Assembly (NCBI GenBank): GCA_963813535.1
Contig: CAWEZH010000003.1
Span: 832,001 to 896,000 of the forward strand
Length of the DNA: 64,000 bases
Source of the DNA: an uncultured Chloroflexia bacterium
Lineage (GTDB): Bacteria; Chloroflexota; Limnocylindria; Limnocylindrales; CSP1-4
Reading direction: 5' to 3'
The position numbers were made by a program, and so were the translations under genes. The notes below the pieces were generated by a model that saw only the letters and a program-made list of their open reading frames with translations, did no database searches and had not been told where the DNA came from. Below, one piece after another: positions 1 to 64,000 of the stretch (the stretch's first letter is position 1; each line of letters opens with the position of its first letter).

Positions 1-552
1 GGCGCTGGCCCCACCGACGATCAACTTCGGGCGCACCTCGCGTGCCTGCGACTCCATCGCGTCGTAGTCGATCCGCTCGGTGTCCTGGCGAACGCCGTAG
101 GCGTGGACCTCGTAGAGCTTGCCGCTGAAGTTGAGCTTCATGCCGTGGGTGAGGTGGCCGCCGTGGGCGAGGTTCATCCCGAGGATCCGGTCACCCGGCT
201 CGAGGACGCTGAAATAGGCCGCCATGTTGGCCTGGGCACCGGAGTGCGGTTGGACGTTGACGTGCTCCGACCCGGGGTATAGCGAGATGGCGCGCTCCTG
301 GGCGAGGACTTCGGCGACGTCGACGAATTCGCATCCGCCGTAGTAGCGCTTACCGGGCAGGCCCTCGGCGTATTTGTTGGTGAGCCAGCTGCCCTGGGCT
401 TCCATCACGGCAGCCGAGACGTAGTTCTCGCTGGCGATCAGCTCGATGTTCTCGTGCTGGCGACGTCGTTCCCCTTGCATCGCCGCCCAGAGGTCGGGGT
501 CGATCTCGGCGATGGACTCGAGCGCCAGGCCGCGCGGCTGGGAGATGGTCAT
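1..552 (-). CDS. glyA: Serine hydroxymethyltransferase, N-terminal part (runs off the window edge)
   Basis: Manual translation MTISQPRG...[11 protein letters not shown]...[17 protein letters not shown]...[11 protein letters not shown]...[10 protein letters not shown]; RBS GGAAGGAG upstream. Confidence 0.97.
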
Positions 553-624
553 CGCGTGGCGGCTCCTTCCTGGACGGTATCTTCCCACGAACGACATCCC
601 ACACGACCGAGGTTCGCGGAGCCG

Positions 625-1749
625 ATGGCCCTCATGACGATCGACCCACCCGTCCTGTCATCCGAACAGCTCGACCGGGTCGACACGCCCGCGTTGATGG
701 TCGACCTCGACCGGATGGACGCGGCGATCGCCCTGATGGCGTCCTCGATGGCGGATCGCGGTGTGGCGCTGCGGCCCCATGCCAAGACGCACAAGAGCAT
801 CGAGGTCGGACGGCGGCAGGTCGAGGGGGGCGCGAGCGGCCTGACGGTCGGCACGATCGGCGAGGCGGAGGTCTTCGCCGATGCCGGACTCGACGACCTG
901 TTCATCGCCTACCCGCTGGTCGCCGCCGGGCCGAAGGCCGAGCGGCTCCGCGGATTGGCGGCGCGCTCGAGGCTCCGCGTCGGCATCGACTCGGCTCTGG
1001 GAGCTCGCGCGGTCGCCGAGGCGCTAGGCGAGGATCGGGGCGGCGTATCGCTCCTCATCGAGATCGACTCCGGCGGCCGACGGAGCGGCGTGGCGCCGGA
1101 GGACGCGGGCGACGTGGCACGCGCCGCGGTCGACCTCGGCCTCGACGTGATCGGCGTGTTCACGCACGGTGGGCATGGCTATGCCGGACCCGACGCGCGC
1201 GACGCGGCTGCCGAGGACGAGGTCCGGACGCTGGCCGTGGCTGCCGGCGGACTCCGCTCGGTCGGGGTCGAGGCCAGCGTCGTCAGCGCGGGATCGACGC
1301 CGACCGCGCTCGGCTCGGCGCGCGGCGGCGTGACCGAGGAGCGCCCGGGGACGTACGTGTTCGGTGACCGTCAGCAGGTCGCCCTTGGCTCCATCGCCCC
1401 GGATGCCGTGGCGGCGGTCGTCGTCGCACGGGTCGTCAGCGCCGACCGAGCGGGGCGACGATTCGTGATCGACGCCGGCGCGAAGACCCTGAGCAAGGAT
1501 GTCCCGGCCTACATCCCCGGACATGGGGAGATCCCCGAGCTCCACGGCGCGGTCGTCGAGCGGGTCTCCGACTACCACGGGGTGGTCGACGTGGCGGACG
1601 GGGCACCGATGCCGGAGGTCGGCCGGGTCGTGATCGTCGTCCCGAACCACATCTGCCCCGTGGTGAACCTGTTCGACACGTTCCTCACGACGCGAGGCGG
1701 TGAGGTCGTCGACACGTGGCGGGTCGACGCTCGGGGCCGGAACGGCTGA
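625..1749 (+). CDS. PLP-dependent fold-III enzyme, D-serine dehydratase (DSD1)/D-threonine aldolase family
   Basis: [17 protein letters not shown] (PLP Lys), [22 protein letters not shown]-terminal NHIC metal motif; start 625 or 634 more likely than 454. Confidence 0.85.
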
Positions 1750-1750
1750 G

Positions 1751-2416
1751 TCAGGCTCCTCGCTCGCCGGCACGAAGCTCGTGCTCCACGCCGGCACGGT
1801 CGAGGACGGCCGCGACGTCGACGATCGGGATCGCGCCGACCCGCAGGACGCTGGGCACCCGGCCCGTACAGTCGACGACGGTGGACGCCGGGCCCCCATG
1901 GGCCGGGCCACCGTCGAGCACGAGATCGATCACCTCGCCGAGCTGCTCGACGATCGCGGCTGCGTCGGCGGCTTCCGGCAGCCCCGACACGTTGGCGGAT
2001 GTCGTCGGGAGAGGGCCCACCTCGCGGGCCAGGGCGCGTGGCGCGTCGTGGTCCGGGACGCGCAGCCCGATCGTGGCCGCACCGCCGGTCAGCACGGCCG
2101 GCCACTGGACGTCGGGTCGCTGCGGGACGACGACGGTCAGGCCGCCGGGCCAGCACGCGCTCGCCAGCGCCGAGGCCGCGGGAGTCATGACGCCCGCGCT
2201 CGCGGCCTGGGCGGCGTCGTCGAGTAGCAGCATGATCCCCTTGTCGGGCGGGCGACGCTTGGCGGCGAACAGGCGCTCGATCCCGCCAGGCGTCGAGACG
2301 GCGACGGCGATCCCGTAGACCGTGTCGGTCGGCAGTGCGACGATCCCGCCGGCACGCAACATCTCGACCGCCGCGGCTCGACCGGCGGTGTCGTCGGGGA
2401 CGACCCGGGCGCTCAC
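1751..2416 (-). CDS. tsaC: L-threonylcarbamoyladenylate synthase (Sua5/YrdC/TsaC)
   Basis: PTDTVYG, KRRP, WPGGLT, TTSANVSG, STVVD motifs. Confidence 0.93.
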   Translation of the reverse strand: MSARVVPDDTAGRAAAVEMLRAGGIVALPTDTVYGIAVAVSTPGGIERLFAAKRRPPDKGIMLLLDDAAQAASAGVMTPAASALASACWPGGLTVVVPQRPDVQWPAVLTGGAATIGLRVPDHDAPRALAREVGPLPTTSANVSGLPEAADAAAIVEQLGEVIDLVLDGGPAHGGPASTVVDCTGRVPSVLRVGAIPIVDVAAVLDRAGVEHELRAGERGA

Positions 2417-3357
2417 GAGCGCGCCTCGATCGCCGCATCCTCCAGCCGCCGCGCGTTCGCCTGCACAGCGGATGGCGACGCAAGGACGAGGTCCTCGATC
2501 ATCCGGGCGGCCCCGTCATCCTCGAGTGGTTCGGCGACATACCGTGCCGCAGCCCTGACCTCCGCGGGCGCGCTGGGCATGGCCGTCCCGTGGCCGACCT
2601 CGACCAGCATCTCGAGATCATTCCACTGGTCGCCGATCGCGAGCGTCGCGGCGAGCGGGATGCGCAGGCGGCGCGCCAGGAAGCGGATGGCCCGGCCCTT
2701 CGAGACGCCCGGCGCCACGAACTCGAGGAAGCGCGGATGCGAGATCGTGACATCGGCCCGCCCAGCGAACTCGGCACGGGCAAGGGGCGCCACGTCGGTC
2801 GGTATGGGTGGCTCCCCGACAGCCAGGATCTTCGTCACCGGATGGGTGATCGCCTCCAGCAGGTCGGGGACGAGCTCGGCGCGTGCGCCCATGAATGACG
2901 AGTAGTCGTCGGCCTTCGGGTCGTCGGCACGCAGGATGAACCGCTCGAGGTGGTTGACATGCGGGTCCAGGCCGCGGGCTCGCGTCCATTCCAGGATGCC
3001 GCGGGCGGCCTCGGCGGGGAGCGGCGTGTGGAGCAACAGCTTGCCGAGGCGTCGCGAGTCGGGCAGCGGCATCGCCCGGATCAGCCCGCCCTGGTACCCG
3101 ACGATCGGGCCGGTGAGGCCGAGGTCCCGCGCGAAGCGCATCGCCGACGAGACCATGCGACCCGTCACGAGGGATACGGCCACGTCCATCGCCATCGCGC
3201 GGCGGACAGCCGCGATGGTCCGGTCGGCGATCTCGTGATCGTCGCCGATGATCGTGCCGTCGATATCGAGGGCGATGAGGCGGATCGGGAGCTCCGGTTC
3301 CGGCGTGACCGGCAGGTTGGCGGGCATCAACGGCGTGCCGACGGTCGCGAGCGTCAC
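2413..3357 (-). CDS. Cof-type HAD-IIB hydrolase
   Basis: DIDGT motif I, TGR, SKG, GDQWND motif; GTG start overlaps the prmC stop. Confidence 0.9.
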   Translation of the reverse strand: MTLATVGTPLMPANLPVTPEPELPIRLIALDIDGTIIGDDHEIADRTIAAVRRAMAMDVAVSLVTGRMVSSAMRFARDLGLTGPIVGYQGGLIRAMPLPDSRRLGKLLLHTPLPAEAARGILEWTRARGLDPHVNHLERFILRADDPKADDYSSFMGARAELVPDLLEAITHPVTKILAVGEPPIPTDVAPLARAEFAGRADVTISHPRFLEFVAPGVSKGRAIRFLARRLRIPLAATLAIGDQWNDLEMLVEVGHGTAMPSAPAEVRAAARYVAEPLEDDGAARMIEDLVLASPSAVQANARRLEDAAIEARS

Positions 3358-4265
3358 GCCCGAGCCCGACGCATGCGCAGGACCCGCGGCAGTCCCGCCA
3401 GGTCGCGGATCATCTCGCCCGTCCAGTCCGACGACCGCTCCACGCTGAGCGCAAGGGCGGCCTCGCCCTGGTCGCCGCCGATCTCGAGGAGCGCCGTGCC
3501 ATCGGCGGCAAGGCCCCACGGCAACTGCTCGAGCAGCCGCCCGATGACCTGCAGGCCATCCGATCCCCCGTCGAGCGCCAGCCGCGGCTCGAAGTTCGTG
3601 CTGACGGGCCGGTCCGCGAGCGCGTCGAGCTCGGCGGTCCGCACGTATGGCAGGTTCGCGAGCAGGATGTCGTACGGCTGTGACCGCGCAGTGGGCGGGA
3701 GGAGGTCGCTCGCCTCGAAGCGCAGGCGGTCACCGACCCCGTGGGCGACCGCGTTCTCCCGGGCCAGGTCAAGCGCCTCGGGCGACACGTCCACGGCGCT
3801 GATCTCGACGTCGTCGGGCGGCACGCGCCGTTTGCGAAGGGCGACGGCCAGTGCCACGGCGATGGCTCCGCTCCCGGTCCCGACGTCGACCACGCGCAGC
3901 GGCCCCACTCGATCGAGGCCCGACGTGAGCGCGGCCATGATCGTGTCGATCGCGGTGTCGACGAGGAGCTCGGTCTCCGGGCGAGGTATCAGCGCTCGTG
4001 CGTCGACCGTCAGGGCGATGCCGTGGAACTCCTTCATCCCGCGCAGGTACGCGACCGGTTCGCCGAGCTCCCGCCGCGCGATGAGCGCGTGATAGGTCGC
4101 CTCCGCATCGATCCCGACCGGCGCGTCGCCGTGGGCGATCACGGCGGTCCGATCGACCCCGATGGCGAACGCCAGCAGCAGCTCGGCATCGAGGCGCGGC
4201 GTCTCGGATCCTGCCGCGCGAAGGCGCTCCGTGCCGGCCTCCACGAGCGCGCGGGTCGCGGTCAT
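3354..4265 (-). CDS. prmC: Release factor glutamine methyltransferase
   Basis: GEPVAYL, LIPRPETE, DVGTGSG, NLPY (NPPY variant), EPRLALDGG; near prfA. Confidence 0.95.
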   Translation of the reverse strand: MTATRALVEAGTERLRAAGSETPRLDAELLLAFAIGVDRTAVIAHGDAPVGIDAEATYHALIARRELGEPVAYLRGMKEFHGIALTVDARALIPRPETELLVDTAIDTIMAALTSGLDRVGPLRVVDVGTGSGAIAVALAVALRKRRVPPDDVEISAVDVSPEALDLARENAVAHGVGDRLRFEASDLLPPTARSQPYDILLANLPYVRTAELDALADRPVSTNFEPRLALDGGSDGLQVIGRLLEQLPWGLAADGTALLEIGGDQGEAALALSVERSSDWTGEMIRDLAGLPRVLRMRRARA

Positions 4266-4275
4266 CGCGGCCGCG

Positions 4276-6574
4276 TCAGAGTCGGATGGTGACGGCGACG
4301 TCGCCGGCCTTGCGCAGGACCTCGGCGCTGGTCGTGCCCCGCCACCGGTGGAAGAGCAGGTCGACCGACGAATCGCCGATGCGCAGGTCGGTGAGGGTCA
4401 CCTTGCCGAGCCAATCCGGCAGGTGAGGGTGCAGGAGCTCGAGCTCCTGACGGTTGGCGTGGGCTCGCAGTCCGAGCATCGTCTCGAGGAACAGGAACGA
4501 CGAACCGGCCGCCCATGCCTGCGGCGAGCAGGCCACTGGGTAGGGCACCGGCGTGTGCGCGTCCGTGCGGTCGAAGCCGCAGAACAGCTCCGGGAGGCGG
4601 AAGTCCTGGAATCCCTGGGCCGCTTCCATCATCTGTCCGACGAGGCGGTTCGATGCGTCGTCGAAGCCGTACCGCTTGAAGCCGGCTGCGATCAGCGACG
4701 TGTCATGCGGCCAGACGGTGCCGGTGTGATAGCCGATCGGGTTGTAGCCGGGCTGATCGGCCGCGAAGGTCCGCACGCCCCAGCCCGAGAACATCGAGGG
4801 CCGCAGGATCTGGTCGACCACGTCGCGCGCGCGATCCGGCAGGACGATGCCGGACCACAGGCAATGCCCGGCGTTGCTGGCGATCGCGTCGGCCTGCCGC
4901 TTGTCGCCATCGAGCGCCATCGCGTAGTAGCGCCGATCGTCCATCCAGAAGGCCTGCTCGAATCGCGTGGCGAGCTGGTCGGCCTCGGCGTCGAGCCGGA
5001 TGGCCAGATCCGTGTCGCCGCGGATCGCGGCAAGCCTCGACATGCGCCGCTTCGCGTCGTAGACGTAGCCCTGGACCTCGGCGAGGGCGATGGGCGGCAC
5101 GGCTTCGCGCCCGTTCCGATCGCGGATCGCATCGCTCGAGTCCTTCCAGCCTTGGTTGAGCAACCCGCGATCCGAGCGACGCTCGTATTCGACGAAGCCA
5201 TCGCCATCGCGGTCGCCGTACCGATCGATCCACTCGAGGGCGGCCATCGCATTCGGCCACAGCCGATCGACCGTCGCCATGTCGCCGGTCCAGTCGAACG
5301 TCGCCCCGAACAGGATCAGCCAGAGCGGGGTCGAGTCGACCGAGCCGTAGTAGGGCGTATGGGGCAGCTCACCGGAGCGTGCCATCTCACCGGTCCGCAG
5401 CTCGTGCAGGATCTTGCCTGGCTCCGCGTCACGTGATGGGTCCTCGACGGTCGCCTGATAGGCGGCCAGCACGTCCAGGATCTCGACGGCGATCTGCGGT
5501 CGGAAGGCGAGCGCCTGGAACGCGGAGATCAGTGAGTCGCGTCCGAACAGGGTCGTGAACCACGGCACGCCGGCCGACACGTATCGCTGATCGGGTCCCG
5601 GCCCCTCGTTGACGAGCAGGCGCAGGTCCGACACCGAGCGCTTGACGACGAGATTGAACAGCTCGTGATCGCTGAGGACCGAGGTCGTCCCCCGTTCCCA
5701 GGCGTGGTACGCGGCGGCGCCCTCGTCGGCGGACACGCGGGGGACGTCGGGGAAGAGCGCCGCGTGGTCGGCCGGACGATCCGTCCCGTCGCCCTCATGC
5801 CCGGCCGATGGCGGGCGCGGGCCGGTCCGTGCACCAGGTCGTCCAGCTGAGCACCTTCGTCTCGCCGGGTCCCAGGCTCAAGGTCCACTTCAGCCGCACC
5901 GCAGCCCCGGAGTCGGATCCGTCGGGGCGTGGCTGGTCGACCGCCTCGGCGACCTCGACCGGCTCCGAGAAGGCGAGGTGGGTCAAGCGCTCGATCCCAT
6001 CGAGCCCGACGTAGCGGAAGGTCACCCGATCGTCGGTCACCGCCACGGGCAGCTGATATCCGCGCTCAGCGCGCGGGTACCCGCGGACCTCGAAGATGTC
6101 CGCGCCGTCGGCGCCGAGCTCGAGGTCGACCGGGACATCGGACGTCCGCGCCGCGTGGTTGACGACCTTGACCCGCTCCGACACGCCGTCGCCGCCGATC
6201 AGCCGCTCTCGGCTGATCCCGATCGTCCGGCCGACAAGCTCGTCGAGCGGATGCACCTTGGCGTCGGGGTTCCGATCCGCGGAGGGATTCGTCATCTGGA
6301 TCCCGCCCCGGTAGTTCGAGCCGACCGACGTCTGCAGCAGGACCGGCCGGATGCCGCCGATGCGCAGCACGGAGCAGGCGAGCATGCGCGTGTCGCCGTA
6401 GTACAGGCCCAGCCCGCGCGAATCGGGGTGGATGTCACCGAACGAGTCGGTCAGCAGGAAACGGTTCCCGTGCTTGAGGACCTGCACGGAGCCCAGGTCG
6501 GTGGCCTTCACGATCGGGACGGCGCGTGCGGGCAGGTAGCGAACGCGCGCGGTCTCAAGCTGCGTCATCGGCAC
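4276..6574 (-). pseudogene. Amylo-alpha-1,6-glucosidase / glycogen-debranching family gene split by a +1 frameshift (N-domain 5795-6574, catalytic domain 4276-~5810)
   Basis: N part: LKHG..FLLTD..GDI, GLYYGDTR. C part: AGVPWF..LFGRD, EPGKILHE, NQGWKDS, YHTGTVWPHD, RLPELFCG, PQAWAA. The catalytic frame stays open upstream past the N-part stop. Could be a sequencing error or a real split. Confidence 0.75.
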
Positions 6575-7655
6575 CCATCAGGTTCGAGAGTCGGTCGGCC
6601 TGGTCGGCCATGTTCAGCGCGTCGATCAGCTCGTCGAGGTCGCCGGCCATCACGCCGGGCAGGTTGTGGACGGTCTTGCTGATGCGGTGATCGGTGACGC
6701 GGTCCTGCGGGAAGTTGTAGGTCCGCACCTTGTCGCTGCGGTCACCTGAACCGACCATCGATCGCCGGGTGGCCGAGTCGGCGGCACGCTGCTTCTGGAT
6801 CTCGAGATCGAGCAGCCGAGAACGCAGGACCGACATGGCCTTGGCCTTGTTCTTGTGCTGGCTCTTCTCGTCCTGGATCTCGACGACCAGGCCGGACGGC
6901 AGGTGCGTGATCCGCACGGCGGAGTCGGTCGTGTTCACCGACTGACCACCCGGCCCGGACGAGCGCTTGACCTCGATCCGCAGGTCCTTGTCCTCGTCGA
7001 TGTCGACCTCGACCTCGTCAGCCTCGGGCATCACGATCACCGTGGCGGTCGACGTGTGGATCCGGCCGCTCGATTCCGTCGCCGGGATGCGCTGCACGCG
7101 GTGGACGCCACCCTCGAACTTCAGCCGGCTATACGCACCGTCGCCGCGGATCTGGACGATCGCTTCCTTGATCCCATCGATGCCGGTCTCGTGGAGGCTC
7201 AGCACTTCGGTCGCGTACTTGTGGCGGCCTGCGTAGCGCAGGTACATCCGGAGGACCTCCGCCGCGAACAGGGCAGCCTCATCGCCGCCGGCCCCGGCAC
7301 GGACCTCGAGGATGACGTCGCGCTCGTCGTTCGGGTCGCGCGGCAGCAGGAGCACTCGGAGCTCCTCCAGGAGCCGGCTCTCCTCCGATTCGAGGCGCCC
7401 GATCTCGTCGCGCGCCATCGTCCGCATGTCCTCGTCACCGTCGCCGGCGTCGCGAACCTCACGCGCCCCGGCTAGCTCGTCGCGGAGGCCCTGCAGCGTG
7501 CGGAAGGCCGCGACCGTCGGCTCGAGCCGGGCGAGCTCCCGGCCGAGCCTGCGGAGCTCGTTCGGATCGGCGGTCACCTCCGGTCGCGCGAGCTCGGCAT
7601 TGAGGTCGTCGTACTGCGCGGCGACCTCGACCAGCTTGGCGTCGAGATCGCTCAT
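6555..7655 (-). CDS. prfA: Peptide chain release factor 1
   Basis: [11 protein letters not shown] recognition motif (RIPATE), [19 protein letters not shown]; ATG at 7655 (MSDLDAKL). Confidence 0.97.
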
Positions 7656-8695
7656 GAGACCGCGGGCGGCTCGTCGGTCGTGGCCACCGCCACCGGTTCG
7701 CTCGCGTCCTTGGGCGTATCGCCCGACGGCAGCACGAGCGGGTCGCGCTCGAAGAGCGTCGAGCCGACGGGGATCGGGTTGCCGTCCGCGGTGAGCGCTT
7801 CCTGCATCGACGAGATCGCCACCTCGATCATGTCGTCGGTCGGTCGCTTCGTGGTGATCATCTGGACGAGGATCCCGGGGAACATGATCGCGCGGACGAC
7901 GCGGTTGTGACGGAACTTCGCCCCGAGCTTGAGGACTTCGTAGCCGACGGCGGCTAGCACCGGGATGCCGACGAGCCGGCTCAGGATCATGACGAGCGGC
8001 TCCTGCTTGCCGATCAGCGAGAACGCGAAGATCGACAGCAGCACGAGGATCACGAGGAACTCCGTCCCGCAGCGATGGTGGGCCGTCGGGTACTTGCGGA
8101 CCGCGTCGACGGTGAGCGGGTCGCCCGCCTCGAGCGCGTGGATCGTCATGTGCTCGGCGCCGTGGTACTGGAACACCCGGTGGATGTCCGGCGCGCGCGA
8201 GACGAGCGTCAGGTAGGCCAGGAACAGCGCGACCTGGATCACGCCCTCCAGCGCCGGCTGCGCCCAGCCCTGGCTCAACCCGGACGTCGCCACGCTCGAC
8301 ACGAACAGCGGCAACAGGCTGAAGGCCGCGATGGCCACGCCGAAGGTGATGAGCAGCGTGATCGCGATCGTGCCCTTGCCGAGCTCGACGTCGTCCTCTT
8401 CCGCCTGGACGTTGGCGCTGCGGACGAGCCATCGCGTGCCGATGACCAGCGTCTCGTACAGGACGACGAGGCCGCGCACGAAGGGCCACCTCCCCACCCG
8501 CGAGGTGTGGATCTTTGAGTCGAGGTGCTCGGTGGCGGTGACGATGCGGCCGTCCGGATGGCGCAGGGCGACCGCGATCGCGTTGCGACCGCGCATGAGG
8601 ACGCCCTCCATGAGGGCCTGTCCTCCGTAGGCGAAGGTGGGTCGGTCGCCGCGACGGCCGTCGTCCGCCGCCAGCGGCGCCGGGTTTGCTGACAT
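7652..8695 (-). CDS. DUF1385 family membrane protein (putative metal-dependent enzyme)
   Basis: [27 protein letters not shown]; usual rpmE-DUF1385-prfA/prmC synteny. Confidence 0.88.
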
Positions 8696-8817
8696 CAGGG
8701 CAAGTCTACCGGCCACGGATCGCGACCGGCTTTCGCACGAGGGTACCGGTCGTGGGATCCGAACGGCCGGTCCGAAACACCCCGTCGAGCGTGGTCGCGA
8801 CCGAGTGGCCGGCGCGG

Positions 8818-9030
8818 CTAGCTCCGGGCCTGGCGCTCCAGGCGCTTCTGGAAGCGCTCGACCTGGCCGGCCGTGTCGATGATGTTCTGGGTGCCCGTGA
8901 AGAACGGGTGACAGTTGCTGCACACGTCGACGCGCAACTCTTCTCGAGTCGACCCGACCGTCCATTCACGGCCGCACGAGCCGCAGTGGACCTTCGCTTC
9001 GAAATACTTGGGGTGGATATCCGGCTTCAC
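8818..9030 (-). CDS. rpmE: 50S ribosomal protein L31 (Zn-binding type)
   Basis: MKPDIHPKY..CGSC..CSNCHPFFTG..DTAGQVERF; GTG start with GGAGGAG RBS. Confidence 0.97.
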   Translation of the reverse strand: MKPDIHPKYFEAKVHCGSCGREWTVGSTREELRVDVCSNCHPFFTGTQNIIDTAGQVERFQKRLERQARS

Positions 9031-9116
9031 GGTGTCTCTCCTCCGACGTCTTCCGCGCCGGGCCATCGCCCAGCCGGTGATCGCCGGCTACGTCCGGTGC
9101 CGCCTCGTGAACGAGG

Positions 9117-9392
9117 CTAGGCGGTCGTCGGGGCGGTCTCAGCCGCCTCGACCCGGATGCGCTTCTTGCTCTTGGTGGTGTGCTCGAACTTGACCGTCCC
9201 ATCGACGGTCGCGAACACGGTGTAGTCCCTGCCCAGGCCGGTGCCAGAGCCCGACGCGAACGTCATGCCGCGCTGGCGCACGATGATCGAGCCCGCCGTG
9301 ACGGTCTGGCCGTCGCCGGCCTTCACGCCCAGGCGCTGGCCGACGCTGTCGCGGCCGTTCTTGACGCTGCCGCCTGCCTTCTTGTGAGCCAT
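9117..9392 (-). CDS. rpmA: 50S ribosomal protein L27
   Basis: [28 protein letters not shown]. Confidence 0.98.
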
Positions 9393-9395
9393 GGC

Positions 9396-10091
9396 CTACT
9401 CGTCCTTCTTCGTCGCACGCGGCTTCGTCGCGCGCTTCCTGGGTGCGGGCTTGTCGGTCGCCGTGCCCGCCTCGTCGGCGGCCTTCGCGCCGGACGCCTT
9501 GGCCCGGGTCGTGGTCTTCTTCGTGGTGGATGGCTTCGCGTCGGCCGTGGCTTCGGCCTTCGCCGGAGTCTTCGATGTCGTCTCGGCCTTGGTCGCGGTC
9601 TTCTTCGTCTCTGACTTCTTGGTCTCGGTCTTCGCGGTGGACGCCTTCGTCGAGGCCGCGAGCTTCGCGGCAAGCTCGGCGTCCTTGGCCGCCTGTGCAG
9701 CGGCGGCCTCCTCGAGCCGCTGCCGCTCGGTCTTGGTATCGGATTCGGCCTTCGCAGCCGACTTCGCGGCGCTCTTGCCGTCGAGCGTGATGTCCGAGAT
9801 GCGCAGCACGGTCAGGTCCTGACGATGGCCCTTCTTCACCCGCCGTCGCGTCTTCGGACCGTACTTGAACGAGATGAGCTTCTCCCCACGGCCCTGCCGG
9901 ACGACCTCGGCGCTGACGGCCGCGCCATCGACGACCGGTCGGCCGATCGAGGCGTCATCACCGTCGGCGATCAACAGGACGCGGCCGACCGTGATGGTCT
10001 TGCCGGGCTCAGCGTCGAGCAGCTCGACTTCGAGTTCGGTGCCGACCTCCACGCGGTATTGCTTTCCGCCGGTCTCGATGACTGCGTACAT
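9396..10091 (-). CDS. rplU: 50S ribosomal protein L21 with long Lys/Ala/Thr-rich C-terminal extension
   Basis: MYAVIETGGKQYRV..GHRQ..T; about 125 extra low-complexity residues. Confidence 0.96.
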   Translation of the reverse strand: MYAVIETGGKQYRVEVGTELEVELLDAEPGKTITVGRVLLIADGDDASIGRPVVDGAAVSAEVVRQGRGEKLISFKYGPKTRRRVKKGHRQDLTVLRISDITLDGKSAAKSAAKAESDTKTERQRLEEAAAAQAAKDAELAAKLAASTKASTAKTETKKSETKKTATKAETTSKTPAKAEATADAKPSTTKKTTTRAKASGAKAADEAGTATDKPAPRKRATKPRATKKDE

Positions 10092-10189
10092 GGATCCTCT
10101 GGACTTCTTGACGACGGCGGGCGACGCGCGTAGCGATCGGGCTGTCGGACATGGGGTGACGCCGGGCAGGACCCTGGCGCGGACGATGG

Positions 10190-10219
10190 AGTGTACGGCC
10201 GAACCGGGAACTTGGTCAA
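10190..10219 (-). promoter_or_regulatory. Putative sigma70 promoter for rplU-rpmA
   Basis: TTGACC-N18-TACACT on the minus strand. Confidence 0.55.
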
Positions 10220-10277
10220 TCGGGGCCCATGCGGGCGGCCGGGTTCGCGGATCATCGCCTGATGTAGCTTTCGCGGG

Positions 10278-11138
10278 ATGAACCGGGACGTCGACGGGCT
10301 GCGACCGCCCGTGCGGCGGGAGCGCCTCACGGCCGTGGGCTTGGTGATCGCCGCGGCGGTGTCACCGCAGATCGGTGCGGCGTTCGCCGTGACGCTGTTC
10401 GACGAGCTGGGTCCGGCGGGTGCGGCGTTCCTGCGGCTGGCGTTCGCGGCGGTCGTGCTGTGGGCGGTCTGGCGCCCCCGGCTGACCGGCGACCTGCGGC
10501 TCGCCGGGGCGTTCGGCGTCTCGCTCGGGCTGATGAACTGGTCGTTCTACGAGGCGATCGACCGGATCCCGCTCGGCGTCGCCGTGACCATCGAGTTCGC
10601 CGGCCCGCTGCTCGTGGCCGTGATCGGCTCGCGGCGGCCCCTCGACGTCGTGTGGGTCGCGCTCGCCGCGATCGGCATCGTGGTGCTCGTCGATCCCGGC
10701 AGCGGATCGGTGGACCCGGTCGGTATCGCCTTCGCGCTCGCCGCCGGCGCGTGCTGGATGGCCTACATCTACCTGAACAAGCGCACCGGCGCGGCGTTCC
10801 CGGGCGGCTCGGGGCTGGCGATCGCGATGGCCGTCGGCGCGCTGGTCGTGCTACCGGCCGGCGTGATCCAGGCGGACGGTGCGCTCCTCGAGCCCGGACT
10901 GCTCGGCTCGGCGTTCGTCGTGGCGCTCCTGTCCTCGGTGCTGCCGTACTCGCTCGATCTGGAGGCGCTGCGGCGGCTCCCGGAGGCGGTGTTCGGCGTG
11001 CTGATGTCGCTCGACCCGGCGGTGGCCGCGCTGGTCGGCTTCGTGGTGCTCGGCCAGGCCCTCGGTGCACGCGAGGTGGTCGGGATCGCGATGGTGGTCG
11101 TGGCGAGCGCCGGAGCGGCCAGCCTCAGTCACCGATGA
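10278..11138 (+). CDS. EamA/DMT transporter, RhtA-like threonine/homoserine exporter
   Basis: QIGAAFA, RIPLGVAVTIEFAGPL, PYSLDLEALRR; ~10 TM segments. Confidence 0.88.
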   Translation: MNRDVDGLRPPVRRERLTAVGLVIAAAVSPQIGAAFAVTLFDELGPAGAAFLRLAFAAVVLWAVWRPRLTGDLRLAGAFGVSLGLMNWSFYEAIDRIPLGVAVTIEFAGPLLVAVIGSRRPLDVVWVALAAIGIVVLVDPGSGSVDPVGIAFALAAGACWMAYIYLNKRTGAAFPGGSGLAIAMAVGALVVLPAGVIQADGALLEPGLLGSAFVVALLSSVLPYSLDLEALRRLPEAVFGVLMSLDPAVAALVGFVVLGQALGAREVVGIAMVVVASAGAASLSHR

Positions 11139-11159
11139 CGGTCTTGGCCGGCGCGCTGA

Positions 11160-11918
11160 TCACGGATCCGGCCGGCGCGCGGGCCTCGCTGGCAGCTGGT
11201 GCCGTTCGGTTCGGCGGGCTGTCGGAGGGAGCGCCTCGTCGACGAGGAGACGCTCCCGGACGATGGACCGGGCCGTCAGCGGCGCGCCGAGTCGGTCGGA
11301 CAGGGCGCCGAGGACCTCTTCCGGGCGGCCGGTACCCAGCTCCGGGTCGAATCGCGTCCGCATGAAGACCATCGGCGGCGGTCCATCCTCGACTCGCACG
11401 TCGACCAGGAGCGGTCGCAGGTCGTACTGCACCGTCCCGCCGCCCTTCGGCCGCTCTCGCGGCAACCGATCGGCGGATAACAGTCCCGTGACCGCATCGA
11501 TGAGGGCCGCGCGATCCGCCGCTCCCTCGAGCTCGATGCGGTAGTCCGCCGCGGCCACGCGACCGGCCAGTGGCGGCCCGCCGAGCCACACGTCGAAGAC
11601 GTCGATGAGCCGCCAGCCGGGCGGGATGTGGCTAGCCAGCGCCTCCCGCACCCGCCACGCCGGCCAGCGATCGGTGAGGACGATGTCGATCAGCTCCCGT
11701 TCCGCCGCCATGCCCACCGGGAGTGGCGCACCGAACGACACCCTCGATCGCGCCCGCTGGCCCTCGCCGCCGACCAGCGGGAGACCCGACGCCTCGATCG
11801 CCGTGGTCCACGTTGCGGCCACTTCCCGCTGCGCCGATTCCGGCGCGTCGGCATCACGCGCGACGGCAAGGCGCCAGCGCTGACGCGGCTCCGGGGCGGG
11901 AACGGAGGTCGCCGACAC
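11160..11918 (-). CDS. DUF2344 / TIGR03936 radical-SAM-linked protein
   Basis: QRWRL, SFGAPLPVG..AERE..D, K.GG...DLRP, GTGRPEE; start uncertain (GTG 11918). Confidence 0.78.
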   Translation of the reverse strand: MSATSVPAPEPRQRWRLAVARDADAPESAQREVAATWTTAIEASGLPLVGGEGQRARSRVSFGAPLPVGMAAERELIDIVLTDRWPAWRVREALASHIPPGWRLIDVFDVWLGGPPLAGRVAAADYRIELEGAADRAALIDAVTGLLSADRLPRERPKGGGTVQYDLRPLLVDVRVEDGPPPMVFMRTRFDPELGTGRPEEVLGALSDRLGAPLTARSIVRERLLVDEALPPTARRTERHQLPARPARRPDP

Positions 11919-11938
11919 GTCTGCTAGTCTGCCGGACG

Positions 11939-13189
11939 ATGGACGAGCCCGAACGGGAGGCCTCCCCACCAGAAACGGGCTGGGTCGCCGCGCTGCCCCC
12001 TCCGCCGTTCGTCGACCCGGACTCGTACCCCGACAAGCCGCGGTTCATGCAGCTGTCACCGCGCGTCGCCGTCCTCATCGTCGGCGCGATCGTGATCGGC
12101 ATCCTGTTGTGGATGGCCCGTGACGCGGTCCGGCCGTTCGTCCTGGGGCTGCTGCTGGTCTATCTCCTCGACCCACCGGTGCGCTGGCTCACACGCCGCG
12201 GCATCCGGCGAAGCTTCGCGATCCTGATCGTGTACGTCATCACGATCGTGCTCTTCATCGAGTTCCTGAACCTGACCCTCGCCCCACTGGTGGAGGAGAT
12301 GGTCCGGCTGCTACAGGACCTGCCCGCGCTGGCGCAGCAACTCCAGGAGCAGGCCGATCGGCTGGCCGAGGTCTACAGCCGGTTGGCGATACCCGACGCC
12401 GTGCGCGAGTGGATCGACGCGATGATCGCGTCGATCGGTCAAGGCGGCGGTGGGGCGCCGCCACTCGACCCCACCGACCTCCTGCCGGTGCTGACCGGGG
12501 TGACCGGCATCGTCGGCGGCCTCTTCGCGTACATCCTGCTGCCGGTCTGGGTGTTCTACATCCTCAAGGACCGTGTCGCCCTCACCAAGCAGTTCGACCG
12601 CAGCCTCCCGGCCGCGTGGCGGTTCGACGTGTGGGCGATCCTGCGCATGGTCCGCCGCCTGTTCGGGCAGTGGGTGCGCGCGCAACTGATCCTCGGCGTC
12701 ACGGTCGGCGTGTTCACGTTCATCGGCTTGCTCATCCTGAGCCAGTTCGTCGACCCGGTGTTCGGCCGGTATGCCGTCCTGCTCTCGGTGACGGCGGGCA
12801 TCCTCGAGCTGCTACCGATCATCGGGCCGATCATCGCGGCCGTGCCCGCCGTGCTGCTCGCGGCGACGGCCGGGCTCGAGCCGGTCATCGCGGCGCTCAT
12901 CCTGTACACGCTGGTCCAGCAGGTCGAGAACAACGTGCTCGTCCCGAAGATCCAGGGAGACGCCATCGAGCTGCACCCGGCGATCGTGATGTTCGCCATC
13001 GTCATCGGCGGGTCGCTCGCCGGGCTGCTCGGCGCCATCCTGGCGTTGCCGGTCGCCGCCGCCCTGCGCGACGTCATCCGCTACCTCTTCCGACGCCTCA
13101 GCCCCGACGAACCAGAAGCACTGGCCGCGTCGATCGCCGGTCTCGGACTCGAGACGCATCCCGGCGCGACGGGTGGGTCGCCGCAGTGA
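11939..13189 (+). CDS. AI-2E family transporter (PerM/TqsA-like)
   Basis: YLLDPPV, ELLPIIGP, QQVENNVLVPKI, LHP, GAILALP. Confidence 0.9.
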   Translation: MDEPEREASPPETGWVAALPPPPFVDPDSYPDKPRFMQLSPRVAVLIVGAIVIGILLWMARDAVRPFVLGLLLVYLLDPPVRWLTRRGIRRSFAILIVYVITIVLFIEFLNLTLAPLVEEMVRLLQDLPALAQQLQEQADRLAEVYSRLAIPDAVREWIDAMIASIGQGGGGAPPLDPTDLLPVLTGVTGIVGGLFAYILLPVWVFYILKDRVALTKQFDRSLPAAWRFDVWAILRMVRRLFGQWVRAQLILGVTVGVFTFIGLLILSQFVDPVFGRYAVLLSVTAGILELLPIIGPIIAAVPAVLLAATAGLEPVIAALILYTLVQQVENNVLVPKIQGDAIELHPAIVMFAIVIGGSLAGLLGAILALPVAAALRDVIRYLFRRLSPDEPEALAASIAGLGLETHPGATGGSPQ

Positions 13190-13785
13190 CGGAGCCCGCG
13201 CTCGACCCGTACAAGACGCTCCAGGTCGACTCGGAGGCCGAGGACGAGGTCATCGCCGCCGCGTACCGGCGCCTCGCACGCAAGTACCACCCCGACGTGG
13301 CGCTCGACGGCGAGGCCGGCGCCGCGGCGATCGCTCGGATGACCGCGCTCAATGCCGCCTGGGAGATGATCGGCGACCCGACGCGACGCGCCGCGTTCGA
13401 TCGGCAGCGAACGCTCCGCGCGAAGCTCGGTGGGCGTCCGGTGGAAGGCCCACCGCCGGCGGCCGAGACGGTCTCGCGCGACTGGACGAGCGGGCGCTCA
13501 TCCGGGGGCGGCGGCTACGAATCCTCGATGCACCGCGACGATGCTGACGGGGCAGCGGGAGCGCCACCCGGCAACCCGTCCGGCAGCGTCGTGACGTTCG
13601 GCCGGTATGTCGGTTGGTCGCTCGGGGAGATCGGGCGCCGAGACCTCGAGTACCTCGAGTGGCTGGACCGCATGACGATCGGCCGGCCGTATCGGGACGA
13701 GATCGACGCGATCCTGCGGGCATCCGGCAGGCGACGCTCGGCCGATGCCGAGGGCGAACGACGAGGGCTGTTCCGGCGTCGCTGA
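13186..13785 (+). CDS. J-domain protein with C-terminal FGRYxG/YLEW domain
   Basis: DPYKTL..AYRRLARKYHPD..NAAWEMIGDP; C-terminal TFGRYVGWSLGEI..YLEWL; GTG overlaps upstream TGA. Confidence 0.82.
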   Translation: MTEPALDPYKTLQVDSEAEDEVIAAAYRRLARKYHPDVALDGEAGAAAIARMTALNAAWEMIGDPTRRAAFDRQRTLRAKLGGRPVEGPPPAAETVSRDWTSGRSSGGGGYESSMHRDDADGAAGAPPGNPSGSVVTFGRYVGWSLGEIGRRDLEYLEWLDRMTIGRPYRDEIDAILRASGRRRSADAEGERRGLFRRR

Positions 13786-13848
13786 GCGGGAGCGTCCGGG
13801 CCACGCTTCCGGGCGTTTCAGGCGCGGGGCGACGTCAGATGTGGCCGG

Positions 13849-15009
13849 TCACCACTCCGCGCGCGTTTGGCGGATGTTGATGCTCTGGAGGATGCCCAGG
13901 CCGATCGCGACGCTCACCAGCGATGCGCCGCCGTGCGTCACGAACGGCAACGGGATCCCGGTGATCGGCATGATGCCCATCACCATCCCGACATTGACGA
14001 ACAGCTGGAACAGGATCATCGACGCGACGCCCGACGCGAACAGCGTCCCGAATGGGTCGCGCGATCGCCATGCGGCGACGACGACCCGCCACAGCAGCAG
14101 CACGAATAGCAGGAACAGCACCATCGCGCCGATGAACCCGAGCTCCTCGGCCAGGACGGAGAAGACGAAGTCGGTCGACTGCACCGGCAGGAAGTCGCCC
14201 TGTGCCTGGGTCCCGTTCGTCAGGCCCCGCCCGAACCAGCCACCCGAGCCCACCGCGATCTGCGACTGGTAGAGCTGGTACCCCGAGTCGGTGATATCGG
14301 GCTTCGGGTTCAGGAACGAGGTCAAGCGCTCCTTCTGGTAGTCACGGAGCAGATACGTCCAGGCGATCGGGACCATCGCGATGACGGCAGCCGCCATCAC
14401 CGCCAGCCACTTGAGACTCGCACCGGACATCCACAGCATCCCGACGAGGATCGCCGCGAACACGAGCGAGGTCCCGAGGTCCGGCTGGAGCATGACGAGC
14501 GCCAGCGGCGGGGCGACCAGCACGCCGGCTCCGACGATGGTCGTGAACGAGTCCAGCCGGCGGCCACGCGTCGACAGGTAGTTCGCGAGCACGATGATCA
14601 TCAGGATCTTCGCGAGCTCGCTGAACTGGAACGTGAACGGCCCGAACGTGATCCAGCGGGCCGAGTTGCCGACGCCATCGCCGATGGCCAGCGTGAGCAC
14701 CAGCAGGCCGAGCTGGAGGGCATAGGTCGGCCACGACAGGGTCTTGAGCCAGCGATAGTCGAATGCGGCGGCCGCGATGAACGCGATCGATGCGATCCCG
14801 GCCCACATCAGGCCGCGCGTGAAGGTGGTACCCGCCTCGAGCGGCGTCGAGCCGTTCTCGATGCTGTTCGTGTAGGCCATCACGAGGCCGATCGCCACCA
14901 GGAGCGCCGCGTAGACCACGAGTTGGAGGTCGAACGCGCGCCATGCGGAACCGACCGACTTGGCGGCCCAGTCGGTGACTCGTGCTGGTTCGGCTCGGAT
15001 GACGCCCAT
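13849..15009 (-). CDS. rodA: SEDS peptidoglycan glycosyltransferase RodA
   Basis: QFSELAK, QPDLGT, YQ..QS.IAVGSGG, TDFVFS..AEELG, PITGIPLPF; follows mrdA. Confidence 0.93.
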   Translation of the reverse strand: MGVIRAEPARVTDWAAKSVGSAWRAFDLQLVVYAALLVAIGLVMAYTNSIENGSTPLEAGTTFTRGLMWAGIASIAFIAAAAFDYRWLKTLSWPTYALQLGLLVLTLAIGDGVGNSARWITFGPFTFQFSELAKILMIIVLANYLSTRGRRLDSFTTIVGAGVLVAPPLALVMLQPDLGTSLVFAAILVGMLWMSGASLKWLAVMAAAVIAMVPIAWTYLLRDYQKERLTSFLNPKPDITDSGYQLYQSQIAVGSGGWFGRGLTNGTQAQGDFLPVQSTDFVFSVLAEELGFIGAMVLFLLFVLLLWRVVVAAWRSRDPFGTLFASGVASMILFQLFVNVGMVMGIMPITGIPLPFVTHGGASLVSVAIGLGILQSINIRQTRAEW

Positions 15010-16907
15010 CAGTCGTTCGAGTAGAAGTTCGTCCGCTCGAGGTTCTCGGGCAGACGGTAATCCTTCTCGATCCCGTAGTGGAGCTGGAAGAAGTACTTGA
15101 CGATCTCGGTCGCCGCGTTCCCCTTGGTCCGCGAATCGTGCGCGAAGGCCATCACGATCAGCCGCGAGTCGTGCTTGGCGAACGAGCCGTTGCGTGGATC
15201 CTTCGGTGTGAACCCGACGAAGAACGAGGAGTACGGCAGGCGACCCTGGGAGTCGGGCGTGCCGAACTCGGCCGTACCGGATTTGCCGGCGATCTTGATC
15301 GGCAGGTCGACCAGGTTGTACGTGTGGCGCAGGGTGACGGTGGAGCGGGCGGCCTCCCGCATCGTCTGCAGGACACTCGCCCTGACCTTCATCTTGCGGA
15401 TGACCTTCTTCTGGAACGGGCGGGTCACGGCTCCGTCGGGCCCGATGATCTCCCGCACGATCTGTGGCTGGTACAGGGTGCCGCCATTGGCGAGGGCGGC
15501 ATACGCATTGATCAGTTGGAGCGGCGTGACGGCGTCGTAGCCCTGACCGATGCCGGCCTGGTACGTCTCACCGGGGAACACCTGCGCCCCGAGCGCCTCC
15601 TGCTTCCACGCGTTGTCGGGCACGATGCCCTCGACTTCGCCCGGCAGGTCGACACCGGTCGGGGCGCCGAACCCGTACTGACGTGCCCAGTAGGCGAGTC
15701 GGTCGATGCCGAGCATCCCGGCCACCTGATAGAAGAACGTGTCGCTGGAGTGGCCGAACCCACAGTAGATGTCGCAGGGACCCCAACCACGGCGGTTCCA
15801 CTCGTAGAACTTGGTATCGCCGAGAGTCAGGAAGCCCTTCGTCATCACCCGCGTCGAAGGGGTGATGTCGCGGTCGGCAAGGCCGCCCGTGCCGGTCACG
15901 AGCTTGTACGTCGAGCCCGGCGCGTAGTGCGCCTGGATCGCGTGGTTGAGGAGCGGCTTGTCCTTGTTCTTGAGCAGCTTCTTGTAGTCCGCCTGGCTGA
16001 TCCCGCGGGCGAACTTGTTGTTGTCGTAGGTCGGCAGGCTGACCATCGCGAGGATCTCACCGGTCTGCGGGTTCATCGCGATTACGACCCCACGGGTCAT
16101 GCCGATCTTGGCCATCGCCCACTTGAGCGCCTTCTGCGCGTTCTTCTGGGCCCTCGTATCGATGGTCAGCCGCAACGACGCGCCTGGAACAGCGTCCCTG
16201 ACCGTCTGCAGCACGTGCGTCCGCCGACCGGTCTTGTCGCGAGCCACGGTCTGTGCGCCGTAGGTGCCGCGAAGGTCCGTCTCGTACTGCGCTTCGAGCC
16301 CGACCTTGCCCAGGAGGTCGTCGGGCTGGTAGCCCTTCTCACGGAGATCGGGAAGCTCTTCCGCGGAGACCGGGCCTGTATACCCAAGCAACTGGGACAT
16401 CAGGGCCCCGTCGGTGTACTGACGACGGGCCTCGACCGCGACATCGACGCCCGGCAACTCGAAGCCTGCCTCGGAGATGAGCTGCGCGGTCTGCCGATCG
16501 ACATCCTGGGCGATGCGCACGAGATCGAATGCCGAACCGGGATTGCCGTCGATCGTGGCGTTGATGTCGGCCGGATCCATGCGCAACAGGGCGGACAGGC
16601 GGGTGACGACCTGATCGCGCATCGCATCGGGCAGGTCGGCCGGCCGGATCTTGACGGCAAACGTGGGCACGTTCTTCACGAGCAGGCGGCCGCGTCGATC
16701 GTAGATGTACCCGCGCGGCGCCGGGATCGGCTCGTCGACCGTGCGTTGCCGGTTCGAGATCGCTGCGTATTCCGTCCCATTCGTGATCTGGAGGTAGAAC
16801 AGTCGCGCCGTGAGCGTGCCGACCGCGAGCACCACCACAAGCCCGAACACGAGGAACCGCGAGAACCGGCGCTCCGGCAACGGCCGACCGTCGAGGTAGG
16901 TGTTCAC
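15009..16907 (-). CDS. mrdA: Penicillin-binding protein 2
   Basis: APRGYIYDR, PGSTYK (SxxK), SSD (SxN variant), KSGT; N-terminal TM anchor. Confidence 0.93.
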   Translation of the reverse strand: MNTYLDGRPLPERRFSRFLVFGLVVVLAVGTLTARLFYLQITNGTEYAAISNRQRTVDEPIPAPRGYIYDRRGRLLVKNVPTFAVKIRPADLPDAMRDQVVTRLSALLRMDPADINATIDGNPGSAFDLVRIAQDVDRQTAQLISEAGFELPGVDVAVEARRQYTDGALMSQLLGYTGPVSAEELPDLREKGYQPDDLLGKVGLEAQYETDLRGTYGAQTVARDKTGRRTHVLQTVRDAVPGASLRLTIDTRAQKNAQKALKWAMAKIGMTRGVVIAMNPQTGEILAMVSLPTYDNNKFARGISQADYKKLLKNKDKPLLNHAIQAHYAPGSTYKLVTGTGGLADRDITPSTRVMTKGFLTLGDTKFYEWNRRGWGPCDIYCGFGHSSDTFFYQVAGMLGIDRLAYWARQYGFGAPTGVDLPGEVEGIVPDNAWKQEALGAQVFPGETYQAGIGQGYDAVTPLQLINAYAALANGGTLYQPQIVREIIGPDGAVTRPFQKKVIRKMKVRASVLQTMREAARSTVTLRHTYNLVDLPIKIAGKSGTAEFGTPDSQGRLPYSSFFVGFTPKDPRNGSFAKHDSRLIVMAFAHDSRTKGNAATEIVKYFFQLHYGIEKDYRLPENLERTNFYSND

Positions 16908-17404
16908 CAGTCGACGCGCTCCTGCTCCATGCGCCGATCATGCACCGCCACCGCCAGCGGCCCGATGATCACGCCGAGGATCGCGTCGTAGACGGCGCCT
17001 GGGAAGATGGCCGACAGCGGATCGCTCGTGGCCGGTGGGACGCCGAGAGCTCCGAACAGGGCGAACAAGATCATCGAATAGGCGAGGCTGGCCAGGAAGA
17101 CCGCCACGATCGGCACGATCGGCCGCAGGTGTGCCAGCGAGCGCGCAAGGAGCGACGTCCCTCCGACGCAGACGAGGAGGGCGAAGGCGGTCGAACCGAG
17201 CGGACGCTGAGCAAGGACATCAAGCGCGAGGCCTCCGACGAAGGCCCAGACCAGGCCGGCTTCGAGACCGATGGCGATCGTCACGATGACCGCCAGGACG
17301 AGCACGGGGTGCGGGTGGGCCGCCCCGATCCGGAGATATGGGGTAACGGTGAGTTCGATGAGGGCCGTCACCACTGCGCCGACCGCAGCGAGTAGCAGGG
17401 TCAT
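16904..17404 (-). CDS. mreD: Rod shape-determining protein MreD
   Basis: Hydrophobic 166 aa, WAFVGGL..D..PLG motif; directly upstream of mrdA. Confidence 0.85.
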   Translation of the reverse strand: MTLLLAAVGAVVTALIELTVTPYLRIGAAHPHPVLVLAVIVTIAIGLEAGLVWAFVGGLALDVLAQRPLGSTAFALLVCVGGTSLLARSLAHLRPIVPIVAVFLASLAYSMILFALFGALGVPPATSDPLSAIFPGAVYDAILGVIIGPLAVAVHDRRMEQERVDW

Positions 17405-17548
17405 CGGACGGGTCGATTCCTCGGCGGAGCGGCCAGAGAGGTTCCGCGCCCACCTGCCCGGCTTGTTGATCGCGACCGATTCGGCGGCGACGTCGTGGCG
17501 GAGTATCCCACGGACACTCCGAACCGGCAACGGAGCCAAGACCAAGCG

Positions 17549-17564
17549 TGTTTCACGTGAAACA
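17549..17564. promoter_or_regulatory. parS: parS centromere site
   Basis: Perfect palindrome TGTTTCACGTGAAACA, about 150 bp upstream of parA. Confidence 0.95.
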
Positions 17565-17710
17565 TCGTGCCAGACGATCGCCCGATAAGGCGCAGCTACT
17601 CGTCGTGGTCCAGGCTGAAGGGCAGCCCGCCCGCTCCCCCCACAGCCGAGGTCGGACGGCCGTCGATGGTAGAATCGGTATCCGTGAAACCAGTCCGAGC
17701 GGATCGCTGA

Positions 17711-18534
17711 GTGGGGCGGACGATCGCCTGCGCGAATCAGAAGGGCGGCGTCGGTAAGACCACGACGGTCGTGAATCTGGCGAGCCTTCTCGCCATCTCC
17801 GGCGACCGCGTTCTGCTCATCGATCTCGATCCGCAGGGCAATGCGACCAGCGGGCTGGGCATCGATCGAGCGACGCTCGAACGGTCGACCTACGACGGGC
17901 TGATGGACGGCGTCGACCTGGTCGATCTCGTCACCCGAGGCTCGTCACCTGGCGTCGATGTCGTCCCGTCGGCGATCGCCCTCGCCGGTGCCGAAGTCGA
18001 ACTCGCGAACGCGACGTCGAGGGAGCGGCGTCTGCGCAGCGCACTGGCCGGAATGACCGATCGCTATGACGTCATCTTCATCGATTGCCCCCCGTCACTC
18101 GGGCTCCTCACCGTGAATGCCCTGACCGCCGCCGATGCGGTCCTCATCCCGCTCCAATGTGAGTACTACGCCCTGGAGGGCCTGACCCAGTTGCTGGCTA
18201 CGATCGACCTCGTTCGCGATCATCTGAATCCCCGGCTCGCCATCGACGGCGTCGTCCTGACGATGGCCGATGCGCGCACGAACCTGTCCGCCGACGTCGA
18301 AGCCGAAGCGCGCCGGCACCTGGGTGGCGCCGTCTACGAGACCGTGATCCCGCGGAGCGTTCGCCTTTCGGAAGCCCCGAGCCACGGACGGTCGATCGCG
18401 TCGTACGCGCCGGAATCACGAGGCGGACTCGCCTATGTCGCGCTCGCGGCAGAATTCCGGGCTCGAAACGCCCGGCATGAAGCTTCGCGATTCGCGACGA
18501 TCGTCGCGCCGCGCGAGCCGGAGGCGGTGCTTTC

Positions 18535-18538
<4 letters not shown>
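17711..18538 (+). CDS. parA: Chromosome partitioning ATPase ParA/Soj
   Basis: NQKGGVGKTTT, DLDPQGNAT, DCPPSLG, QCEYYALEG. Confidence 0.96.
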
Positions 18539-21873
<3,335 letters not shown>

Positions 21874-21875
21874 TC

Positions 21876-22859
21876 GTGACCCCAGCCACGCAGACCGAGG
21901 ACGCCAGCAGCCCGGTCACCGCGCGAGCCGTCGCGTTCGTCGCCGATCACAAGGGCGCAGCCGAGACGCTCGGGCACGGCCTGGCCGAGCACATCAACGA
22001 TCCGGACGCCTTCGCGGCGGCGCTGCACGCGGGCCTCGAGGAGCTCGCCGATCCGGAGTACCTCGAGGGTCAGCACGTCGTCGCCCCTGGGCTCGGCCCG
22101 ACCCTGGGTGTCCGCTGGCCGCTGCTCGCTGCCGTGATCCGCGGTTTCCGCCAGGAGACCCGCCACGATCGTCCGACATCGTTGCTGTTCCTCGCCGATC
22201 GCCTCTATCGCGAGGAGCCCCTCGAGGCGCGCTGGTTCGCCTTCGCGCTGCTCGAGCGGACGCTCGCGGCCGACGCGGAACGGACCTGGCAGCTCCTGCG
22301 TCGGGGTGCGCGCGAGGCGGCCGACTGGATCACGGTCGACGACCTGGCCCACCCATACGGTGTCGGCATCGCCGCAGAGTCCTACCGCTGGGCCGAGCTC
22401 GAGCAGCTCGTGTTCTCCCCGTCACGCTGGGAACGCCGGCTCGTCGCGTCGACGATCGCGACGATGACCCACGGCAACCGCCGGACCGGTCGTGGTCCCG
22501 AGGTCGTCGACCGCGCGCTGCCGATCCTCGGCCAGCTGATCGGCGACGACGAGCCGGACGTCCAGAAGGCGTTGTCGTGGGCGTACCGCTCACTCGCGCA
22601 GATCGATCCCGAGCGGACGACCGCGGAGCTCCGGGCTGAGACCGCGCGCGCGGTCGACACCGACGATGGCCATCGCGCGTGGGTGATCCGCGACAGCCTC
22701 ACCAAACTCTCGCCGGCCGATGCGGACGACATCCGGACGCGTCTCTCGGGCATCCGGCGTCGACCCGGTGCCCCATCGACATCGGCCGCGGCCGAGCTGG
22801 CTGCCCGCTTCGGCGGTCTGCCCGACCCGGCGATGCATCCCGAACCCCCGCTGACCTGA
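21876..22859 (+). CDS. HEAT-repeat DNA alkylation repair family protein (AlkD-like)
   Basis: LGVRWP, DWITVDDLA, WERR, VQKALSWAYR pattern. Confidence 0.7.
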   Translation: MTPATQTEDASSPVTARAVAFVADHKGAAETLGHGLAEHINDPDAFAAALHAGLEELADPEYLEGQHVVAPGLGPTLGVRWPLLAAVIRGFRQETRHDRPTSLLFLADRLYREEPLEARWFAFALLERTLAADAERTWQLLRRGAREAADWITVDDLAHPYGVGIAAESYRWAELEQLVFSPSRWERRLVASTIATMTHGNRRTGRGPEVVDRALPILGQLIGDDEPDVQKALSWAYRSLAQIDPERTTAELRAETARAVDTDDGHRAWVIRDSLTKLSPADADDIRTRLSGIRRRPGAPSTSAAAELAARFGGLPDPAMHPEPPLT

Positions 22860-22876
22860 TCCAGGAGTAGCCGACC

Positions 22877-25447
22877 GTGACCGAAGACCTGGGCGACATC
22901 CGCGCCATCCGCATCGAGGACGAGATGCGCGACTCGTACCTCGACTACGCGATGAGCGTGATCGTCTCGCGCGCGTTGCCGGACGTGCGCGACGGCCTCA
23001 AGCCGGTCCATCGCCGGATCCTCTACACGATGGGTGAGATGGGTCTGTCGTCGACGAGCTCGTACCGCAAGTGCGCGGCGATCGTCGGCGAGGTGATGGG
23101 CAAGTACCACCCGCACGGCGACGTGGCCCTGTATGACGCGCTCGTCCGCCTGGCCCAGGACTTCTCGATGCGCTACCCGCTGGTCGACGGCCAGGGCAAC
23201 TTCGGCAGCGTCGACGGGGACGGCGCGGCAGCGATGCGCTACACCGAGGCGCGCCTCACGGCGATCGCCTCCGAGATGCTCGCCGACATCGACAAGGAGA
23301 CGGTCGACTTCGTCGACAACTACGACGGTACGCAGAAGCAGCCGTCGGTCCTGCCGTCCAAGCTGCCGAACCTGCTCGTCAACGGGTCATCGGGCATCGC
23401 CGTCGGCATGGCGACGAACATCCCGCCCCATCACCTGGGCGAGATCGTCGACGCCACGGTCGCCCTCATCGACGACCCGGAGCTCACGTCGGACGACCTG
23501 TGCAAGTTCGTGCTCGGCCCCGACTTCCCGACAGGCGGCACGATCTTCCGCTTCGAGAAGCAGCGCAACATCCTGACCGGCGAGTGGGAGACGGTGGACG
23601 CGATCCGCCAGATGTACGCCCACGGCCGCGGCCGGGTGGTCATGCGCGCGCAGGTCGCGTTCGAGGAAGTGCGCGGCGACCGCACGGCGATCATCGTCAC
23701 CGAGCTGCCGTACCAGGTGAACAAGGCCGCCCTGCTCGAGAAGATCGCCGACCTGGTCAAGGACAAGAAGATCGACGGCATCGCCGACCTGCGCGACGAG
23801 TCCGACCGCGACGGGATGCGGATCTACGTCGAGATCAAGCGCGACGCCAACCCGCACAAGGTGCTGAACAACCTGTTCAAGCACACCTCGATGCAGCTCG
23901 CATTCAACATGAACATGCTCGCGCTGGTCGACGGCCAGCCCCAGACGCTGCCACTGCGCAGCGTCCTCGACCACTACATCACGCATCGCCAGGAGATCGT
24001 CCGCCGGCGGACGGAGTTCGATCTCGGCAAGGCGCGGGCGCGAGCGCACATCCTCGAAGGGCTCAAGATCGCGCTCGACCACCTCGACGCGGTCATCAAG
24101 ACGATCCGCGAGTCGGCCGACGTGGACACCGCGCGCGACAACCTGATGTCGCGCTTCGACCTGTCCGAGCTGCAGGCGCAGGCGATCCTCGACATGCGGC
24201 TCGCCCGCCTGGCCGCCCTCGAACGCAAGAAGATCGAGGACGAGTACCTCGAGGTCATCCAGCTGATCGCGGAGCTCGAGGACATCCTGGCCAACCCGAC
24301 CCGCGTCCTAACGATCATCAAGGACGAGCTGGGCGAGATCAAGCGCAAGTACGCCGGCGAGCGGCGGACGCGTGTGGCGGACGACGCGAGCCGCGACATG
24401 ACCGACGAGGACCTCATCGCCGACGAGGACGTCGTCGTCACGATCTCCGGTCGCGGGTATATCAAGCGCCAGCCGGTCGGGACGTACCGGCGCCAGCATC
24501 GCGGCGGCAAGGGGATCATCGGCCACGTCACCCGCGAGGAGGACGCGGTCGAGCACTTGCTCGTCGCGAACACCCACGACTGGGCGCTGTTCTTCACGAA
24601 CCGCGGCCGAGTGTTCAGCGCGAAGGTGCACGCCATCCCGGATGCCTCCCGTCAGGCCAAGGGCATGCCGATCATCAATCTGCCCGGCGTCCAGGTCGAC
24701 TCGGGCGAGGTGCCGGTCGCCACGATCGTGCTGCCGAACTTCGAGCCGGGTCACTACCTCGTCATGGCCACGCGCAGGGGCATCATCAAGAAGACCCCGC
24801 TCGAGCAGTTCGAGCGGGTCCGGGCCACCGGCATCCGAGCGATCACCATCAACGACGACGACGAGCTCGCGTGGGTGGGCGTCTCCGGTGGCGGTGACGA
24901 CATCATCCTCGCGACCGCGCAGGGCATGCTCGCTCGCTTCGAGGAGGGCGAGGTCCGGCCGATGGGTCGCGACGCGGCCGGCGTGATCGGCATCCGCCTC
25001 CTCAAGCGTGAAGGCGACAGCGTGGTGGCCATGAGCGTGGTCGAGCCGGAGGCCGACCTGCTCGTCCTCACCGAGACGGGCTACGGCAAGCGCGTCGCCA
25101 TCGGCGACTTCCGCCGCAAGCATCGCGGTGGACAGGGCGTCCGGTTGATCGCGCTCGAAGGGCGCAAGACCGGGCTCGTCGCTGCCGTGCAGCAGGTCAC
25201 GGAGGAGGACGAGGAGCTCGTGCTCATCTCCCAGGGTGGCCAGGTCATCCGCACCGAGACCAATACGATCAACCGGTATTCGTCGGGGGCTCGCGGCGTG
25301 ATCGTCATGCGTCTCGCAGAGGGTGACCGCGTGGCAGCGATCGCCGCGTTCCGGCCCGGACTTGCGGACCGTGACGGCATCGGCGACGATGACGCCCCCG
25401 CGACGGGTGGTCCCGGTCAGCCCGACCCGAGCGGCGGCGCGGTGTGA
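22877..25447 (+). CDS. gyrA: DNA gyrase subunit A
   Basis: [17 protein letters not shown] active Tyr, GyrA box QHRGGKG, C-terminal pinwheel repeats. Confidence 0.97.
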
Positions 25448-26553
25448 CGGTCTTCGGCCAGCGGGAGGCGGCGCCCTTGTACGCAGACCAGTTCGAGATC
25501 TACCACGGGAATGCCAACCCTGAGCTGGCGCGCAAGATCGCCAGCTATCTCGGCTCGGAGTGCGGCAAGGCCGAGGTCTTCCAGTTCGCGAACGAGAACA
25601 TCTTCGTCAAGATCCTCGACAACGTCCGCGAGAAGGACGTCTTCCTGGTGCAGCCGACGTCGCACCCGGTCAACCAGTCGATCATGGAGCTGCTGATCAT
25701 GATCGACGCCTTCAAGCGCGCGTCGGCCGGCCGGATCACCGCCGTCATCCCGTTCTACGCGTACGGTCGGTCCGATAAGAAGGACCAGCCGCGCGTGCCG
25801 ATCACGGCCCGGCTCATCGCCGACATGATCACCGTCGCCGGTGCCGATCGCGTCCTGTCGATGGACCTCCACCAGGGCCAGATCCAGGGCTTCTTCAACA
25901 TCCCGGTCGACGAGCTCACCGCCGTCCACATGCTCTCGAACTACTTCATCAACAAGCACATCGACGACTGCGTCGTCGTGACCGACCTCGGCTTCGCCAA
26001 GCGTGCCCGGGCGTTCGCCGAGATCCTCGACGCCCCGCTGGCGATCATCGAGAAGCGCCGCGTCGGCAACCTGGACCGGGCCGAGCTGATGAACGTCATC
26101 GGTGAGGTCAAGGGCAGGCGGGCGATCATCGTCGACGACGAGATCGACACTGCCGGGACGCTCATCGAGGTCGTCCGGGCGCTCGAGCGCGAGGGCGTGA
26201 CCGAGATGTATGCCTGCGCCACGCACGGCGTGCTGAGCGACCCGGCCATCGAGCGCATCCGTGACAGCGCGTTGCGCGAAGTCGTCATCACGGACTCGAT
26301 CCCCTTGCCCGCGGCCAAGCGCCTGCCGAAGATCACCGTTCTGTCGGTCGCGCCACTCATCGGCGAGGCGATCAAGCGCATCCATCGCGGCGAATCGGTC
26401 GGGGCGCTGTTCTCGAGCGAGGTGTCGTTCACCCAGGAGATGCTCCTCTGGGACGAGGGCGCTGAGGGGCCGGCTGGCTCGTCTGGTGCGGACGGCGACG
26501 AGGAGCCTTCACTACCGGACGCTCTGGCCGCAGCGGTACCATCCGAGCGATGA
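25444..26553 (+). CDS. prs: Ribose-phosphate pyrophosphokinase
   Basis: [35 protein letters not shown]. Confidence 0.95.
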
Positions 26554-26798
26554 CGCTCCAGCTGCACCGGCGGGACGAGGAGGGCGAGCTCGAGGCGCGC
26601 CCGTCGGAACCCGACTGGCAGGCCCAGCTCCGCTCGCCGTTGTGGGGCACGCGCCTTCGTCGCAAGCGACTGCCGAACCTCAAGAACAGCGAGATGAACC
26701 CGACGCCCACGTTCATCGCGATCCTGTTCTGGGTCGGCCTTGCGGTCGCCACGTTCGTGCTGCTGGTCATCGGTTACGGAACGAGGTTCTGGGGCTAG
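26550..26798 (+). CDS. Small hypothetical protein with C-terminal TM helix
   Basis: ATGA overlap with the prs stop; GC-biased third positions; hydrophobic FIAILFWVGLAVATFVLLVIGY. Confidence 0.65.
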   Translation: MTLQLHRRDEEGELEARPSEPDWQAQLRSPLWGTRLRRKRLPNLKNSEMNPTPTFIAILFWVGLAVATFVLLVIGYGTRFWG

Positions 26799-26862
26799 CG
26801 GGCTGACCGCGCCAGGCCGCTGAACAGGGAAACGGCCCCAGTCCGCCTATACTCAGGCTCCC

Positions 26863-29853
26863 ATGAAGTTCCTTTCCCGTTTCGTCGACTCGAACGACCG
26901 TGAGCTGCGTCGGATCCAGCCCTGGGTCGAGGAGGCCAACGCGCTCGAGGCCGAATTCGAGGGCCTGTCCGACGAAGAGATCCGTACCCAGTTCGCCGAG
27001 ATCCGCGACGAGGTCCGCGCGAGCGTCCAGCCCGAGGAGCCGTCCGACGACGAGCTCCATCACGAGGACCTGGAACGCCGTCGCGAGCTGACCAAGGCGC
27101 GTCGCAAGCGCGAGAACGAGCGGCTCCAGAAGGCCCTCGACGACGTGCTGCCCGAGGTCTTCGCGATGACGCGCGAAGCCATGAAGCGGACGCTCGACAT
27201 GCGCCACTTCGACGTCCAGCTCATCGGCGGAGCCGTCCTCCACCAGGGCCGGATCGCCGAGATGCGGACAGGCGAGGGCAAGACGCTCGTCGCACCGCTC
27301 GCGGCGATCCTCAATTCGCTGGCGGGCCACGGCGTTCACATCGTGACGGTCAACGATTACCTCGCCCGGCGCGATCCGCAGTGGATGGGCCCGATCTACC
27401 ACTTCCTCGGCGTGAGCGTCGGCATGATCCTCGGGCAGCAGTCCGACGGCGGGCCGGCGTCCTACGTGTTCGAGCCCGGATACCCGACGACCGATGAGCG
27501 GCTGATCAACCTGCGCCCGGTCGACCGCGCGGCGGCCTATGCCGCCGACGTGACGTACGGCACCAACAACGAGTTCGGGTTCGACTACCTGCGCGACAAC
27601 ATGGTCGTGGAGCTCAACCAGCGCGTGCAGCGCGAGCGGAGCTTCGGCATCGTCGACGAGGTCGACAACATCCTCATCGACGAGGCGCGCACGCCGCTGA
27701 TCATCTCCGGTCAGGCCGAGGAATCGGCGGACCTGTACTTCACGTTCGCCCGTCTCGTGCCGCGCCTCAAGGAGCGGCCCGAGGGCGCCGAGGAGGGCGG
27801 CGACTACTACATCGACCTCAAGGACCGCGCGGTGAGCTCCACCGAGGAGGGCGTCCACAAGATGGAGGGCTTCCTCGGCGTCGACAACATGTACGACGCC
27901 GATCCGCGGCTGGCCCGCCACTTCGACCAGGCGCTGCGCGCCCACGCGCTGTACAAGCGCGACCGGGACTACATCGTCAAGGACGGCGAGATCATCATCG
28001 TCGACGAGTTCACGGGCCGGCAGATGCCCGGACGGCGCTGGAGCGAGGGCCTGCATCAGGCGATCGAGGCCAAGGAGGGTCTGCGCGTCCAGCGCGAGAG
28101 CGTGACCCTCGCCACGATCACGTTCCAGAACTACTTCCGCCTCTACGACAAGCTGGCCGGCATGACCGGCACCGCGATGACCGAGGCCGAGGAGTTCCAC
28201 AAGATCTACAACCTCGAAGTCGTGGCGATCCCGACCCACCGCGACATGGTCCGGACCGACGAGGCCGATCTCGTGTTCCGTGATGAGAAGGCGAAGTTCA
28301 ACGCCCTGATCGACGAGGTCGCCGAGATGCAGGAGGCGGGCCGCCCGGTGCTCGTCGGCACGGTCAGCGTCGAGAAGTCCGAGATCCTGTCGGCGATGCT
28401 CAAGCGCCGGGGCATCAAGCACGAGACCCTCAACGCCAAGTTCCACGAGAAGGAGTCCGGGATCGTCGCCCAGGCCGGGCGCACCGGTTCGGTGACCATC
28501 GCCACGAACATGGCCGGCCGCGGCACCGACATCCTGCTCGGCGGCAATCCGGCGGGCCTCGCCTCGGAGGCGCTCCATCGCAAGGGCCTCAATCCGGCCG
28601 AGGTGGAGGACGAGATCTACCAGGGCGCCCTCGCCGACGCACGCGAGCTGACCGAGGAGGACCACGCCCAGGTCGTCGACGCCGGTGGGCTGCACATCAT
28701 CGGCACCGAGCGACATGAGTCACGCCGCATCGACAACCAGCTCCGCGGCCGTGCTGGTCGTCAGGGTGACCCGGGATCGTCGCGGTTCTACCTGTCGCTC
28801 GACGACGACCTGATGAAGCGCTTCGCGTCTGACCGGGTGACGGGCCTCATGGAGCGGCTCGGCCTCGAGGAGGACGTGGCGATCGAATCGCGTCTCGTGT
28901 CGAAGACGATCGAGAGTGCCCAGAGTCGAGTCGAGGGCTACAACTTCGACATCCGCAAGCGCGTCGTCGAGTTCGACGACGTCATCAATAAGCAGCGCGA
29001 GACGATCTATGCCGAGCGCGACAAGGTCCTCAAGAACGAGGACCTGACCGACACGGTCCGCGCCTTCCTCGACGAGGAGATCGACGCGCTCGTCGATGGC
29101 CACCTTTCCGGGGAGGACCCCGACGGCTGGGACGTCGAGGGGCTGTCGACCGCGCTCACCGCGATGGGCCTCGGCGGTGAGGCGACCTCGGCCGACACGC
29201 TCTGGGACCAGGGCGGTCGCGAGTCGGTCGGCGAGTACCTCCGCGAGATCGCCGACGAGCGGCTAGCCGCACGCGAGGCCGAGGTCGGCGAGGAGCACTG
29301 GGCCGTGGCCGAGCGGATCGTGCTGCTACGGACGATCGACTCGCTGTGGGTCGAGCACCTGACCGAGGTCGACGACATGCGCCGCGGCATCGGGCTGCGC
29401 GGCTATGCCCAACAGGACCCGCTCAACGAGTTCCGCCGCGAGGCGTACCGGATGTACGAGGAGCTGCGCGACCTGATCCGCCACGGGGTCGCGTCGGCCA
29501 TCTTCCGCGTCACCATCCAGAGCGAGCCACCGCCCGACGCCGCCCGAACCCTGCCCGGTCCGGGCCAGCCGTCGCGCCCCGATGGCACGAACGGCGCGTC
29601 GACGCCAACACAGACGCGCGTGCCGGCGGCTGCCGGGGCGGGTTCGGCCGTCGCAGGCGGGTCGGCTGCGGCCGGGTCGGCGATCCTCGATGTCCGCGAG
29701 TCGCGCGGTGACCAGACGGTGGTCGGCGGGAATGGCGCCGGGGCGTCGGGCGGTGTCCGGCCGGGGTACACTCCGGCCGGGGCGCGCATCGGCCGCAACG
29801 ATCCGTGCTGGTGTGGTTCCGGGGCCAAGTACAAGAAGTGCCACGGCCGCTGA
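26863..29853 (+). CDS. secA: Preprotein translocase ATPase SecA
   Basis: MRTGEGKT, DEVD, GMTGTA, NMAGRGTDI, QLRGRAGRQGDPG, SEC-C CWCGSGAKYKKCH. Confidence 0.98.
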   Translation: MKFLSRFVDSNDRELRRIQPWVEEANALEAEFEGLSDEEIRTQFAEIRDEVRASVQPEEPSDDELHHEDLERRRELTKARRKRENERLQKALDDVLPEVFAMTREAMKRTLDMRHFDVQLIGGAVLHQGRIAEMRTGEGKTLVAPLAAILNSLAGHGVHIVTVNDYLARRDPQWMGPIYHFLGVSVGMILGQQSDGGPASYVFEPGYPTTDERLINLRPVDRAAAYAADVTYGTNNEFGFDYLRDNMVVELNQRVQRERSFGIVDEVDNILIDEARTPLIISGQAEESADLYFTFARLVPRLKERPEGAEEGGDYYIDLKDRAVSSTEEGVHKMEGFLGVDNMYDADPRLARHFDQALRAHALYKRDRDYIVKDGEIIIVDEFTGRQMPGRRWSEGLHQAIEAKEGLRVQRESVTLATITFQNYFRLYDKLAGMTGTAMTEAEEFHKIYNLEVVAIPTHRDMVRTDEADLVFRDEKAKFNALIDEVAEMQEAGRPVLVGTVSVEKSEILSAMLKRRGIKHETLNAKFHEKESGIVAQAGRTGSVTIATNMAGRGTDILLGGNPAGLASEALHRKGLNPAEVEDEIYQGALADARELTEEDHAQVVDAGGLHIIGTERHESRRIDNQLRGRAGRQGDPGSSRFYLSLDDDLMKRFASDRVTGLMERLGLEEDVAIESRLVSKTIESAQSRVEGYNFDIRKRVVEFDDVINKQRETIYAERDKVLKNEDLTDTVRAFLDEEIDALVDGHLSGEDPDGWDVEGLSTALTAMGLGGEATSADTLWDQGGRESVGEYLREIADERLAAREAEVGEEHWAVAERIVLLRTIDSLWVEHLTEVDDMRRGIGLRGYAQQDPLNEFRREAYRMYEELRDLIRHGVASAIFRVTIQSEPPPDAARTLPGPGQPSRPDGTNGASTPTQTRVPAAAGAGSAVAGGSAAAGSAILDVRESRGDQTVVGGNGAGASGGVRPGYTPAGARIGRNDPCWCGSGAKYKKCHGR

Positions 29854-29857
29854 TCGG

Positions 29858-30463
29858 CTGAGGCATCCGTGCGCGCTCATCGCTCGACTCTTCGTCGCGG
29901 GTCTGATCGCCGCAGTCGCGCTCGCCGGCTATGCGGCGTACCGGATCTGGGACCAGGGCAATCGCGACGAGCGGCCGTCGGCGGACGTCATCGTCGTGAT
30001 GGGCGCGGCGCAGTACGACGGGCGTCCGTCCCCCGTGTTCGCGGCCCGGCTCGACCACGCCATCGACCTGTACCACGAGGGCGTCGCGCCGCGGCTCATC
30101 GTGACCGGCGGCAAGCGCGAGGGCGATCGCACGACCGAGGCCGACAGCGCCCGGATCTATGCCGTCCAGCACGACGTCCCCAACGAGGTGATCCTCAGCG
30201 AGGACCAGAGCCGGACGACGCTCCAGTCGATCCGCGGCGTGGCGGGATTGATGCGCGATGCGGGCTTCGAGACGGCGGTGTTCGTGTCGGACCCGAGCCA
30301 CATGCTGCGTGTCCTGCGGATGGCCTCGGATGAAGGCATCGCGGCCTACGGCTCGCCGACCCGCACCAGTCCGCTCGAGCACGATGCCGTGAGGCGAGTC
30401 GACGCGATCGTCCACGAGCTCGCGGCGCTGGCGGTGTACTTCGTGTCCGGCGAGGCGCCCTAG
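29858..30463 (+). CDS. YdcF/DUF218 family protein (start uncertain)
   Basis: N-terminal TM, VVMGAAQY, RLDHA, VTGG, EDQSRTT, SDPSHMLR; no clean in-frame ATG/GTG after the secA stop. Confidence 0.8.
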   Translation: MRHPCALIARLFVAGLIAAVALAGYAAYRIWDQGNRDERPSADVIVVMGAAQYDGRPSPVFAARLDHAIDLYHEGVAPRLIVTGGKREGDRTTEADSARIYAVQHDVPNEVILSEDQSRTTLQSIRGVAGLMRDAGFETAVFVSDPSHMLRVLRMASDEGIAAYGSPTRTSPLEHDAVRRVDAIVHELAALAVYFVSGEAP

Positions 30464-30518
30464 CGTCGGCAGGGGTCGATTCGGGGCCGATCTGCCCGCC
30501 GATTTCGGAACTACCCCC

Positions 30519-30547
30519 TTGGCGCTCGGAGCTTGGCCGCCTATACT
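30519..30547 (+). promoter_or_regulatory. Putative sigma70 promoter for Cys-rich ORF-prfB-GNAT
   Basis: TTGGCG-N17-TATACT. Confidence 0.6.
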
Positions 30548-30641
30548 GGGCCAACCCGCCGATCCCGGACCGCTCGCGTCCACCGGCAGGTCTCCCAGCC
30601 CCGCCCCGCTCGTGCCCAGCGTCGTGAATGGAGGGAGTCCG

Positions 30642-30866
30642 TTGAAGCAGGCCGAGGACGCCGCGTTCGTCGATCTCATCGCGTGTGAGCGCGATTGCCG
30701 GAACTGCAGCTACGCGGCCGCTCTCGACTGCGACGGCAACTGCGGCGTCTGTCCGCACAACAGCTACTGCCCCTGCGTGAACCCCGTCGTCGCCCGAAGC
30801 AAGACGGCGCTGCGGCTCATCGAGCTGCGTCCGATCCTGCTGCAGGATCTCAAGGTCCGGAACTAG
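30642..30866 (+). CDS. 74-aa cysteine-rich hypothetical protein
   Basis: GGAGGGAG RBS then TTG start; 8 Cys (Cx3Cx2C-x7-Cx3Cx2C-x5-CxC); TAG overlaps the prfB GTG. Confidence 0.75.
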   Translation: MKQAEDAAFVDLIACERDCRNCSYAAALDCDGNCGVCPHNSYCPCVNPVVARSKTALRLIELRPILLQDLKVRN

Positions 30867-31997
30867 TGGACGCGTCCGCCGTTCGCGACCTGGCCGAGCG
30901 GATCCGGTCGACCTCGGGGCGCCTTTGACCTCGAGGCGAAACAGGACCGCGTCGCTCAGATCGACGCACTGACCCTCGAGCCCGGGTTCTGGGATGACCA
31001 GCGGGCCGCCCAGAAGGTCCTCCGGGAGGCCGACAGCCTCCGCTCCGAGATCGAGACCTGGCACGGGCTGCTGGCGCGTGCGGAGGATCTGGAAGCCGCG
31101 GTCGAGCTCCTGACCGAATCACCCGACGCGGATCTCGAGACCGAGCTCGCGCGGAACGTGGCGAGCCTGGAGACCGACTTCGGGCGCGAGCGCACGATGT
31201 TGCTCTTCTCGGGCGAGCACGACGAACGCTCGGCGATCCTCACGATCAGTGCCGGCGCGGGCGGCACCGAGGCGACGGACTGGGCCGACATGCTCCTGCG
31301 GATGTACCTCCGCTGGGCCGAGCGCCATCGCTACGCGACCGAGATCATCGACCAGCAGGAAGGCGAGCAGGCCGGTCTCAAGAGCGTGACCGTCGAGGTC
31401 GAGGGGCGCCGTGCATATGGCTGGCTGCGCGCCGAGCGCGGCGTCCATCGACTCGTGCGGATCAGCCCGTTCGACTCGCAGAAGCGGCGCCAGACCACCT
31501 TCGCGCTCGTCGAGATCCTGCCGGAGGCCGACGACGACATCGAGATCGAGCTCGACTGGGACCAGATCCGCGTCGATACGTATCGCTCGCAGGGAGCCGG
31601 CGGCCAGCATGTCAACAAGACCGACTCGGCCGTCCGGCTGACCCACCTGCCGACCAACATCGTCGTGCAGAGTCAGAACGAGCGCTCGCAGACGCAGAAC
31701 AAGGAGAACGCGACCAAGGTGCTCAAGTCCCGCCTGCTCGAACTCGCCCTCGAGGAGAAGGAGGCCGAGCTGCGGGTGCTCAAGGGCGAGCACGTCGAGG
31801 CCGGTTGGGGCAACCAGATCCGCAGCTATGTGCTGCACCCGTACCAGATGGTCAAGGACCTGCGCACCGGGCACGAGACCGGCAACACGACCGCGGTCCT
31901 CGACGGCGACCTGGACGCGTTCATGCAGGCCGAGCTCGAACGCCTGGCCACCGGGGGGGAGTGGCGCGGCAGCGACAGCGAGGGCGACGCGGCGTGA
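30866..31997 (+). CDS. prfB: Peptide chain release factor 2 with programmed +1 frameshift
   Basis: GTG 30866; slippery site GGGG-CGC-CTT-TGA-C at 30916-30929; +1 frame DLEAKQ..PGFWDD; SPF and GGQ motifs. Confidence 0.96.
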
Positions 31998-32962
31998 CCG
32001 CGGGGACCGACCCCGCGATCCGCGACACGCTGACGTACCGGCCGGTCCAGCCCGACGAGCTGGGGGCGTGCGCCGATGTCTGGCGACTGTCGATCAACGA
32101 CTACATCAGCCGCTTGAACCAGCCGCAGGTCGAACCCGAGAGCGGACCGCTGGTTCGCTTGTACGCGCACTTGCACTCGACCGACCCTGACCGGTTCATC
32201 GTCGCGACGCGGCCCGACCCGGACGCGCCCGGCGGGGCGCGGATCGTGGCATTCGCCACGGCCGTCGTGCGGGAGCGCCTGTGGTACCTGTCGATGTGCT
32301 TCGTGCTGCCCGAGGTGCAGGGCAACGGAGTCGGCCGGGCCCTCCTCGATCAGACCGCCCCGCCCGACGACGCTGACACGGTCCGGGCGACCGGCACCGA
32401 CAGTGCCCAGCCGATCAGCAATGCGCTGTATGCCTCGCTCGGGATCGTCCCCCGCGTCCCGCTGCTGAACCTGATCGGGCTCCCGAGCCGGCCCGAGGCG
32501 TTCGGGTCGCTCCCCAGTGGCGTTCGGGCCGTGGCGTTCGATCGGATCGCGACCGACGGCCACGAGCGGCTCGTCGGCATCGTCGACGCCCTCGACCAGG
32601 AGACACTCGGGGTGCGCCACCCGGTCGACCACCGCTACCTGCGCTCCGAGGGGCGCCGCGGCTGGGTCTACCAGGCACCCGATGGCGCGCCACTCGGCTA
32701 CGGCTATGCGACCGAGGCGGGTCGCGTGGGGCCGGTCGCGAGTCGCGATCCCGACCTACTCGCCCCGATCGTCGGACACCTCACGCAGGAGGTCATCCCC
32801 CGCGGGGCGTTCGCCGTGTGGGTGCCAGGGAACGCCGACCGTGTCGTGATCGGTGCGCTCCAGGCGGGCTTCCGGCTCGAACCGTTCCCGGTCCTGCTGT
32901 GCTGGGACCGACCGATGATCGACCTGTCGCGCTACCTTCCGATCTCCCCCGGACTCCTCTAG
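31994..32962 (+). CDS. GNAT family N-acetyltransferase (tandem fold)
   Basis: [16 protein letters not shown] motif A, ALYASLG; GTGA overlap with prfB. Confidence 0.85.
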
Positions 32963-33140
32963 ACCCGCCCGGACCGGACCATCGTCCGGGGGTCGGTAGT
33001 CCCCCGGTCACGTTTGCCCACCCGGGGGGCCGGTGATAGCCTCGGGCCCGACGTGGTTCCCGCTGCAGTGCCCGCGGTCGGACCGGACCGAAGAACGTGG
33101 CGAGCGTGATCGCCACCTGCTCCCGCCCGCGGAGACGCCC

Positions 33141-33917
33141 GTGACCATCGCCCCAGCGCCGTCGGCGGCGCGCTCGCTCCGCCGTCGCATCCTCGAACGC
33201 GGCCGCGATCAGGCCATCCCGGATCGGGCCGTGCTCATCCTGCACGACGTCACCAAGCAGTACCCCAACGGCAAGATCGCCCTGCGCGACGTCGACCTCG
33301 TCATCCCCGAGGGCGACTTCGTGTTCCTGGTCGGGCCGTCTGGCGCGGGCAAGTCGACACTGATCAAGCTGCTGATCCGCGACGAGGTGGCCAGTCGCGG
33401 CGAGGTCGTGCTCGATGGCCAGGATCTGGCGCGCCTGCCGCGCCGCCAGGTGCCCCGGATGCGACGCAAGATCGGGATCATCTTCCAGGACTTCAAGCTC
33501 CTGCCAACCAAGACGGTCTGGGAGAACGTGGCGTTCGCGCTCGAGGTCACCGGCTACCCTCGACGGCTCATCCGGCCCGCCGTGGACCGCGTCCTGGCCA
33601 TCGTCGGGCTCACCGCGCAGGCCAGGCAGACGCCGGCCCAGCTGTCGGGTGGCGAGCAGCAGCGCACGGCCATCGCCCGCGCGCTCGTCCACGACCCACG
33701 GCTGATCATCGCCGACGAGCCGACCGGCAACCTCGATCCGCTCATCAGCTGGGAGATCCTGCAGCTGCTGCTGCGTATCAACGAGCTGGGCGTCACGGTG
33801 CTGATGGCGACCCACAACGCCGAGGTCGTCACGGCCCTCCGCAAGCGTGTCGTCGCGCTGGAGGAGGGTCGGATCATCCGCGACGAGGTCGGTGGCGCAT
33901 ACCACCGCGAGGACTGA
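33141..33917 (+). CDS. ftsE: Cell division ATP-binding protein FtsE
   Basis: GPSGAGKST, FQDFKLL, LSGGEQQR, ADEPTGNLD; GGAG RBS before GTG 33141. Confidence 0.93.
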   Translation: MTIAPAPSAARSLRRRILERGRDQAIPDRAVLILHDVTKQYPNGKIALRDVDLVIPEGDFVFLVGPSGAGKSTLIKLLIRDEVASRGEVVLDGQDLARLPRRQVPRMRRKIGIIFQDFKLLPTKTVWENVAFALEVTGYPRRLIRPAVDRVLAIVGLTAQARQTPAQLSGGEQQRTAIARALVHDPRLIIADEPTGNLDPLISWEILQLLLRINELGVTVLMATHNAEVVTALRKRVVALEEGRIIRDEVGGAYHRED

Positions 33918-33923
33918 CCGACC

Positions 33924-34814
33924 GTGCCGGCCTTTCTGTACTTCAGCCTCAAGCGCGCCTGGCAGGGCTTCTGGCGCAACGCCGTCATGAGCCTCGCGGC
34001 GACCGCGACGATGGTGCTGATGCTGCTCCTGCTGGCCGGGTTCTGGATCATCCAGACGGGACTGCTGGCCGGCCTCGAGTTCACCGAGCAGAAGGTCGAG
34101 GTCGTGGCCTACCTCCAGCCCAACGCCACGCAGTCGCAGATCGACGCCCTGGCCGCCGAGATCGGCCGGCGCTCCGACGTTGCGTCGGTCGAGGTCGTCA
34201 CTCGCGACCGGGCGCTCGAGCGGTTCCGCGAGCAGATGGAGGCGCAAGGGCGGTCCGACCTGACCCAGCAGCTCGAAAGCAACCCGCTCTACGCCAGCGT
34301 CGAGGTGAAGCTGAAGGACCCGTCCGCCCTCAAGAAGGTCGGCGACGCACTCGCTCCGTCCGAGCATCCGATCGTGCGCAACGTCATCAACATCGAGGAC
34401 CTGGTCGACCGGCTGTTGACGGTCACCGAGGTCCTGCGCACGGTCGGCACCGCGATCCTCATCGGCGTCGGGCTGATCGCGCTCTTCATCATCATCAATG
34501 CGATCCGCCTCGCCGTCGTCGCCCGGGCCGAGGAGATCGAGATCATGCGCCTGGTCGGCGCGTCCGACGCGTTCATCCGCTGGCCGTTCGTCTTCGAGGG
34601 CGCGTTCGTCGGTTTCCTCGGCGCAGCGGTCACGCTGGCCATCCTGTTCGCGGCGGCCGAGCCACTCAATGGCTTCATGGTCGAGTTCTTCCGGGTGCTG
34701 CCGCTGCAGATCGGATCGTTGACTCGCGACCTCGTGACGCTGGTGATGGGCGCGGGGGTGGGGCTCGGCATCCTGGGCTCGTGGGTGTCGGTCCGAACCT
34801 ACCTGATCCGCTAG
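33924..34814 (+). CDS. ftsX: Cell division permease FtsX
   Basis: EIEIMRLVGA..FIRWPF..EG; 4 TM segments; follows ftsE. Confidence 0.93.
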   Translation: MPAFLYFSLKRAWQGFWRNAVMSLAATATMVLMLLLLAGFWIIQTGLLAGLEFTEQKVEVVAYLQPNATQSQIDALAAEIGRRSDVASVEVVTRDRALERFREQMEAQGRSDLTQQLESNPLYASVEVKLKDPSALKKVGDALAPSEHPIVRNVINIEDLVDRLLTVTEVLRTVGTAILIGVGLIALFIIINAIRLAVVARAEEIEIMRLVGASDAFIRWPFVFEGAFVGFLGAAVTLAILFAAAEPLNGFMVEFFRVLPLQIGSLTRDLVTLVMGAGVGLGILGSWVSVRTYLIR

Positions 34815-34965
34815 CCCCAGGTGGCCGTCGACCCGCCGTGGGTCGCCCCCTTCGGCCGTACCTTCGGACACTGGGACCCGTTTCGCGACCCGGTGTACAT
34901 TCACCTCCTCAGTCGCGCCCGTCATCCATCATCTGCTCGACTCGAGGGGGAATCCGCATACCGCC

Positions 34966-36297
34966 ATGCACGCTACGGAGCTCGATCCACCAGATCGGCA
35001 GGCGGTCTCCGTCGCGCCGGTCGAGGGCACGCTGACCACCTCTCGCCGGTCGCGCGCACCGATCATCACGGTCGCCGTGTCCGTGATCGCGCTGCTGTCG
35101 GGCAGCGCGTTGTTCCTGAGCGGCTATTCCATGGGCCGTCAGAGCGCCGTCGAACCGGGCACGCCGGGCGACGAGGGGATGGCATTCCAGCCGTTCTGGG
35201 ACACCTACCACACCATCCAGGACCGCTACGCCGGTAGCGAGGTCGACCGCGGCGTCGTCGTCCAGGGCGCCATCCGCGGGATGATCGACTCGCTCGAGGA
35301 CCCGTACTCGTCCTACCTGACCTCCGACCAGTACCGCTCCAGCCTGCAGGGCATCAGTGGTCGGTTCGAGGGGATCGGCGCCGAGATCGCCACGCAGGCG
35401 TCCGACGGGACGCAGGGCTGCGCGACACTCGGCCCGACATGCCGGCTGGTGATCATCGCGCCGATCGGCGGCTCGCCGGCGGAGAAGGCCGGGATCCTGC
35501 CGGGCGACCTCGTCCTCGCCACCGACGGCGTCCCGCTCGATGGCCTGACCGTCGATGCGGCCCGTGAACGGATGCGCGGCCCCAAGGACACATCGGTCGA
35601 GCTATCCATCAAGCGCGGGGGAGACGACCCGTTCAAGCTCCGCGTCGTCCGCGACGTCATCCAAGAGCGCGAAGTCGAATTGCGCGAGCTGGTCGACGGG
35701 CGGGTCGGCTATCTCCACCTGGAAGGCTTCTCGGACCAGGCCGCCGCGGACCTCGCCACCGCCGTCAAGGCGCATGTGGACGCCGGCCGGCGGATGCTCA
35801 TCCTCGACCTGCGCGGCAACCCTGGCGGCTACGTGACCGCGGCACGCGCCGTCGCCAGCCAGTTCATCGCCTCCGGGCCGATCTTCTGGGAGCAGGACGC
35901 GAAGGGCGGCCGGATCGCGACCGAGGCGATCCCCGGCGGCTACGCGACGGATCCGGCGATCCGCGTCGTCTGCCTGATCGACCGTGGCAGCGCCTCGGCG
36001 AGTGAGATCGTCGCGGCGGCACTCCAGGACAGCGGCCGGGCGACGCTCGTCGGGCAGCGCTCGTTCGGGAAGGGCACCGTCCAGCAGTGGCAGGAGCTCG
36101 CCGGCGAAGGCGGGGCATTCCGGTTGACCATCGCGAAATGGCTGACCCCGGACACGCGCTGGATCCACAACATCGGGATCGAGCCGGACGTCACCGTCGA
36201 GGTGCCGGCGACGCTCGGTCCGGGCGAGGATCCGATCCTCGCCGAGGCGCTCGACGTGGTCGGCGCCGGCGAGCGACTGCCGGTCGGGGGGCCGTGA
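34966..36297 (+). CDS. S41 family carboxyl-terminal protease (CtpA-like, PDZ)
   Basis: DPYSSY, FEGIG, DLRGNPGG, SASASEI, GKGTVQ. Confidence 0.93.
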   Translation: MHATELDPPDRQAVSVAPVEGTLTTSRRSRAPIITVAVSVIALLSGSALFLSGYSMGRQSAVEPGTPGDEGMAFQPFWDTYHTIQDRYAGSEVDRGVVVQGAIRGMIDSLEDPYSSYLTSDQYRSSLQGISGRFEGIGAEIATQASDGTQGCATLGPTCRLVIIAPIGGSPAEKAGILPGDLVLATDGVPLDGLTVDAARERMRGPKDTSVELSIKRGGDDPFKLRVVRDVIQEREVELRELVDGRVGYLHLEGFSDQAAADLATAVKAHVDAGRRMLILDLRGNPGGYVTAARAVASQFIASGPIFWEQDAKGGRIATEAIPGGYATDPAIRVVCLIDRGSASASEIVAAALQDSGRATLVGQRSFGKGTVQQWQELAGEGGAFRLTIAKWLTPDTRWIHNIGIEPDVTVEVPATLGPGEDPILAEALDVVGAGERLPVGGP

Positions 36298-36339
36298 CCC
36301 ACGGCGTCACATGGCGTTCGTCCCGCCTTGACGGTGTCC

Positions 36340-36368
36340 TTGCACTCACGACATGGTTCGGGTACGGT
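36340..36368 (+). promoter_or_regulatory. Putative sigma70 promoter upstream of the small RNA/ORF and smpB
   Basis: TTGCAC-N17-TACGGT. Confidence 0.55.
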
Positions 36369-36374
36369 TTCTTC

Positions 36375-36510
36375 GAACGAAAGGAGGTGATGTGCAGTGA
36401 TCGACAGTACGCGTAGCTGCACCACCTCGCAGGAGATGGCCGTCTAGTCGGACACCCTGTGGGTGGGTAAGCAACTCGAGCGCCGGTCCGCATAGGACCG
36501 GCGTTCGTGC
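36375..36510 (+). other. Candidate structured small RNA / leader with 16-codon ORF (36397-36447, MIDSTRSCTTSQEMAV)
   Basis: GAAAGGAGGTGAT SD; 13-bp stem 36384-36428 sequestering SD and start; 3' hairpin. Confidence 0.5.
36478..36506 (+). terminator. GC-rich hairpin, possible terminator or attenuator before smpB
   Basis: GAGCGCCGGTCC-GCATA-GGACCGGCGTTC, 12-bp stem; no long U tract. Confidence 0.5.
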
Positions 36511-36552
36511 GCACGGGACCTATCCTTCCGCCACGTCCGACAGGAGCCATCC

Positions 36553-37017
36553 ATGCGCGACGATTCGACCGTCGCCCTCAACCGAAAAGCGCGCCACGAG
36601 TTCACCATCGACGAGACGTTCGAGGCCGGGCTCGTGCTGACCGGCACCGAGATCAAGTCGGTCCGTGCGGGCAAGGTGAACATCGCCGGCGCATACGCCC
36701 GCATCGAGAAGGGTGAGGCGTGGCTGATCGGCGCCGACATCGCGCCGTTCGAGCAGGGCAATCGCTACAACCACGAGCCGAAGCGCAACCGGAAGCTGCT
36801 CCTGCATCGGCGCGAGATCGACGAGCTCCTGGGCCGCGCCCAGCAGAAGGGCCAGACGATCGTGCCGTTGCGGCTCTACCTGAGCCGAGGCAAGGCCAAG
36901 ATCGAGCTCGGTCTCGCGCGCGGGAAGCAGCTCCACGACCGGCGTCGCGACATCGCCGACCGTGACGCGAAGCGCGACATCGCCCGGGAGCTCGCCGACG
37001 TCCAGCGCGGTCGCTGA
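36553..37017 (+). CDS. smpB: SsrA-binding protein
   Basis: NRKARHEF, EAGLVLTGTEIKS, RKLLLH, GKQLHDRR. Confidence 0.97.
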   Translation: MRDDSTVALNRKARHEFTIDETFEAGLVLTGTEIKSVRAGKVNIAGAYARIEKGEAWLIGADIAPFEQGNRYNHEPKRNRKLLLHRREIDELLGRAQQKGQTIVPLRLYLSRGKAKIELGLARGKQLHDRRRDIADRDAKRDIARELADVQRGR

Positions 37018-37023
37018 ACCCGC

Positions 37024-38688
37024 TCAGCGGAGCAGGTAGCGACGACTCAGCGGGACCTCGGCGACCGGGGCCACCGCGAGCGGTCGCCCGTCCAGCGTGA
37101 CCGCGCCGTCGGTCGTGTCCACATCGATCGCCGCGGTCGCCCGATTGCGGACGAGCGACGCCCGCGTCAACCCACGCGTGTCTCGAACGGGGATCAGGGC
37201 ACGTCCGTGACGACGCAGCTCGGGTGAGCCGGTCGCCGAGCGCGACACGAAGGTCGCGGAGAGGGACGCGGCAGCCCGCGGCCGACCGCCCCAGTCCGGT
37301 CGATAGCGCGTCGGTTCCGACCGTTCGACCGTCGCGTTTCCCTCGCCGAGCGGCGCCCACGCGACCATACCGCCCTTGAGTACGAGGGCGGGTTTCACGC
37401 CGACGTAGGCGGGCTCCCACAGGGCGATGTCGGCCATCCGGCCCGCCTGGAGGGAGCCGACGTGGTCGGCGATCCCGTGCGTGATGGCCGGCTCGACCGT
37501 CACCTTGGCCAGGTAGCGCAGCACGCGCTCGGTAGCGTCGAACGGATCCGCCGCCGGCACCGTGCCTGACCATCCGCCCATCACGTGCGCAAGCTGGAGC
37601 GTCCGCCGGACCGTCTCCATCATCCGGCCCATGCCCTGCGAGTCGGAGTTGACGATGGCGATCGCGCCGAGCTCGTGGAGCGGGCCCTCGGCAGCCATGG
37701 TCGCCGGGTGGACGCGCTCGCGGACGAGCGCGACGTCCTCGGCGACACCATAGGACGCGCCATGGTTGAGCACGATCATCGGGACCTGTTCGGCGGCGGC
37801 ACTCACGCCGAACGGCACGGTCGGGGTCGTCGACGAGCAGATCACGTTCGGCTCGCGGACCAGGCCGATGACGTCGGGCACGTGGCCGCCCCCGCTTCCC
37901 TCGACATGGTAGGCATGGACGGTCCGTCCCGCGATCGCCGCCACCGTGTCCTCGAGCTCGGCGCTCTCGTGCAACCCGTCCGTGTGGAGCGACACGGACA
38001 CGTCGTGGGCGTCGGCGAATCGTAGGACATGATCGATGAGCTCCGGGTAGGCGCCGTAGTCCTCGTGGATCTTGAAACCGCAGGCGCCGGCGTCGAGCAG
38101 CGCCTCGAGCGGCCCGTCGTCCTCGGCGCGAGCGCATGCCTGGAGTCCGAGGTTGACCGGCCAGTCGCTGACCCCGGCCAAGGTCCGCGCCATCGCCCAC
38201 GGCGGTTCCTCGAAGCCCGCCGTGATCAACGTCGTCACGCCGGCGGACAGGGCGGCAGGCAGCAGTTCCGGCGAGATGAGGTGGACGTGGCTGTCGATGG
38301 CGCCCGGCGTGGCGATGAGCCCGTAGCCCATGATCGGCATGGTGTGCGGCCCGATCCGCAGGTCGATACCCTCGCTCAGCGTGTCGCTACCGGCCCGGCC
38401 CACGCCGACGATGCGCCCGTCCTTGATGCCGATGTCCGCCTTCACGACGCCGATGACCGGGTCGACGACGACGACACCCGCGACCAGCACGTCGAGCTCC
38501 GAATCGGACGCCCTGCCCTGGGTCGCGCGCGGGCGGATGGTCTTGGCGTACCCCCAGATCGGCTCATCGCCGTGGGCCTGGCGGTCCTCCGCCACGCGGA
38601 CCCAGAGGTCGGTGTCGCCGATACGGATCCGGTCGTCGACCGTCGGACCGTAGCGCGCGAGGCGCTCGGCTGGCGAGAGCGAGGTCAA
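37024..38688 (-). CDS. ureC: Divergent urease alpha-subunit-like metallo-amidohydrolase
   Basis: GPTVDDRIR, KADIGIKDG, DSHVH, KIHEDYG, LHTD, YHVEGSGGGH, SDSQGMGR; TTG start overlaps the upstream stop. Confidence 0.88.
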   Translation of the reverse strand: MTSLSPAERLARYGPTVDDRIRIGDTDLWVRVAEDRQAHGDEPIWGYAKTIRPRATQGRASDSELDVLVAGVVVVDPVIGVVKADIGIKDGRIVGVGRAGSDTLSEGIDLRIGPHTMPIMGYGLIATPGAIDSHVHLISPELLPAALSAGVTTLITAGFEEPPWAMARTLAGVSDWPVNLGLQACARAEDDGPLEALLDAGACGFKIHEDYGAYPELIDHVLRFADAHDVSVSLHTDGLHESAELEDTVAAIAGRTVHAYHVEGSGGGHVPDVIGLVREPNVICSSTTPTVPFGVSAAAEQVPMIVLNHGASYGVAEDVALVRERVHPATMAAEGPLHELGAIAIVNSDSQGMGRMMETVRRTLQLAHVMGGWSGTVPAADPFDATERVLRYLAKVTVEPAITHGIADHVGSLQAGRMADIALWEPAYVGVKPALVLKGGMVAWAPLGEGNATVERSEPTRYRPDWGGRPRAAASLSATFVSRSATGSPELRRHGRALIPVRDTRGLTRASLVRNRATAAIDVDTTDGAVTLDGRPLAVAPVAEVPLSRRYLLR

Positions 38689-39251
38689 CGGGTGCGCACC
38701 AGGCGAACGGTCCGCGTTTCGCCGGGTGCCCAACGCTCGGTCGAGCCAGCGTCGATGTCGAGGTGGCAGCCCATCGCCCTGACGCGATCGAACTCCAACC
38801 GTGGATTCACGCGTTCGAATGGGTAGTGGCTCGAGACGCGCACGACCCGTCGCGACGCATTCCGGACCTCGAGGTCGAGCCGCTCGCGGCCATCGGCGTC
38901 GTCGGTCCCGGGAGCTTGGCGGATGGCACCCGGGGCATCATCGTCGGATGGACCGAGCGGTGCGAGCAGATGCACGAGCCTGCTGCCGTCATCCATCAGC
39001 ACTTCGAGGCGGACCTCCGAAATCAGGGCGGCCACGCCCGGAAGGACTTGCTCGTGGCCCACGGCGCCATACCCGGCCGCCTCGACCTCCTCGTAGGTCG
39101 CGCCCGCACGCGCCGCCTCGAGCATCGCGTCGCAGATCAGCGCGATCGCCTCCGGGGCGTTGAGGAGGAGGCCACGATCCCTGTGGCGCCGCGCGAGTTC
39201 CGCCGCCGTGAAGATGAGGAGCCGCTCCTCCTCCCACGCCGTCAGTCTCAC
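38685..39251 (-). CDS. ureAB: Fused urease gamma/beta subunit-like protein
   Basis: RLTAWEEERLLI..LNAPEAIA..DGSRLV (gamma), then PGAI..VSSHYPF..LEFDR..LDIDAG..WAPGE (beta). Confidence 0.85.
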   Translation of the reverse strand: MRLTAWEEERLLIFTAAELARRHRDRGLLLNAPEAIALICDAMLEAARAGATYEEVEAAGYGAVGHEQVLPGVAALISEVRLEVLMDDGSRLVHLLAPLGPSDDDAPGAIRQAPGTDDADGRERLDLEVRNASRRVVRVSSHYPFERVNPRLEFDRVRAMGCHLDIDAGSTERWAPGETRTVRLVRTR

Positions 39252-40039
39252 GAGCCGGGTGTCGCCTCCGGTGTCGCGGGATCGCTCGCGATCGCCGGCC
39301 CGTCGTCCGGCCGGCGTCGAGCCAGCCAGAGGATCAGCAGGTTGAGCAGCGCGACGTAGCCCACGATGGCCAGCAGGGCGCCCGCCCCGAGCCACAGGAT
39401 GCCATCGACGCGCCCGTGCACGTCGGCGATGCGAAGCCGAAGATCGTCGACCGCGGCGCGCAGCGAGCGCGCCGTCTCGACCGACCGCGTCGCCGCGTCG
39501 CGCAGCGTCGTCGCCGCCGCGGTGACGTCTCCGGCCGTCGCGCGGGCAGCGCCACGCAGGGCCGTCAGTGCCCCATCGATGGCGACGAGCCGTTCGTTCG
39601 CCGTCGCGAGAGCGTCTGGTACCCCGGTGGGGGCCTCCATGCCGGGTATCAACCGCGCAGCGCCCTGCACGCTTTCCAGGGCCGACGATGCCCGCTCGCG
39701 TGCCGCGACGAACCGATCGCGAGCGATCGCGTAGGCGTCGACGACCGTCGAGATGCGGGCCGCCACCGCTGCCGGGATGGGCTGTGCCGCCGCCAGGACG
39801 CCCGACTCCGCGACCAGCTCGTCGAGCCGGCCGACGCCTTCGGACAGACGCGCGGATGCGTCGTCGACCGTGGCGAGTCCGTTGCCGATCGAGGTGTCGG
39901 CGGCCACGAACACGTCACCGACCGCGACCGCCACGAACGATCGTCCGAGGAGGATGGCGATGGCGAGCGCCAGGGACACGAGCAGCCCGGCGATCCCGAG
40001 CACCTGCAGCGATCTCGAGGTCCATCGTCCGAGCGCCAT
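39248..40039 (-). CDS. Hypothetical 2-TM protein with long Ala-rich helical/coiled-coil loop
   Basis: N- and C-terminal hydrophobic helices; GGAGGG RBS before ATG 40039; stop overlaps the ureAB GTG. Confidence 0.7.
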   Translation of the reverse strand: MALGRWTSRSLQVLGIAGLLVSLALAIAILLGRSFVAVAVGDVFVAADTSIGNGLATVDDASARLSEGVGRLDELVAESGVLAAAQPIPAAVAARISTVVDAYAIARDRFVAARERASSALESVQGAARLIPGMEAPTGVPDALATANERLVAIDGALTALRGAARATAGDVTAAATTLRDAATRSVETARSLRAAVDDLRLRIADVHGRVDGILWLGAGALLAIVGYVALLNLLILWLARRRPDDGPAIASDPATPEATPGS

Positions 40040-40167
40040 CAGCCAACCCTCCGCCCCCGCGTCCATGGGAGGGTACCCCGGCGGACGCCCGAGCATGTCG
40101 TTGCCCCGGACCGACGGCACGGATCGGCCGTTGGTCCGGGGCAAGAGCGTTCGGCCCGTGCTAGTCG

Positions 40168-40737
40168 TCAGCCCGGCGTGTCGAGACCCTCCTGGAGGTA
40201 CGCCTCGACGTCGGCGGCCGAGATGTCACGATCGAAGGTCAGCTCCAGGATCCGATCCTCGCCCATGGCATCGGCCGGTCCGGTGGGTGCGGGCTGGATG
40301 AGCAGGAATCGATAGCCGGCACCAGCCGGATCGACGTACAGCGCGAGCCCGTTGTCGATCGGGAAATCCGACCAGCTGAGGCGCAGCGTGTGCGGGTCGA
40401 GGTTCTCGACCTGGACGCTCCCGGCGGACACCGAGACGCCCTCGCCCGGGCGACCGGACGCTGCCCGCTCGATGGTCGCAGACCGATCGACGATGTCGAC
40501 ATACACGTCCTGCCCGGACGTGCTGTCGAGCTCGACGCGGATCGGCATCGCGTCCGTGCCCGGATCCTCGATCTCCGGGCTGGGCACGGGCGTGGCCGGC
40601 GGCGGCGTCGCGGGTGCCGGGACGGACGTCGGGGCGGACGCGCCGACGCCGGCGCTGCATGCCGCGATGAGGGCGGCGATGACGACGGCGCCGACGACCG
40701 GTGCGAACCGGCGGCGGGCCGTGGCGGTGGTGGACAT
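40168..40737 (-). CDS. Hypothetical lipoprotein
   Basis: RRR + hydrophobic + LIAAC lipobox, Pro-rich linker, beta-rich domain. Confidence 0.72.
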   Translation of the reverse strand: MSTTATARRRFAPVVGAVVIAALIAACSAGVGASAPTSVPAPATPPPATPVPSPEIEDPGTDAMPIRVELDSTSGQDVYVDIVDRSATIERAASGRPGEGVSVSAGSVQVENLDPHTLRLSWSDFPIDNGLALYVDPAGAGYRFLLIQPAPTGPADAMGEDRILELTFDRDISAADVEAYLQEGLDTPG

Positions 40738-40890
40738 GGCGGATGGTCCCTTTCGTGGTCCTGGTGGCGGCCGTCTCGACCGCCTGCACACGGGATGAGG
40801 GACCACGAGCCCGATCCCTTCGAAGATCCTCCGGGGAACCATCTCTTCAGGACGTCCGTCCATCCGCCCCTACGTCATCCGACGCAGCCA

Positions 40891-40919
40891 TTGGCCTTCG
40901 AGGCCGCTCGTGCTAGGAT
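40891..40919 (+). promoter_or_regulatory. Putative sigma70 promoter of ssrA
   Basis: TTGGCC-N17-TAGGAT with extended -10 TG. Confidence 0.6.
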
Positions 40920-40952
40920 TGACGTTCAAACCGAACCGACGTTCGGTCCTGT

Positions 40953-41328
40953 GGGGATGCGTGGTTTCGACAGGGCTTGGTTGTCGGAGAGTGCGAGCCG
41001 AGGATGCTGCTCAGGCCTCGTTAATCAGGCAGCAAAACGAAGTACCTGGCAACCGCCAGTCGACTCTCGCCCTCGCCGCTTAGGCGGTAAGGTGAGCGTG
41101 GAAGCGACCTCCGTCCCGCGGGTCGTGGAAGCGTCATGCAGCGGGGCTGCGATCCGGATGAGCGTCGCGTAGTCCGGAGTCAAGCCCGATCTAGGGGCAC
41201 GTGACTGGACCGTCCGGCAGGGTGCCGATGTCCGTCCGGGCGGTCGACGACAAACCATCGGACACGCTCGTAGTGGTCTCCGACGAAGGGTCTTGGACGG
41301 GGAGTTCGACTCTCCCCCATCTCCACCA
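40953..41328 (+). ncRNA. ssrA: tmRNA, tag peptide (A)GNRQSTLALAA at 41048-41083
   Basis: 5' GGGGATG..GGTTTCGAC; 3' TTCGACT loop and CATCTCCACCA; G3-U wobble; LAA-ending tag; smpB nearby. Confidence 0.96.
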
Positions 41329-41351
41329 ATCTTCCGGCGTGATCTCAGGAA

Positions 41352-42551
41352 TCACGCCATCCCGGCACCGTGGACGTCGGTGGCCGGATCCTTCGTCCGC
41401 CCGAACGCCACCAGCGCCGCAGCGCTGATCAGACAGAGCAGCGCGTTGCCGGCCATCGCGATCGGGAGTCCGACGGTGACCGACAGGAAGCCGATAGCCG
41501 GCGGATAGATGATCGATCCGACGACGGCGAACCCGACGAGGGTGCCGCCGACCGCGGCGGACCGTGCCGGGTAGCGCTCGCCGCCCAGGGCCACGATCAT
41601 CGGGAACACCGGACCCGACGCGACACCGGCGAGGCCGAACAGCGCGATCGAGAGCGGCAGCGTTGGAGCGGCGACGGCCAGCCCGGTGGCCAGTCCCATC
41701 AGCACGGCACACACGATCGTGAACCGCAGGTGGTCGAACCGGTCCGCGATCACGGAGGACAGCAGGCGACCGACCGTCGCTCCGGCCCAGATCAGAGAAA
41801 GCGCCAGCGTCGCGGTCGCGAGCGGTGCGGGCTCCAGGAACCGGACGACCCAGTTCGAGACGCCGATCTCGGCCGCGACATAGCTCGCGATCGCCAGGCC
41901 GAGGAGGACCAGGGGGACGGACAGCAACCGTCGGCCGATCGTCAGGCCGGTGGGGGACGGGACACCGGCCGGGTCACGTCGCCCGCTCGGCATCGGCACG
42001 ATCGCGTAGGCGATCGCCAGCCCCGCGAGTGGCGCGGCGGACAGCAGCATGATCGCTTCCCAGGTGACACCGGCCTCGACGGCGCGACCGACGACCAGCG
42101 GCGCGAGCAACGCGCCGACACTGAATGACACGTGCAGGAGATTCATCGCCCTGCCACGACCCTCGCGATAGACGTCCAGGACAAGACCGTTCGATCCCCC
42201 GTCCAGACAGCCGGCCCCGAGTCCAGCGGGGAGCATCGCCGCGACGAACAGCGGCCAGCTCGGGGCGAGCCCGAGGCCGGCGATGCCCACGCCGTGCAGG
42301 ACAGCCGCGCCCGCCAGGACCGTTCGTCGGCCGACCCGCTCCATGATCTGGCCACCCAGGATCGAGCCGGCGGCATAGGCGACCGCATACGCGAAGTACA
42401 CGACGCCGATGCCCGCGTCGTTCTGGTCGAACGCGTCCTTGATCGACCGGATCAGCGACGGGACCAGGAGACCCGTCCACCCGATGACCAGGAGGGTCAG
42501 GCTGCCGACGATGCCGGCCGCGAGTCGACGGTCGGGGGTCGTCAGGGTCAC
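41352..42551 (-). CDS. MFS transporter (TsgA/FucP-like)
   Basis: 12 hydrophobic segments, ERVGRR motif A, NLLHVSFSVGA. Confidence 0.88.
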   Translation of the reverse strand: MTLTTPDRRLAAGIVGSLTLLVIGWTGLLVPSLIRSIKDAFDQNDAGIGVVYFAYAVAYAAGSILGGQIMERVGRRTVLAGAAVLHGVGIAGLGLAPSWPLFVAAMLPAGLGAGCLDGGSNGLVLDVYREGRGRAMNLLHVSFSVGALLAPLVVGRAVEAGVTWEAIMLLSAAPLAGLAIAYAIVPMPSGRRDPAGVPSPTGLTIGRRLLSVPLVLLGLAIASYVAAEIGVSNWVVRFLEPAPLATATLALSLIWAGATVGRLLSSVIADRFDHLRFTIVCAVLMGLATGLAVAAPTLPLSIALFGLAGVASGPVFPMIVALGGERYPARSAAVGGTLVGFAVVGSIIYPPAIGFLSVTVGLPIAMAGNALLCLISAAALVAFGRTKDPATDVHGAGMA

Positions 42552-42647
42552 CCGACGATGCTATCGATGGCAGCCGGGCGATGGAGTCTCGTCCCGCACG
42601 ACGTACGCGGGTGGTGCTCTGCCGCGCCTTGGCCGACCGCAGTTCGA

Positions 42648-43790
42648 CTACCCGCGACCCGCGAGCACGCGCTCCATCACCGCCCGCGTCGGCGGCAGGC
42701 GGCTCATGATCGGTAGCCCGAGATCGCGAGCCGGGCCGAGCCAGCCACGACTCGACTGGAAGAACGGGCTCAGGGCGCGGCTGAGCAACGCATAGCGGAC
42801 GTTCTGGAACCACCGGCTCCGATCCCAGTGCGCGAGGGCGCTCGCCAGGTCGGGTGAGGCGCGCAACGACGCTGCGAGCGCGGCCGCGTCGAGCAGTGCG
42901 AGGTTGGCACCCTGGCCGAGGTGGGGCGGCGACGCGTGCGCCGCATCGCCGATGAGCACGATCCGGGACGTGTGGGTCCGTCGAACGGTGGCGTGGCCAT
43001 ACCGCGCCAGCAGGAGTCGGTCGAAGCTGCCGATGGCCTCGAACACCTCACCGGCTTCGGGCAGCACCGCACCGACGCGCCCGACCAGGTGCGGGAAGCC
43101 GGCCGTCCGCCACGACTCCAGGTCGCTCGCCCGGAGACCCCAGAACACGGCGGCCTCCCGAGGGCCGACGGGCAGGTGACCCGCAAGGAGACCCACGCCA
43201 CGCGCCTGCTGGTGGAGGACGTGCGCGCACGCGTCGGACGTCGGACCGATCCCCCACAGCGCCGCGAACGGTGACAGGACGAGTCGGGCGTCGGGGTCGA
43301 CGGACCGCCGTACGGCTGAGCGCATGCCGTCGGCTCCCACAAGCAGATCGCATGTGTCGAGCTCGGCGCCGCCGAACGCGACCGGTACGACGGCGTCGGG
43401 ACGCTCGCGGCCGCTGGCGATCCGGATGCCGGTCCCGATGCGAACGCCGGCGTCCAGGGCGGTCGCCTGCAGAGCCGTGAACAGTCGGCCGCGCGAGACC
43501 CCGAGGGCATGGGCCGCCGGGTCGCCTCGATCGTAGCGGAACTCCGACAGGATCCGCCCCGGAGCGGACTCGGCGCGGAAGCGCCGGATCGGCCAGGCCG
43601 ACGCCCTGACCTCGTCCAGGAGCCCGATCCCGGCCAGCACATCCTGGCCGGATGGCTGCAGCAGGAAGCCCGCACCGACCGGGCCGAGCGCCGCAGCCTG
43701 CTCGTAGACCGTCACCTCGTGGCCATCGCGTGCAAGGGCGATCGACAGGGCAGCGCCACCGATCCCGAACCCAGCGATCGCCACGCGCAT
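42648..43790 (-). CDS. FAD-dependent monooxygenase (UbiH/salicylate hydroxylase family)
   Basis: GFGIGG, GADGMRSAVR, LIGDAAH..P.LGQGANLA. Confidence 0.9.
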   Translation of the reverse strand: MRVAIAGFGIGGAALSIALARDGHEVTVYEQAAALGPVGAGFLLQPSGQDVLAGIGLLDEVRASAWPIRRFRAESAPGRILSEFRYDRGDPAAHALGVSRGRLFTALQATALDAGVRIGTGIRIASGRERPDAVVPVAFGGAELDTCDLLVGADGMRSAVRRSVDPDARLVLSPFAALWGIGPTSDACAHVLHQQARGVGLLAGHLPVGPREAAVFWGLRASDLESWRTAGFPHLVGRVGAVLPEAGEVFEAIGSFDRLLLARYGHATVRRTHTSRIVLIGDAAHASPPHLGQGANLALLDAAALAASLRASPDLASALAHWDRSRWFQNVRYALLSRALSPFFQSSRGWLGPARDLGLPIMSRLPPTRAVMERVLAGRG

Positions 43791-43940
43791 GGACGCGAAT
43801 CCTCATGTCGATTACCTGTTACTGAACGGTAGCACGATATCTGGTGAGCAGTGTCGGGTATCGTGAGGGAAGCCCACACGTCGTTCTGGCACGGACCCGC
43901 GCCAGTCCTGCGCACCACCCCCGTCCGACCGGGAAGAGCC

Positions 43941-45761
43941 ATGGACCACGAGCCCGTACTCATCTCGACCATCGCCATCGGCCTGACCGCCGCGTTCATC
44001 GGCGGCTTCGTCGCGCGCCGGTTGGGACTGCCCACGATCGTCGGCTACATCGCTGCCGGCGTGGTGATCGGACCATTCACGCCGGGGCTCGTTGCCGATC
44101 CCGCCATCGCGACCGAGCTCGCCGAGGTCGGCGTGATCCTGCTGATGTTCGGGGTGGGCATCCAGTTCTCGTTCCGGGAGCTGCTCGCGGTCCGCTGGAT
44201 CGCCATCCCGGGGGCGCTGATCCAGACCGTCGTCGCCACTGCCCTGGGCGTGTGGTTGGGGTCCGCGCTCGGATGGGGTATGGGCGGCGGTCTCGTCCTC
44301 GGCCTGGCGCTGTCGATCGCGAGCACGGTCGTGCTCCTGCGTGCGTTGGCCGACCGGAACGAGGAGGACACCACCCAGGGTCACATCGCGGTGGGCTGGT
44401 TGATCGTGGAGGACCTGCTGGCCGTGCTGGTCCTCGTCCTGCTACCGGCGCTGGCTCCCGCGCTCGGCGGCACGTCCGGTGCCGGCGGTGCTCCGCCCGA
44501 CCCGGCGGTCGAGGTCGCGCTGGCGCTCGGCAAGGCCGCCGTGTTCGCGATCCTCATGGCCGTCGCCGGGGCGCGGATCGTGCCGTGGCTGATGCTCGCG
44601 GTCGCGCGGCAAGGCTCGCGCGAGCTCTTCTCGCTCGCGGTGCTCGCCATCGCGCTGGGACTCGCCTACGTGTCCTCGAGCGTCTTCGGCGTGTCCTTCG
44701 CGCTGGGTGCGTTCCTGGCAGGTGCGGTCGTCGGCCAATCGGACATGAGCCACCAGGCCGCGGCCGATGCCCTGCCCCTGCGCGACGCCTTCGCCGTCCT
44801 CTTCTTCGTATCGGTGGGCATGCTGCTCGATCCCACCTACCTGCTGGCCAACCCGCTGGCCGTGCTGGCCGTACTTGCCCTCGTGATCGGCGCGAAGGCG
44901 ATCACGAAGTTCGTCATCGTCGCCGTAGCCGGCTATCCACCGCGTGTCGCCCTGACGGTGGGGGCGGGCTTGGCGCAGATCGGCGAGTTCTCCTTCATCG
45001 TCGGGACGATGGGCCGCAACCTCGGGCTGCTGCCCGAGGACGGCTATCAGCTGATCGTCGCCGGTGCCCTGCTGTCGATCACCATCAACCCGTTCCTGTT
45101 CCGGCTCATCCCACCCCTGGAGCACAGTCTCCGGGACACCCGCGTCATCAAGGCCCTCATGGAGCGGCGGGCCGGCGAGCTCGCCCGCCTGCCGTCCGAG
45201 GAACAGGAGGGCCTTCGGCAACACGCCATCATCTGCGGCTATGGCCGCGTCGGACGGCTCATCGGGCCGGCGCTGGAGCGACGGGGCTTCCGGTATGTGG
45301 TCATCACCCAGCAACGGGACGAGGTGGATCGCCTGCGCTCGCGGGGAGTCCCCGCGATCTACGGCGACGCGTCCAATCCCGACGTGCTGGAGATGGCCGC
45401 GATCCACACCGCGCGGCTGGTCGTGGTGGCGACCTCGGAGCCGAACGAGACGCGGCTCATCGTCGAACGCGTCCGGGAACGCAATGACAACGTCGACATC
45501 GTCGTCCGGACGCACAACGACTTCGAGGCGGCGCAACTCCGTTCACTCGGGGCCAAGGTCCAGGTAGTGCATGGCGAGCGCGAGCTGGCGGTGCAGATGG
45601 CGCGCTATGCGCTGCGCAGGTTCGGTGTCAGCGCGACAGAGGCGGAGGCGATCGCCCAGGGGCTGCGTGGCCGCTCCGTGGCCCCGGCCACGTCGCGTCC
45701 GGGCTATGCGTCAGGGCTCCTCGAGCGACTTCGGCAGCGGTTCAGCGGCCGACGAGCGTGA
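43941..45761 (+). CDS. CPA2 cation:proton antiporter with TrkA-N domain (YbaL/RosB-like)
   Basis: LAEVGVILLMFGVG, IVEDL, AQIGEFSF, GYGRVG, YGDA. Confidence 0.9.
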   Translation: MDHEPVLISTIAIGLTAAFIGGFVARRLGLPTIVGYIAAGVVIGPFTPGLVADPAIATELAEVGVILLMFGVGIQFSFRELLAVRWIAIPGALIQTVVATALGVWLGSALGWGMGGGLVLGLALSIASTVVLLRALADRNEEDTTQGHIAVGWLIVEDLLAVLVLVLLPALAPALGGTSGAGGAPPDPAVEVALALGKAAVFAILMAVAGARIVPWLMLAVARQGSRELFSLAVLAIALGLAYVSSSVFGVSFALGAFLAGAVVGQSDMSHQAAADALPLRDAFAVLFFVSVGMLLDPTYLLANPLAVLAVLALVIGAKAITKFVIVAVAGYPPRVALTVGAGLAQIGEFSFIVGTMGRNLGLLPEDGYQLIVAGALLSITINPFLFRLIPPLEHSLRDTRVIKALMERRAGELARLPSEEQEGLRQHAIICGYGRVGRLIGPALERRGFRYVVITQQRDEVDRLRSRGVPAIYGDASNPDVLEMAAIHTARLVVVATSEPNETRLIVERVRERNDNVDIVVRTHNDFEAAQLRSLGAKVQVVHGERELAVQMARYALRRFGVSATEAEAIAQGLRGRSVAPATSRPGYASGLLERLRQRFSGRRA

Positions 45762-47580
45762 TCCCGGTGATGCGCGCGTAGTTCGAGAACCACGTGTCGC
45801 GGTGGATCAGCTTGCCTGACCGATCGCGGACCGATCGCGTGACCGAGACCTGGAACCCGGCGACGGGGTACTCGATCCGCTTGGCGGACCCGCTCGGCAG
45901 GCTCGAGGTGTACTCGATCGTGTCGGTCGCACTCCGGAAGTTGCGTTTCGGACCCGTGGCGAACTTGACCGAGCGACCGTTCGGGACGCTGAAGATCTCG
46001 AACTTGACGTAGCCGGCGCCGCCCTTCCGGTAGCCCAGGCCACGGATGAGCAGCGGGTAGTTCGTGTCATTGGTGAACGACATCGTCTGTTTCGAGCCCG
46101 AGGCGCTGATGAAGACCGTGGCGTCGAGCCCGACCGGGTAGCGGTCGATGTAGTAGTAGTGGTTGCGCCGGGCGCCCATCTCGTACCCCGCCCGGGCGGC
46201 AGCGTTGAACAGCGTCGTCGAGCAGGAGCAGATCCCGCCGGCGAGCGCGCCCTGCGGCTCCGTGCGGCCGTTGATGATGGCACCACCCGACCGATAGCCC
46301 TTGGCGCGGTTGACCGTGCCGACCGCATTCCAGAAGTCGAACGTGGCACCCGGAGCGACGACGTAGCCGTTGATCAGGCGAGCGGGGATCCAGATATTGG
46401 CGCCGAAGCCATTCTTCTCGCTGATCGGGAAGAAGGTCGTCCACTCGGAGATCTTGCGCATCTTCGAGCGCGCCTTCGCCGCCTCGGCGGTGGTGAGGGC
46501 CGGCTGGAGGACCTTGAGCGTCGGGGCGAGTGCGGTCGTCGCCGCGCCACCGGCGCGCGCCTGCAGCAGGTCCTCGACCTGCTTGTGGGTGGCAGCCAGA
46601 TCGAGCTTGTAACCCGTCCGGCTTTCGGTCACGCCGGTGATGCGCGCCCCGCTGGTGGTGTACGACGCATTCACCGGCGAGCGGTTCACCTTCTTGGCGA
46701 TGCTCTTGAGGACGGTGTCCAGGGCCTTCGTGTCGACGTCGACCCCGTAGCCGCCGTCGGCGGTCGGCGCGAAGCTCAGCCACGTGCGAAGGCGAGACGC
46801 GCCGATGAGCTGCTCGTTGCCCTTGATCGAGAGCTTGATCGGCGAGGCGATACGGTCGGCGTCGGTCTTGGCGGTGGTCGCCTCGTCGGTGGAGACGGCC
46901 GGCTCGATGACCTCGACCGGGAGGTCATAGGTCAAGTCGGTCGGCGCCGTGAGCTCGCCCAGATCGCCGAGGGCCGCCTCGATCGACGTGGCGGGATCGG
47001 GGACGCGTCCCTCGATGGCCGGCACGACCGAGAACGTCCGGCCCACGAGCGACACCCATGCATTCTTCGGCTCGCGCGCGATCGAATCGGAGAAGCCGAG
47101 GACGCGCTCGGCCAGCAGGTCGGCGTCGAACGTCACCTTCGGCGACAGCGACACGCCGCGGAGCGCCGTCTGGGCGTCGGCGACGACCCGTTCGACCGGG
47201 TTGCCTTCGCGACCGACCGAGAGTGCCTCGGCGACCATCGCCTCGACGTCCGGCCCGCGCCCGATCTCCTCGAACGTCACGGTCGTCTGCTTGCCCTGGC
47301 TGCGGAAGGTGACGGAGCCGTCGCCGAGGTAGCCGTACACCTGGCGGATGGCGGCACCGGCCGCCACGGCGTCAAGGCCGGATAGGTTCAGCGAACCGAC
47401 CGACACACCCGGCAGGACTCGCCCGACGTACTGCTGGTCGTAGGCGTAGAGGGCACCGGACCCGATCGCCATCGATGCGAGCAGCCCGACGAGGAACGCG
47501 ACGCCGAACCGGAGACGCGTCGAGGGACGCGGCGTGTCGGGCGCCGGGATCAGGACCGTATCGGGCGTGGTCGTGGTCAT
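45742..47580 (-). CDS. VanW family protein with putative peptidoglycan-binding domains (YoaR-like)
   Basis: N-terminal TM, VVAPG.TFDF, GGICSCSTTLFNAA, RRNH, GLDATV, FTNDT. Confidence 0.85.
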   Translation of the reverse strand: MTTTTPDTVLIPAPDTPRPSTRLRFGVAFLVGLLASMAIGSGALYAYDQQYVGRVLPGVSVGSLNLSGLDAVAAGAAIRQVYGYLGDGSVTFRSQGKQTTVTFEEIGRGPDVEAMVAEALSVGREGNPVERVVADAQTALRGVSLSPKVTFDADLLAERVLGFSDSIAREPKNAWVSLVGRTFSVVPAIEGRVPDPATSIEAALGDLGELTAPTDLTYDLPVEVIEPAVSTDEATTAKTDADRIASPIKLSIKGNEQLIGASRLRTWLSFAPTADGGYGVDVDTKALDTVLKSIAKKVNRSPVNASYTTSGARITGVTESRTGYKLDLAATHKQVEDLLQARAGGAATTALAPTLKVLQPALTTAEAAKARSKMRKISEWTTFFPISEKNGFGANIWIPARLINGYVVAPGATFDFWNAVGTVNRAKGYRSGGAIINGRTEPQGALAGGICSCSTTLFNAAARAGYEMGARRNHYYYIDRYPVGLDATVFISASGSKQTMSFTNDTNYPLLIRGLGYRKGGAGYVKFEIFSVPNGRSVKFATGPKRNFRSATDTIEYTSSLPSGSAKRIEYPVAGFQVSVTRSVRDRSGKLIHRDTWFSNYARITGITLVGR

Positions 47581-47718
47581 GGAGGCGCCATCCTAGCAGC
47601 CGAACGCAATCGCTCCGCGTGGTCCGAAGCGCTCTGAAGACGCCCGATCATGGTCAAAGGTGACGCTCCGCGCTGGTGGTTGCGGTGCGGCGATCCGCCG
47701 CGACCGGATCGTGTGGCG

Positions 47719-48726
47719 TCAGCCGCCGCGGGGCACGAGCACGACGCGCCGGTTCGGCTCCTCACCGATCGACTGCGTCGCGACACCCGTGTGGTCGCGC
47801 AGGGTGAGGTGGATCCAGCGACGCTCGAGCGCCGGCATCGGCTCAAGCTGGAGCATCTTGCCGGTCTCCATGACACGCGCCGCGGCGCGGTCGGCGAGCT
47901 CGCGGAGCTGGCGCTCGCGCCGTCCGCGGTAATCCTCGACGTCCACCAGGACGCGTGTCCACGAGCCCATCTCCTTCGACAGCATCAGGTTCACGAGATG
48001 CTGGAGTGCAGACAGACGCTCGCCCTTGCGCCCGATGAGTGCGCCGAGCGAGTCGCGATCGTCGCCCTGGGCGACGACGTTGAGCCGACTCGTCTCCCCG
48101 GCGGCGACCTCGACGGTCGCTGCGAACCCGAGATGGCCCATCAGGGTCTCGAGGATCCGCTGCCCCGCGGCGAGCGCCTCGGGCGAGGCCTCTGCGGCCT
48201 CGAGATCGGCTCGTTCGGATGCCAGCGAGCCTCTGGCTGCGGCGACCTCCGCCGCCTCCGACGCGGATACGTCGCTGCCACCGCGGCTCGGGCGGGCTCC
48301 GCGGTCGTCGCGGCTGGGAGCGCGATCGTCACGCGGTCGATCGTCACGACCCGGGGCGACGTCGGCGGTCTCTCGAGGTCGGTCGTCGCGCCGGGGTGGG
48401 CGGTCGGGCCGGTCGCGTCGCGGTCCGCGGTCGTCGCGTGGACGGTCGTCCCGCCGGGGTGGGCGCTCTCGATCGTCGTACTCACGAGGCGGCGCGGGCG
48501 GCAGCGGCTGGGCTGCCGCGGCGTCACGCTTCGGCGCGGCGCCACCGAGGGCCGTGCGTGGCGCGGCCACGATCCTGGCGGGCTCCGCGCCCATGCCCAG
48601 CACGCCCCGGCTACCCGGGGTGAGGATCTCGAAGTCGAGGTCGTTGAGCTCGGCTCCGAACTCATCGCGGGCCGTCTTGAGGGCCTCCTCGACGGTCTTG
48701 CCGGTGAACTCCTTGTACGCACTCAT
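47719..48726 (-). CDS. jag: RNA-binding protein Jag/EloR/KhpB (Jag_N, KH, R3H)
   Basis: FTGKTVEEAL, LIGRKGERLSALQ, ERRWIH, SIGEEPNRRV. Confidence 0.93.
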   Translation of the reverse strand: MSAYKEFTGKTVEEALKTARDEFGAELNDLDFEILTPGSRGVLGMGAEPARIVAAPRTALGGAAPKRDAAAAQPLPPAPPREYDDRERPPRRDDRPRDDRGPRRDRPDRPPRRDDRPRETADVAPGRDDRPRDDRAPSRDDRGARPSRGGSDVSASEAAEVAAARGSLASERADLEAAEASPEALAAGQRILETLMGHLGFAATVEVAAGETSRLNVVAQGDDRDSLGALIGRKGERLSALQHLVNLMLSKEMGSWTRVLVDVEDYRGRRERQLRELADRAAARVMETGKMLQLEPMPALERRWIHLTLRDHTGVATQSIGEEPNRRVVLVPRGG

Positions 48727-48728
48727 GG

Positions 48729-49895
48729 TCAGCGTCGTCTCCCTCGTCGGCCCTGGCGTCCGCGTTCGCGTCGGCGGATCGTCTTTTCGGCCGTGGTCTT
48801 CTTGTCAGCGTCGGTCAGGATGGCCGCTCGCTTGCTCGGGTCAGGGGGTGGTGGCATGGCCACCGGGAAGCGCGGGGTGTGGTCAGCCGCGAACGCAGGA
48901 GTACGGCCGAAGAGCGGGAACATGGAGCCCCAGCCCACGATGAGGTACTGCTGCGCGATCGAGAAGATCGTCGCCACGATCCAGTAGATGAACAGGCCCG
49001 CCGGCAGGAAGCCGCCGTACACGACCGAGATGAGCGGCAGGAACAGCATCATCTGGCGCTGGATGCGGGTGTTCGGGTCGTCGTTGGTCGGGTCGGCCGC
49101 CGGCAGCATCATCCGCGACTGCACGAGCTGCAGGAGCGCGGACACGATGGCGAGGATGCTGATGCCGAACCCGGCGACCGCGAAGATCGTCGATGGCTTG
49201 CTCACATCGATCGACGTACCGAAGAACGGGATGACCGTCTCGATGCACGGACCGAGCGCCGCGCTCGGCATGCCCGTGGCCGGGTCGATGTTCGTACAGG
49301 TCAGGGGAACGACCTGGACGCCGCCGATCGTGAGCATGGCGGTCGGGTCGACGTTGGTCAGCCCGTTCTGGATGACCGAATACATGATGAACAGCAGCGG
49401 GAGCTGGAGCAGCAGCGGAAGGCACCCGGCCAGGACATTGACGCCCCGTTCCCGCATGAGCTCCTGTTGGGCGAGGCGGGCCTTCATGGCGTCGCCCTTG
49501 AACCGCTTCTGGATCTCGCGCAGCTCCGGCTGGAGGAGCTGCATCCGCCGCTGCGAGACCAGTTGCTTGCGGTACAGCGGGATGAGCACCGCCCGGACGA
49601 CGAGCGTCAGCGCGACGATCGCCCAGGCGATCGCGCCCGGGAATCCCAGGTTGTAGAGGAATTCGTAGACCGCGACCATGACGATGAACATCGCCTGGAA
49701 GATCGGCGTGAACAGCCAGGCGAGGAGGCTGACCGGATCGGCACCGGGCGTGGCTGGGGCCAGGGGCGGCGCGGGTGGGGTCGGCGATGCGCCCGGTCCT
49801 CCCGGGACGCCGGGAACGCACGCGACGACGAGCGGGATGATCACGGCGATCGCGAGCGCCGGCAGCATCCGGCGCACGGCGGGGGACAGGGTCAC
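48729..49895 (-). CDS. yidC: Membrane protein insertase YidC (lipoprotein-type N-terminus)
   Basis: LQPEL, GCLPLLLQLP, PAGLFIYW; LVVAC lipobox. Confidence 0.93.
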   Translation of the reverse strand: MTLSPAVRRMLPALAIAVIIPLVVACVPGVPGGPGASPTPPAPPLAPATPGADPVSLLAWLFTPIFQAMFIVMVAVYEFLYNLGFPGAIAWAIVALTLVVRAVLIPLYRKQLVSQRRMQLLQPELREIQKRFKGDAMKARLAQQELMRERGVNVLAGCLPLLLQLPLLFIMYSVIQNGLTNVDPTAMLTIGGVQVVPLTCTNIDPATGMPSAALGPCIETVIPFFGTSIDVSKPSTIFAVAGFGISILAIVSALLQLVQSRMMLPAADPTNDDPNTRIQRQMMLFLPLISVVYGGFLPAGLFIYWIVATIFSIAQQYLIVGWGSMFPLFGRTPAFAADHTPRFPVAMPPPPDPSKRAAILTDADKKTTAEKTIRRRERGRQGRRGRRR

Positions 49896-49910
49896 GGGCG
49901 GGCGGCCTCG

Positions 49911-50117
49911 CTAGCGGACCGGGTCATACCCACCCGGGTTCCATGGATGACATCGGGCGATCCTCTTGGCCCCCATCCAGCTCCCCTTCAACAAGCCGTA
50001 CTTCATGATGGCCTGCTCCGTGTAGTGCGAGCACGTCGGCTCGAACCGGCACGACGGCGGGAGCCACGCGAAGACGATCCGGTAGAGCTTGATGGCCCCG
50101 ATCCCGATCTGCTTCAT
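49911..50117 (-). CDS. yidD: Membrane protein insertion efficiency factor
   Basis: [22 protein letters not shown]. Confidence 0.95.
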
Positions 50118-50446
50118 CGCGCGATCCCTCCGAGCACGCCGCCCCGGACGAGCGTCCGCTGCAACGCTCCGACCAGCGCGTCATGGTCGGCGCCGACGAT
50201 CGCAGGCCGGGCGATGATGAGGACGTCCCAGCCGGGCTGGAACGAGGGCGCCATCACCCTGAGCGCCTCTCGGAGTCGTCGGCGGACCCGGTTCCGGACC
50301 ACCGCACTACCCAGCCGGCGTCCGGTCGAGATCCCGAAGCGGGTCGTCGTGAGATCGGTCCGAAGGAACCGGGCGGAGAGCAGGGCGTGGGACCGTGTCG
50401 TTCCCTTCTCCTGGATCGCCGCGAAGTCCTTCGGTCTGGAGAGCAT
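50114..50446 (-). CDS. rnpA: Ribonuclease P protein component
   Basis: [21 protein letters not shown] motif; start uncertain. Confidence 0.92.
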
Positions 50447-50481
50447 CACGAGTCGCGGCGACGGAATGCCGCGATCGCCTG

Positions 50482-50616
50482 TCAGGCCGTCAGTCGCTTC
50501 CGACCCCGAGCTCGCCGCGCAGCCAGGATCCGGCGGCCCGCCGTGGTCTTCATGCGGGCACGAAAGCCGTGTTCCTTGGCACGATGGCGCTTCTTGGGCT
50601 GGTAGGTCTGCTTCAT
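50482..50616 (-). CDS. rpmH: 50S ribosomal protein L34
   Basis: Manual translation [44 protein letters not shown]. Confidence 0.97.
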
Positions 50617-50733
50617 CCGGGCGGTCCTGCGATCCTCTCGATCCGACCTCGGGGACGGTCGCTCCGACTTCCCCTAGAGGCACGCAAACGCGCCGGTGCC
50701 ACACAGGACACATGGCGCGTCGTCGTCCGGCGG

Positions 50734-50763
50734 ATGATAGGTCGGCCCCAGATCGGGTGTCAA
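50734..50763 (-). promoter_or_regulatory. Putative rpmH operon promoter
   Basis: TTGACA-N18-TATCAT on the minus strand. Confidence 0.65.
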
Positions 50764-50880
50764 ACGCCTCCGTGGGGTGATGACGGGGCGTCCGGGCGAG
50801 TCCGGGAGCTCGTCGGGCCGATCCGGACGAGTCGTCGACGGCTTCGCACGTATACCCCTAGGGAGTATGCGCGAATCGCC

Positions 50881-50910
50881 TTGCGACTCCGTCTTGGCCG
50901 GTGCTATCCT
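50881..50910 (+). promoter_or_regulatory. Putative dnaA promoter
   Basis: TTGCGA-N18-TATCCT with extended -10 TG. Confidence 0.5.
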
Positions 50911-51102
50911 CTCCGGGCCCTCGGCGCCGGAGACGTTCGCGGGAGACGCCAGCAGGCCTCGTGGAGGGGCGCAGGCAGCGGTCGTCCGGCCTCGTCGGAT
51001 GGATGTCGATCGGACGTCCCACCGCCCGCGCGCCACGACCGAGACCCCTGGCCGCCGCTCATCATCAATGCCGTCAACCCCGAAGCAGGTCCTATCGAAC
51101 GA

Positions 51103-52500
51103 ATGGACGCCAAGCAGGTCTGGCGAGCTGCCCTGGGTGAACTCCAGGTCTCGCTGTCGCCCGCGAACTACGAGACGTGGCTGCGCGACACCCAGCTCGT
51201 CGACGTCGACGAACAGCGCTTCCGGATCGCCGTCCCGAACGGCTTCGCGAAGGATTGGCTGGAGACCCGCTACCGCTCCCTGATCAGCCAGACGCTCGCC
51301 CGGATCGTGGGGTACAGCGTCCAGGTCGAATTCGTCGTCGGCCCCGCGCCGACCGATGGCACGCCTCCCGTCGCCGCCGACACCACCGACGACGCACCAC
51401 CCGCCGCTACGCCGTCGCGACTCAACGGCCAGGAGGTTCGCGTCGAGGCCACGAGGATCGGGGGCGAGGGCGGTGCCACCAACCTCAACCCGCGCTACAC
51501 GTTCGCGAACTTCATCGTCGGGTCGGCCAATCGCCTCGGCCATGCGGCGAGCCTGTCGGTCGCGGAACGTCCGGGCCACGCCTACAACCCGCTGTTCCTG
51601 TACGGCGGCGTCGGCCTCGGCAAGACCCACCTGATGCACGCCATCGGCAACCAGGTCATCGCGCGCTTCCCACGCAAGCGGGTGGTCTACGCGACCTCCG
51701 AGAAGTTCACGAACGAGTTCATCACGAGCATCCAGCAGGGCAAGATCGACGAATTCCGATCGCGCTACCGACGGATCGACCTCCTCCTGATCGACGACAT
51801 CCAGTTCATCGCCGACAAGGAGCGGACGCAGGAGGAGTTCTTCCACACGTTCAATGCCATCCACGAGGACGGCAAACAGATCGTCCTCTCGAGCGACCGA
51901 CCGCCCAAGGCGATCCTGACGCTCGAGGAGCGTCTCCGGTCGCGGTTCGAGTGGGGACTCATCGCCGATCTCACGGCGCCGGACCTCGAGACCCGCATCG
52001 CGATCCTCCGTGCCAAGGCCGAGGAGGGGGCGGTCCCGATCACCTCCGATGTGGTCGAATTCATCGCCCGCAAGGTGGTGTCCAACGTGCGCGAGCTCGA
52101 GGGCGCGCTGAACCGCATCGTGGCCTTCGCCAGCATGGGTGCGACCCCGATCAGCATCGAGCTCGCCCAGGCCGTGCTCTCGAACGTGCTGTACAACCCG
52201 AAGAAGCGCCAGGTCACGCCCGAGCGCATCGCCAAGGCCGTGTCCGACTACTACAGCGTGCCGATGGAGGCGCTGCAGGGCCAGAAGCGCGACAAGGCGA
52301 TCGTCATGCCCCGCCAGATCGCCATGTTCCTGATGCGCGAGGAGACGGACGTCTCGTTGCTGCGCATCGGCGCCGAGCTCGGCAACCGCGACCACTCCAC
52401 GGTCCTCCACGCCTGCGACAAGATCACGCGCGAGATCGCCAACAACGACGAGCTCCGCCGCGAGATCGCCGCGGTCCGCGAGCTGATCTACGCCGAGTAG
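51103..52500 (+). CDS. dnaA: Chromosomal replication initiator DnaA
   Basis: YNPLFLYGGVGLGKTHL, IDDIQF, RDHSTV; ATG 51103. Confidence 0.98.
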   Translation: MDAKQVWRAALGELQVSLSPANYETWLRDTQLVDVDEQRFRIAVPNGFAKDWLETRYRSLISQTLARIVGYSVQVEFVVGPAPTDGTPPVAADTTDDAPPAATPSRLNGQEVRVEATRIGGEGGATNLNPRYTFANFIVGSANRLGHAASLSVAERPGHAYNPLFLYGGVGLGKTHLMHAIGNQVIARFPRKRVVYATSEKFTNEFITSIQQGKIDEFRSRYRRIDLLLIDDIQFIADKERTQEEFFHTFNAIHEDGKQIVLSSDRPPKAILTLEERLRSRFEWGLIADLTAPDLETRIAILRAKAEEGAVPITSDVVEFIARKVVSNVRELEGALNRIVAFASMGATPISIELAQAVLSNVLYNPKKRQVTPERIAKAVSDYYSVPMEALQGQKRDKAIVMPRQIAMFLMREETDVSLLRIGAELGNRDHSTVLHACDKITREIANNDELRREIAAVRELIYAE

Positions 52501-52849
52501 CCGCTCACCCCGCACAGGGCGGCCGGGACGGCGTCAGCCTCTGGCACCCCATCACGGGACGGACCGGCTGATAAGTGCCCGACCGACGTGGACACCGTGG
52601 CCCACGGGACGCCCCGGTGAGTCGATGGACGTCGGCTATCCCCAGTCCATCGACGGTCGCCTCCGCCGTCAGGGCATCGTTGTCCACGTTGCGACCACCT
52701 TCGTCAACGTCGAGAGGATGCACGCTGACGCAGCGCCGTCCACGCGGTCCACAGCGTTATTACTGTGATGACGGAGGTAGTAGAAAGAGGGAAGATACCC
52801 ACCACATCCCCGGCGGTCCCGCCCGACTTCGAAACGGAGTGATGCCCAC
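52501..52849. other. oriC: Probable oriC (dnaA-dnaN intergenic)
   Basis: Cluster of degenerate boxes (TTGTCCACG, CTATCCCCA, CCGTCCACG-CGGTCCACA) followed by trio-like TATTACTGTGATGAC. Confidence 0.75.
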
Positions 52850-53968
52850 GTGAAACTCTCGGTCATGCAGGAGAACCTGGCGCGTGGGCTATCCATCGTC
52901 AGCCGGGCCGTGTCGAGCCGGAGCACCCTGCCGGTCCTCGCCAATGTCCTGCTCAAGACCGAGGACGCCGGTCTGAAGCTGACGGCCACCAACCTCGAGA
53001 TCGGCATCACCTACTGGGTCCCGGGCAAGGTCGACGAGGACGGTGCGACCACCGTGCCGGCCAGGCTCCTGACGGATCTCGTCAACTCGCTGCCGGCCGG
53101 CGACAAGGTGGAGCTGGAGGTGACCGCCGGCGACACCCTGCACGTCAAGGCGGGTCGCTTCCAGACGCACATCAAGGGCATCAGCGACGAGGAGTTCCCG
53201 GCGATCCAGACCGCCGGCGACCGACCCACGACACGGATCGCCCAGAACGTGCTTCGCCGGGCCCTGGCCGAGACGGCGTTCGCCGCGGCAAGCGACGAGG
53301 CCCGTCCCATCCTGACCGGTGTCCTCGCACGATTCGAGGGAGACCAGCTCACGCTCGCGGCGGCCGACAACTACCGGATCGCCGTCAAGACCGTGCCGAT
53401 CCTCGACCCGGTCCCGGAGACGAGCGTGGTCATCCCGGCCCGGGCGCTCAATGAGCTCGCCCGCGTGCTCGCGGATATCGACGACCCCGTCGACGTCGTC
53501 CTGGCGGGTGCCCGCAACCAGGTGCTGTTCCACCTCGACGGTATCGATCTGGTCAGCCGGCTGATCGATGGTCAGTTCCCGAACTACCAGCAGGTCATGC
53601 CCCAGGCGCATGCGACGCGCGCGGTGCTCGATCGTGAGGAGCTCCTCCGGGCGGTCCGACCCGCAGCCCTGATCGCGCATGAGTCGGCCAACATCGTGAA
53701 GCTCCAGATCGGCGGGGACGGCGATCCCGGGGTGACCGTCAGCGCCAACGCCGAGGTCGGCGACCATGTCGGCCAGGTCGAGGCGGCGGTCGAGGGCGAC
53801 GGCACGACGATCGCGTTCAACGCCAGGTACCTCGCCGATGTCCTGACAAATGTCTCGGCCGAGCAGTTCGCTCTCGAGCTGAACGGCCCACTGTCCCCCG
53901 GCGTATTCAAGCCGGTCGGCGACGACCGCTACGTGCACGTCGTGATGCCGGTCCGGACGACGTCCTAG
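52850..53968 (+). CDS. dnaN: DNA polymerase III beta clamp
   Basis: STLPVLANV, ATNLE, RPILTGV, SRLIDGQFPNY, VVMPV. Confidence 0.97.
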   Translation: MKLSVMQENLARGLSIVSRAVSSRSTLPVLANVLLKTEDAGLKLTATNLEIGITYWVPGKVDEDGATTVPARLLTDLVNSLPAGDKVELEVTAGDTLHVKAGRFQTHIKGISDEEFPAIQTAGDRPTTRIAQNVLRRALAETAFAAASDEARPILTGVLARFEGDQLTLAAADNYRIAVKTVPILDPVPETSVVIPARALNELARVLADIDDPVDVVLAGARNQVLFHLDGIDLVSRLIDGQFPNYQQVMPQAHATRAVLDREELLRAVRPAALIAHESANIVKLQIGGDGDPGVTVSANAEVGDHVGQVEAAVEGDGTTIAFNARYLADVLTNVSAEQFALELNGPLSPGVFKPVGDDRYVHVVMPVRTTS

Positions 53969-53969
53969 C

Positions 53970-55136
53970 ATCGCCTCGCTCGACGCGCTCACGGCCCTCG
54001 ACCTGCGCGGCTATGCGTCGGTCGAGGCGTCCTTCGGACCCGGCGCTCACCTGATCTGGGGCCCGAACGCGGCCGGCAAGACCAGTCTTCTCGAGGCGAT
54101 CGCGCTGCTCGGCTGGGGTCGATCGCACCGCACCAGCTCCGATGGGGAGCTCATCCGGTGGGGCCACGATCTCGCAAGGATCGAGGGCCGGGTCGGGAAC
54201 GACGTGCTCGAGGTCGCCATCCAGCGGTCCGGCGCCGACGGGTCGGGCGGCCGCAAGCGGATCCGGGTCAATGGCGTGGGGCGGCGAGCGAGCGGACTCG
54301 GTCGATATCTCCGCATCGTGCTGTTCGCGCCCGAGGAGATGCTGCTCGTCGTCGGCTCGCCATCGCTCCGGCGTGCAGCGCTCGACACGCTGGCTGCCGC
54401 GCGCTTCCCCACCTACGCCGACGACCTGGGCACGTACGGCCGGACGCTCCAGCAGCGCAACAGCCTGCTGCGCGCGATCCGCGAGGAGCAGGCGACGCGC
54501 GATCAGCTGCGGTTCTGGGACGAGACCTTCCTCGACACGGGCGGTTCGGTCGTGGCGGCTCGGACCGCGCTGCTCGAGCAGCTCGCGGCACCGCTGGCGG
54601 CGGCGCACAGCGAGATCGCACCCGACGAGGCGTCGTCCGGCGCGCTCACGCTCCGCTACGTGACGAACGCGCCCACGCTCGGCGACGAAACGCCGCGCGA
54701 CGCCCTGGCACGGCGCCTCGTGGAGACCGCCGAAAAGGAGATCTGGAACGGTTCGACCGTGATCGGCCCGCACCGCGACGACCTGGCGTTCGACCTGGCC
54801 GGCCGTGACCTGACGGGCTTCGCGTCCAGGGGCCAGCAGCGCACCGCGATCCTGGCCTTCAAGCTGGCGGAGCTCGACCTGCTCAGCGAGCTCGACGGGC
54901 ACCCGCCGCTGCTCCTCCTGGACGACGTGTTCAGCGAGCTCGACCCGGAGCGTCGGTCGCACCTGGTGCGACGCATCGCCGAACTGCCACAGGCGTTCGT
55001 CACCACGACCACGCCCGACGACCTCGACCCCGCCCTGCTCGCGATCGCCCACGGCTGGGAGGTCCGGCCGGCCGAGGCGGGCGCCGAGCTGCGAGCGGCC
55101 GACGCACGCGCCCATCGATCCGCGAGCCCGGCGTGA
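53970..55136 (+). CDS. recF: DNA replication/repair protein RecF (non-canonical start)
   Basis: Frame extends upstream of ORF 54204 through LRGY and GPNAAGKTSL; GPHRDD, SRGQQR, LLDDVFSELD. Confidence 0.93.
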   Translation: MASLDALTALDLRGYASVEASFGPGAHLIWGPNAAGKTSLLEAIALLGWGRSHRTSSDGELIRWGHDLARIEGRVGNDVLEVAIQRSGADGSGGRKRIRVNGVGRRASGLGRYLRIVLFAPEEMLLVVGSPSLRRAALDTLAAARFPTYADDLGTYGRTLQQRNSLLRAIREEQATRDQLRFWDETFLDTGGSVVAARTALLEQLAAPLAAAHSEIAPDEASSGALTLRYVTNAPTLGDETPRDALARRLVETAEKEIWNGSTVIGPHRDDLAFDLAGRDLTGFASRGQQRTAILAFKLAELDLLSELDGHPPLLLLDDVFSELDPERRSHLVRRIAELPQAFVTTTTPDDLDPALLAIAHGWEVRPAEAGAELRAADARAHRSASPA

Positions 55137-55465
55137 CCACCCCGCGCCGCCGGCCGATGCGGCGGATCGGCGACTTGATCCCGGATGCCGCGCGGGCGCT
55201 CGGGCTCGAGGACGAGCTCCGGCTGGCGCGTGCCATCGCGACGTTCGAGGCGATCGTCGCCGAGCGCGTGCCGGCCGCCGTCGGCGCGTGCCGGGTCGTC
55301 CGGCTGGAGGGTTTCGCGATCGACGTCGAGGCCGACGCGCCCATCGTCGCCCAGGAGCTCCGCCTCCGGTCCAGCGAGCTCCTGACCGCCTTCGCGGCGG
55401 CCCCAGGAGGCATCGGGATCCGGGACCTTCGGGTCCACGTTCGTCGAGCGGGTCCCCGCGTATAA
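55133..55465 (+). CDS. dciA: DciA/DUF721 family protein
   Basis: RIGDLI..AQELRL pattern; conserved position after recF. Confidence 0.75.
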   Translation: MTTPRRRPMRRIGDLIPDAARALGLEDELRLARAIATFEAIVAERVPAAVGACRVVRLEGFAIDVEADAPIVAQELRLRSSELLTAFAAAPGGIGIRDLRVHVRRAGPRV

Positions 55466-55557
55466 TCCAGCGGACCTGCCTGCCATCTCCGGGGCGTCAA
55501 GCCGATCCGGCCATGGATCGTCCCGTCGCCTGACCACCCCCTATTCGAGAGGCCCGC

Positions 55558-57801
55558 ATGGCCGCCCGACTCCAACTGAAGCTAGGGATCGTCGCCGAGC
55601 ATGACCGGCTCGACAATTCGCCCGACACCTTGGTCGTCGTGGAGCCGAGCGTCGGTTCCGTCGCTCGGTCCAAGGGCAACCTGTATCTCCTCGTCACGTC
55701 GCGGACGAGCTCGCGCCATGCCCTGGAAGCTACCCGGTTGGCGGCCGAGACGATCAGGAACGAGTACTACTACGACGAATCGGCCGGGATCCGCGTCTGT
55801 CTGCAGAAGGCGATCGCGACCGCCAACAAGCGCCTCCTGCACCAGGCCGATCGCCTCGGCCTGAAATCGCCCGGCGACAACGGCCCGATCGGCGTCGGTG
55901 TCGGCGTCGTCCGCGGCAACGAGATGTACGTGGCAACGGTCGGTCCGGCCGAGGCGTACCTCATCCGTCAGGCCCGACTCTCGACACTGCCCGACCCGCA
56001 TCGTGAACGAGGCCTGCCGTCCAGCGGGCTCGAGCCGGAGGTGTGGCGCGGCGAGGTGACGGTCGGCGACTCGCTCGTGCTCATCTCCCCGAACATCGTG
56101 GCCAAGCTCGGCCCGGACGAGCTCAAGGACGCGATGGTCACGCTCCATCCGCAGTCGGCCATGGAGCACCTCCACCAGCGCTTCAAGACCGCCGACGGCT
56201 CCGGCAGCGACGGGGCGATCGCGTTCGAGGCGACCGAGGTCGCGCCGACGACCCGCGGCCGGACACTCGTGCCGGTGCGACCCGCGGAGCCGCTCGCTGG
56301 TGCCCCAGACCGCTCGCCGATCCCACTCGCCGACAATGTCCAGGCCGCCGGCGCCGCCATGTCCGCCGCGGCCGACAGCGCACGGGTCGTGGCCGGGACG
56401 GCGTTCGACCGCACGATCGCGCGTCTGCACGACCTGCTGCCGCGGCGCAGGCCGGCCTACCGCCGCGTGACCCCGCTCGCCTCTCGGCGCGAGACGCAAC
56501 GACGCGCGGCGATCGCCCTGATCGCGCTCCTCGTCGTGGTCGGCAGCCTGGCGATGTCCGTGTGGGCGTTCGGCGGGCAGCGCCCGCAGGGTGCCATCAG
56601 CTCGTTGAACGCGGGCCAGGATGCACTGGACAAGGCCGAGGAGAACCTCGCGCTCGTGGCGGGGCCGGGCATCGACCTCATCGAGAGCGATCGCGAGGAG
56701 GCCCTCCGGCTCCTCACCGATGCGTACGCCCAGCTCGAGACGGCGGAGAACGCCAGCGTGAGCCCCCGCGCCGTCGATCCGGTCCGGGAGGAGGTCGTGG
56801 CCCAGCTCGATCGGGCGTACGGCGTGATCGACGTGGCGTCGACCCCGATCTTCACGTTCAAGCCCGGAGAGGGCGCGCCGCCATTCGACCTTCGCGTGCT
56901 CGTGCGCGGGTACGACGACGCACCGTACGTGCTCGACGCGGCGAACAAGGCGGTCTACCGCGTCGACCTCAAGCGGAAGCGCGCCACCAACATCGCCCGC
57001 AACGGGCGGGCCATCGGCAACACCCGGATGTCCACGCCGCGGTTCCTCGCCGTGGGCGGTCGCGACCTGCTGATCCTGGACGCCAAGAACGCGCTGTGGC
57101 GCTGGCGCGCCTCGAACGACGCGGGCAAGGGCACCACCAGCCGCATCACGGTGAACGGATCCAGCCAGTGGGGCAACGACATCCTGGGTATCGGCACCTA
57201 TGTGAGGGACACGAGCCGGGGGCTCTACAACCTGTACGTCATCGACCCCTCGGAGCAGCAGATCCGCGCCTATCCCCCGTCCGCGGATGGCAATGGCTTC
57301 CCGGCCAAGTCATCGGCCTGGCTCGCTACCGCCCGCTCGGTCGATCAGATGACGGCCATGTATATCGACGGCGACATCTACGTCACCGAGAACGGCGTCC
57401 TCGACCGGTACACGTCGGGCAAGAGCGACGCCTGGGAGCCCGGCTCGCCCGGCGACGAGCTGCTCCGCCCGACGTCGAGCGACGTGCTCGTGACGGGCTC
57501 GGGCGGGCGGAACGAGGGCCGCGTGTACACGTTCGACCGCTCCAACGACCGTGTCGTGGCCTACGACAAGCGCAGCGGCGACTTCGTCGCGCAATACCGG
57601 CTGGCGGATGGCGACGGGTGGGCCGACCTGCGCTCCATGTACATCATCCCCGGCGTCGAGGACCAGCCCGACAAGTTGGTGTGGCTGTCGAAGACGGCCG
57701 TCAACCAAGCCGTGCTGCAGGCGATCCCGGAGACGGACGGCGCCTCGCCGTCGCCATCGGGTGGGTCGAGCGGATCGCCTTCGGGCTCGACGACCCCCTA
57801 G
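55558..57801 (+). CDS. Hypothetical membrane protein: degenerate PP2C-like domain, TM, beta-propeller-like extracellular domain
   Basis: PP2C-like motif spacing; TM AAIALIALLVVVGSLAMSVWAF; repeated YVLD/LILD/LYVID/IYV/VYTFD strands; TATAAT at 55461 and GAGAGG RBS. Confidence 0.75.
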   Translation: MAARLQLKLGIVAEHDRLDNSPDTLVVVEPSVGSVARSKGNLYLLVTSRTSSRHALEATRLAAETIRNEYYYDESAGIRVCLQKAIATANKRLLHQADRLGLKSPGDNGPIGVGVGVVRGNEMYVATVGPAEAYLIRQARLSTLPDPHRERGLPSSGLEPEVWRGEVTVGDSLVLISPNIVAKLGPDELKDAMVTLHPQSAMEHLHQRFKTADGSGSDGAIAFEATEVAPTTRGRTLVPVRPAEPLAGAPDRSPIPLADNVQAAGAAMSAAADSARVVAGTAFDRTIARLHDLLPRRRPAYRRVTPLASRRETQRRAAIALIALLVVVGSLAMSVWAFGGQRPQGAISSLNAGQDALDKAEENLALVAGPGIDLIESDREEALRLLTDAYAQLETAENASVSPRAVDPVREEVVAQLDRAYGVIDVASTPIFTFKPGEGAPPFDLRVLVRGYDDAPYVLDAANKAVYRVDLKRKRATNIARNGRAIGNTRMSTPRFLAVGGRDLLILDAKNALWRWRASNDAGKGTTSRITVNGSSQWGNDILGIGTYVRDTSRGLYNLYVIDPSEQQIRAYPPSADGNGFPAKSSAWLATARSVDQMTAMYIDGDIYVTENGVLDRYTSGKSDAWEPGSPGDELLRPTSSDVLVTGSGGRNEGRVYTFDRSNDRVVAYDKRSGDFVAQYRLADGDGWADLRSMYIIPGVEDQPDKLVWLSKTAVNQAVLQAIPETDGASPSPSGGSSGSPSGSTTP

Positions 57802-57816
57802 CGGGGGGCGACCGCG

Positions 57817-58539
57817 GTGATCCCGCTCCACGACACGAATCCCACCCGGCGGACGCCGGTGATGACCCTCGCGCTCATCGCCACGTGCGCGCTCGTCTAC
57901 GGGTACCAGGTGCTCCTCATGGCGCAGGGCGGCGACCAAGCCCTTGAGGCGTTCTTCACGCGCTGGGGCGTGGTCCCCGAGGAGCTCGTCGCCGCCCTCG
58001 GGTCGGGCCAGATCGTCTCGATGGAGACGGCAACGCTCGTCACCAGCCAGTTCCTGCACGGCAGCCTCATCCACATCGCCGGGAACCTGCTGTTCCTGTG
58101 GATCTTCGGCAACAACGTCGAGGACCGCTTCGGCCGGTTCCAATTCCTCGTGTTCTACCTCGTCGGCGGGATCGTGGCCGGTCTCGCACAGGTCGCCATC
58201 GACCCCGCGTCGACGATCCCGACGATCGGAGCCTCCGGCGCCATCGCGGCGACGCTCGGCGCCTACCTCGTCCTGTTCCCGCGGGCGCGGGTCACGACGG
58301 CGATCTTCCTCGTCTTCTTCTATCAGCTGATCGACGTGCCGGCCGTGATCGTCCTGGCGTTCTGGTTCGTCCTCCAGTTGCTCGACGGGCTCGCTTCGCT
58401 CGGCCCGATGAGCGACGTGGCGAGCGGCGGGATCGCGTTCTTCGCCCATATCGGCGGGTTCGTCTTCGGCGCGGCGATCGCGCTGCTGGTCAAGGTGGGC
58501 GGCGGGGTCGGGGGTCGGGTCGGACGCACCGTGGGATAA
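57817..58539 (+). CDS. Rhomboid family intramembrane serine protease
   Basis: FLHG..HIAGN, GASG (catalytic Ser), AHIGG (catalytic His). Confidence 0.93.
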   Translation: MIPLHDTNPTRRTPVMTLALIATCALVYGYQVLLMAQGGDQALEAFFTRWGVVPEELVAALGSGQIVSMETATLVTSQFLHGSLIHIAGNLLFLWIFGNNVEDRFGRFQFLVFYLVGGIVAGLAQVAIDPASTIPTIGASGAIAATLGAYLVLFPRARVTTAIFLVFFYQLIDVPAVIVLAFWFVLQLLDGLASLGPMSDVASGGIAFFAHIGGFVFGAAIALLVKVGGGVGGRVGRTVG

Positions 58540-58546
58540 TCGCGCG

Positions 58547-59095
58547 ATGGACGACGGGTTGGTCGAGATGGTCGTCGAGAGCGTCCGCGTCCACATGCTC
58601 TCGAGCCGTCACGTCGTGATCCTCAAGGAGACGGGTCGCGAACGCTACCTGCCCATCTGGATCGGTCCGTGGGAGGCCAGCGCGATCGCCATGCGCCTCC
58701 AGGGCCTGACCCCCGAGCGGCCACTGACCCACGATCTCTTCGCCAGCACGCTCGAGGCGGTCGACGCACGGGTGGCGCGCGTGATCATCTCCGACCTCTC
58801 CGAGGAGACGTTCCACGCGCGGCTCTTCGTCGAACGGGACGGTCACATCGGCGAGATCGACGCGCGGCCCTCCGATGCGCTGGCGCTTGCGGTGCGGGTC
58901 GGCGCGCCCATCTTCGCGGTGCCGTCCGTGCTCGACCAGGCGGGTCTCGGGGCCGATGGAGGTCTCGGCGACGAGGGCGAGGGCGGCATGCTCGAATCGA
59001 CCGGCGAGCAGATCGTCGACCCCCGTCTGGACGTCTTCCGCGAGTTCGTCAACTCACTCGACGTCGAGCCCGACACCGAGGATCGCCAGAGCTGA
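58547..59095 (+). CDS. Bifunctional nuclease family protein (DUF151)
   Basis: LPIWIG..EA.AI, RPLTHDL, DARPSDALALA. Confidence 0.92.
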   Translation: MDDGLVEMVVESVRVHMLSSRHVVILKETGRERYLPIWIGPWEASAIAMRLQGLTPERPLTHDLFASTLEAVDARVARVIISDLSEETFHARLFVERDGHIGEIDARPSDALALAVRVGAPIFAVPSVLDQAGLGADGGLGDEGEGGMLESTGEQIVDPRLDVFREFVNSLDVEPDTEDRQS

Positions 59096-59109
59096 CGTCC
59101 TGCCGGCGG

Positions 59110-59886
59110 TCAGCCGTCGGCGACCTCGATGATCGGACGGCCACGGCGCAGGGCCCTCGTCCGGTTCACCCACATCGCGATCCGCAGCCGCCAGAAGTCA
59201 CGGATCGCCCGGAAGACCACGCGTGGGTTCGCGCCAGTGGCAGAACCCGCGGTCCGAGGATAGTGCGGCACCCCGACCTCGACCACCGTGCGGCCGGCGG
59301 CTTCCATCTTGATGAGGAGCTCGGCCGAGAAGAACGCCCCGTCGGACTCGACCGCGATGCCATCCAGGGCCTCGCGCCGGAACAGCTTGCAGGCGCAATC
59401 GACATCCGTGACCCGCAATCCGAAGAACAGGCGGTTGGCCAGGCGATAGGTGCGGGCATAGAGGGTCCTGATGATGGGGTCGGCGCGCTGGATCCGGTAG
59501 CCGACGACCACGTCCGGCGCATCCTCCGCGGCCAGGCGTTCGGTCAACCGGCCGATGTCCTCCACGCGGAACTGACGGTCGCCGTCGGTGAACGCGACGA
59601 GCTCGTGACGCGCCGCTCCGAAGCCCGATCGGAGGGCCGCCCCATAGCCGAGGTTCGTGGGGTGGTGGACGGCTCGTACGACGCCCGGGTTGGCCGCCGT
59701 CAGTTCGTCGGCGAGCACCGGGGTGCGGTCCCGCGACCCGTCGTCGACGGCGATGATCTCGAACGTGTCCGCGATCACGGGCAGGCTGTCCAGGGCGTCC
59801 TGCACGAGCCCCTCGATGTTGGCTTCCTCGTCGTGCGCCGGGAAGAAGAAGGAGAGGCGTGCGACCCGACCCGGCTCGGCCGTCAC
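59110..59886 (-). CDS. GT2 glycosyltransferase (polyprenol-phosphate sugar synthase-like)
   Basis: PAHDE, VDDGSRD, NLGYG, TDGDRQF, DVDCACKLFRR. Confidence 0.9.
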   Translation of the reverse strand: MTAEPGRVARLSFFFPAHDEEANIEGLVQDALDSLPVIADTFEIIAVDDGSRDRTPVLADELTAANPGVVRAVHHPTNLGYGAALRSGFGAARHELVAFTDGDRQFRVEDIGRLTERLAAEDAPDVVVGYRIQRADPIIRTLYARTYRLANRLFFGLRVTDVDCACKLFRREALDGIAVESDGAFFSAELLIKMEAAGRTVVEVGVPHYPRTAGSATGANPRVVFRAIRDFWRLRIAMWVNRTRALRRGRPIIEVADG

Positions 59887-61379
59887 TGCGTGGCCTCACG
59901 CCGGCTCACGACCCGCGCGAGCATGCTCGCGTCGAAGCCGTCCATCAGCTCCAGGACGTAGCGGTCGGCGACCCCGGCGACCTCTGGCGGCTCGATACGG
60001 ATCACGTACACGGGCCGGCTTGGCAGGTAACGATCGATCACGTCGTAGACATCTCCAAGGTCGCGGTCGAGTCGGGTGCGGTCGTCGATGATATCGATGT
60101 CGGGCCGACGTCCCTCGACAGCCTGCGCGTACCAGAGAGGCGTCGAGTAGCTCCACCAGCTGATGATGACGGCGTCCTCCTCCATCATCTCGAGGGCGCG
60201 ATCCACCCACCGCCGCGCGGCCACGTCGTGGCTCCGGTCGACCGTGGAGTGGCGATCCTGGAGCTCGATCGCCGTCGGGACGAGGATGGCAACGGCCAGT
60301 ACGACCGCGATCACGGGCTGGAGCTGTCGCCGACCGTCCAATTCGGTGCCCGCCATCCGGGCGACGGACTCGGCGAGGATGGCCAGCCAGGTCCAGGCGA
60401 TGAGGGCGGGCACGAGGTAGTAGCGGTCGATCATCGCGTTGACGTACGACGCCGCGAAGAAGCAGGTGATCGCGACCGCGGAGCCGGTCAGGAGCGCGTA
60501 ATGCGGCCGGCGGAGGGCGGTCGCCACGAAGGCGAGCGGCAGGAACACCGCGAGGGGCCCGAACGCGTCCACGGTCCGGGTGATGAGGTCGGCGGCTTTG
60601 CCGGGCAGGCCGTCGAACGGCCCGACGAGGCTGCCCCGGAACTGCTCCGCGAGGGCGATGTACCAGAAGCCGTCCCAGGTGTCCGGGCGGCCGTAGACCA
60701 ACGGGGCGCGGAAGGGGCCTGCACGCAGGGGCAGCTCGAGGTAGACGATCGCGACGGTCAACACGGCCGCCCCGATGCACGCCGCGATGAACCGGGGCCG
60801 CGCCAGGACGTCCCGATCGACCGCCAGGACGTACAGGCCGATCGGCAGGCCGAGCAAGAGCGTCAGCGAATGATTTGCCGCGGCGAGCCCGAACACGATC
60901 GCAGCGGCGATGAGGGTGCGATCGCGTCCACTGTCGGCCCAGGCGACCAGAAGCCGCAGCAGGATCGCCACCAGCGCGAGGTGGAGGGCGTGGGCCTCGG
61001 CGTGCGTGCCGACCTTCCAGACGATCCCGGTCAGGGCCAACCCGACGCCCGCCATCACGCCGAGGAGCGTGGACCGGGTCAGCGCCCGCACCAGGTCGAC
61101 CGTCACGGCCGCTGCGACCGCGACGGACAGACCAGCGAACAGGTTCATGCGGAAGGCCGGCTCGCCGAACGGGCTCAACAGCACATTCGCCACCCAGCCA
61201 AGGACCACGTACGTGGGGAAGCCCGTCGGGTGGGCGACGCCCATCACCGGGGCGACGGCCTGGAGCTCGGCCGTGTCCCAGAACCCGAGCCCGGGCATCA
61301 TCGCGAGGCGTGCGGCGACGAACGCGACGAGTCCGACGAGGATCGGTGGCAGCCACGTCACGGTGGCCCGGGTCACCAT
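59883..61379 (-). CDS. DUF2723 / TMEM260-like GT-C glycosyltransferase
   Basis: WDTAELQ..GVAHPTGFPTY, AEAH, ANH; multi-TM. Confidence 0.8.
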   Translation of the reverse strand: MVTRATVTWLPPILVGLVAFVAARLAMMPGLGFWDTAELQAVAPVMGVAHPTGFPTYVVLGWVANVLLSPFGEPAFRMNLFAGLSVAVAAAVTVDLVRALTRSTLLGVMAGVGLALTGIVWKVGTHAEAHALHLALVAILLRLLVAWADSGRDRTLIAAAIVFGLAAANHSLTLLLGLPIGLYVLAVDRDVLARPRFIAACIGAAVLTVAIVYLELPLRAGPFRAPLVYGRPDTWDGFWYIALAEQFRGSLVGPFDGLPGKAADLITRTVDAFGPLAVFLPLAFVATALRRPHYALLTGSAVAITCFFAASYVNAMIDRYYLVPALIAWTWLAILAESVARMAGTELDGRRQLQPVIAVVLAVAILVPTAIELQDRHSTVDRSHDVAARRWVDRALEMMEEDAVIISWWSYSTPLWYAQAVEGRRPDIDIIDDRTRLDRDLGDVYDVIDRYLPSRPVYVIRIEPPEVAGVADRYVLELMDGFDASMLARVVSRREATQ

Positions 61380-62818
61380 CCGAGGATGCGGCCCCACATG
61401 ACGCCCCAGGCGTTGACCGCGATCGAGACGACCACCAGCCCGATCACCAGAGGCATCGCCCAGACGCGGCGGCGAGCGCGATCCACGAGCCACGAGGATC
61501 CGATCGCCATGAGGACGAGCGCGAACGGCACGACATCGTTGCTGAACCGGTAGCCGAACTGGACCCAGCCCTGGCTGAAGTGCATCAGGTTGGCGATCGA
61601 CACGAGGGCGATCGCGAGCAGCGCGGCCACGACGATCCGGCGGCGGCGGCGATCGAACCAGGCAGGGATGGCGAGGAGGAATGCAGGGCTCGTCAGGAGC
61701 ACGCTCATCCCCGTGTCGCGCGGGAGCGCGAGCGGACAGTCAGCGGTGAACAGGCCGCGCGCGGCACTCGGAGCCGTGCACAACGGCCGATCCAGCGTGC
61801 CGAGTGTGTCGCGCTGGCGCTGCGGGAGGATCTCGGGCGTGCCGAGCACCATGATCCCGAGGTTCTGGGGCACGTAGCGGGGGTCCTCGGCGGCCCAGTC
61901 GAGGTGGTAGCCGAGCCCGGTGTATGCGCGTGCCTCGAGCTGATACAGGTGGTCGTAGGCGGGATGGAACACCTGCCCGGTGGTGACGACGTTGTAGGCC
62001 AGGAGGGCACCGACCGGGATCGCCGCGCCAAGAGCGACCAACAGCCCGCGTCGTCGCCAGTCCCGACCCGGGCCGACCAGGATGAAGAACGGCAGCGCGA
62101 GGATGATCGTCAGGCGCGCGGTCGCCGCCAGACCGACGGTGGCGCCGATCAGGAATGCCCGTGGCCCGCCGCTCCCGCGCTGCGTGCCGGGGCGGGGATC
62201 GTCGGTGTCGGCACGCGCGTCAGCGTCGGCACCGAGCGCCAGACCGACGGCGAGCATCGTCAGCCCGACCGCGACGATGTGCGCCTGATACCAGGTCGTG
62301 GTGTTCTGGGCCGTGTACCAGAACACCGTCCCGAACGCGAAGAACATAGTGGTCGCCGCCCGGACGACCGTCGATACGCCGAGCCGCCCGATCATCCACC
62401 AGCAGATCGCGACGTCGACCCCGGCCAGGACGGTGAAGACCAGCTGGTCATCGGCGTCGAGCCCCGACATCGCCACGAACGGCACCAGGACGAGCGCCGG
62501 CAGCGGTGGGAACGGGATCAGACCGCGCTCGATACCGTCGACGCGGCCGATCGGCAGGACGTCCTGGAAGAACCAGTTGCCGAAGCGCTCGGCCGTGCTG
62601 GCGATCGGGTAACGGATCCCGGCCTGCCCCTCGAGGAAGGCGGACGCCTGCCAGACGAAGTGGTCGTAGTACCGGTCCACGAACGTGATCCGGTAGACCG
62701 CGAACGCGGCGACGGCCAGCAGGACGCCGCCGACCGCCAGGAGGGCGGACGTCGACCGTGACACAACCAGACGCTGTCGGGAGTCTCTGGGGTGACCCTG
62801 TGCTACGCTCAGATCCAC
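61373..62818 (-). CDS. Polytopic membrane protein, probable GT-C glycosyltransferase (start may be ~62762)
   Basis: YDHF..QA.AFL.G, PFPPLPA, WYQAH, GWVQFGYRF. Confidence 0.7.
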   Translation of the reverse strand: MDLSVAQGHPRDSRQRLVVSRSTSALLAVGGVLLAVAAFAVYRITFVDRYYDHFVWQASAFLEGQAGIRYPIASTAERFGNWFFQDVLPIGRVDGIERGLIPFPPLPALVLVPFVAMSGLDADDQLVFTVLAGVDVAICWWMIGRLGVSTVVRAATTMFFAFGTVFWYTAQNTTTWYQAHIVAVGLTMLAVGLALGADADARADTDDPRPGTQRGSGGPRAFLIGATVGLAATARLTIILALPFFILVGPGRDWRRRGLLVALGAAIPVGALLAYNVVTTGQVFHPAYDHLYQLEARAYTGLGYHLDWAAEDPRYVPQNLGIMVLGTPEILPQRQRDTLGTLDRPLCTAPSAARGLFTADCPLALPRDTGMSVLLTSPAFLLAIPAWFDRRRRRIVVAALLAIALVSIANLMHFSQGWVQFGYRFSNDVVPFALVLMAIGSSWLVDRARRRVWAMPLVIGLVVVSIAVNAWGVMWGRILGW

Positions 62819-62850
62819 CTTCCACGCTCGTGCAGGAGCCGTTCTCCCCG

Positions 62851-64000
62851 GTGACTGGCCCCGATCCCGGTGTGTACGAGCGAGGCACGGGAGCGCCGCC
62901 TCGGTCGACCGGGATACAGGGGGCCGTCGGCGCGGTCCTGATCGCCCTCGCTCTCGGACTCGCCATCCGGCTCATCCTTTTATACCTGCTTCCCGGTTCA
63001 GGCTTCGCCGTCGACCTCGCCTCGTTCAAGTTCTGGGCCGACGATCTGGCGAAGAACGGCCTGTCCGGGTTCTACGAACGCGACTTCTTCCACGACTACA
63101 CGCCCGGTTACCTGTACGTCCTGTGGGTCGTCGGGACGATCGGCCGGGCGGCCGGAGACATCGGTGACCTGATCAAGGTCCCGCCGATCCTGGCCGACCT
63201 CGGGATCGCCTACCTGGTCTGGTCGATGATCAGGGAGCTCGGCGCGCGGGACCGGCTGGCGCTGCTCGGCGCGGTCGTCGTGATGGTCAACCCGATCCTC
63301 TGGTTCGACAGCGTCGTGTGGGGCCAGGTCGACTCGGTCGGCGTCCTGTTCCTCATGCTCGGGCTCCGCGCGCTCTGGCACGACCGCCCGGAACGGGCCG
63401 CGATCTTCGCGGTCATCGCCGCGATCGTGAAGCCGCAGCTGGGCATCCTCATCCCGATCGTGGCCGTCGTGACCATCCGGCGCGCGCTGCGCCCGGTCCC
63501 GCACGATCCCGACGGCGCGGCCTCCGCGAGCCGGTGGCGGCAACTCGAGGCGCGGACCGGGCATCCGCTCCGGATCGTGACGACGGGGATCGCCGGTTAC
63601 CTGACTGCGCTCGTGCTCTGCCTGCCGTTCGGGTTGAGCGTGATCGAGCTGTCTCCGGCGGCGCCATTCTTCGCGTCCGGGCTGCTGGACCAGATCGCGC
63701 TCGCGGGCGGCGGCTACCCGTATCTCACGGTCAACGCGTACAACGCCTGGGCCATCGTTCCCGGCGACCTCGGGGTCAGTCTCGCCGCCGGAGGCCAATG
63801 GGTATGCGACGCGGCGAGCCTGCCGGCAGACAGATGCGGAGCCGGCATCGCCCAGTTCGGCGGCGTGCCGGCCGTCGCGATCGGTGCGGCATTGCTGGTC
63901 GTGGTCATCCTGACCGTCCTGTTGGCCGTGTGGCGCCACCCGGACCGCCTCACGATCACCGTCGGACTGGCCGTCATCGCCCTGGCCTTCTTCGCAGCCC
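62851..64000 (+). CDS. GT-C mannosyltransferase-like membrane protein (partial, runs off the edge)
   Basis: Manual translation DL.SF..W..DYTPGYLY..KVPPILAD..NP..DSVVWGQVDS..KPQ; AGGAG RBS. Confidence 0.8.
   Translation, partial: MTGPDPGVYERGTGAPPRSTGIQGAVGAVLIALALGLAIRLILLYLLPGSGFAVDLASFKFWADDLAKNGLSGFYERDFFHDYTPGYLYVLWVVGTIGRAAGDIGDLIKVPPILADLGIAYLVWSMIRELGARDRLALLGAVVVMVNPILWFDSVVWGQVDSVGVLFLMLGLRALWHDRPERAAIFAVIAAIVKPQLGILIPIVAVVTIRRALRPVPHDPDGAASASRWRQLEARTGHPLRIVTTGIAGYLTALVLCLPFGLSVIELSPAAPFFASGLLDQIALAGGGYPYLTVNAYNAWAIVPGDLGVSLAAGGQWVCDAASLPADRCGAGIAQFGGVPAVAIGAALLVVVILTVLLAVWRHPDRLTITVGLAVIALAFFAA

Follow-up and report, generated by a model that had tools for sequence, protein, structure and literature searches.

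The 64,000-nucleotide stretch of soil Chloroflexota DNA analyzed here (the window) encodes a urease-like enzyme that retains a complete catalytic metal site, groups outside the canonical ureases and lies in a genome in which no ureD, ureE, ureF or ureG was found. We propose that it is a functional member of a distinct ure(AB)C urease branch that needs no helper proteins, and that an N-substituted urea is likelier than free urea as its preferred substrate, a reading whose chances we put only slightly below even. Its activity, self-maturation, metal and substrate are all features that we infer from sequence. The original prediction, of a conserved, non-canonical urease paralogue without maturation genes, was borne out in this respect, but at the sequence level this type of enzyme was already represented by the ure(AB)C genes of Streptomyces.

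The enzyme is encoded by two genes on the minus strand. The fused gamma-beta gene, ure(AB) (38685..39251, 188 aa, GTG start), gives a protein matching Pfam Urease_gamma (PF00547) and Urease_beta (PF00699), while Urease_alpha (PF00449) and Amidohydro_1 (PF01979) are found together in the product of the UreC-like alpha gene (37024..38688, 554 aa, TTG start). The open reading frames as listed (38685..39395 for gamma-beta and 37024..38733 for alpha) are longer than the real genes, whose starts we set further in because homologues are 549-560 aa long and because of overlaps in the DNA. The gamma-beta TGA stop and the alpha TTG start share four bases (TTGA), confirming at the DNA level that the fusion and the alpha gene are coupled by an overlap, and the predicted extent of the pair, 37024-39251, is exact once the starts are corrected. 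A further overlap (GTGA) joins the gamma-beta GTG start to the TGA stop of the upstream ORF P0123 (39248..40144, minus strand; start uncertain), which encodes an Ala-rich protein, hydrophobic at both its N- and C-terminal ends, that looks, from its sequence, membrane-anchored. The same-strand block is headed by P0124 (40168..40863, minus strand), a lipoprotein-like ORF in which an internal Met precedes a signal-peptide-like stretch ending in LIAAC; it may be a member of the operon, but this is not certain. Profile searches gave no family match for either upstream ORF, and in the Atlas P0123 hit 'hypothetical protein' clusters only. The block is bounded by the tmRNA gene ssrA (40953..41328, plus strand; 116 bits, E 2.5e-44) on one side and by smpB (36553..37017, plus strand; PF01668, E 4e-59), convergent with the alpha gene, on the other. 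Neither a guanidine nor any other riboswitch was detected for the window operon at gathering thresholds; in several relatives, a c-di-AMP riboswitch and an MFS transporter gene precede the enzyme genes. In one run of a soil metatranscriptome, 5% of the sampled words were present, and two 151-base contigs at depth 3 covered 37384-37533 (4 differences) and 37556-37705 (1 difference); such coverage is too thin to demonstrate transcription, and the signal may come from DNA carry-over.

We aligned the alpha subunit to reference ureases with HMMER (against H. pylori UreB, 1e9y_B, E 1.6e-133) and with MAFFT. Both alignments support the prediction that the metal ligands are all retained (HxH, the Lys of KIHED, the His of HTD, the His of YHVEG and the Asp of SDSQ, corresponding to H134, H136, K206, H235, H261 and D349), and the catalytic residues H208, D210, H309 and R325 are also kept. 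The enzyme thus has the same six metal ligands, catalytic His and Asp, flap His and Arg as canonical UreABC from K. aerogenes, S. pasteurii and H. pylori (PDB 2kau, 4ubp and 1e9y), with which it shares 36-39% identity and the same fold. The AF2 model of alpha (pLDDT 86, pTM 0.92) gave Foldseek TM-scores of 0.93-0.95 against the solved ureases. The gamma-beta fusion also occurs in the H. pylori enzyme (excerpts of PMC6737895).

The differences are concentrated around the substrate pocket. As predicted, the loop that follows TTLI lacks 11 residues relative to canonical UreABC and reads TAGFEEPPW (19 versus 30 residues by our own measure), with a 5-residue turn, G158-P162 (GFEEP), standing where the canonical loop has ~16 residues. 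Past the loop, residue numbers are exactly 11 lower than those of K. aerogenes K217, H219, D221, C319 and H320 as named in PDB titles. The roles of Ala170 and Cys322 have been described for S. pasteurii urease, in which alpha-Ala170 binds, through its backbone carbonyl, the urea nitrogen attached to Ni(2) (excerpts of PMC7433671). By MAFFT, the segment bearing Ala170 (S. pasteurii numbering) is missing from the window enzyme, but HMMER sets the 11-residue gap slightly downstream, so the loss of this residue is tentative. Save for the deleted loop, the urea-binding and polarizing residues are all retained. In the flap, MxMVCHH has become MIVLNHG (L-N308-H309-G310), with Cys replaced by Asn and the second His by Gly while the catalytic His is kept, and FGGGK has become WGYAK, both in line with the prediction. 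The additional predicted change, SDSQAMGR to SDSQGMGR, is present but not diagnostic, because canonical-type cyanobacterial ureases (P0299, P0307 and P0314) also carry SDSQGMGR.

These features are fixed among relatives. In the 120 closest cluster representatives, HVH, GGGH, SDSQGMGR and TAGFEEPP were found without exception (the last with its trailing W in 110), LNHG was present in 117, and WGYAK in 104 with WGYGK in another 15. Residues H134, H136, K206, H208, E209, D210, H235, H261, H269, H309, R325 and D349 were invariant in 10 non-canonical representatives and in 40 sequences. Against six relatives, dN/dS was 0.10-0.21 for alpha and 0.14-0.27 for gamma-beta. Together with the fixed pocket changes, these values indicate a selected, conserved paralogue-type enzyme rather than decay, as had been predicted. 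We did consider that the protein might be an inactive relic or non-catalytic, since the helper genes are absent and urease homologues without metal ligands do exist (P0154, P0171, P0186, P0188, P0196, P0201 and P0227). This is very improbable given the invariant ligands and catalytic residues, the dN/dS of 0.10-0.27 and the intact reading frames with coupled starts.

Phylogenetic analysis of UreC placed the window protein outside the canonical urease clade. The canonical/non-canonical split had an SH-aLRT of 100 in each of two trees (20 versus 45 rows and 26 versus 46 rows), both of which are quick searches without bootstrap and with the root not determined. The window protein lies in a 16-row sub-clade with the 19-residue loop (SH-aLRT 100), and the non-canonical clade takes in ure(AB)C proteins of Streptomyces, Kitasatospora and Actinomycetota. 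The profile models gave a similar picture: the subunits fell below the curated equivalog cut-offs for urease alpha and for gamma/beta (TIGR01792, 528.1 against 680; NF009685, 532 against 907; NF009671, 195.6 against 243), and only the subfamily model NF009686 was passed (605.7 against 354). We also looked for basal non-canonical members with accessory genes. Three candidate loci with adjacent ureG/ureD and an xCHN or xCHL flap (L117, L150 and L137) fell on the canonical side, and no accessory-bearing non-canonical member was found in the comparison, which was made outside the gene contexts of P0128, P0130, P0135 and P0281.

The original prediction noted the lack of ureD, ureE, ureF and ureG in the window, where canonical UreABC systems differ. 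We confirmed this and extended it to the rest of the 3.28-Mb, 92.9%-complete genome, in which none of the four genes was found and the window gene is the sole urease-family gene. Within the genus, the enzyme gene occurs in 16 of 24 genomes; at the genus level UreD was found in 2 of 61 genomes and UreG above the cut-off in 1 of 61. In a class sample of 251 genomes, UreG above the cut-off was detected in none of the 31 carriers (copy of at least 59% identity), while two genomes with 45-47% matches had ureG on the same contig. The five Actinomycetota MAG genomes of the 19-residue-loop sub-clade likewise had no UreG above the cut-off. Finally, tblastn with ureF, ureG and ureD from a canonical operon gave no match at 80 non-canonical loci with flanks of up to 10 kb; as a positive control, the same queries on mostly canonical loci detected ureF at 25/80, ureG at 47/80 and ureD at 45/80. 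The enzyme is thus found in genomes without known maturation genes, as predicted. Because the catalytic metal site is whole yet the nickel-loading helper genes are absent, we suggest that the enzyme probably matures on its own.

Alternatively, it could be a nickel enzyme served by helpers that were not recognized, such as P0123, P0124 or other metallochaperones, or by ureDFG within the ~7% of the genome that the assembly does not cover. Translational coupling links P0123 to the gamma-beta gene, fast-evolving P0123 homologues occupy the equivalent position in four relatives (L002, L004, L005 and L019), a NicO-family transporter gene is present in the genome outside the window, and the assembly is 92.9% complete. 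We nevertheless consider this explanation improbable. The 0/31 count for UreG among carriers makes an assembly gap unlikely, and tblastn matches to P0123, membrane-anchored in appearance and without a family match, were confined to those four loci and its own, with none at the other loci compared. At four further loci (L024, L025, L029 and L046), moreover, only ~700-1100 bases separate the end of the upstream tmRNA gene from the alpha start, enough for little beyond gamma-beta.

Maturation without dedicated helpers would have precedents. The structural urease genes of B. subtilis are presumably separate and their sequence canonical. Like the window genome, B. subtilis has structural urease genes without known accessory genes, and H. 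mustelae UreA2B2 (PDB 3qga), an iron urease that is likewise encoded by two genes, is active without accessory proteins (both from excerpts of PMC6737895). Chain 3qga_C matched the window protein with E 5.3e-129, TM 0.93 and 36% identity, an overall match only.

The closest described counterparts in layout are the second urease clusters of S. coelicolor (SCO5525-5526) and S. avermitilis (SAV2715), which have the same two genes and no adjacent accessory genes and were already noted in 2008 (excerpts of PMC2492869); their clade membership rests on loci from other Streptomyces genomes that fall in the same non-canonical clade. Streptomyces ure(AB)C proteins are ~45% identical to the window protein, but their loop is only 4 residues below the canonical length (26 versus 30), and their loci adjoin an agmatine-deiminase-like gene, an NCS1 permease gene and a TetR regulator gene, none of which is at the window locus. 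They also differ in genomic background: ureG was present elsewhere in all five Streptomyces genomes holding the ure(AB)C-only enzyme, which suggests a non-redundant role for ure(AB)C there, whereas none was found in the window genome.

The deiminase-like gene of the Actinomycetota relatives belongs to PF04371 and scores 334.8 bits against the TIGR03380 cut-off of 381.8. It lies within 3 kb of the enzyme genes, in several gene orders, at 33 of 46 loci of the 26-residue-loop group and at 6 of 14 Actinomycetota loci of the 19-residue-loop sub-clade. None of the 14 Chloroflexota-type loci has it nearby and the window's own genome has none anywhere, so that the link is borrowed from relatives of 45-65% identity. 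By analogy with these relatives, the deiminase-like neighbors point to an N-carbamoyl-amine substrate. AguB hydrolyzes the ureido group that agmatine deiminase produces (excerpts of PMC9397018), the reaction we propose for the relatives of the window enzyme; AguB, of the nitrilase superfamily, is unrelated in fold and mechanism, and the likeness is a functional analogy only, drawn from gene neighborhood. AguB (TIGR03381) was not detected above the cut-off in any of 12 genomes with deiminase neighbors, six of which have only matches of at most 105 bits. In Streptomyces and two other genomes, an AguB-like gene scores ~240-265 bits, so these genomes may already have an enzyme for the second step of the agmatine route. 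The neighborhood is also compatible with urea, because free guanidine, if it were the deiminase substrate, would be converted into urea.

A strong rival reading is that the protein is a true, urea-specific urease with accessory-free maturation, salvaging the nitrogen of urea that ureohydrolases of the same cell set free, with the pocket changes tuning metal loading or kinetics rather than the choice of substrate. We regard this as a substantial possibility, if one that falls clearly short of even. The metal ligands and the urea-polarizing and catalytic residues are all retained, the gene is the only one of the urease family in the genome, accessory-free precedents exist in B. subtilis and H. 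mustelae UreA2B2 (PMC6737895, in part), and the clade is called urease in databases and papers (PMC3293853, in part). The genome has seven arginase-family genes as possible urea releasers and neither urea carboxylase nor an agmatine-deiminase-family gene; with no deiminase and no other urea-degrading route, the substrate may be plain urea. On the other hand, of the two carbonyls binding the urea nitrogen on Ni(2), one lies in the deleted loop (PMC7433671, in part), the protein fails the urease-alpha equivalog TIGR01792 (528 versus 680), and no urea ABC transporter was found in the genome (urtA, 18.6 bits against a cut-off of 492.75). Streptomyces, moreover, holds the enzyme alongside a canonical urease system and in an operon-like cluster with the deiminase-like, NCS1 permease and TetR regulator genes. 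Arginase-family copy number was tried as a correlate and set aside: these genes occur in 75 of 81 family genomes, carriers and non-carriers alike, and so do not track the enzyme.

Because the carbonyl-bearing loop is cut to a Phe-Glu-Glu turn, the flap lacks Cys and the second His, and relatives have deiminase neighbors, we favor an N-substituted urea, which the window enzyme may cleave instead of, or alongside, urea. In the proposed reaction, a metal pair bridged by carbamylated Lys would activate water, which would then cleave the C-N bond of a ureido group with the aid of His208, Asp210, the flap His309 and Arg325. The metal center would be assembled without UreD, UreE, UreF or UreG, either by spontaneous loading or with a metal other than nickel. 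The preferred substrate would be an N-carbamoyl-amine such as N-carbamoylputrescine, imported or made by other enzymes, and urea might still be turned over.

In the literature searched, the Streptomyces cluster is mentioned in PMC2492869 and PMC3293853 only. A literature search whose scope lay outside subscription journals found no biochemical work on the non-canonical ure(AB)C clade, and nothing relevant turned up for Limnocylindria and urease. The 'SCO5526' of PMC4991794 refers to nrdAB and is unrelated.

Urease serves as the textbook example of a nickel enzyme, and its dependence on UreDEFG as a model of metallocenter assembly. A large conserved branch with a full catalytic site in helper-free genomes would offer a natural system of helper-free assembly or of the use of another metal; alternatively, it would show the urease fold re-used for other ureido substrates. 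Because genomes and metagenomes label genes of this clade 'urease subunit alpha', the ureolytic potential counted for soil Chloroflexota and Actinomycetota may be too high or too low. More broadly, we suggest, with more doubt than for the window enzyme itself, that the non-canonical ure(AB)C clade may consist of self-maturing 'ureidases', possibly non-nickel, that act on N-carbamoyl-amines rather than urea. The agmatine-deiminase-like link gives this suggestion a concrete substrate hypothesis, testable in culturable Streptomyces. If it is true, the Actinomycetota enzyme, its agmatine-deiminase-like partner and a dedicated permease would form a two-step pathway, not described before, that turns guanidino compounds into amines and in which a urease homologue takes the place of the nitrilase-type AguB, while the enzyme of soil Chloroflexota would act alone on imported ureido compounds.

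The urease-like ORFs of the window had been listed as 37024..38733 and 38685..39395, both on the minus strand. The nearest homologues of alpha measure 549-560 aa, their alignments beginning at query residue 16, and inspection of the DNA revealed a TTG start overlapping the TGA of the upstream gamma-beta gene, which itself starts at a GTG overlapping the TGA of the preceding ORF. We therefore place alpha at 37024-38688 (554 aa) and the fused gamma-beta gene at 38685-39251 (188 aa), each coupled to its own upstream neighbor by a 4-base overlap. Pfam domains are Urease_alpha and Amidohydro_1 for alpha and Urease_gamma and Urease_beta for gamma-beta. Among NCBIfam models, alpha passed the cut-off of NF009686 alone, a broad subfamily model (605.7 vs 354); it failed every equivalog model (528 for TIGR01792, cut-off 680), and gamma-beta failed the gamma/beta fusion model (195.6 vs 243).

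Residue assignments were based on an HMMER alignment of alpha to H. pylori UreB (1e9y_B, E 1.6e-133) and on MAFFT alignments to family-wide representatives. The dinuclear-metal ligands (HxH, Lys, His, His, Asp) are kept in both, as originally predicted, and correspond to H134, H136, K206, H235, H261 and D349, while H208, D210, H309 and R325 are the counterparts of K. aerogenes His219, Asp221, His320 and Arg336. Downstream of the loop the two numberings are offset by exactly 11 (K. aerogenes numbers were taken from PDB titles of K217, H219, D221, C319 and H320 variants). Also as predicted, the pocket loop is about 11 aa shorter (19 residues after the strand TTLITA vs 30 in canonical enzymes), the flap reads MIVLNHG in place of MxMVCHH, and WGYAK replaces FGGGK. 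The predicted change of SDSQAMGR to SDSQGMGR is present but is not diagnostic, since canonical-type cyanobacterial ureases (P0299, P0307, P0314) share it. An AlphaFold2 model of alpha from 40 input sequences (pLDDT 86, pTM 0.92) matched solved ureases in Foldseek at TM 0.93-0.95 and 36-39% identity; in place of the long loop of canonical enzymes, it has a strand (151-157), then a turn of five residues, GFEEP (158-162), and then a helix (163-173). In S. pasteurii urease, the Ni(2)-bound urea nitrogen is described as held by the alpha-Ala170 and alpha-Ala366 backbone carbonyls, with alpha-Cys322 as well as alpha-His323 on the mobile flap (PMC7433671). The Ala170 position falls within the loop deletion by MAFFT; the HMMER gap lies slightly further downstream, so the exact equivalence is not fixed. 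Collectively, the alignments show an intact urease catalytic apparatus within a remodelled pocket.

Few full-length clusters came out of an exhaustive search, run without a profile, of 1.84 billion representatives; by alignment they are of three kinds: canonical ureases, proteins with all ligands whose loop is shortened and whose flap lacks CHH, and several ligand-less groups. A one-genome-per-species scan gave 80 loci, from Chloroflexota MAGs under the labels Limnocylindrales or Chloroflexia (65-83% identity), from MAGs of Actinomycetota (~60%) and from Streptomyces, Kitasatospora, Nonomuraea and others (~45%). A UreC phylogeny, proposed along with the original prediction, placed alpha outside the canonical ureases: two quick, unrooted maximum-likelihood trees (LG+G4, SH-aLRT support only), the second without seven ligand-less long-branch rows, both split canonical from non-canonical proteins with SH-aLRT 100 (20 vs 45 and 26 vs 46 rows). 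Alpha lies in a non-canonical sub-clade of 16 rows (support 100), all of them with the 19-residue loop and all except one with WGYAK or WGYGK/WGYGR; the flap is LNHG in Chloroflexota and AVHG or LVHE in Actinomycetota. The sister group consists of Streptomyces-type proteins with a 26-residue loop. Both trees show a separate, non-canonical clade, of which the window enzyme is a member. Ten full-length homologues in which few or none of the metal ligands (HxH, Lys, His, Asp) are left (P0154, P0171, P0186, P0188, P0196, P0201, P0227, P0269, P0272, P0219) fall inside the canonical side and are candidate pseudo-enzymes.

A Streptomyces cluster of ure(AB)C only (SCO5526, SAV2715), with accessory genes absent, was described in 2008 (PMC2492869) and has been counted among 'urea-utilizing genes' (PMC3293853); no functional study of it was found in the literature searched. 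It shares the fused two-gene layout without accessory genes with the window; the Streptomyces loci of this type in the scan are ~45% identical and have the 26-residue loop, unlike the 19 residues here.

If the pocket changes reflected decay, they should be absent from homologues; instead, they are fixed in most of the 120 nearest representatives of 90% clusters (80-95% identity). HVH, GGGH, SDSQGMGR and TAGFEEPP each occur in all 120 (the last with W directly after in 110), the LNHG flap in 117, KIHED in 116 (KVHED in the other 4) and WGYAK in 104 (WGYGK in 15). Nei-Gojobori dN/dS against six same-genus relatives was low, with alpha at 0.10-0.21 and gamma-beta at 0.14-0.27. RNA data give negligible support for transcription. 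By these measures ure(AB)C is evidently under selection, with no sign of decay, and an inactive enzyme is a minor and very improbable alternative.

The window genome (3.28 Mb in three contigs, 92.9% complete) was searched for UreD, UreF, UreG and UreE_C without a match, extending genome-wide the predicted absence of these genes from the window. The one urease-alpha gene in the genome is the window's, leaving no separate canonical ureC, and the genome's single NicO-family transporter is encoded outside the window, in keeping with the prediction of no Ni transporter within it. Across the genus, alpha was found in 16 of 24 genomes, UreD in only 2 of 61 and UreG over the cut-off in 1 of 61. An even sample of the class (251 genomes, 33 matching alpha at E <= 1e-40) contained 31 matches of at least 59% identity, every one from a single family, where they make up 31 of 72 genomes in addition to the window's own. 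UreG exceeded the cut-off in only three sampled genomes, two being those with 45-47% alpha matches, on the same contigs, and in none of the 31 carriers. It was found in none of five Actinomycetota MAG genomes of the 19-residue-loop sub-clade, and elsewhere in the genome in all five Streptomyces with the 26-residue-loop type. Most genomes examined were MAGs, and genome G167 was counted only in the class-sample UreG tally. When ureF, ureG and ureD frames from the canonical operon in G072, a same-genus genome, were used as tblastn queries, neither the window nor any of the 80 non-canonical loci, with up to 10 kb of flank, gave a match; the test is valid because among 80 metagenome loci, most of them canonical, the same queries matched 25, 47 and 45. 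Collectively, these searches show that all known maturation genes are absent across carriers. We infer that the ure(AB)C enzyme would be active and would assemble its own metal centre without helpers, for which the urease of B. subtilis and UreA2B2, an iron urease, are given as precedents (PMC6737895). A need for helpers that went unrecognised is a minor alternative, which we consider unlikely.

Canonical-type urease operons with ureG and ureD were observed in two same-genus genomes (G011:C3:119189-123581 and G072:C37:20066-24459). In G011, one of the two UreD genomes, there is an adjoining second alpha gene (42% identical); this match is interrupted by three TGA codons and the ureG match by one. 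Loci with partly changed flaps (xCHN, xCHL) and adjacent ureG/ureD (L117, L150, L137) were rejected as non-canonical, as the tree placed them on the canonical side.

The ure block (~3.9 kb, minus strand) lies between the tmRNA gene (40953-41328) and smpB (36553-37017), both on the plus strand, as it also does in ten Chloroflexota relatives (L019, L021, L022, L024, L025, L028, L029, L032, L035, L046). The tmRNA gene and smpB ordinarily adjoin each other, and the block may have been inserted at the ssrA/smpB site long ago. Five relatives have a c-di-AMP riboswitch (RF00379, 60-70 bits; L019:1585-1717, L020:133-262, L021:7908-8038, L022:7929-8059, L035:7912-8040) immediately before an MFS gene that in turn lies directly upstream of, and on the same strand as, ure(AB)C; to our knowledge, no c-di-AMP link to a urease-type operon has been described. 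The window has no such riboswitch, and these positions are taken by two minus-strand ORFs without family match, the Ala-rich P0123 (39248-40144), with hydrophobic ends and translationally coupled to ure(AB), and the lipoprotein-like P0124 (40168-40863). P0123 homologues occupy the same position in four relatives (35-92% identity; 35-37% in the more distant ones). Just past the tmRNA gene, on the strand of the ure block, are an MFS transporter gene (41352-42551) and an FAD-dependent monooxygenase gene (42648-43790) that matches the urate hydroxylase HpxO weakly (109 bits, cut-off 500). In seven Chloroflexota relatives (including L046:12557-13633), a proline-racemase-family gene (cluster c21; best NCBIfam match trans-3-hydroxy-L-proline dehydratase, 363 bits, cut-off 550) lies directly downstream of alpha on the opposite strand; it is not at this position in the window.

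ORFs around 80 loci were clustered, cluster representatives were scanned and genes within 3 kb were counted. With loci that are not independent, many being from related Streptomyces, PF04371 agmatine-deiminase-like, NCS1 permease, TetR and MFS transporter cluster genes numbered 33, 25, 19 and 0 at 46 loci of the 26-residue-loop group, 6, 3, 0 and 0 at 14 Actinomycetota loci of the 19-residue-loop sub-clade, and 0, 1, 0 and 5 at 14 Chloroflexota-type loci. The deiminase-like gene scored 334.8 on TIGR03380 (cut-off 381.8). Its position varies by lineage (downstream, upstream or divergent), which, for loci that are not independent, argues for a functional link to the non-canonical urease homologue over mere inherited order. 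The product of an agmatine-deiminase-like enzyme is an N-substituted urea. AguB is described as the second enzyme of the agmatine route (PMC9397018), and none of the 12 genomes with a deiminase-like gene adjoining the urease homologue had AguB (TIGR03381) over the cut-off, six having a ~240-265-bit AguB-like gene and six only matches of at most 105 bits.

No PF04371 gene was found anywhere in the window genome. Seven arginase/ureohydrolase-family genes lie outside the window (G000:C2:894667-895500, C1:40678-41493, C3:460375-461232, C3:461303-462148, C3:706482-707342, C3:178707-179516 and C2:648079-648924, G000 being the window's own genome), and neither urea carboxylase (the matches being confined to generic parts, biotin-carboxylase and biotinyl) nor urtA was found in the genome. 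We also noted that seven is the top count among 81 family genomes, in a genome of 3.3 Mb and with two of the genes in tandem; 75 of the 81, carriers and non-carriers, have arginase-family genes. Because the genome has no deiminase, can produce urea and has no other means of using it, and because all urea-contacting residues besides the deleted element are retained, a self-maturing true urease, at roughly one chance in three, is nearly as likely as an enzyme for N-substituted ureas. The remaining probability falls to reactions we have not thought of. We lean, at a little under even confidence, to an N-substituted urea as the substrate, because a urea-binding element is deleted, because Streptomyces has ure(AB)C on top of a canonical system, and because a deiminase-like gene repeatedly accompanies proteins of the same pocket where the genome has no clear AguB.
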